A stretch of 32,000 nt of DNA. It comes from Pirellula staleyi DSM 6068. Lineage in GTDB: Bacteria > Planctomycetota > Planctomycetia > Pirellulales > Pirellulaceae. Shown in pieces: positions 1 through 32,000 of this stretch. A program made the translations under genes and the position numbers. The number at the start of each line of letters is the position of its first letter. Position 1 is the first letter of the stretch. Where the stretch lies: positions 2,220,001 to 2,252,000 of the forward strand of contig CP001848.1 of assembly GCA_000025185.1 (NCBI GenBank), given 5' to 3'. The notes under the pieces were generated by a model. It searched no databases. It was not told the origin of the DNA and was given only the letters and a program-made list of their open reading frames with translations.

Positions 1-1
1 T

Positions 2-247
2 GCTCCGTCGGTTGCCAGTAGTGCGCCACCTGCTGCCACAACACCAAGCGCACCTGGCGCCACTGCACCCGCTGCAAGTTCTGGCGCCTACGCGGTCGGT
101 ATGCCGATCGATATCGAGTGGGGCGGAAAATGGTGGCCCGGTAAAGTCTTGCGAGTCGATGGCGACAAGACCTACATTGCCTACGACGATCATAGTGACG
201 CTTGGAACGAGTGGGTTCCCCGCGATCGGATTCGGCCACGCCCTTAG
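2..247 (+). CDS. 3' end of a CDS entering from upstream of the window: Ala/Pro/Ser/Thr-rich linker followed by a C-terminal Tudor/Agenet/SH3-like beta-barrel motif
   Basis: Frame 2 is open from the window edge to TAG at 245-247; it is absent from the start-anchored ORF track. Translation ends ...SSGAYAVGMPIDIEWGGKWWPGKVLRVDGDKTYIAYDDHSDAWNEWVPRDRIRPRP*. The W-G-K-W-W...V...Y-I-A-Y-D...W-x-E-W-V pattern is Tudor/Agenet-like. The competing track ORF 12..260 has junk-like Arg/His/Leu/Pro composition. Confidence 0.6.
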   Translation, partial: APSVASSAPPAATTPSAPGATAPAASSGAYAVGMPIDIEWGGKWWPGKVLRVDGDKTYIAYDDHSDAWNEWVPRDRIRPRP

Positions 248-282
248 CGAGTCGTTTTGAAACGAGAAATGCAGGTCTCTCC

Positions 283-1200
283 ATGAGCATCATGAATGCC
301 CGCTTTTTCATGCTCACATGCTTAATCGCAGCAGCAGCGATCGTTGGCTGTGGAGCCAAAGGTTCGGGACCTTCAGCCGTTGCTGAACCGCCACTACCTT
401 CTGACCCCGAGGCGGTGGTGGTGCGCGACTTGCATCACGCGGGGCTGGCGATTCGGTTCTTCTTAGACCAAGAGCATCGTCCAGCGTTTCGGATGCAAGA
501 GCTGAAGGATCGCGTGGTCGCCGCTGGCAGCTCCGGCGCATTTCTCGATCGATTGCAAAACGCCGGTTACGAATTCAAATGGGGAATGCCGCTGGCACCG
601 ACATTCTCCGGGGCAGGATTTCCTGTCGCTGAATCGCGCCAGCATCGCGCAAAGTTGATGCTCAACGGCTCGATTCAAGATGCTTCGCCCCGAGCTATTG
701 CCCTCGCGCGCGGAGAGGCTGACCCAGCGTCTAGCACCAGTAACTCTGCACCTCCAGCGACGCCCATCACCTCACCCACACCAGACGCTTCCACTAGCAG
801 TTCCGGCGAACTGCGGATGAACAACCCTCCCGATCAGGGTGCAATTCAGGGTGCGGCTGCTCGGCACTTAGCCATCAGCGAGAGCATTGTCAAAGAGCTT
901 CGCGAAGTGCAAGACCTCGCATCGTTTGAGCGCGCCCAAACAAAAATCTCGGGCTTCAATGCCGAACTCGATTCGATTGCCCGAGACTACGCCGTCAATG
1001 GAATCACTTTTACATTGCGCGGCATTCCACCTGAAACTTGGGAGAAGATTCATCAGCTTGCCGCCCAAGAATTAGCCGAAGGGCAGCGACTAACTTCGCT
1101 TCCCGACGGCGCCGCGATCATGGGAAAGACCGTGGAAAGCTTGAATGCCAACGGACCCAGCGGTATCGGTCGCGTGAAGTGGAAAGTCATGCAAATGTAA
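283..1200 (+). CDS. hypothetical lipoprotein
   Basis: ATG at 283 gives MSIMNARFFMLTCLIAAAAIVGCGAKG, a signal peptide with lipobox I-V-G-C. A Ser/Thr/Pro-rich linker precedes the C-terminal domain. The longer track ORF from 202 would overlap the upstream gene. I recognise no family. Confidence 0.7.
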   Translation: MSIMNARFFMLTCLIAAAAIVGCGAKGSGPSAVAEPPLPSDPEAVVVRDLHHAGLAIRFFLDQEHRPAFRMQELKDRVVAAGSSGAFLDRLQNAGYEFKWGMPLAPTFSGAGFPVAESRQHRAKLMLNGSIQDASPRAIALARGEADPASSTSNSAPPATPITSPTPDASTSSSGELRMNNPPDQGAIQGAAARHLAISESIVKELREVQDLASFERAQTKISGFNAELDSIARDYAVNGITFTLRGIPPETWEKIHQLAAQELAEGQRLTSLPDGAAIMGKTVESLNANGPSGIGRVKWKVMQM

Positions 1201-1246
1201 GGTTCGATTATTCGATAACCTTTGGCATGTGTCCCACAATCGTGCT

Positions 1247-2161
1247 CTATTTTGGCTGTGGCAGCGCGTGCTGATTCGAGATCCCTTGGGTCTTCAGCTT
1301 GCGGCTATAAACCTTGTCGGCACACGTCACATACAGCGTGTCGAGTTTCTCTCCCGCGAAGGCAACGTTCGAGAGGAACTTCTTCTGTGGCTTCAGAAGA
1401 ATCCCCGCAAGCCTGGCCGAGGGATCGAACACTTGCAGCCCTTGGCTCGTGGCGACGAATAAACGTCCCGCCACATCCACCGTCATGCCGTCGGCTTGGC
1501 TCGGTGATTTCTGTGGACCAAGTTCCAGCGTGTAGTAGGGCTGCTTATGCTCGAGCTTGCCACCTTCGCCGATACGAAACGCCCACAAACTTCCGCCAGC
1601 GTTATCGCTCACCACCAACGTTTGTTCATCGGGCCACAAGATCACGCCGTTGGGTTTGGCAATCCCTTCGTCGACGATCTGCTTCTTCCCTTCGGGGCTG
1701 ATATGCCACACGCGGCTGTTTTTGTAGTCGGTGACGTAGATATCGCCCTTCCGTGAAACGACGAGATCGTTCACATCCAGATCGGTTGCGATGACGGTTG
1801 GTTTCGCCTCTTTATCGTAAGCGACCACCTGACGATTGGCACTTTGGCAAGCGTAAAGGCGGCCATCACTCCCAAACATCAGGCCACTCGCTTTACCCGA
1901 GTCGGTGACGAACTCGCTCACACTGCCGCTCTTGGTGTCGACCTTCAGAATCTTGGACGTGGGGACATCGACGAAGAATAGATTGCCAGCAGCATCGACT
2001 GCAGGACCTTCGGTGAACTGATAACCCTCGGCGACAAGCTTCCACTCTTCCCCCTCGATCAGAATTTGGGAGAGAGGCATGTCTTGCGCGAGCGAAGTGC
2101 TGGAGATAGCAGCGAGCAAAGTCGCGGCCATTGCAAACGCGAATGTCGAGGTACGAAGCAT
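1247..2161 (-). CDS. secreted SMP-30/gluconolactonase/LRE-like six-bladed beta-propeller protein
   Basis: An internal ATG (cat at 2159-2161) gives MLRTSTFAFAMAATLLAAISSTSLAQD, a signal peptide. The body contains YQFTEGPAVDAAGNLFFVDV, GDIYVTD, PNGVILWPDEQTLVVSD and ADGMTVDVAGRLFVA, typical of SGL-family propeller blades. The track extension to 2437 overlaps the upstream gene and is Arg-rich junk. Confidence 0.85.
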   Translation of the reverse strand: MLRTSTFAFAMAATLLAAISSTSLAQDMPLSQILIEGEEWKLVAEGYQFTEGPAVDAAGNLFFVDVPTSKILKVDTKSGSVSEFVTDSGKASGLMFGSDGRLYACQSANRQVVAYDKEAKPTVIATDLDVNDLVVSRKGDIYVTDYKNSRVWHISPEGKKQIVDEGIAKPNGVILWPDEQTLVVSDNAGGSLWAFRIGEGGKLEHKQPYYTLELGPQKSPSQADGMTVDVAGRLFVATSQGLQVFDPSARLAGILLKPQKKFLSNVAFAGEKLDTLYVTCADKVYSRKLKTQGISNQHALPQPK

Positions 2162-2216
2162 GGAGAGAATGCCTGGTCGATCAAGGGTTGTGAAGTCACG
2201 GAGAGAGAGCCGACGT

Positions 2217-4805
2217 TCAGTTGGCGGCTGGAACCGATGTTGCTGTGGTTTCCATCGGTGTCGCAGCCGTTGTTTCGGCAGGCTTCTCGGTGGAGGTTGT
2301 TGCCGCCGCTGGTTCAGGAGTCGAAGGCTTTTCAGGGACCGTTTTACCGAGCAAACGGCACGCCTCTTCGAGGACAAACTTGCCGTCCATGAAAGGCTCG
2401 AAACCGATGTCTTGCCAGCGTACATTTCCCGTTGCATCGATCACAAACGTGCCATGGAGCGGCTGGTTTTCGAAGTCATCGAAGCAGCGATACGCTTTGA
2501 ACGTTTCGTTCGTCGGATCGGAAACAAGCTTCACAGGAAGCGGCCCATCTTTGTAATTCTCAATCGAGATTTTAAGTCCTTCGGCATCGTCGCTGCTGAT
2601 GGCGAGTAGCTCGAAGCCAGCATCGTTGTACTGCTGTTTGAGCGCGGCGAAGGCGTGCAACTGCTCGGCACAATGCAAACAGCCGTGACCAAGGAAGAAG
2701 AGAAGCACCACAGGCTTGCCGGTATAGTCGCTCAGCGCGATTGGCTTCCCTTCTACATCTTTCAGGTTGAACGAGAGAGCCGCCGATGGCTGCCAGCGGA
2801 ATGGGCCAAGCGAATCGAGCGCGGGGCGGTTTCCGGTATCGTTTTTAGCAACAGCCGGAACTCGCCAATCGGCCTGAAATCCAAACTCTTGCGCGATCGG
2901 TTCAAGACGCTTCGCCACTGGTGATGCGAGATCGATGTTTGCCGCAATAGTCTGCAGCTTTTCAAGCTGCTTCTTGGCATCCTCTTTGCGATCTGATTTG
3001 TACAGTAGCTGGATGCTCGTCATGTACGGGAGAACTTCGTTCGTACGTGAATCAATTTGCGACTGAGCGGCTTTGATCGCTTCGTCACGTTTGCCACTTT
3101 CGAACTCGACGACAGCGAGCACCAGGGGATCGACATGCCCCGACTTCTTCAGCAGTTCGTGAGCCTTAGTTGCATCGCCAGCGGCCCAGCGCTCGTAACC
3201 TTCTACTTCATCCACAGCCTTGGTGAGGTTGTTGATTTTGGTGTCGAACGCTTTACCCGCTTGTTCCTTCGCCTTCTTGGTGTCCCCTTCGTTCTTCTTC
3301 TCGTCGACAGCTTTCTTTTCAGCGGCGGCGATCGCTTCGTCTTTGCTCTTCTTTTCTTTGTCGAGCTGCGCCCGCAGATCACTCAGGATTTGCAGCCCCT
3401 TTTCCGTCTTACCACTGCGGAATGCAGCCTGGCCGACGTGTCGCAAACGCTTCAGTTGTTCGCCATCATTTTTGGTAGGCTCGAGATATTGCGTCTCCGA
3501 GAGTGCGAGAAGTTCATCCCACATCTCGTACTTTGTAAGGACTTCGAAGAGTCGCTGACGACCAAAAAAAGAACTGCCGCGCGAAACACTGTTGTACTTC
3601 GGATGGCGTGGGAGCTCCGACATGTTCTTCGCCAAATCGAGTGCATCGCTCGTGCGGCCGATGAAAATCAGGTTGCGAATCAGCCACTCGTTGTTGTGGG
3701 CAAAGTTGTGAATCTGATCGGGCAAAACGCGATCGCGCATCATGTGCGCGTGATCGACGCGCGCCGATGCTTCTTGCTGAAACACAGCATCGTCGTAGCG
3801 TTTCAGTCGCGAGTAGATATGCCCTGGCATGTGCCACATGTGGGCAACTCCAGCCGAACTTTGTCCGCAGAGTGCCGCTGATGCGAGTGCGTTTTCAGCT
3901 CGCTCGTAGTCCCACAGGTGAATGCGGTAGTGATGAGCAGGGTGCATCGGCTGCGCTTTGAAGACTTGATCGAGCAGCGCGTCGATTGCCAGATGGCTTT
4001 GAATCGGAAGTCCCGAATCGCGATTCTTCCACAGCTGCAGCGCGAGTAACGCGCGAGCTTCGACATCTTCAGGGAACTTGTACAAAATCTTTTCAAGTGC
4101 GCGGGTGTATGCTTCGGCGCGCTCTTTCTTCTTACCGTTATCGGCTTTGAAATAGGCATCGAGTGCGTCGATGTACATCAGCTCGCGTTCGGTCAGTCCT
4201 TCTTTGTGCTTGACGCACTGCTCCATGAATTTTTTAGCGCGGCTGTTGTTGTCGACGTTTGCCATCGCCATACCCCAATAGGCCATCGCGCACTTGGGAT
4301 CGAGCGCGGCTGCTTGGCGAAACGAACGTTCCGCTTCGAAGTACCAAAAGCCGTGCACCTGCCCCAGTCCTTGTAGAAAGAACTTGTGAGCTTCGGGATT
4401 GGTGGTGGTGATGGGGAAAACGATCTCGGGCATCCCTGGCATCAAGTACGCTTTTTGACGCGGCCCTTCGTTGAACACTTCAGCGTGGAACGAGTGCCCC
4501 GCTTTCACGTCATCCGCCATTGGGTGCGCGGCGTCGTCTTTCTTTTCGTCCTCTTGTTTGGCTTCGTCGGGCTTCTTTTCTTCCGGCTTGACCTCTTCGG
4601 GTTTCGCGTTAGCAGGCTTGGCTTCTTCCGGTTTAGCTGGCTCAGGAGTGGCTTCTGCAGGGGCAGTTGCTTCAGCTGGCTTGGCCTCTTCCGGTTTGAC
4701 ATCGGCAGCAGAGGGAGCCTCTTGTGCGCTGGCGACGAGCGTCAACAAAGCGAGCGCGAGGAGAGCAGATGTTCGCGAGAGCAAGCGGAAGGCGAAGTGG
4801 CTCAT
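2217..4805 (-). CDS. secreted multidomain protein: signal peptide, KPEE/A-rich acidic-basic low-complexity region, His-rich TPR-like helical-repeat region, coiled-coil Lys/Glu segment, C-terminal thioredoxin-fold (AhpC/TSA/redoxin-like, CxxC) domain
   Basis: ATG (cat at 4803-4805) gives MSHFAFRLLSRTSALLALALLTLVASAQE, a signal peptide. The central region has GFWYFEAERSFRQAAALDPKCAMAYWGMAMA and HPAHHYRIHLWD...HMWHMPGHIYSRL. The C-terminal part, KPVVLLFFLGHGCLHCAEQLHAFAALKQQY...LLAISSDD...HGTFVIDATGNVRW, is a redoxin fold with C-L-H-C encoded at 2670-2681. Confidence 0.85.
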   Translation of the reverse strand: MSHFAFRLLSRTSALLALALLTLVASAQEAPSAADVKPEEAKPAEATAPAEATPEPAKPEEAKPANAKPEEVKPEEKKPDEAKQEDEKKDDAAHPMADDVKAGHSFHAEVFNEGPRQKAYLMPGMPEIVFPITTTNPEAHKFFLQGLGQVHGFWYFEAERSFRQAAALDPKCAMAYWGMAMANVDNNSRAKKFMEQCVKHKEGLTERELMYIDALDAYFKADNGKKKERAEAYTRALEKILYKFPEDVEARALLALQLWKNRDSGLPIQSHLAIDALLDQVFKAQPMHPAHHYRIHLWDYERAENALASAALCGQSSAGVAHMWHMPGHIYSRLKRYDDAVFQQEASARVDHAHMMRDRVLPDQIHNFAHNNEWLIRNLIFIGRTSDALDLAKNMSELPRHPKYNSVSRGSSFFGRQRLFEVLTKYEMWDELLALSETQYLEPTKNDGEQLKRLRHVGQAAFRSGKTEKGLQILSDLRAQLDKEKKSKDEAIAAAEKKAVDEKKNEGDTKKAKEQAGKAFDTKINNLTKAVDEVEGYERWAAGDATKAHELLKKSGHVDPLVLAVVEFESGKRDEAIKAAQSQIDSRTNEVLPYMTSIQLLYKSDRKEDAKKQLEKLQTIAANIDLASPVAKRLEPIAQEFGFQADWRVPAVAKNDTGNRPALDSLGPFRWQPSAALSFNLKDVEGKPIALSDYTGKPVVLLFFLGHGCLHCAEQLHAFAALKQQYNDAGFELLAISSDDAEGLKISIENYKDGPLPVKLVSDPTNETFKAYRCFDDFENQPLHGTFVIDATGNVRWQDIGFEPFMDGKFVLEEACRLLGKTVPEKPSTPEPAAATTSTEKPAETTAATPMETTATSVPAAN
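4505..4724 (-). repeat. degenerate in-frame tandem repeats encoding the KPEE(A/V)KPA-type low-complexity segment of the TPR/redoxin protein
   Basis: The + strand repeats variants of ggcttggc(t/c)tcttccggttt, for example near 4614-4640 and 4676-4702. The peptide reads VKPEEAKPAEA...AKPEEAKPANAKPEEVKPEEKKPDEAKQEDEKK. Confidence 0.55.
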
Positions 4806-5213
4806 AAAGCGTGACTCGAACTTACGTGCGCGGGTGGGAAGGGATCGGTCGAAACGCAAAAAGACTGTCGTGGTGGGAGGGACCGCATCGAGCCATTGTA
4901 GGCTCCTGCGCATCAGGTTCTCAAACATTTCCTCGCCCCTTCGCGGAAGTTCGCCACACAAAGTGACTTACACGCCCCATTTCTTCCCGAACCTCGGCAA
5001 ACTCACCTTGTCTGCGCAGGAAGACGTTGCGGGGCCTGCGAGGCGATGAGAATATCGATTAGTGGCTTATCCGCGTCCAAAAGTTTCTATCTGCCCTAGC
5101 TTTATGGGCGACTAAGGGGACTGGCTGAAAATCGCCAGGAAGAACAAACTGAGACACCGACCACGGACCCCCACGCGGGGGCGCTGAACGCCGCCAAGTA
5201 CGGAGATGAGATC

Positions 5214-6203
5214 ATGGCAGGAGCAACCCCCACGTGCACCGATCAAGTGCTGGACCACGCCCGGCGCGACATGCTGCTGCTGAAAGAAGGAATGACCGTC
5301 GGTCAGGTCCTGGAAACGATTCGCAAAAATGCCGACTCCAGCAGCATCGTCTACTTCTACGTGGTTGACGCTGAAGATCGACTCGTCGGTGTGATCCCCA
5401 CACGTCGACTCATCACCGCCGACCTCGAAAAACCGGTAAGCGAAGTGATGTACCACTCGGCCATTGCGATTCCACACGACGCCACCGTGCACGAAGCGGT
5501 GGAGTACTTTGTCCGGCATCGATTCCTAGCGCTGCCGATCATCGACGATGCGGGGAAGGTTGTCGGCGTCGTCGATGTCAGTCAGTTCACCGATGAAGTG
5601 TTCGAAGTCGCGCGGCGCGATCAAGCCGACGCGGTGTTCGAGGCGCTCGGCTTCCATCTTTCGAGCGTGAAAGATGCCTCGGCGCTCACCGCCTTTCGCT
5701 TTCGCTTTCCTTGGCTGCTTTGCACCGTCGGAAGTGGAACGATCTGTGCGCTACTTGCTGGCGTGTACGAAACAACGCTGCAAGCCAATCTAGTAATCGC
5801 GTTTTTCGTCGCACTCGTCCTGGGGCTTGGTGAAAGTGTCGCCATGCAGTCGATGACTGTGGCGATTCAAGTACTGCAAGCTGTCACGCCCACTTGGAGG
5901 TGGTACTTCGGTCGGCTGCTGCGCGAAGGTGCGACCGCTGCTCTGCTCGGACTCGGCTGCGGCGCGACAGTGGCCGTGATTGTGCTCGTTTGGCGACAAG
6001 ACGTGATGGCTGCCTCGGTGATTGGCGGCAGCATCGGAATCTCGCTGGTCCTGGCTTCGGTCGCAGGTCTCACGGTCCCCTGCATGCTGCATGCGCTGAA
6101 GCTCGATCCCAAAATCGCAGCGGGGCCGATGGCCCTCGCGCTCGCCGATTTTTCGACGACCCTGGTCTACTACAGCATCGCAGCTTCGGTACTCGGGCCG
6201 TAA
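5214..6203 (+). CDS. mgtE: MgtE-family magnesium transporter (CBS pair plus MgtE membrane domain), short form lacking the usual N-terminal domain
   Basis: Tandem CBS-like segments are present (VYFYVVDAEDRLVGVIPTRRLI; FLALPIIDDAGKVVGVVDVSQF). They are followed by five hydrophobic segments including GLGESVAMQSMTVAIQ and GPMALALADFSTTLVYY. The frame is open back to 5100 but has no ATG/GTG/TTG upstream of 5214. Confidence 0.8.
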   Translation: MAGATPTCTDQVLDHARRDMLLLKEGMTVGQVLETIRKNADSSSIVYFYVVDAEDRLVGVIPTRRLITADLEKPVSEVMYHSAIAIPHDATVHEAVEYFVRHRFLALPIIDDAGKVVGVVDVSQFTDEVFEVARRDQADAVFEALGFHLSSVKDASALTAFRFRFPWLLCTVGSGTICALLAGVYETTLQANLVIAFFVALVLGLGESVAMQSMTVAIQVLQAVTPTWRWYFGRLLREGATAALLGLGCGATVAVIVLVWRQDVMAASVIGGSIGISLVLASVAGLTVPCMLHALKLDPKIAAGPMALALADFSTTLVYYSIAASVLGP

Positions 6204-6219
6204 GCCTGGCAAGAGCGTT

Positions 6220-8661
6220 TTACAACTCGCCATCAGCGGCACGCTGAGCCTCTTCAATCACTTTGTCGGTGCTTGAGGGATCAACGCGCCGACAAGCTTC
6301 AGTCAGCTGCTCGGCGATTTCGTCGAGGTCGAGTTTCCACTGCTCGGCTGTCACCTCCGGGGGGTGAATCGTGCTGAGTTCTTTCAGCAGTAGAATCATC
6401 CGGAGCAAATGCCGAAACAGCACACCTTCCTGCTTTTGTAGTCCCCGACTAGTAACATATTTCTCGAAATTTCCAGCGAACTGGAGCACTTCTCCAGCGA
6501 CCCAGCAGGGCTGCGTGAAGAGCGAATGGACATCGTGATAGTCGGCGTCGAACTGTAGCCTTAGCTTGTCGGCGAGCGTCAGAACGCGCGGGCGAAGTTC
6601 AAACGGCAACGCCATGATCGCGTCGTACTCTTCGTCGGAAACTTCAGCACCGAGTTGATAGGGTGTCGCTAGTCCGCGCTGCAAAAGGGCGATGTTCAGC
6701 TTCTCGGTAGCGAGTGGTCCGGCAGGCATATCGCCCAAGGGTGGCACGCGGCAATGGCGCGCGACACTTCCGGGAAGTTCGAGCACACTTTCGAACGCTT
6801 GGATGCGCTCTTCGCGGCTGGCGATGCCAAGCTGATCGACGATGTAAACACCGTAGAGCGGGTTGATCGAGCGGAGCTTCGTGAGTCGCTCGAGCTGTGG
6901 CGTGGGGTGGGCGTGCTTGGCCTGATAGGGTGGCGGAAGATTAGGGTCGACTTCGTCTTCTTTTTTCTTCTTCGTCGCAGGCTGATTGGTCGCCACTTTC
7001 TTCACCGGAGCAGGGGCCGGCGCGCGACTGCCGAAGGTGAGCATCGTTGCTGCGGGTACTGCCGCACCAGCGTTTTCTGCTGGTTTCTCGCTAGTTTCTG
7101 GGGTTTCAGCAGCAATTGGTTTGCCACTCTTGTCGATCTTAGGCGATGGAGGATCGAGTGTGACGTAGCCCGCAGCTTCGAGGGTTCGAAGCATTCGGTC
7201 GAGTATTTTTTGTGCGCCGATTTGTTTGCCACTATCAAGCAGTCGCTTGCTCACCAAATGGCGAATGGGCTCGACGTCGCTCGATGCTTCGAGCAGGTAG
7301 GCCAAGAGTCGCCAAGGCAACTGACCTCGGCTCGAAAGCTTCAGTGGCGCTGCGGTTCGTAGCTGCTCGAACTGCGCTTGTCCCCAGTACTGCTCGGTGC
7401 TGCGGCGAATCGGTTTCTTGCGATTGAGTTCCTTGCGCGCGCGGATCAGATTCGGGTCTTTGGTATCCTCGGGAATCTTGTCCGCTTTCTCTTTCCATCG
7501 CAGGATTTTTACATCGTCTTCGTGAGCCAAAGAGAAGACGTGACCTTGCCTGTCGTATTGCGGGCGACCTGCACGACCGAAGATCTGATGCGCGCTGCTG
7601 GCGTCGATCAGCTTCTTATCGCCGGGCTTCCCTTTGAGCAGTGTCGGGAGCAGTACCGATCGCGCAGGAAGGTTGATGCCGGCAGCCAAAGTCTCGGTAC
7701 AAACGCAAACCGTTAGTAACTTCTTTTGAAAGAGTTCTTCAACCACTCGGCGATACTTTGGCAAGATTCCGGCATGATGCAGGCCGATTCCGCGCTGCAG
7801 AATGGCTTTGAGTTTGGGGCCGGCACCCTTCGACCAATCGTGCTGCGCGAGTTCGATTTCGAGAAGCTTCTTTTGCGCATCGCCGACAAGTGGTTTCCCC
7901 TTAAGCGTGTCGGCGACGTCCCAGCATTCATCGCGGTTAAAGCAAAACACGAGCGCCGGCGTGAAGCGGAGTTCTTCGGGACCTTCCGCCATCAGCTCGA
8001 GTTGCTCGGTCAGCAGCTGATCGCCGACCCAGTGGAACGTGAGAGGGACTTTGCGATCGAACGACTGCACAAGCTCGATCGCGCGGTCGTGCGAGTTCTT
8101 CAGCCACATACGGAATTCAAACGCGTTGCCGACGGTGGCCGACAGCAGCAGTAGTCGCACATGCGCGGGCAAAAGGCCGAGCGAGAGTTCCCAAACCATG
8201 CCACGCTCGGTGTCGGCGAAGCTGTGAAATTCGTCCATCACGACGGCGGAGACATCAGCAAAATCGAACGCCTCTTTGTGGAGCAGGCGGTTCAGGAGAA
8301 TCTCGGCCACCACCACCAAAATCTTCGCCTGCGGATTCACCCGTCGGTTGCCAGTCACCAGCCCCACGTCGTCGGCCGAGAATCCCCAGCGGACGGCAGA
8401 GGCTTGGACATCGGCAAACTTTTGCTCGGTGAGGGCGATCAGCGGAGTCGTGTAATAGGCCTGCTTGCCGGTGTGTAACGCTTCGAACAGAGCGGCTTCG
8501 GCGATGAGCGTTTTGCCGGTGCCGGTCGGCGCGGAAACGAGCACCCCCTGATCGCTCGTGAAGTAGGTGAGGATCGCTTCTTCCTGCACCGGATAGGGTG
8601 GGTAGGGGAGTGAGTCGAGATAGCGGCTGGCAATTTCATCGCGCGAGGGGATTTCGTTCAT
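6220..8661 (-). CDS. Ski2-like DEAD/DEAH-box superfamily 2 helicase with a long C-terminal extension (DUF3516-type architecture)
   Basis: Motif I is SAPTGTGKTLIAE, motif II VVMDEFHSF, motif III LLLSATVGN and motif VI QIFGRAGRPQYD. A C-terminal region of about 350 aa follows the helicase core. The TAA stop lies 16 nt from the convergent mgtE stop. Confidence 0.9.
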   Translation of the reverse strand: MNEIPSRDEIASRYLDSLPYPPYPVQEEAILTYFTSDQGVLVSAPTGTGKTLIAEAALFEALHTGKQAYYTTPLIALTEQKFADVQASAVRWGFSADDVGLVTGNRRVNPQAKILVVVAEILLNRLLHKEAFDFADVSAVVMDEFHSFADTERGMVWELSLGLLPAHVRLLLLSATVGNAFEFRMWLKNSHDRAIELVQSFDRKVPLTFHWVGDQLLTEQLELMAEGPEELRFTPALVFCFNRDECWDVADTLKGKPLVGDAQKKLLEIELAQHDWSKGAGPKLKAILQRGIGLHHAGILPKYRRVVEELFQKKLLTVCVCTETLAAGINLPARSVLLPTLLKGKPGDKKLIDASSAHQIFGRAGRPQYDRQGHVFSLAHEDDVKILRWKEKADKIPEDTKDPNLIRARKELNRKKPIRRSTEQYWGQAQFEQLRTAAPLKLSSRGQLPWRLLAYLLEASSDVEPIRHLVSKRLLDSGKQIGAQKILDRMLRTLEAAGYVTLDPPSPKIDKSGKPIAAETPETSEKPAENAGAAVPAATMLTFGSRAPAPAPVKKVATNQPATKKKKEDEVDPNLPPPYQAKHAHPTPQLERLTKLRSINPLYGVYIVDQLGIASREERIQAFESVLELPGSVARHCRVPPLGDMPAGPLATEKLNIALLQRGLATPYQLGAEVSDEEYDAIMALPFELRPRVLTLADKLRLQFDADYHDVHSLFTQPCWVAGEVLQFAGNFEKYVTSRGLQKQEGVLFRHLLRMILLLKELSTIHPPEVTAEQWKLDLDEIAEQLTEACRRVDPSSTDKVIEEAQRAADGEL

Positions 8662-8830
8662 AGCAGCAGCTTAGGGAATTCTCGCGCGAGTGGTACCCGA
8701 CCCCTCTCACCCGCGAGATCTTTTCGCGAGGCAAGATCGCAGCCAATGAAACAGTTGACTCGCCCGGAAGGGTGATGTACGAAAGGTTCGCTCCAGCCGT
8801 GTTTTGGGTGAGCTGTGAGCTGTACAGGTG

Positions 8831-8876
8831 GACCACGAAGGTCACGAAATGCGCGAAGGTGGGATTTGAGTGGGAG
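8831..8876. repeat. left arm of the imperfect inverted repeat bracketing the GxxExxY gene
   Basis: The 28-nt core gaccacgaaggtcacgaaatgcgcgaag (8831-8858) matches the reverse complement of 9289-9316 at 23 of 28 positions. Gapped similarity (ggga...tgag.gggag) continues to about 8876. Confidence 0.7.
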
Positions 8877-8883
8877 TTTGAAG

Positions 8884-9255
8884 ATGGAGTTCGAGGAGAT
8901 ATCGAGCAGGGTGATTGGCTGCGCGATCGAAGTTCATCGGCATCTTGGACCGGGGTTACTGGAATCGGCTTACCAGCAGTGCTTGGCTTATGAACTGACA
9001 AGTCGGGGAATTAGCTTCGAGCTTCAGCACCCGATGCCAGTGCGATACAAAGGGATTTTGCTCGATTGCGGCTACCGTATCGACATGCTGGTAGAGAAGT
9101 TTTTGATCGTGGAGCTGAAAAGTGTCGACGTCATCAAGGGGATTCATGAAGCTCAACTGCTGACCTACATGAAACTTGCGAGCATCAGGGTCGGACTACT
9201 GATTAATTTCAACAACACCACGCTAAAAGCCGGAATCAAGCGTTTCGTACTCTGA
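8884..9255 (+). CDS. GxxExxY family protein (PD-(D/E)XK nuclease-like fold)
   Basis: ATG at 8884 gives MEFEEISSRVIGCAIEVHRHLGPGLLESAYQQCLAYEL...DMLVEKFLIVELKSV...HEAQLLTYMKLASIRVGLLINFN. It contains the eponymous G-L-L-E-S-A-Y motif and a D...E-L-K nuclease-like core. Length (123 aa) is typical of the family. Confidence 0.85.
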   Translation: MEFEEISSRVIGCAIEVHRHLGPGLLESAYQQCLAYELTSRGISFELQHPMPVRYKGILLDCGYRIDMLVEKFLIVELKSVDVIKGIHEAQLLTYMKLASIRVGLLINFNNTTLKAGIKRFVL

Positions 9256-9263
9256 TGGCTTTG

Positions 9264-9316
9264 CTCCCTCATTTTTGCTCCCGAATTACTTCGTGTATTT
9301 CGTGTTCTTCGCGGTC
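9264..9316. repeat. right arm of the imperfect inverted repeat bracketing the GxxExxY gene
   Basis: cttcgtgtatttcgtgttcttcgcggtc (9289-9316) is the reverse-complement partner of 8831-8858. ctccctca...ctccc (9264-9283) partners 8861-8876. Confidence 0.7.
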
Positions 9317-9754
9317 AATTTCGCCGGTTGTTGCTCCGTGTTTGTTTCGCAAGATGTTTCTGGATAAAGACTTGTGTCTTGTGTGTGAACCTGCTAGTTG
9401 AGGCGGCTGTCTCTCAGGACTTGCTTGTCGAAGAGGGGCTTTTGTGAATTGCCACGACTGTCGTGTAGATTAGGTCCTTTAGTCGCCGCAATCGCCAAAG
9501 TCGGCTTGTTGGGCGGCTTTGGTGTAGAATTCCGGAGTCTAACGCCGGTTCCGGACGCTTGAAGCGGCGACGTTTCTGGCATAATCTGAGATGTTTTCGA
9601 CAAGCGGATCGGTGCGGAGATTCTCGGGGCGAGCGGTGTCGCTCGGCGGGGCTTCGCACTGGTTGTCCGGCCGATCGATTTCGAGCGCTGGCTCCAAGCC
9701 ATGGTGGCTGAGTTCAGCGGCAATTGTTTACCGTTCGTAAGAGGATGCACATTT

Positions 9755-11545
<1,791 letters not shown>

Positions 11546-11606
11546 TAGCGCTTGCGTCCGGCGACTTGCTCGCGGAACGTAAGATTTCCAGCGTCGATTC
11601 AACCAG

Positions 11607-11640
11607 CGGACTCAAGCTAACCCTTGGGTCCGTTTTTTTT
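11607..11640 (+). terminator. Rho-independent terminator of ilvB
   Basis: A 10-bp stem pairs cggactcaag (11607-11616) with cttgggtccg (11623-11632), including one U-G pair. The loop is 6 nt (ctaacc) and T8 follows immediately (11633-11640). It lies about 60 nt after the ilvB stop. Confidence 0.8.
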
Positions 11641-11782
11641 GCGCACGTGGCCTGCAAGGTTCAAGCGAATCTGCGTAACTTCGCCTGACAGAATTGCTTC
11701 GCACAGCGGCAGGCCTTACCATTCACAGGCCGTAGGAAACTCTCCTTTCCCGCCTATTTTGCCTCCAGAGGTTCACCACGCG

Positions 11783-12826
11783 ATGCGCATCTCTCTCCCA
11801 CGCCTATTCGCAGCAGCGGCTGCTTGGACCGTTGTCATGACAGCATCTCTCGCCACGCGGGCTGAAGAGCCTAAGAAGGATCTGCCTAAGACGATCGGCA
11901 GCATCGAATCGCTCGATCCAGCCTTCGCTAAACTTGTTCCTTCGACGTCGACGATTGAAGTCCTCGGCGGCGGTTTCGACTGGAGTGAAGGACCAGTTTG
12001 GAACAAAGCCGATAAGTACTTGCTGTTCTCCGACATTCCACCCAACCGCATCATGAAGTGGAAAGAAGGGGAGGGCGTTACCCTCTTTAAAGAGAAGATC
12101 GGCTACTCGGGTAAAGAGCCCTTCACCGGCGAAGAGCCCGGCACCAACGGTCTGGTCTACGACAGTGAAGGTCGGCTGACGATGTGCTGCCACGGCGATC
12201 GCTGCATCAAGCGCATCGAGAAAGATGGCAGCATCACCGTGCTCGCCGACAAGTACGACGGCAAACGCCTGAACAGCCCGAACGATCTGGTATTCCACAG
12301 CAGCGGCGACATCTACTTCACCGACCCACCTTACGGCCTTCCAAAGCGCGAGAACGATCCTGCGAAAGAGCTCGATTGGTTCGGTGTTTATCGACTGAGC
12401 AAAGATGGCAAAGTGACGCTGCTCACCAAAGAAATGACCCGCCCCAACGGCATTGGATTCTCGTCCGACGAGAAGACGCTGTATGTCGCACAGTCCGATC
12501 CAGCTGCTGCGATCTGGAAGTCGTTTCCTGTGAAGCAAGATGGCACCCTCGGCGAAAGCAAGCTGCTATTCGATGCGACTGCTTGGTTTAAAGAAGGTCG
12601 CCCAGGATTGCCTGATGGACTCGCTGTCGACTCGCAAGGTCACATTTGGGCAACTGGCCCAGGTGGTGTCTATTGCTTCACCCCCGATGGTAAAGTGCTC
12701 GGCCGCATCAACACCGGGGAGAAGACAGCCAACTGCAAGTTCGGTGGCGATGGGAGCGTGCTCTACATCACCGCCGACATGTACATTGTCCGCGTTCGTA
12801 CCTCCGTGAAGGGCCTTGGCTTCTAA
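11783..12826 (+). CDS. secreted SMP-30/gluconolactonase/LRE-like beta-propeller protein (sugar lactonase candidate)
   Basis: ATG at 11783 gives MRISLPRLFAAAAAWTVVMTASLATRAEE, a signal peptide. The body has FDWSEGPVWNKADKYLLFSDIPPNRI, NSPNDLVFHSSGDIYFTDPPYG, RPNGIGFSSDEKTLYVA and PDGLAVDSQGHIWATG, the classic gluconolactonase-family blades. Confidence 0.88.
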   Translation: MRISLPRLFAAAAAWTVVMTASLATRAEEPKKDLPKTIGSIESLDPAFAKLVPSTSTIEVLGGGFDWSEGPVWNKADKYLLFSDIPPNRIMKWKEGEGVTLFKEKIGYSGKEPFTGEEPGTNGLVYDSEGRLTMCCHGDRCIKRIEKDGSITVLADKYDGKRLNSPNDLVFHSSGDIYFTDPPYGLPKRENDPAKELDWFGVYRLSKDGKVTLLTKEMTRPNGIGFSSDEKTLYVAQSDPAAAIWKSFPVKQDGTLGESKLLFDATAWFKEGRPGLPDGLAVDSQGHIWATGPGGVYCFTPDGKVLGRINTGEKTANCKFGGDGSVLYITADMYIVRVRTSVKGLGF

Positions 12827-12904
12827 AGCTTGGTCGATCAATCGTTGTGACGGGAGTATCACGTCCTTGGAGTGATCTCCCTCAATCTCGTGAATAGCGG
12901 GTGG

Positions 12905-12927
12905 CACTGCTGGCTTGTCCAGCAGTG
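12905..12927 (+). terminator. GC-rich hairpin downstream of the lactonase gene (possible terminator without a U-tract)
   Basis: A perfect 9-bp stem pairs cactgctgg with ccagcagtg around a 5-nt loop. It lies 79 nt after the stop at 12826, and no T-run follows. Confidence 0.3.
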
Positions 12928-13051
12928 TGAGGCTCGAAACAGGATGACATGAATCGATAGTTGAAGTAGTAGTCGGCAAGCTCCTTGCACCGATTTCCAC
13001 TCCTCCCGCAATTTCCCACCCACCAGCACTTCTGCACCGAGCTCCCACCGC

Positions 13052-14602
13052 ATGGCCACGGCGACCGATCGCACGACTCCAGCAATCTACCTGCACCCGA
13101 GCGACAACATTTGCGTCGCAGCTCGTACGCTCGATGCGGGACTAAAGCTCGACATCGCAGCCACCACGATTACGCTCAGCTCGCTAATCAAGATCGGCCA
13201 CAAGATCGCCATCGCGCCGATCGCTAAAGGCTCGTTCGTCTACAAATATGGCCAGATCATCGGCACAGCGACCTGCGACATCGCGCCGGGCGATCATGTC
13301 CATTCGCACAACCTCACTAACGGCGATTTCGTCCGCGATTACGCCAAATCGCAGGCGATTCCTGCCGCACTGCCACCAATCACCGATCGCACTTTCCTGG
13401 GCTATCGCCGCGCCGATGGCAAGGCTGGCACACGCAACTACATCGCGGTGATTTCGACCGTCAATTGCTCGGCATCGGTCAGCAAGTACATCGCTAATCG
13501 CTTCGATCAATCGATTCTCAAGGACTATCCCTCGATCGACGGCGTGATCGCGCTGAAGCATGGCGGAGGCTGTGGCCTACAGTACGGCGGTCTGCAACAT
13601 CAGATCCTCGCCCGCACTCTTGGCGGCATGGCCAAGCATCCCAACATCGGCGGCTTTCTGCTGATCGGCCTCGGCTGCGAGAACGCGCCGATGGGTTACC
13701 TGCTCGACTCGCAAAAGCTAATCCAAATCGACGGCAACAAGCGCAACATGCCCCCCGTTCTGTCGATGCAAGATCTCGGCGGAACGGCGAAAACCGTCGA
13801 AGCTGGCATTCGCATGCTGGGCGAACTGCTCCCCAAAGCGGCCGACGTAAAGCGAGTCCCCATTCCCGCGAGCGAGATTATCCTCGGCACTAACTGCGGC
13901 GGATCGGACGGCAATAGCGGCGTCACTTGTAACCCGGCGCTCGGCGTAGCATCGGACTTGCTTGTCCGCTGCGGAGGTACGACGGCACTTGCTGAAACGA
14001 CGGAAATCTACGGCGCAGAGCACCTGCTGACGCGCCGCGCTCGCACTCCCGAAGTGGCCGACAAACTGCTCGAGCGGATCGACTGGTGGCTCTGGCACAC
14101 CAAGATGTACGGCGTTGAGATCGATAACAATCCGTCGGTCGGCAACAAAGAAGGCGGCCTCACGACGATCGCCGAAAAATCGCTCGGTGCAGTCGCGAAA
14201 ACCGGCACCACGGCGCTCGAAGAAGTGTATCACTACGCCGAGCCAATGACAGCCAAAGGCTTTGTCGTGATGGATACTCCCGGCTTCGATCCACCGAGCG
14301 TGACTGGCCTGGTCGCAGGGGGCGCGAATGTGGTCGTCTTCACGACAGGTCGCGGCAGTTGTTTTGGCTGTAAGCCAGTCCCGTCGATCAAGGTGGCGAG
14401 CAACACGCCGATGTACGAGCGAATGATCGACGATATGGACATCAACTCGGGCGAAGTGCTGCATGGCCAAAGCCTCGAAGCCGCAGGGCAAGAGATATTC
14501 GAGAAGATCCTATCGGTCGCCAGCGGCGAGAAGACCAAGAGCGAACAGCACGGTATCGGCGACGAAGAATTTGTCCCATGGCAAGTCGGGCCGACGTTGT
14601 AA
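13052..14602 (+). CDS. UxaA-family sugar-acid dehydratase (altronate/galactarate dehydratase type; SAF N-terminal domain)
   Basis: The N-terminal SAF-like segment is NICVAARTLDAGLKL...IKIGHKIAIAPIAKGSFVYKYGQIIGTATCDIAPGDHVHSHNL. The body contains RNYIAVISTVNCSASV, GCGLQYGG, LIGLGCE, GTNCGGSD and VVFTTGRGS, typical of UxaA/GarD enzymes. Confidence 0.85.
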   Translation: MATATDRTTPAIYLHPSDNICVAARTLDAGLKLDIAATTITLSSLIKIGHKIAIAPIAKGSFVYKYGQIIGTATCDIAPGDHVHSHNLTNGDFVRDYAKSQAIPAALPPITDRTFLGYRRADGKAGTRNYIAVISTVNCSASVSKYIANRFDQSILKDYPSIDGVIALKHGGGCGLQYGGLQHQILARTLGGMAKHPNIGGFLLIGLGCENAPMGYLLDSQKLIQIDGNKRNMPPVLSMQDLGGTAKTVEAGIRMLGELLPKAADVKRVPIPASEIILGTNCGGSDGNSGVTCNPALGVASDLLVRCGGTTALAETTEIYGAEHLLTRRARTPEVADKLLERIDWWLWHTKMYGVEIDNNPSVGNKEGGLTTIAEKSLGAVAKTGTTALEEVYHYAEPMTAKGFVVMDTPGFDPPSVTGLVAGGANVVVFTTGRGSCFGCKPVPSIKVASNTPMYERMIDDMDINSGEVLHGQSLEAAGQEIFEKILSVASGEKTKSEQHGIGDEEFVPWQVGPTL

Positions 14603-14624
14603 GTCAGCGTGAAGAAGCACTCGG

Positions 14625-15107
14625 ATGACTTCACCTCACTACGATCACGAGTTTCTTGAGGCAGCCATTGAACTGGCTCGAGAGAACGTGCGCAGTGGCA
14701 AAGGGGGTCCGTTTGGCAGTGTGGTGGTGAAAGAGGGGAAGATCATTGGACGGGGCGAGAATCGGGTGACATCGTCGCTCGATCCAAGTGCCCATGCCGA
14801 GATCGTGGCGATTCGCGACGCTTGCCAGCAACAGCAGAACTTCTCGCTGGCGGGGACCACTATCTATGCCAGCTGTCAGCCTTGCCCAATGTGCCTCTCG
14901 GCCATCTATTGGTCGCGGATCGATCGTGTCGTGTTTGCCGCCAGTGGCGACGATGCTGCTGCTGCCGGTTTCGACGACGAGTGGATCCTCACCAACCTGA
15001 AGCTCCCGCTCGGCGAGCAGCCACTCACGATCGAGCGCCTGGTGATCGACGGGCATAAGAGCCCGTTTCAGCTCTGGGCCGCTAGCCCTGGCAAAATGGA
15101 ATACTAG
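14625..15107 (+). CDS. guaD: guanine deaminase of the CDA (cytidine/dCMP deaminase) fold, GuaD-like
   Basis: Zinc ligand motifs HAE (PSAHAEIVAIR) and PCPMC (SCQPCPMCLSAIYW) are present. By eye the sequence resembles Bacillus GuaD along its length, including GGPFGSVVV, AAAAGFDD and the C-terminal K-M-E-Y tyrosine. It starts 22 nt after the dehydratase stop. Confidence 0.8.
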   Translation: MTSPHYDHEFLEAAIELARENVRSGKGGPFGSVVVKEGKIIGRGENRVTSSLDPSAHAEIVAIRDACQQQQNFSLAGTTIYASCQPCPMCLSAIYWSRIDRVVFAASGDDAAAAGFDDEWILTNLKLPLGEQPLTIERLVIDGHKSPFQLWAASPGKMEY

Positions 15108-15292
15108 CCGCGGCAAGTACGAGAATTCTTGCGTATTTCTACGAGAATCGATCCATTTCCGCGCGCAGAGAAACCTCGCGGCAACTGCGGGGTTAATTGG
15201 GAAGTGGAGAAGTGTTGACCCGTCTCAGAAGCACCTGAGACTGGTGAACGTTCGTCACGCAGTTTAGACTCAAGTGCTAGGTACTGAGGTTT

Positions 15293-16027
15293 TTGCTCCC
15301 CCAGGTTTATGCAACCAGGGTGAGTTTCGGTTCTCCAGCAAAGAGTGCTCCTTTGTCGGTAGGCGAAACACAGCCGATCAACTACGAACTGCACGACCCC
15401 GACGTGCGGCTGATGCTCGACGTGCGCAAAGGGAATGCCGGCGCGTTCGAGGAGTTGGTGCTGCGGTATCAATCGCGTCTGTTGACGGTGCTTGAGCATT
15501 TGGTGGGTAATCGTGAACTGGCTGAAGACCTTGCGCAGGAAGTCTTTTTGCGCGTCTTTCGAGCCCGTGAGCGATATGAGCCGGGAGCCAAGTTTTCGAC
15601 TTGGCTCTTTACGATCGCGAACAACGTGGCAAGCAATGCGCTGCGTAGTCGTGGGCGTCGTAAGGAAGTTGGTGTACCGCAGCAAGCCGGCGCGAGCGAA
15701 AGTGGCGCAATGCAGCTCGACCAAATGGCCAAGGCCAACAGTGGGCTGATGCCGACACGTGCGCTTGATAAGGCGGAAGCTGCTGAAGTGGTTCGGCAAG
15801 CGATTGAGTCTCTGAGCGAACGGCAACGTATGGCCCTTTTGCTCTCGAAGTTCGAGAACATGAGCTACCAAGATATTGCCTCGACGATGGAACTGACCGT
15901 ACAGGCGACCAAGTCGCTGCTGTCGCGAGCCCGCGTGAATTTGCGAGACATTTTAGCGCCGTATGTCGAGCAGGGACTCCGTCCTTCGCTAACGGCAGCT
16001 GCCGAGGATGATGATATCGACGAGTAG
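15293..16027 (+). CDS. ECF-type RNA polymerase sigma factor (sigma-70 family, regions 2 and 4)
   Basis: Region 2 reads FEELVLRYQSRLLTVLEHLVGNRELAEDLAQEVFLRVFRARERYEPGAKFSTWLFTIANNVASN. Region 4 reads LSERQRMALLLSKFENMSYQDIASTMELTVQATKSLLSRARVNLR. The start is uncertain: TTG at 15293 (GAGG 3 nt upstream), GTG at 15404 or ATG at 15413 are all in frame. Confidence 0.88.
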   Translation: MLPQVYATRVSFGSPAKSAPLSVGETQPINYELHDPDVRLMLDVRKGNAGAFEELVLRYQSRLLTVLEHLVGNRELAEDLAQEVFLRVFRARERYEPGAKFSTWLFTIANNVASNALRSRGRRKEVGVPQQAGASESGAMQLDQMAKANSGLMPTRALDKAEAAEVVRQAIESLSERQRMALLLSKFENMSYQDIASTMELTVQATKSLLSRARVNLRDILAPYVEQGLRPSLTAAAEDDDIDE

Positions 16028-16120
16028 TGCTATCGAAAGCAATGGAGCCATCGATGGCAGGTAGTAGGCCGGTCATAGGTAAAACTACGAAGGAACTTTG
16101 GAAGAGATTGTCAGTTCATG

Positions 16121-16158
16121 CTTAAGAGTTGCTCAAGAGGCAATGAGTAACTCTTAAG
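16121..16158 (+). promoter_or_regulatory. long hairpin in the AT-rich spacer between the ECF sigma and anti-sigma genes (function unknown)
   Basis: cttaagagttgctca (16121-16135) pairs with tgagtaactcttaag (16144-16158), giving 15 bp with one G-U pair on the + strand and an 8-nt loop, agaggcaa. A weaker second hairpin pairs gttgca with tgcaac (16162-16186). T6 runs lie at 16170-16175 and 16201-16206. Confidence 0.4.
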
Positions 16159-16221
16159 GAAGTTGCAAGTTTTTTGAGCCTGCAACCTCTTGTCCCCGTC
16201 GTTTTTTAGTCGGATGTTGCG

Positions 16222-16728
16222 ATGAGTAATCCCGCCGAACCCACCACACGTTTGACCGCTGAAGAAGAGCTGGTCGCCTATCTCGATGGCGAACTGGATT
16301 CCTCTTCGACTGCGCGCGTGGAACGTCGACTGGCTGAAGATGAAACTTATCGCCAGCAATTGCAACAGCTACAGCAATCGTGGGACATGCTGGACGTTCT
16401 CGAGCGACCCGAGCCGAGCGAATCGTTTACGCGCGACACCGTCGAGATGGTGGCGCTGAAAACTAAAGAGGATCTCACCCGTAAGAAGTCGCAGCAATCG
16501 GGCAAACGAATGCTCGTGATGAGTGGTAGCGCGCTGGCCGCTGCCTTGTCGCTAACGCTGGGGTTTGTCCTGATTCGTTCGGCCATTTCACGGCCCAATC
16601 AGAAGCTGGTACGCGATCTGCCGGTGATCGAAAAACTCGACGAGTATCAATCGGTTGATAGCGTCGAGTTTCTCAAGTCGCTGCAAGGTGAAGGTCTGTT
16701 TGGTGAGGAGATCAACGATGCTCCTTAG
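16222..16728 (+). CDS. anti-sigma factor, single-pass membrane protein (non-zinc variant of the anti-sigma N-terminal domain)
   Basis: EELVAYLDGELDSSSTARVERRLAEDETYRQQLQQLQQSWDML is the canonical anti-sigma N-terminal helix pattern, but it lacks the HxxxCxxC cysteines. There is one TM segment (LVMSGSALAAALSLTLGFVLI). The gene lies directly downstream of an ECF sigma gene. Confidence 0.75.
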   Translation: MSNPAEPTTRLTAEEELVAYLDGELDSSSTARVERRLAEDETYRQQLQQLQQSWDMLDVLERPEPSESFTRDTVEMVALKTKEDLTRKKSQQSGKRMLVMSGSALAAALSLTLGFVLIRSAISRPNQKLVRDLPVIEKLDEYQSVDSVEFLKSLQGEGLFGEEINDAP

Positions 16729-17929
16729 TCGTCTTCTGACATGGTCGGTTTTGGTGCTTGCTGGATGCAGTTTGGCGAGCGTGCTACTGGTCTCCCCTTT
16801 GCATGCCGAGATCGAGTCCGAAGCATCGCGCCGAGTTCGGCTCGAGAAGATGTCGGCCGAGGAGAAGGAAACGCTCGCGCAGAAGAAAGAGCGTTTCGAT
16901 GCACTTGGCAAAGAGGAGCAGCAGCGGTTGCGCGACCTGCACGAAGCGGTCGCTACGTCGGACAAGAGTGGTGAGCTGACTGGTGTGATGGATCGCTATT
17001 ATGCGTGGCTGAAAAATCTCCCCGCCAATGTGCGCCGCGATGTCTTGGCGCTGCCCGAGGATCAGCGGATCGCCAAGATTAAAGAAGTGCTGCGCGAGCA
17101 AGAGTCGCAGCGATTTCGGCAGATGGCTGGGCAACTTCCCCAGTCGGATGTCGATGCCATTTTCGCGTGGCTTGAGCAGTTTATCGAAGAAAATCAGTCC
17201 CGCTTCATGGAGCGGATGCCTTCGGAATTTCGAACACAGATGGAAGAATTGCCAGCGGCCGAGCGTCGGCGCCGACTCTTGTTCATGGCGATGAGCATTC
17301 GCCGACCTCCTGGCGAAGGGCCGATGCCATCGAAAGAGGATTTCGAGAAACTCGTCCCCACGCTTTCCACCGCTACACGAGCGAGCCTCGATAAAATTAA
17401 GTCGAGCGACGACAAGCAGCAACTCGTGCGCGAGTGGATTCGTGCGACGATGATCAGCAAGACAGTCCCCCCCATCACCGACGAGCAATTGCAGGCGACC
17501 TATGCCGAGCTGAAAGAAGATCAGCGCGAGTATCTGGAGAGTCTTGATAGTGACGCGATGCGCCGCGAACTGACGCGGATCTACTACACTGAAATGATGC
17601 GGCGTCGTGGTGAAGGTTTTTCGCGTGGTCCGTTTGGACCTCCAGGTGGTCGTGAAGATGGCCCACGTGGCCCAGGTCCGGATCGGGGTGGTCCACCACG
17701 CAGCGATGGTGGACGAGGTGACGGTGGAAGAGGCGATGGTCCAGGCGGTCTAGGGGGACGTTTCCCAGGCAATCGAAACCCACCTGGAGCAAAAGGCCCG
17801 TCCGGCGAACGTCCACCTTTTGGTGAAGGACCTCCCGGATTTCCTCCTCCCAACAAGCCTGAAGATGCACCTCAGGAATTACCGCCACGGAAGCCGACTG
17901 CTGATGAAGCGGATAAGTCGGCTGAGTAG
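16718..17929 (+). CDS. exported helical protein with a C-terminal Gly/Pro/Arg-rich disordered tail; third gene of the first ECF module
   Basis: ATG at 16718 is preceded by ggtgaggag and overlaps the anti-sigma stop by 11 nt. The N-terminus MLLSRLLTWSVLVLAGCSLAS is a signal peptide with a possible L-A-G-C lipobox. The body is charged and helical (EEKETLAQKKERFDALGKEEQQRLRDLHEAV). The tail reads GPFGPPGGREDGPRGPGPDRGGPPRSDGGRGDGGRGDGPGGLGGRFPGNRNPPGAKGP... Confidence 0.75.
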   Translation: MLLSRLLTWSVLVLAGCSLASVLLVSPLHAEIESEASRRVRLEKMSAEEKETLAQKKERFDALGKEEQQRLRDLHEAVATSDKSGELTGVMDRYYAWLKNLPANVRRDVLALPEDQRIAKIKEVLREQESQRFRQMAGQLPQSDVDAIFAWLEQFIEENQSRFMERMPSEFRTQMEELPAAERRRRLLFMAMSIRRPPGEGPMPSKEDFEKLVPTLSTATRASLDKIKSSDDKQQLVREWIRATMISKTVPPITDEQLQATYAELKEDQREYLESLDSDAMRRELTRIYYTEMMRRRGEGFSRGPFGPPGGREDGPRGPGPDRGGPPRSDGGRGDGGRGDGPGGLGGRFPGNRNPPGAKGPSGERPPFGEGPPGFPPPNKPEDAPQELPPRKPTADEADKSAE

Positions 17930-17972
17930 CGGTAGCTTTTTGCGGCCCTCAGTTCTCACGACCCCTCTGCGC

Positions 17973-19550
17973 TTACGACAGCTTCGTATCGCTCGCGCGA
18001 TGGGTGTCGCTCATGCTCGAGACGATGGGGCGATCGATGGCTCCATCGGGCCGAACCGCAATCACTCGGATGGCAGGCTGCAGGATCTCGGTCTTCACGT
18101 TCGGCATCAACGCGAGGAAGGGAACGGTCGCTAGCCGCACCAACGATGAAATGCCAAACAGCATTAAGAACGCGGCGTGATTCTCGCCACCAAGCTGTAG
18201 CACGATAGCGCCGATGATAGCACCGCACATCATGGCAACCGCATTGCCAAAGTTGTAAAGCGTGAGCATGTACATCCGCTCGGTGCGTGGGATCGCTTCG
18301 AAGAACATCAGCATCATGGCGAGTTCATAGGCAGCCCAAGCAACTCCGGAGAGAAGTTGTACGAACATCAGGTAACCGAGTCGGGGCGAAAGTTCCCAGA
18401 GCATCGACGTGCCGCCGAGTTCCACCGAAAACGGAATCGACGATGTGCTGATCCAGTCGCTAGCGACCCAAAAACTGCTGATGGGAACGATTGCGAGGCC
18501 ACCGATGACCAGTAGTCGTCGGGCACCATAGGCGCGGGCAATTTTGCCCCAGAAGGTGAGGGCGAGCACTTTGCCAGCGAAGCTGATTCCCATCAGGATC
18601 ATGAAGTTGAAGTACGACAGCTTCTCTTCACTGAGCATGAACGGGGTGAAGTAGGGTCCGCTGATCTGCACTGCGGTTTGTACCAGCAGCAGATAGATCA
18701 CGAGCCGTCCGCTCGATTGGCTACGCGTGTGAGCGAGTAGTTCGCGGATGCTGAAATGGCGGGGGCTGATTTGGCTCCGGCCGACGTCGCTATGGTTTGC
18801 CAGACAGGTGGCCGAGAACGCGCGGCAGGTGGCGGCGATCAGGAAGATGCCGGCGAAAGCGGCGAGCAGCCACGAGTGATTGCTGCCAACCTGAAGGGCA
18901 ATGCCACCGGCCACAAAGCCCAGGAGTGTGCATACTTGGCTGATGCGTGAACGGCAAGCGAAATAGCGGGTGCGAACGGTTTTCGGGACCAGCCCTTCGA
19001 TCCAGGTGTTCCAAGCAGGTGCGGTCGCTAAACCGGCGGCCCAGTAGAGGGTTGCGGCGGCGAAAACCCACAAGGCAGCAGCTGTTGTGCTGTAGATCAT
19101 GGCTGCCAGCGGCATCAGCAGCAGGGCGACAGCCTGCACGCTAGCGCAGGTGACGATCCAGCGTTTGAGGGAGCCAAACTTGTGCACGCCCCAAGGGGTG
19201 GCTAGTTGAAGTAGCGCACCGCTAAGCATCGGCAAGGTGGCGACAAGTCCCGCAAAGGTTTCGCCGGTTCCGAGTGCGAGGGCGAAGGGGGCGAAGTAGG
19301 TTTCGCCAATGCCTACCATCACGCTGTAGCCAGCGGCATCGCCGACACTCGCGCGAAGGTCGCTACGGGGCGATGTGCGATGCCCGCGAACCGCTGCGGG
19401 CGCTAAGTCTGCCGCAGCTGGCGTTTCCGCTGTCGAGGAAAGCTGCAACGCTGGAGGCGCGGAGGCATTTCCCAAGAAGTGAGGGGCACTCGGAGCAGAC
19501 GAAACTTCCCGGCGACTGGTGGTCGGCCTGGGCGTGGCGACGGCGGGCAT
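17973..19550 (-). CDS. MFS-type transporter with a disordered N-terminal extension
   Basis: About 12 hydrophobic segments are present, e.g. GYSVMVGIGETYFAPFALALG, LVATLPMLSGALLQLATPWG and MLTLYNFGNAVAMMCGAIIGAIVL. I prefer the ATG at 19550. The GTG extension to 19670 uses rare A/T-ending codons (TTA, AGT, AAT, AAA) that are atypical for this window. Confidence 0.75.
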   Translation of the reverse strand: MPAVATPRPTTSRREVSSAPSAPHFLGNASAPPALQLSSTAETPAAADLAPAAVRGHRTSPRSDLRASVGDAAGYSVMVGIGETYFAPFALALGTGETFAGLVATLPMLSGALLQLATPWGVHKFGSLKRWIVTCASVQAVALLLMPLAAMIYSTTAAALWVFAAATLYWAAGLATAPAWNTWIEGLVPKTVRTRYFACRSRISQVCTLLGFVAGGIALQVGSNHSWLLAAFAGIFLIAATCRAFSATCLANHSDVGRSQISPRHFSIRELLAHTRSQSSGRLVIYLLLVQTAVQISGPYFTPFMLSEEKLSYFNFMILMGISFAGKVLALTFWGKIARAYGARRLLVIGGLAIVPISSFWVASDWISTSSIPFSVELGGTSMLWELSPRLGYLMFVQLLSGVAWAAYELAMMLMFFEAIPRTERMYMLTLYNFGNAVAMMCGAIIGAIVLQLGGENHAAFLMLFGISSLVRLATVPFLALMPNVKTEILQPAIRVIAVRPDGAIDRPIVSSMSDTHRASDTKLS

Positions 19551-19844
19551 GGCGACTAAACTTCGATTCGCGGTTAAGCTATGGTGGTAGGTTGCGGTGT
19601 GATAGAGAGGGGAGGAGCGACTTTTACTCCTCTCGCGCCAGATGGACAATCGCAGATCGCTATTGTTCACATAACCAGGATCGCTTGGGCTGTGGTGCTT
19701 GTGAGTTGACTTGACATCAACCGTCAGCCACAGCCTCCTTTACTCGCTATTCGCCACCCCTTACTGCAAGTGGCGATTAGCTTTCGGTTGCGAGTGAGTC
19801 ACCCTAGTCTGATTCGCCTCGCGGCTTCCCGCAAAGTGAATTTC

Positions 19845-20582
19845 ATGAACACAACGATGGTCGACAATCGAGCGGCGGTGGACAAATCGGGCGACAAGGT
19901 GCGTCGCATGTTTGGCGAAATCGCACCTTACTACGACCGGATGAACCACGTTCTATCCCTGAATATCGACCGATACTGGCGTTGGAAAACAGTCAAGCGC
20001 CTCGCCCCCGTCGCAGGCGAGCCGATACTCGACATGTGCACCGGCACCGGCGATCTTGCTATCGCTTTCCTGAAAGCAACTGGCGGGAAATCGGAGATCA
20101 TCGCGTCGGACTTCTGCCGCGAGATGCTCGACATTGGCGAGATTAAAAAGAAAAAACTGACCTCTGGTGAGCAGATCACCTTTATTGAAGCCGATGCTCA
20201 AAACCTGCCGTTCGAGACCGATCGCTTTAGCATTGTGTCGGTGGCATTTGGCCTGCGTAATGTGGCGAGCACCGAAAAGGGGCTGAGCGAAATGGTTCGC
20301 GTGGCACGACCCGGGGGCCAAGTAGCGGTGCTTGAATTCTCTAAGCCCGAGTGGCAACCCTTCAAAGCGATCTACGGATGGTACTTTCACTCAGTGCTTC
20401 CGCGCATCGGACAAAGCTTTGCTAAGAACGACAGCAGCGCTTATAGCTATCTGCCGGCGAGCGTTAGCCAGTTTCCCTCGGGGGAAGAGCTCGCGGTGAA
20501 GATGCGAGATGCTGGACTGAAAGATGTGAAGTATTACCCCATGACCTTTGGCATTGCCACGCTCTATGTGGGTGTGAAATGA
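19845..20582 (+). CDS. ubiE: demethylmenaquinone/ubiquinone C-methyltransferase (SAM-dependent)
   Basis: VRRMFGEIAPYYDRMNHVLSLNIDRYWRWKTV is the UbiE/MenG signature. The SAM motif is ILDMCTGTGDLA, and the sequence continues FGLRNV...EFSKP...SAYSYLPASVSQFP. ATG at 19845. Confidence 0.9.
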   Translation: MNTTMVDNRAAVDKSGDKVRRMFGEIAPYYDRMNHVLSLNIDRYWRWKTVKRLAPVAGEPILDMCTGTGDLAIAFLKATGGKSEIIASDFCREMLDIGEIKKKKLTSGEQITFIEADAQNLPFETDRFSIVSVAFGLRNVASTEKGLSEMVRVARPGGQVAVLEFSKPEWQPFKAIYGWYFHSVLPRIGQSFAKNDSSAYSYLPASVSQFPSGEELAVKMRDAGLKDVKYYPMTFGIATLYVGVK

Positions 20583-21277
20583 GCCTTCCTCTCGTAGTGG
20601 CGATCACCGGTGCCAGTGGTGCCGTGTACGCCGTGCGGCTGCTCGAGGTTCTGCGTGAAGCAGGAGTCGATGTCCATCTGGTGATTAGTCCCAGTGGAGC
20701 AGCTGTCATCAAGCAAGAGCTTGGTGTCGATATCGATTTGGTGAGATTCAGGCCCGATTCCCTCCTCCCTTCGGCGGCAGATTCGGCGGCCGATCCAAAG
20801 ATCGCCGCTGTTCGCCATTTGGCCGGTGTTTCAACGGGCGATAGCAGCGTGCTGCCAGTCGCCACGAAAGCACCGGGAGAGATCATTTACCACTATCACA
20901 CGAATTTCATGTCGCCGATTGCCAGCGGATCGTTCCTCACGCGGGGCATGGTGGTTTGCCCATGTAGCGGCAGCACGATGAGCGGCATCGCCCACGGCAG
21001 CAGTACGAACTTGGTACAGCGTGCTGCCGACGTTCATTTGAAAGAACATCGCCGGCTGGTCTTGGTGCCGCGCGAAACGCCGCTGTCGACCATTCAACTT
21101 GAGAACATGCGCATCGCTGCTCAAGCAGGAGCCGTTGTGCTCCCTGCTATGCCAGGTTGGTATCACGGCGTGAAGTCGCTGCAAGACTTGATCGACTTTA
21201 TCGTCGCGCGAATCCTCGACCAACTCGAGGTTCCACACACGCTGATGCGCCGCTGGGGCGATTCTGCGTCGACCTAA
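20579..21277 (+). CDS. ubiX: UbiX-family flavin prenyltransferase, with an internal insertion
   Basis: VVAITGASGAVYAVRLLEVL, SGSFLTRGMVVCPCSGSTMSGIAHG, RAADVHLKEHRRLVLVPRETPLS and VVLPAMPGWYH match the UbiX/Pad1 pattern. The start overlaps the ubiE stop as ATGA (20579-20582). Confidence 0.9.
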   Translation: MSLPLVVAITGASGAVYAVRLLEVLREAGVDVHLVISPSGAAVIKQELGVDIDLVRFRPDSLLPSAADSAADPKIAAVRHLAGVSTGDSSVLPVATKAPGEIIYHYHTNFMSPIASGSFLTRGMVVCPCSGSTMSGIAHGSSTNLVQRAADVHLKEHRRLVLVPRETPLSTIQLENMRIAAQAGAVVLPAMPGWYHGVKSLQDLIDFIVARILDQLEVPHTLMRRWGDSAST

Positions 21278-21304
21278 ATTGGCGATTCTTTTTTCACAGC
21301 CGCG

Positions 21305-22462
21305 CTACGCCGCTGCTCTTGCACCAAGCTTGGGCAGTAGCGGATTCGCAAGCGACTTGATCAAGAACTCAAGATCTTGCGGCACAAGTTGCCGTTCTGT
21401 CGCAATGCCATCGATCGGCCTGCTGACCACGAAGTAATGAGCTCGCGCCAGGAGTGTGCTATCGATTCCCGCGATACTGGGAACGACCAGGATGTTGCAG
21501 TCGGCATCGCCCGTGAATTGACTCGTGGGAGATGCGAAAAGGATTTCGATTTCTGGACGAACTTCCGCAGAGATATTGGTTTCAAGCCAACTGGGAATCC
21601 GCACCTGTTTACGCTGCAAAGCAGTGAGCCGGACAAGCATTTGAAGATCGCTGATGCTTCGTTTGCGGAGCCCGCGTGGGCACTGCGTTAATCGAGCAGG
21701 CCGATTGTGGTAGGCGATGTTGGGTCCGTCGAGCCAGTTCTTTGGATGGGAGGGTGCAGGGGGATGCCACAAATGCACCGGGACCGTCCACCACATGATC
21801 GTTTGCAGCGATAGCCCGGCACGTTTCAGCCGCAGACCAAAATCGCGATCTTCCGAGCCCCAGCCGATGAACATTTCATCGAAGCCATTCACGCGCTCGT
21901 AGTCTTGTCGCCAAATGCCGATGTTGTTGCTCGTTAGAACGGGACGAAGTGGATCGCGCAGCAGATGATGCTTGGTGTCTTTCATCGCGAGCTTGAGCGC
22001 GGCAAGTCGGCTGCGCCAAGGGACCAAACGCTGATAGCTGCCGCTGCGTGCTTTTTGCTCGTCGATACGCGCCGAGATCGACTGGGAAAGACGGATGCAA
22101 TCGCCGATCCGCACGACACCTGCACGACGTTTGCGCAGCTGCGTGGCGAGAAAGTTGGGGGCGATCAGGCAATCTCCATCGAGAAAAACGAGGTAGTCGC
22201 TCGTGCTGGCAGCAGCCCCCTCGTTGCGACATCGCGACGGACAAAATCCGGTGTGGGGATGTGTCACAAAGCGAACAGGAAAAGGAGTGGTGGCGGCGAA
22301 CTCGTGGGCGATGGCCGAGGTTGCATCGCGCGAGCCGTCGTCGGCGATCACCACTTCGATGCGCGACAAATCGATCGACTGCCCCATCACACTGGCCAGG
22401 CAGCGCGAGAGATTTTCAGGTCGCTCGTAAGTGCAAATGATGAGCGAAAGGTCGGGCTGCAT
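21305..22462 (-). CDS. family 2 glycosyltransferase
   Basis: LSLIICTYERPENLSRCLASVMGQS...EVVIADDGSRDAT...YLVFLDGDC carries the GT-A fold DxD signature. The later GWGSEDRDFGLRL is typical of GT2. Confidence 0.85.
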   Translation of the reverse strand: MQPDLSLIICTYERPENLSRCLASVMGQSIDLSRIEVVIADDGSRDATSAIAHEFAATTPFPVRFVTHPHTGFCPSRCRNEGAAASTSDYLVFLDGDCLIAPNFLATQLRKRRAGVVRIGDCIRLSQSISARIDEQKARSGSYQRLVPWRSRLAALKLAMKDTKHHLLRDPLRPVLTSNNIGIWRQDYERVNGFDEMFIGWGSEDRDFGLRLKRAGLSLQTIMWWTVPVHLWHPPAPSHPKNWLDGPNIAYHNRPARLTQCPRGLRKRSISDLQMLVRLTALQRKQVRIPSWLETNISAEVRPEIEILFASPTSQFTGDADCNILVVPSIAGIDSTLLARAHYFVVSRPIDGIATERQLVPQDLEFLIKSLANPLLPKLGARAAA

Positions 22463-22652
22463 GCCACGGTCCTCGGCGACGAACGCTCACAGACGCAGTG
22501 TTTCACCAGAAACACGCGCAAGCCTAGCGCGGGGTAGATTCGCCGGAAGTGTACTCGCCCTGCAGCGTTCGCCCAACATCAATCGGCGTAGATCGACAGC
22601 GATTTCGCTGCGAAAATTACGGACTCAAATGCTGCGGACTGCATTCAGATTT

Positions 22653-23195
22653 TCAGAGGCCAAAGTCGCGAATCGACAGCAGCGTTTGCAGCGGATAGCC
22701 TCGGGCAGCGAGCGTTTCTGCGCCACCTTCGAGTCGATCGATGATCGCTAGCACGCCGCGCACCTTCAAGCCGAATGCTTCAGCCTTCTCGATAGCGGCC
22801 AGCGAACTGCCACCGGTAGTGACGACATCCTCGACAATCACCGCCGATTCGCCCGCGAGAACGGGACCTTCGACATCGCGTCCTGTGCCGTGTGCTTTGG
22901 CCTCTTTGCGAACGATGAATCCCTTGAGAGGGCGACCAGTTTGACCGGCAAGAGTGATCACCGCGCCGGTGATTGGGTCGGCGCCGATCGCCATGCCACC
23001 GACCGCATCGGGCCAGTCGCTGCCGAGGAGTTCGAGCATCCCAGCGCCGATGAGATTGGCCCCCGCACTATCGAGCGTCACTTTGCGGCAATCGAGATAG
23101 TAGTGGCTCATTTTTCCCGACGCGAGCTTGAACTCGCCTCGCGCTAGAGCCAATTTCCCGACGAGTTCCATGAGCGCGTTTTTGTCGTACTTCAT
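22653..23195 (-). CDS. pyrE: orotate phosphoribosyltransferase
   Basis: ATG (cat at 23193-23195) gives MKYDKNALMELVGKLALARGEFKLASGKMSHYYLDCRK. The PRPP-binding loop is AVIVEDVVTTGGSSL. The track extension to 23432 is junk-like. Confidence 0.92.
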   Translation of the reverse strand: MKYDKNALMELVGKLALARGEFKLASGKMSHYYLDCRKVTLDSAGANLIGAGMLELLGSDWPDAVGGMAIGADPITGAVITLAGQTGRPLKGFIVRKEAKAHGTGRDVEGPVLAGESAVIVEDVVTTGGSSLAAIEKAEAFGLKVRGVLAIIDRLEGGAETLAARGYPLQTLLSIRDFGL

Positions 23196-23350
23196 CGATC
23201 GAATTCCCCAGTGACGTTCGCAGCGGAGGTGGTGCCCAGCAAGGCAAAACCAACGTGGGGAGTATGACCGCTCGCGCGTATTTCGATCAACCGGGGTAGC
23301 CCTGCTTCCCTCGCCCTGGGAGCGCAGAAACTCGCAGAAAATCGGTCGAT

Positions 23351-24670
23351 TTAGGGCCGAATCGCCACTTCCGAGCCAATCGACAGAATGCTGTAAACAT
23401 CCTTGGCATCGAGCGTGCTGAGGCTCACGCACCCCAGGGTCGCGCCGGGAGTTGCCCGAGCGGCACTACCATGGATTGAAGCTTCACGACCGAGATCGAT
23501 CCACCAGCCACCGTAAGGATTGGCCGCATCACCACCGGTGATTGTCTGGCCACTCTTGCCGTAATAGGTCCGATCGCGACGTTTGTCGGCCACTTGGTAG
23601 TCGCCAACTGCTGGGCGTTCATCCCCCAGCTCAAACGGAAATCGTCCGGCGTACAGATCCTTGAGATAGAGGGTGACTTCCCCCTCGGAGAGATCAACCA
23701 CAGCGCGAAACGGGCCTGGGACAACTTTCAGCGTGGTTCCTGAAAGAACCGTTTGAGGATCGCTGACAGCCGAGCCGTTGATGTTCTGCAGCAGTTGCCA
23801 AGGAACTTGAAATTTGTCGGCGATGTCGAACAGCGATTCGTTCCCCCGCGTGGTGTAACGATCAGCGAGCAAATGTTCGCCAGAGTAAATCACCTTCGCT
23901 GCCAAGGAGTCGAGCCAGTTGTGCAATTGCTCGCGAGATTCGGCAGGGAGTTCAGGTTTCGCATGATGGGGCGAGAGGATCGCTAGTGCTTCTCGGAACT
24001 GTCCCGCAGCGATCATCTGCTCGCACGTCACCATGTCTTGCTTGAGCTGATGGATCGCCAAGTTCCGGAGTGTTTCGTCGGAGACATCGCTCCCCATCGA
24101 CTGGGCCGGGGGGGGCGTGCTGACACCGTAGGTCGACGCTGGCGCGGTTTCAGGCGACGGATCTGCCAGAGGAGGGGCTCCGCTCCCTGCTGGGGCTGCA
24201 TTGTCGGTCATCGCAGGGACTTCGGCTGCAGGAGCACCATAGGTGCTACGGCGGATTCCGGAATCACCCTCGGGAATCGAATCGCCACTCATGTTGCTCG
24301 GGGGAGCTGGCAAATTGGTCGCGGAATCAACCGGTTGATAGGTCGTCGCAGGAGAATTGTCGCTGCCATATCGCGAGGCTTGGGGATCCAGCGGCGGCGC
24401 AGCAATCACGGTCGTGGGATCTTGATAGGTCGCAGGCGAGGCATAGCCGCTCGATGGCTGCTGCGACGCTGGACCCAGGTTATAGCCCGTTGAAAAGCCA
24501 GCCGCCGATTCGCTCGAAGGTGGCATCGAGATATCTAGCGGCGACGAGTCGCTTTGCGTCCCTGCGGGGGACATATCGTCCGACTGTGGTTTATTGAGAG
24601 TGACATAAACTCCGTAGAGCACTCCCAAGAGCACCACAATCACAGCCGTCGATTTTAGTGAATTCATCAT
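23351..24670 (-). CDS. membrane-anchored LysM-domain L,D-transpeptidase (YkuD fold)
   Basis: The N-terminal TM anchor is AVIVVLLGVLYGVYV, followed by a long Ser/Pro/Ala-rich linker. The LysM-like segment is ESLFDIADKFQVPWQLLQNINGSAV...GTTLKV. The YkuD catalytic motif is IHGSAARATPGATLGCVSL. Confidence 0.85.
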   Translation of the reverse strand: MMNSLKSTAVIVVLLGVLYGVYVTLNKPQSDDMSPAGTQSDSSPLDISMPPSSESAAGFSTGYNLGPASQQPSSGYASPATYQDPTTVIAAPPLDPQASRYGSDNSPATTYQPVDSATNLPAPPSNMSGDSIPEGDSGIRRSTYGAPAAEVPAMTDNAAPAGSGAPPLADPSPETAPASTYGVSTPPPAQSMGSDVSDETLRNLAIHQLKQDMVTCEQMIAAGQFREALAILSPHHAKPELPAESREQLHNWLDSLAAKVIYSGEHLLADRYTTRGNESLFDIADKFQVPWQLLQNINGSAVSDPQTVLSGTTLKVVPGPFRAVVDLSEGEVTLYLKDLYAGRFPFELGDERPAVGDYQVADKRRDRTYYGKSGQTITGGDAANPYGGWWIDLGREASIHGSAARATPGATLGCVSLSTLDAKDVYSILSIGSEVAIRP

Positions 24671-25049
24671 CGTCCTCCCTGACGACGCACACGCCTCAAG
24701 TCCTGGCCATCGTGGACACGCTTTCCAATCTTGCCAACTGCACAGGTGCAGCTATGCGAGCGCGGTACGACTCGTGCGCGAGGGGGAGTTTAGTGCGCGG
24801 CCGATTTTCATCCTAGATCAGTTTTTTGATCAGCTCGGGCGATTAGCGAGTCTAGGGGGACACGCTCTTAACCAGCCTTTCTCGAGGCTCCAGAAAGCGG
24901 ACTGCTAGCGACCATCGTGACGCTATATCGACCCAGAGATCGCTGCTGTGGAAGGCCGCCGAGTGGGCGATAACTTGCTCGCGATCGCCCAAGACATTCG
25001 CTATATTACGGAGACTCGCTTCCGCTACTCATTTACGCTCGCCCCTTCG

Positions 25050-25682
25050 ATGCACGACGAATTGCCTAACGACGCACACTTGGTCGCAGCTGCTCTCGCT
25101 GGCGACGATCGCGCGTTTGGGGAATTGGCCCATCGCTATCAGCGAGCCATCACTGCTGTCGCCTACAGCCGACTCGGCGATCATGCCTGGGCGGAGGATG
25201 CCGTTCAGGAAGCGCTCCTCGCTGCTCACCGCTGGCTCCACACGTACAACAGCATCTACAGCTTTCGCACCTGGCTCTGGACCATCGTGCTGAATCAGTG
25301 CACCCGTATCGAGCAGAAACGGGGCCGCGCTCGACGGCGTTTTAGCGCGACACTCGAGCAAGCAGAAGCAACGGGACAAACCGTGGCGCACGATCCTTCT
25401 CCGCTGGCCGCGCTCGTGGCCCAAGAGACCAGCGATCACGTGCATCTGCTGCTCGATCGTTTGCCTGAAGGACAAGCCGACGCTCTACGTTTGCGATTCT
25501 TCGGTCAACTAAAATTTGAAGAACTCGCCGCTGCACTTGGACTGAGTGAGAGTGGCGCAAAGAATCGTGTCCGCCTCGGTCTACTTCAGCTGAGTGCTTG
25601 GCTTCAGCCTGCAGCGACCGATTCTACCGACGCTTCACAAGATTCGCCTCAGGTTGCTCCATCACGAGGAGACTCGGCATGA
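25050..25682 (+). CDS. ECF-type RNA polymerase sigma factor
   Basis: ATG at 25050. Region 2 reads FGELAHRYQRAITAVAYSRLGDHAWAEDAVQEALLAAHRWLHTYNSIYSFRTWLWTIVLNQC. Region 4 reads LPEGQADALRLRFFGQLKFEELAAALGLSESGAKNRVRLGL. Confidence 0.9.
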   Translation: MHDELPNDAHLVAAALAGDDRAFGELAHRYQRAITAVAYSRLGDHAWAEDAVQEALLAAHRWLHTYNSIYSFRTWLWTIVLNQCTRIEQKRGRARRRFSATLEQAEATGQTVAHDPSPLAALVAQETSDHVHLLLDRLPEGQADALRLRFFGQLKFEELAAALGLSESGAKNRVRLGLLQLSAWLQPAATDSTDASQDSPQVAPSRGDSA

Positions 25683-26434
25683 AAACCATGCTGTCGTGCG
25701 ATCAAGTGTTCGATGTTCTGACACAGGGACCTTTCCCGCAGAACAACGCGCGCGATGACGAAGTCGAAGTGCATCTGAGCATTTGTCACAGTTGCCGCAT
25801 GTTGGCCGAGGCACTTCGCCCCGCTGTGCATGCTTTGGGAGCCGCTGCAGCCGACGATGCCTCGCGTAGCGCTCTCCCCGAATATCGTGGACGGCTCCCT
25901 TCCCTGGCCTCGCAAACTGTGAGTCTTGCTAGTTCCATCGACGAGGTACTACGCCGCGAGGCCGACGAAAAGCCGTGGCGCGGCGATGCTGTGCAGCAGG
26001 CTCGACTTGGCCAAGCCGAGCAGACCCGAAAAATCGCGCAGCAGTCAGCACGTCGTGCGGCGCAAATTGCCGCGATTTCGCTATCAACAGCCGCTGTCGC
26101 CATCGCTTGTGCAGTCATGATGTGGGTGGGACTCTCGATGAGCTCCGGTCCAGACGAATCGACATCGATCGCTGCGTTTTCACCATCACGAGCAACTGCT
26201 ACCAGGCCACCTTCCGCCGAGGCCCTCGTGCGGCTGGTCTCGCTGAATCTGCCGAGCGACTGTCGCCCCGCACATTCGCCGCTGCTGGAAAAAGCATCAC
26301 GTCACGAAGCTTTCCAGGTGAGTGCCGACTTTGCATGTTGCACGCGCTGCCATCATTCCGCTTCACGTTTGTCGCTGGGTGACAAGTCACTGGCCGTAGT
26401 GGCTCACAGCTGCATCCATTGTCACGAGAGTTGA
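25679..26434 (+). CDS. zinc-binding (ZAS, HxxxCxxC) anti-sigma factor, single-pass, with two CXXCH motifs at its C-terminus
   Basis: The ATG overlaps the sigma stop as ATGA (25679-25682). The N-terminal H-L-S-I-C-H-S-C matches the ZAS HxxxCxxC motif. The TM segment is AAQIAAISLSTAAVAIACAVMMWVGLSM. The C-terminal tail contains C-T-R-C-H (26339-26353) and C-I-H-C-H (26411-26425). Confidence 0.8.
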   Translation: MKTMLSCDQVFDVLTQGPFPQNNARDDEVEVHLSICHSCRMLAEALRPAVHALGAAAADDASRSALPEYRGRLPSLASQTVSLASSIDEVLRREADEKPWRGDAVQQARLGQAEQTRKIAQQSARRAAQIAAISLSTAAVAIACAVMMWVGLSMSSGPDESTSIAAFSPSRATATRPPSAEALVRLVSLNLPSDCRPAHSPLLEKASRHEAFQVSADFACCTRCHHSASRLSLGDKSLAVVAHSCIHCHES

Positions 26435-26442
26435 GCCGAGCG

Positions 26443-27375
26443 GTGACCGACGACAACGCGACCCAGCTTCCTTCCCGGCTCAGTTGGCGTATACCCGACG
26501 GCGACGACCCAGCGATTTGGTTCACGCGCGTACTCCGCACCGGAGCGCTCCTGATCTTGCTCGTCGTCATGCTGATCTTCTTCACGCCGAGTGGAAAGGC
26601 CGAACTACCGCTCCTCCTGGGAGTCACCTCGCTCTGCTTCGCCGGGACGGTCTATTTTCTGTACCGCTGGCGTCAGGCAACCACTGCCCCCGAGAACGTT
26701 TGGTTCGATGCCACCGGTTTTCACTGGATCGACGCGCTCGAGAAGCCCCATCACTGGCCCCTCGAAGTGATCGCCGGTTATGCCATCTCCCCCGTCGAGC
26801 GGAACGAATTTCCGCACGCAGCGATCGTGCTTCATCGGATCGACGGCTATCGGTCGCAGCCGATTCAGATTCGTGCGCCGGTTGAGGCACCGCAGGCCGA
26901 ACGCTGGTTCGACCAGCGCTGGAACGTTCGAGCATTGCCCCTCGACGAGCCACTCCAGTCGGGACCCTATGACACTTCGCTGGATCTCTACTTTGAATGT
27001 GACGAGGACTTTAACAGCTGGCACTTCGCCGGCAACGACGACTCCTTTGGTCAACTCGCAGATCAGATCGACGAGGCTGCTGCAACGATCGAGCCCCCTC
27101 CTTTCGGTGCTCGCCCCAAGCGACTTGTGCTGCTCCTTTCGCGCCGCGATCCGATTCGCTTTGCTGTCGCGGTCGACCACCATGTTCGGATTTCGCACGA
27201 CTTCCTCGTTGCCCCGGCCAAGTTCCTCCGCGAACTAGCTGAGAACATCCGCTCGCAGCGTTGCCCGGCTGGCCAGGAAGAATTCGATGCCAGTTTTCCG
27301 CTCGAAATTGGCCCCCGCGAGAAGTGGACGGTCCATCTCCATTGGCGCGATGCGGTAGCCACTTCCACCAAATAA
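26443..27375 (+). CDS. hypothetical membrane protein (N-terminal two-helix hairpin plus a soluble domain of about 230 aa); third gene of the second ECF module
   Basis: The frame is open from 26419. It has no ATG, so candidate starts are TTG 26419, TTG 26431 or GTG 26443; I chose the last because it does not overlap. The two TM segments are GALLILLVVMLIFF and LPLLLGVTSLCFAGTVYFLY, flanked by basic residues. I recognise no family; the layout is loosely like bacterial PH (bPH) proteins. Confidence 0.6.
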   Translation: MTDDNATQLPSRLSWRIPDGDDPAIWFTRVLRTGALLILLVVMLIFFTPSGKAELPLLLGVTSLCFAGTVYFLYRWRQATTAPENVWFDATGFHWIDALEKPHHWPLEVIAGYAISPVERNEFPHAAIVLHRIDGYRSQPIQIRAPVEAPQAERWFDQRWNVRALPLDEPLQSGPYDTSLDLYFECDEDFNSWHFAGNDDSFGQLADQIDEAAATIEPPPFGARPKRLVLLLSRRDPIRFAVAVDHHVRISHDFLVAPAKFLRELAENIRSQRCPAGQEEFDASFPLEIGPREKWTVHLHWRDAVATSTK

Positions 27376-27580
27376 TTCCCCCGCTCAGTAGGTTGCCAAG
27401 TCGCTGGGCAGAGAAAGTAAGCAATCCGGAACCGTCATGCGGTTTTGCGTCTGCCCTGGCAGAAGCCCCGCCAGAAGCGCGGTACAATAGTGGGTACGCA
27501 CGAGGTCTTGCCTTCGCCCACTGGCGAAAATGGCATGTGCAAACGATCGGCAGTGCGAACTTTCAGGATGAAGTTGCTGT

Positions 27581-28789
27581 ATGAGTCTCGATGTCGTCGC
27601 CACGTTGGCCGATTTGGTTCGCATCCCGAGTGTTAATCCGATGGGACGCGCCACGAGCGGAGATATCTACTACGAGCATCGGGTTACTGACTACCTCGAG
27701 CAACTTTTTCGCACGCTCGAGCTCCCTTACGAACGGGTGCTGGTCTCCGAGCAACGGCCAAACATCATAGCGCGTGTCGATGGCGATCTGCCTCCTGAAC
27801 AAGGGGGCAAAGTGCTGATGTTCGAAGCCCATCAAGACACCGTGCCGATTGAAGGGATGACGATCGACCCGTTCGATCCCAAGATCGAGAGCGGAAAGCT
27901 TTTCGGTCGTGGTTCGTGCGACATCAAAGGTGGCATGTCGGCGATGCTGGGTGTAGTCGCCCGGTTGCATCGCGAAAAGCCACGCGGTCGACCCACGGTG
28001 GTGATGGCATGCACCGTGAATGAAGAACATGGATTCACTGGCGCTACGCACTGGGCCCGCGCCTATGCGGGCTTCGAAGGTAATCCTCCGACGAGCCGCA
28101 TGCTACAGCGAGTTCCCGACGCTACGATTGTTGCCGAGCCAACGTCGCTCGATGTCGTCGTGGCTCACAAAGGGGGAGTGCGCTGGCGCTGCCATACCGT
28201 GGGGCGTGCGACGCACAGTTCTCAGCCCCACTTGGGCGAGAACGCCATCTACGCCATGGCCCGTCTGCTTCCGAGCTTCGAGAAGTATGCCCTGGAAGTC
28301 GCTCCGACTCTCGGCTCGCATCACTTGTGCGGAAAGCCGACACTCAGCGTCGGCACGATCAAAGGGGGAATTAGTGTAAACACTGTTCCCGATCGATGCA
28401 CCATCGAAATCGATCGGCGTCTGCTTCCTGGCGAGAGTCCCGAGACAGCTCGTCAGCATGTCATCGACTATCTCGCAGCGCAGGTGCCGAACGTTCGCCC
28501 GGTGCACGACGAGCCGTTCTTAACAAGCTTTGGACTCGCCGACGATTGCAACGGAACGCTTGCGAGCGAACTTGCAGCCGCCAGCAAACTCCACGGCGGG
28601 CGAGGTGGAAAAATCGGCGTGCCGTATGGAACCGACGCACCTCGATTTGCACAAACGGGTTGCCCGACCGTTGTGTTTGGCCCGGGAAGTATCGATCAAG
28701 CACACACCTGCGACGAGTGGATCGAAATCTCGCAGCTGCAGGCCGCCAGCGAAATCCTGTATGACTTCGCAGCCAATTTCGGCCGATAA
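27581..28789 (+). CDS. M20-family metallopeptidase/deacylase (ArgE/DapE/acetylornithine deacetylase type)
   Basis: LADLVRIPSVNP, LMFEAHQDTVP, FGRGSCDIKGG, MACTVNEEHG and the C-terminal GPGSIDQAHTCDEWIEI match M20 metal-ligand and catalytic motifs. Confidence 0.85.
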   Translation: MSLDVVATLADLVRIPSVNPMGRATSGDIYYEHRVTDYLEQLFRTLELPYERVLVSEQRPNIIARVDGDLPPEQGGKVLMFEAHQDTVPIEGMTIDPFDPKIESGKLFGRGSCDIKGGMSAMLGVVARLHREKPRGRPTVVMACTVNEEHGFTGATHWARAYAGFEGNPPTSRMLQRVPDATIVAEPTSLDVVVAHKGGVRWRCHTVGRATHSSQPHLGENAIYAMARLLPSFEKYALEVAPTLGSHHLCGKPTLSVGTIKGGISVNTVPDRCTIEIDRRLLPGESPETARQHVIDYLAAQVPNVRPVHDEPFLTSFGLADDCNGTLASELAAASKLHGGRGGKIGVPYGTDAPRFAQTGCPTVVFGPGSIDQAHTCDEWIEISQLQAASEILYDFAANFGR

Positions 28790-28798
28790 CGGAGACCT

Positions 28799-31700
28799 CT
28801 AACGGGCCGTCGCCGACTCACGAACCGCTGTGAGTTCGGCGCTCGATTCTGCTGGCGCGATTTTCATGATTACCGGGCTGCTGGTTGCCCCCAAGTTGTC
28901 GGTCATGTTCACACGCACTTCGGCCGTTGCCCCTTGATACCCAGGGCCAATGTCGAGAGCGACCGATCGCAGGATCTTCTCCGCTATCTCCACCGTCGCA
29001 TCGCGGGTGAATGTGAAAACGAGCGAGTCGCCACTGGCGAGCGTACTTAATGCTTCGACTGCGAGAGTCTCGTCGGCTGAAACCGGTTCTGTGGCAGCCT
29101 GACCTGACTTCATCTCGGCGACCTTCACCGGCGAACTACCCGGTGCGGCGTAGAGGACCGAAGTCCCCTCGATAACCAGCCCGCTGTTGGTTGGGGGAGC
29201 GAGTACGAGCGAAAGGGTGCCGCTCGACGAACTTTCAGCCAGCTCAATCGAAAGCATGCCACCACCCAGTTGTGGCGAGTCGGGATCGCGTATGTCGGCC
29301 AAATGGTCGAGCGTTTGTAGCATCCCTGGTTTCGCGGTCTTCATCTCCGCCGCCATCCGAATCGAAGGGGCAATGTTCACACTGCGCCAAACGAGCGCCG
29401 TTTCATCGGTGCTGCTGGTAAGAATATCGCGTCCATCGGGGGAAAAATGGACCGACGTGATTTCTGCTTCATGACGCTTCAAGCTCAGCACTTCTTTACT
29501 GGTCTCGAGGCACCAGAGTTTCGCGATACCATCTTTACTGCCTGTGACTGCGCGTCGATTGTCCGACGAGATCGCCACCGATGTGACAGCCGCCGTATGA
29601 CCCGACAGCGTGTCGGTTAGTTCGACGGCCGTCATGGCGCTGGGGTCAATTTTAAAGACGCGTGCAATGTTGTCGTCGCAGCCAGTGATCACGCGCGAAT
29701 CGTCGGGCGAGAATGCCGCAAACAACACATCGGCTGGATGTTCGAGAATGCCACCACTGATGGTTGCCAGCGAATCAACGCTCCACAAACGGGCCGTACG
29801 ATCTTCGCTGGCGGTGATCACCCACTTACCATCACTCGAGAAGACGCCGGAATGAACGCGTCCCCGATGCCCCTCGAGAACTCCCGCGAGTTCGTACGTT
29901 GGCACATCGCTACTGGTGTTGATCTTCCAAAGCTTGGCGTTGTTGTCGTCGCCGCAAGTTAGCAGCATCGCCTCGCCGCGTGAGGAAGGTGCAAAGGCTG
30001 CGAAATTCACGGCAAAAGCACGTCCACCCACTTCATGGAGTCGCGACATTTTGAGGAGCACGATGCCGAATTTGTCGGATGCTTCGTCGGTGCACCAGAT
30101 TTTTGCATCGCCATCGCTACTCGCGGTGACAGCCAATTTTCCGTCGCTCGAAAAGTTCGCAGCGGTGATAGCGCCGTGAGGACTGAAGGTCTTCTCGAGT
30201 TCGCCTGTCTCGGCGCTAAGGAGGCGTCCCTGGCTACCACCGACTGCCAAGATGCTCGCCCCGTCGTGCGAACTAATCGCCGACCAAATCGTGCCGCGCA
30301 AACTCTTGCCCGACCATAGCGGTTGCACCTGAGGCGATGCCATGTCCCAGGTCCAAAGGACGCTCGTATCACCCGTGGTGGTTGTGAGTAGTGCTGACGA
30401 TTGGCTGGGGAGCAGGCTGAGACCGGTCGCTGTGCTTCCCGGAATATTGATGTCGCATTCGATGGCTTTAGCGGTGTCGATATCCCAGCTGTAGAGCCGG
30501 TAGCTATCGTCCCCGGACGAGCACATGGTGATCGCCCGCTTGCTATCGGCCGTGAGCAGCAGATTGCGGACACCGTCGGGATGACGGAGTGTCAAGTTGC
30601 CGAGTCGATTGCCGGTGGCGAGATCCCACTGCATCACGGTGTGGTCTTGGCTGGCGGTGAGCAGGCGACCTCCGTCGCGCGTGAAGGCGACTCCCGTAAT
30701 GCCATAGCCAGGTTCGTGAGTGGCAATGCGCGAGTAGGTTTTCCAATTGCCGGTGCTCGGATCGCGTCGCCACAAATGGCATACGCCTCCCGAGTCCCCC
30801 GTGCAGATGCGTAGATCACCCGTTTCGCTATCGTGCGAGAATGTGGCTGTCGAAACTTCGAATCGATGCGCGGCTAATCGAACTGCAGGCTTACTGAGGT
30901 CGGCGAGCGACCAGAGTAAGGCATCTTTGGTATCACTGCCGGTGACGAGCCACTTTCCATCGTCCGAGAGGGCGATCACGCTGATGGTCCCTGTGCCATC
31001 GAAGCGGTGAAGTTGTCCACCGGTGGCGATATCCCAGAGGCGAACGGTGTTGTCACCTGCGCTGGTGATAATGCGCCGATCACCGGCCGGCATGAAGAGG
31101 GCCGAGGTGACGAGAAACTCGTGACCTTCCTTCAGTTCGGTGGCATTTTTCTGCTCGCCAGTGGGGCCACTGATTTCGAGCGGATCGTTATTGAGCGTAG
31201 CCAGCGGCTGACCCGTTCCCAAATTCCAAAGGATGGCACGTCGATCGCGCCCCGCCGTAATACAGCGATCACCCACCGTCGAAAAAGCGGCCCAAAGCAC
31301 CGCATTATCGTGCTGACGAAGTGTGCGTACCTCTTCGTACTCGGGAGTGTTCCAAACCTTCACGCGCTGATCGTGGCTTCCCGAAATTGCAAATTGTTCG
31401 TCGGCTGAAAAGAGACAAGAGCGAACCCAGCCACCATGGCCACGCATTGTTCGCACGAAGGTGGGATCGTCGGGCTTGGCGGTGAGATCCCAAACGCGAG
31501 CTGTGTTGTCGTGGCCGCCCGACAAGAGTTTTTTGCCGTCGAGCGAGAAATGGAGCGTCCGGACTTCGGCGGTATGGCCGACCAATCGCTGCACAGCGAT
31601 ATCACCCAGCGCGTTTTCGGGGATGGGACGACCGAGTCGCTCGAGTTCTAGCTGTCGCTCGACGAGTTTGTAGTCAAACACGCGCACGTCGGCGGGCTGC

Positions 31701-32000
31701 CAAACGAGAATTTCTTTATCCCGACCTGCCGAGGCGACCAGCTTGCCATCGCTCGAGAAGGTGGCGTTGTAAACAGCTTCCTTATGTCCGCGGAAGACGC
31801 GTGGTTTGGGAGGTCCTCCGAGAGTCCACATGCGCACCGTGGCATCGTCTCCCGCCGTCACGAGTTCATTGCCCGAGCTATCGAAACGGACACTCCAAAC
31901 AGGACCAAAGTGACCTCGAAAAGCGGCGATCATTTCGCCCGTGGCGAGATTGGTGACACGCGCCGTTTCGTCGCGCGAACTGCTGGCGAGCTTCGTCCCA
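28799..32000 (-). CDS. very large WD40-repeat protein, N-terminus beyond the window; C-terminal non-WD domain of about 190 aa
   Basis: The reading frame stays open past the track start at 31933 to the window edge (...GTKLASSSRDETARVTNLATGEMIAAFRGH). By eye there are roughly 20 WD40 units, e.g. LVTAGDDATVRMWTL, LLSGGHDNTARVWDL, AISGSHDQRVKVWNT, VITASEDRTARLWSV and AVTGSKDGIAKLWCL. The last 193 aa (28802-29380) have no WD pattern. Confidence 0.9.
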   Translation of the reverse strand, partial: GTKLASSSRDETARVTNLATGEMIAAFRGHFGPVWSVRFDSSGNELVTAGDDATVRMWTLGGPPKPRVFRGHKEAVYNATFSSDGKLVASAGRDKEILVWQPADVRVFDYKLVERQLELERLGRPIPENALGDIAVQRLVGHTAEVRTLHFSLDGKKLLSGGHDNTARVWDLTAKPDDPTFVRTMRGHGGWVRSCLFSADEQFAISGSHDQRVKVWNTPEYEEVRTLRQHDNAVLWAAFSTVGDRCITAGRDRRAILWNLGTGQPLATLNNDPLEISGPTGEQKNATELKEGHEFLVTSALFMPAGDRRIITSAGDNTVRLWDIATGGQLHRFDGTGTISVIALSDDGKWLVTGSDTKDALLWSLADLSKPAVRLAAHRFEVSTATFSHDSETGDLRICTGDSGGVCHLWRRDPSTGNWKTYSRIATHEPGYGITGVAFTRDGGRLLTASQDHTVMQWDLATGNRLGNLTLRHPDGVRNLLLTADSKRAITMCSSGDDSYRLYSWDIDTAKAIECDINIPGSTATGLSLLPSQSSALLTTTTGDTSVLWTWDMASPQVQPLWSGKSLRGTIWSAISSHDGASILAVGGSQGRLLSAETGELEKTFSPHGAITAANFSSDGKLAVTASSDGDAKIWCTDEASDKFGIVLLKMSRLHEVGGRAFAVNFAAFAPSSRGEAMLLTCGDDNNAKLWKINTSSDVPTYELAGVLEGHRGRVHSGVFSSDGKWVITASEDRTARLWSVDSLATISGGILEHPADVLFAAFSPDDSRVITGCDDNIARVFKIDPSAMTAVELTDTLSGHTAAVTSVAISSDNRRAVTGSKDGIAKLWCLETSKEVLSLKRHEAEITSVHFSPDGRDILTSSTDETALVWRSVNIAPSIRMAAEMKTAKPGMLQTLDHLADIRDPDSPQLGGGMLSIELAESSSSGTLSLVLAPPTNSGLVIEGTSVLYAAPGSSPVKVAEMKSGQAATEPVSADETLAVEALSTLASGDSLVFTFTRDATVEIAEKILRSVALDIGPGYQGATAEVRVNMTDNLGATSSPVIMKIAPAESSAELTAVRESATAR

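Follow-up and report, generated by a model that had tools for sequence, protein, structure and literature searches.

A putative miniature di-haem c module on the outer tail of a predicted ZAS-type anti-sigma factor of Pirellulales

Directly downstream of an ECF sigma factor gene in the window (the whole 32-kb stretch of Pirellula staleyi DSM 6068 DNA that was analysed) lies a gene whose product, to judge from its sequence features, is probably a ZAS-type anti-sigma factor joined to a miniature extracytoplasmic di-haem c sensor domain (Table 1). Through such putative haem sites, Pirellulales probably switch genes according to conditions that haem senses outside the cytoplasm. The family to which the protein belongs is restricted to Pirellulales/Planctomycetota and is unannotated: neither Pfam nor NCBIfam has a model for it, and its members are called 'hypothetical' in every source. 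It counts 75 close homologues and was found in at least 107 species genomes and 378 representative clusters. Counts of invariant positions given below come from an alignment of 70 homologues with a mean identity of ~30 per cent. One carrier of the family, Anatilimnocola sp. NA78, is in culture and thus offers a testable system.

Table 1. Features of the sigma/anti-sigma locus, in window coordinates.
Feature	Position	Strand	Details
ECF sigma factor gene	25053..25682	+	209 aa from the ATG at 25053, or 244 aa from an alternative GTG at 24948
Anti-sigma factor gene, 251 aa	25679..26434	+	Start codon shares an ATGA with the sigma stop
Cytoplasmic N-terminal anti-sigma domain, residues 1 to ~60	25679..25858	+	Predicted ligands C7 (nt 25697-25699) and H32-x3-C36-x2-C39 (nt 25772-25795)
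Single TM helix, residues ~128-152, predicted N-in/C-out	26060..26134	+	Hydropathy, charge bias
Segment LxxLxSLxLPxxC, predicted extracytoplasmic	26204..26263	+	Conserved; ends at C195 (nt 26261-26263)
First putative haem c site, CCTRCH (C220 C221 T R C224 H225)	26336..26353	+	Invariant Cys/His
Second putative haem c site, CIHCH (C245, C248, H249)	26411..26425	+	Invariant in 70/70
Downstream ORF, 318 aa, tightly coupled	26419..27375	+	Possible starts TTG 26419, TTG 26431 and GTG 26443

The product of the upstream gene matches Pfam Sigma70_r2 (E-value 5e-14), Sigma70_r4_2 (4e-10) and Sigma70_ECF, and scores 82 bits against the NCBIfam model TIGR02937 sigma70-ECF (cut-off 42.9); no NCBIfam equivalog model reached its threshold. 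A preliminary description of this DNA had the two genes translationally coupled, and they are: the TGA of the sigma gene (25680-25682) and the ATG that begins at 25679 share an ATGA. The arrangement recurs throughout the family, with a homologous sigma gene directly upstream on the same strand at all 82 related loci that could be assessed. In an all-against-all comparison of ORFs from 84 loci, the sigma gene was the sole conserved neighbour. A conserved third partner gene was rejected on the basis of this comparison, as was a defined operon-level function, because no partner is conserved besides the sigma gene. The 318-aa ORF downstream, whose product has two predicted TM segments and matched no Pfam or NCBIfam family, has a homologue directly downstream in only six loci (the window included) and hence falls outside the conserved core; it is possibly a clade-specific third component. 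PSCyt genes occur near family loci in one subclade only, and hemB adjoins the sigma gene in 1 of the 84 loci. Upstream of the sigma genes, k-mer pair enrichment returned no GGAAC/CGTC-like bipartite motif, and an ECF-type autoregulated promoter was rejected; the same approach recovered a sigma-70-like TTGACC...GCGCTATAAT motif at no fewer than 21 of 83 loci. No regulon could be predicted from these upstream sequences.

The N-terminal domain is the best-conserved part of the protein, with a mean column identity of 66 per cent (alignment A3). Its HxxxCxxC zinc motif, recognized earlier, is HLSICHSC at residues 32-39 and occurs in 170 of 199 family members, the remainder being nearly all N-terminally truncated fragments. 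A candidate fourth zinc ligand, C7, sits 25 residues ahead of H32, and C7, H32, C36 and C39 are all invariant (70/70 homologues). The corresponding pairs in known ZAS factors are C11/H37 in RsrA and H6/H31 in ChrR. The AF2 model of the N-terminal domain comprises helices at residues 7-15, 24-35 and 37-58 with pLDDT of 85-95; ZAS factors bind regions 2 and 4 of their sigma factor through an anti-sigma domain of helical fold. Profile matches to ZAS proteins have low scores. Specifically, zf-HC2 (PF13490) is matched weakly and in register by 22 of the 70 members (E-values up to 1, best 0.0019) and by the family consensus at 15.3 bits (E-value 0.022), below the gathering cut-off of 22.2; the window protein itself has no Pfam zf-HC2 match. 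Weak matches to RsrA (E-value 0.04) and ChrR (2q1z_B; E-value 0.25) place the motif in register with RsrA H37/C41/C44 and with ChrR residues 27-46, respectively. The earlier statement that ZAS anti-sigma factors sense through their zinc/Cys site stands for some of them (RsrA-like), whereas in others the zinc is structural.

A single TM helix, also described before, is confirmed by hydropathy: the most hydrophobic 19-residue segment covers residues 130-148 with a Kyte-Doolittle value of 2.23, and 69 of 70 homologues have a segment of at least 1.6. The window protein carries four K/R in the 15 residues on the N side of the helix and none on the C side. Across the homologues, mean K+R is 3.3 in the N flank versus 1.7 in the C flank, the N flank being the more positive in 53 of 70. 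Since the N-terminus is the cytoplasmic, sigma-binding end, which fixes the direction, the protein would be oriented N-in/C-out. Hydropathy and the positive-inside bias thus agree with the extracytoplasmic tail proposed in the preliminary description, and both CXXCH motifs are predicted to lie outside the cytoplasm. The tail is longer than the ~85 residues first given, extending ~99 residues past the TM helix.

The two CXXCH motifs are placed as originally reported, 19 residues apart (CTRCH at nt 26339-26353 and CIHCH at nt 26411-26425), with the second only two residues before the stop codon, so that the window protein ends CCTRCH-19 aa-CIHCH-ES. This layout is a family trait. The spacing between the motifs is 18-30 residues with a mode of 19, its widest range reaching ~55 residues, and in 58 of the 70 homologues 1-5 residues follow the last motif. 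At least two CXXCH are carried by 199 family members. When the window protein, which is rich in Cys and His, was shuffled 300,000 times, a fraction of only 6.7e-5 had two or more. In orthologues that lie beside orthologous sigma genes, every Cys and His of the pair (four and two, respectively) is invariant. What the earlier reading missed is that the first motif is a CCxxCH with an extra cysteine, C220, and that another cysteine, C195, lies upstream; both are invariant. In total, the outer part has eight invariant Cys/His positions, where the background mean column identity is 19-26 per cent. Around them, T222 is retained in 67 of 70 sequences, L186, L189 and L191 in 87-93 per cent and P192 in 48 of 70.

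The conservation pattern bears on how the putative haems would be ligated. No His or Met column that could supply a distal ligand is conserved in the outer part of the 70-homologue alignment; 14 of the 70 homologues have no His other than those of the two motifs from C195 to the C-terminus, and 12 of 161 full-length members lack a non-motif His anywhere in the outer part. The protein is therefore no standard bis-His or His/Met cytochrome. The cysteines, in contrast, keep step with the motifs: 143 of 157 two-motif members have exactly two non-motif Cys, and all four full-length three-motif members have exactly three. The added third CXXCH comes with its own upstream Cys and has been inserted at two different points, although the evidence from three-motif variants amounts to ~6 sequences from two lineages. 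One extra Cys per CXXCH, three-motif variants included, suggests that the haems would be His/Cys-ligated. A disulfide role for the extra cysteines is less likely, because their number is odd (three) in the three-motif variants. AF2 predicts an all-helical outer domain at low confidence (pLDDT 44-69, with the cofactor absent from the model).

Similarity searches relate the outer domain weakly to multihaem cytochromes. Cytochrome_C7 is weakly matched by 36 of the 70 members (best E-value 0.0064), and the family consensus scores 16.9 bits against Cytochrome_C7 (cut-off 24.8) and 11.4 bits against Paired_CXXCH_1 (cut-off 20.6), below both thresholds. Weak profile matches in PDB are mostly to multihaem cytochromes c. 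When the C-terminal profile was run against 1.84 billion representative sequences, the matches outside the family were multihaem cytochromes only, save for the top match, P0076, a 1145-aa protein with 19 CCTACH repeats that looks like a low-complexity artefact and was set aside. Those of the retrieved multihaem cytochromes that we checked pass Pfam thresholds (Cytochrom_CIII, c3_2, C7 and Paired_CXXCH_1). An hhalign comparison of the tail profile (A2) with one of them, P0183, gave a probability of 93 per cent and an E-value of 2.6e-7 with the same 19-residue spacing, the alignment covering little beyond the two motifs, and CCTRCH falls in register with the YCTRCH of the class III multihaem cytochrome repeat. 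The resemblance to cytochromes lies largely in two short motifs and their spacing. Taken with the N-terminal results, the profile searches give weak but consistent pointers to multihaem cytochrome c families and to zf-HC2.

Genomes related to the window's encode c-type cytochrome domains, and PSCyt1 also passes the Cytochrome_CBB3 threshold. The 32-kb window contains no cytochrome c maturation system, and no WWD motif was found in the related loci examined. For anammox Planctomycetes, a System II pathway is on record (PMC4222556), and PMC8112865 describes haem attachment by CcsBA to short CXXCH peptides in vitro.

Based on these observations, we propose the following model. The protein would be a zinc-binding anti-sigma factor that spans the membrane once, N-in/C-out, and shares a transcript with its ECF sigma factor. 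Its N-terminal domain, with C7, H32, C36 and C39 as zinc ligands, would retain the sigma factor at the membrane. Its last ~60 residues would form a di-haem c module that derives from the di-haem repeat found in class III multihaem cytochromes. After export of the tail, haem would be joined covalently to CCTRCH and CIHCH, presumably by a System II (CcsBA-type) pathway. Each haem would probably pair with one of the extra cysteines (C195 and C220), yielding low-potential His/Cys haems of the type that serves redox- or ligand-dependent switching. A periplasmic change in haem redox state, ligation or occupancy may then alter or destabilize the outer domain, and the anti-sigma factor would lose its activity and set the sigma factor free. 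Regulated proteolysis, known from other membrane anti-sigma factors, would be the likeliest means. Haem sensing by the tail had been proposed in the preliminary description, and the analysis supports the idea: all the computational refutation tests named there were run, and none went against it.

The same cysteines and histidines could be read without haem. In an explanation that we consider unlikely, the six Cys and two His of the tail form metal sites (for example two Zn or Cu sites, or a zinc-ribbon-like pair of CxxC...CxxC knuckles) or a thiol-disulfide switch, and the protein senses periplasmic metal or oxidative/thiol stress. Zinc ribbons do share the CxxC-(~20 aa)-CxxC layout, the extra Cys of each CXXCH could complete Cys3His sites, and a few family members match DnaJ_CXXCXGXG (5 of 70) or Zf-Nsp1alpha weakly; the sub-threshold Pfam cytochrome scores and the lack of a conserved distal His or Met are compatible with this explanation as well. 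However, each of the two motifs, and every added third one, has an invariant His immediately behind its second Cys, which is the signature of haem c and no feature of zinc knuckles, and neighbouring Cys and His seldom bind one metal ion. A spacing that stretches from 18 to ~55 residues fits a compact ribbon poorly, and AF2 yields helices instead of beta-hairpin knuckles. The domain is predicted to lie outside the cytoplasm, on the side where haem c is attached and zinc fingers are uncommon, and the search of 1.84 billion representatives retrieved multihaem cytochromes and not zinc-finger proteins. That the CXXCH pair is a functionless product of chance or lineage, carried on the disordered tail of an ordinary anti-sigma factor, is refuted by the conservation data and is improbable in the extreme: conservation is indeed poor, and complexity low, in the linker and loops of the outer domain, but the eight invariant positions stand out from that very background, the module is present in 378 representative clusters, and shuffling yields two motifs far too rarely.

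Another alternative keeps the haem but changes what is sensed. The tail could act as an apocytochrome 'fuse' that reports haem occupancy and not redox state or ligands: under a shortage of haem, iron or cytochrome c synthase, the unfolded tail would be degraded by periplasmic proteases, and the proteolytic cascade set off in this way would free the sigma factor. Apocytochromes c are rapidly degraded when maturation fails, and in sigma-E-type pathways proteases are classically recruited by an exposed C-terminal tail. The module is minimal (~60 residues for two haems) and placed at the extreme C-terminus, a few residues from the end in most homologues, and the low AF2 confidence obtained without cofactor suggests that it is probably unable to fold without haem. 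Against such a fuse, genes for haem biosynthesis or cytochrome maturation are not conserved neighbours, as the single hemB locus illustrates, and a pure occupancy sensor leaves the two invariant extra cysteines unexplained. We regard it as rather improbable, and favour a di-haem c sensor domain on a ZAS-type anti-sigma factor.

The predicted anti-sigma factor shares its basic plan with known ZAS factors. In RsiW, RslA, RsrA and ChrR, as here, an N-terminal HxxxCxxC is preceded by a fourth ligand ~25 residues upstream, and the gene lies directly downstream of, and coupled to, an ECF sigma gene. RsrA has the C-H-C-C ligand set predicted here, and H31 of ChrR corresponds in position to H32. Bacillus subtilis RsiW and Mycobacterium tuberculosis RslA likewise have one TM helix and a C-terminal domain outside the cytoplasm, whereas Streptomyces coelicolor RsrA and Rhodobacter sphaeroides ChrR are soluble and their likeness to the family is confined to the motif. 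None of the four has been reported to carry a di-haem c module such as the putative one described here, and the zf-HC2 score of our family is below threshold. Class III cytochromes c (c3/c7) resemble the module in their paired CXXCH 19 residues apart and their high haem density (putative in our case). They differ in having bis-His distal ligands, which are unconserved here and replaced by two invariant extra Cys, and in being electron carriers, while the module is tethered to a regulator.

A parallel in concept is sCache_haem/DUF3365 (Geobacter sulfurreducens GSU0582 and GSU0935; Thermosynechococcus elongatus Tll0287), in which a covalent c-type haem on the outer face of a signalling protein serves as a redox or gas sensor. 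In Tll0287, a c-type haem with His/Cys ligation is housed in a sensor-type fold (PMC12889525). The sCache_haem domain has a Cache fold of ~130 residues and one haem, its only CXXCH lying in an inserted helix, in contrast to the ~60 predicted helical residues and two (rarely three) putative haems here. Domains of this type are either free-standing or joined to histidine kinases, chemoreceptors or GGDEF/EAL outputs; an anti-sigma or ECF output is unmentioned in the survey of this family (PMC12889525), and neither the window protein nor the 70 members have a Pfam match to it. HasI/HasS and their relatives are, like the putative system here, an ECF sigma/anti-sigma pair that answers a haem-related signal. 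HasS, however, is FecR-type, takes the signal over from a haemophore receptor of the TonB-dependent kind and has no haem c of its own, whereas neither the window protein nor the 70 members have a FecR match and no receptor gene is conserved near the family loci.

Pairs of ECF sigma and anti-sigma factors belong to the most abundant signalling systems of bacteria, but to our knowledge most of them, particularly those of Planctomycetes, have not been matched with an input signal. The preliminary description named no characterized anti-sigma factor of this architecture, and none is described in the literature that we searched. That search returned no anti-sigma factor with a c-type haem, with the proviso that the family may be listed without remark in Jogler 2012 or Wiegand 2020 (on ECF factors of Planctomycetes) or in the supplement of an ECF re-classification. 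A more specific claim, which we advance tentatively and hold to be possible but doubtful, is that the protein is the first anti-sigma factor with a covalent c-type haem sensor: a minimal di-haem domain with His/Cys thiolate ligation and one extra Cys per haem, which would respond to the redox state of either the periplasm or the pool of cytochrome c, to a small ligand or to the haem supply, and relay this directly to an ECF sigma factor. Haem c sensing would then join the third pillar of bacterial signal transduction.

Sequence alone predicts that the outer tail carries two covalently bound haems, probably with thiolate ligation, and this prediction is specific and cheap to check. If it is true, the family would provide the first haem c-based anti-sigma sensor and one of the smallest natural di-haem modules. 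It would also open a way to study the coupling of transcription to periplasmic redox or haem status in Pirellulales.

The 251-aa product encoded directly downstream of the ECF sigma gene is, as judged from its sequence, a membrane anti-sigma factor of the zinc-binding HxxxCxxC type (ZAS) with a putative di-haem tail, that is, an outer C-terminal part beyond the transmembrane (TM) helix in which two CXXCH motifs are predicted to bind haem. The ATGA overlap of the two genes noted in the preliminary description is present. The sigma product matches Pfam Sigma70_r2, Sigma70_r4_2, and Sigma70_ECF and the NCBIfam ECF superfamily model; Pfam/NCBIfam profile searches gave no match to curated NCBIfam equivalogs or Planctomycete-specific subfamilies. 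In 82 of the 84 loci compared, the gene immediately 5' and in the same orientation is a sigma homolog; contig ends cut the other two. The comparison of related loci revealed no other conserved neighbor.

The best conserved part of the protein is its N-terminal 72 residues (66 per cent mean column identity), and the zinc motif recognized earlier, HLSICHSC, occupies residues 32–39. The ZAS ligand set in this domain is complete (C-x24-H-x3-C-x2-C), with the spacing of RsrA (C11/H37/C41/C44) and ChrR (H6/H31/C35/C38). Profile searches align the HxxxCxxC motif in register with RsrA and with ChrR (2q1z_B residues 27–46, E-value 0.25), and AF2 predicts three helices (residues 7–15, 24–35, and 37–58; pLDDT 85–95), with the motif at the helix 2/3 junction. 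Matches to zf-HC2 occur in 22 of 70 members, all of them sub-threshold, and the family consensus reaches 15.3 bits where the cut-off is 22.2. A ZAS anti-sigma factor is nevertheless indicated by the motif, by its position, and by the gene context.

A word-indexed protein search retrieved 75 relatives, none with a precomputed Pfam domain; where named, all are 'hypothetical', and the labeled ones are Pirellulaceae, Pirellulales, or Planctomycetaceae MAGs. When one genome per species was scanned (185,579 species representatives), relatives were found in 107 stretches, with 80 loci kept, and were essentially all from Pirellulales/Planctomycetota. The relatives include a cultured carrier, Anatilimnocola sp. 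NA78, whose copy has the full architecture. The best genome match is only 36 per cent identical, and the window's species is therefore absent from these representatives. In an alignment of 70 sequences (28–56 per cent identical to the query, except for one 98 per cent copy), the N-terminal residues C7, D8, H32, C36, and C39, a block around residues 43–49, and the tail residues C195, C220, C221, C224, H225, C245, C248, and H249 are invariant. The latter include the four Cys and two His of both CXXCH motifs, whose conservation the preliminary description had named as a check. Because overall column identity averages 19 per cent, the invariant Cys and His stand far above background. Apparent N-terminus-only matches carry the terminal CCxxCH...CxxCH as well, their inter-motif loop being longer (up to ~55 residues).

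The best hydrophobic window of the query spans residues 130–148, and a 19-residue window that reaches a Kyte–Doolittle value of at least 1.6 (median 2.2) is present in 69 of 70 members. The 15 residues preceding this window hold 3.3 K+R on average and those following it 1.7, with the N side the more positive one in 53 of 70 members and the less positive one in four. This charge bias, combined with a cytoplasmic, putatively sigma-binding N-terminus, predicts that the C-terminal ~100 residues lie outside the cytoplasmic membrane, as the preliminary description supposed, although its tail of ~85 residues was too short (~99 residues follow the membrane helix). Attachment sites of c-type haem are likewise outside the cytoplasmic membrane.

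Features in the window and in related loci
Feature	Position	Strand	Remarks
Sigma ORF stop TGA	25680–25682	+	ATGA overlap with anti-sigma ATG at 25679
CTRCH	26339–26353	+	First CXXCH
CIHCH	26411–26425	+	Second CXXCH; protein ends ...CIHCHES
Downstream ORF, 318 aa	26419–27375	+	Overlaps/abuts anti-sigma stop; possible starts TTG 26419, TTG 26431, GTG 26443
UbiE/MenG-type methyltransferase and UbiX-type flavoprotein genes	19770–21274	+	Quinone biosynthesis; pair overlapping by 4 nt
914-aa ORF	2217–4961	-	Only recognizable domain: C-terminal AhpC/TSA-Redoxin, residues 727–856
WD40 beta-propeller protein, 1044 aa	28799–31933	-	Large
TTGACC...GCGCTATAAT element	57–181 nt upstream of sigma gene		L002, L003, L013, L015, L018, L021, L022, L026, and other loci
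PSCyt-synteny loci			L042, L046, L053, L058, L059, L062, L067, L068, L070, and others
Three-CXXCH variants			Proteins P0044, P0059, P0184, P0191 (full length); P0190 (fragment); P0194

The two CXXCH motifs were found as first reported, 19 residues apart and the second two residues from the stop. At least two such motifs arise in a fraction of only 6.7e-5 of 300,000 shuffles of the query's own Cys/His-rich composition, and conservation rules out a chance pair. Across the family, the tail comprises a helix, LxxLxSLxLPxxC, ending at C195; a variable loop; the first motif in its fuller form, CCxxCH (CC-T-[RE]-C-H); a segment of 18–30 residues (mode 19) that is predicted to be helical; and S-C-x-A-C-H, after which usually only 1–5 residues remain. 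The query itself has no Pfam match; Cytochrome_C7 is matched weakly by 36 of 70 members, and NrfB-like and Paired_CXXCH_1 by a few. A sequence-profile search of the PDB gave marginal matches only, mostly to multihaem cytochromes (including octahaem and pentahaem nitrite reductases and c555). Against 1.84 billion representative proteins, a tail-only profile matched 378 at E ≤ 0.001. Nearly all of the best 150 of these 378 share the same architecture, being 200–260 aa long and carrying the module at their very end; the exceptions among these 150 are one repeat artifact and multihaem cytochromes that match the paired-motif half only. The artifact, P0076 (1145 aa), is the top match; its 19 near-identical repeats with PPLCCTACHKQDSRKSPP are probably a translated tandem DNA repeat rather than a cytochrome. 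The multihaem cytochromes consist of repeats of D-C-T-x-C-H, 19 residues, and S-C-T-x-C-H, and those checked score above the Pfam thresholds for Cytochrom_CIII, Cytochrom_c3_2, Cytochrome_C7, and Paired_CXXCH_1; hhalign places the family profile in register with one of them (93 per cent probability, E-value 2.6e-7). The ZAS motif is present in 170 of 199 module-bearing proteins; nearly all others are N-terminally truncated fragments, and the module was not found on any other protein type. Given the profile matches, repeat pattern, hhalign register, and co-occurrence with ZAS, the tail is best read as a diverged class III-type di-haem unit turned sensor end of an anti-sigma factor. P0194 (360 aa) joins a TM helix and C-terminal module to a different ~150-aa N-terminus without HxxxCxxC; either this is another kind of cytoplasmic partner domain, or the gene was mis-called.

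Class III units have two distal His per haem pair. The tail has no conserved His or Met column in the 70-sequence alignment; from C195 to the C-terminus, 14 of 70 members contain no His besides the two in the motifs, and the outer part of 12 of 161 full-length members has no non-motif His at all. Exactly one non-motif Cys is conserved per CXXCH: there are exactly two (C195 and C220) in 143 of 157 two-motif members and exactly three in all four full-length three-motif members. The third motif is inserted between the standard pair or added C-terminally and, in these four and two further sequences, always has its own Cys 8–12 residues upstream. The simplest reading is that each haem would have one thiolate distal ligand (His/Cys), as also occurs in the c-haems of SoxA, TsdA, DsrJ, and NaxLS; this step draws on approximately six variant sequences and is to be weighted accordingly. 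In the two-motif form, C195 and C220 could instead form a disulfide, which leaves the odd Cys count of the three-motif forms unexplained. His/Cys ligation, which is low-potential and switch-prone, is known in the c-haem of Tll0287 (PMC12889525).

The CxxC...CxxC layout, and the failure of the tail to reach Pfam thresholds, speak for a tail without haem, in which Cys and His form metal sites or a thiol switch. We consider this unlikely, given that His is invariant after every CxxC, that the tail is predicted to be helical and extracytoplasmic, and that its profile retrieves cytochromes, not zinc fingers. Slightly less probable still is that haem is attached but the signal is occupancy, the tail being an apocytochrome 'fuse' that reports haem/iron supply or synthase failure: a minimal module at the extreme C-terminus would fit such a role, but contextual support is missing, hemB adjacency being confined to one locus.

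That adjacency, in L004 (4230–5237), places hemB (porphobilinogen synthase, ALAD) immediately 5' of the sigma gene in the same orientation and is suggestive of a haem link, albeit as a single occurrence among 84 loci. In one subclade (13–18 loci), PSCyt1-WD40 (divergent) and PSCyt2/PSD1 (DUF1549/DUF1553) proteins are syntenic with the pair, 2–4 kb upstream of sigma; their PSCyt1 region scores above the Cytochrome_CBB3 threshold as well. The possible TTG start of the 318-aa ORF at 26431 forms TTGA with the anti-sigma stop. Two predicted TM helices precede a ~230-aa domain without a Pfam or NCBIfam match, and because a homolog lies directly downstream in only six loci, window included, this ORF may be a clade-specific third component.

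No ECF-type promoter was found upstream of the sigma genes in 83 loci. The sole enriched element there, TTGACC-yTTTT-N(about 13)-GCGCTATAAT, is present in at least 21 of 83 loci and resembles a housekeeping promoter of the sigma-70 type, not an ECF promoter; the window has CGCTATAT twice (24921–24928 and 24999–25006) without a clear -35 partner. The operon may not be autoregulated. Elsewhere in the window, the UbiE/MenG–UbiX pair is syntenic with the closest relative (L001 175–1622) and is followed by a GT2 glycosyltransferase and then an L,D-transpeptidase (YkuD-LysM) divergent from the sigma gene. The first ~700 residues of the 914-aa ORF have no Pfam match. In the syntenic relative, L001 (9139–12828), the gene call for the WD40 counterpart gives 1981 aa and includes a Ser/Thr protein kinase domain at the N-terminus; the window gene may continue past the window end or be split.

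On motif and gene context, the protein belongs with the membrane ZAS anti-sigma factors RsiW and RslA, whose way of working it would share. In concept, it resembles GSU0582/GSU0935 (sCache_haem), extracytoplasmic haem c sensors of histidine kinases/chemoreceptors, but differs from that family in fold, size, and haem number and is not a member; FecR/HasS-type haem-signaling anti-sigma factors are a different class. Full-text literature searches returned nothing relevant on anti-sigma factors with CXXCH, haem c, or cytochrome domains, and no anti-sigma output appears among the haem c Cache sensors surveyed in 2026 (PMC12889525). In the ECF re-classification, the main text is silent on haem and on any anti-sigma factor of this sort; the group may still be listed, for instance among the supplementary group descriptions or in Planctomycetes ECF papers, with its haem motifs unnoticed.

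The following scheme builds on what the sequences show: the sigma and anti-sigma genes are coupled, the ZAS and CXXCH residues are invariant, the topology is predicted to be N-in/C-out, and the profile links the tail to di-haem units. The anti-sigma domain would sequester the sigma factor at the membrane, and the tail would be exported Sec-dependently and then given two haems by a System II-type synthase. Altered haem redox state, axial ligation, or occupancy would affect how the tiny outer domain folds or how stable it is, and the anti-sigma factor would then be inactivated, most plausibly by site-1/site-2 proteolysis as in RsiW or RseA, freeing sigma. Through its putative C-H-C-C zinc site, the protein could also respond to thiol oxidation in the cytoplasm, a second input of the kind found in RsrA. 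Neither the 32-kb window nor the fetched related loci contain cytochrome c maturation genes. Indirect support comes from related genomes, which encode PSCyt1/Cytochrome_CBB3 domains, from the description of System II for anammox Planctomycetes (PMC4222556), and from CcsBA, which is reported to accept short CXXCH peptides in vitro (PMC8112865). A sizeable unannotated family gains a specific, cheaply testable, and well-supported prediction.
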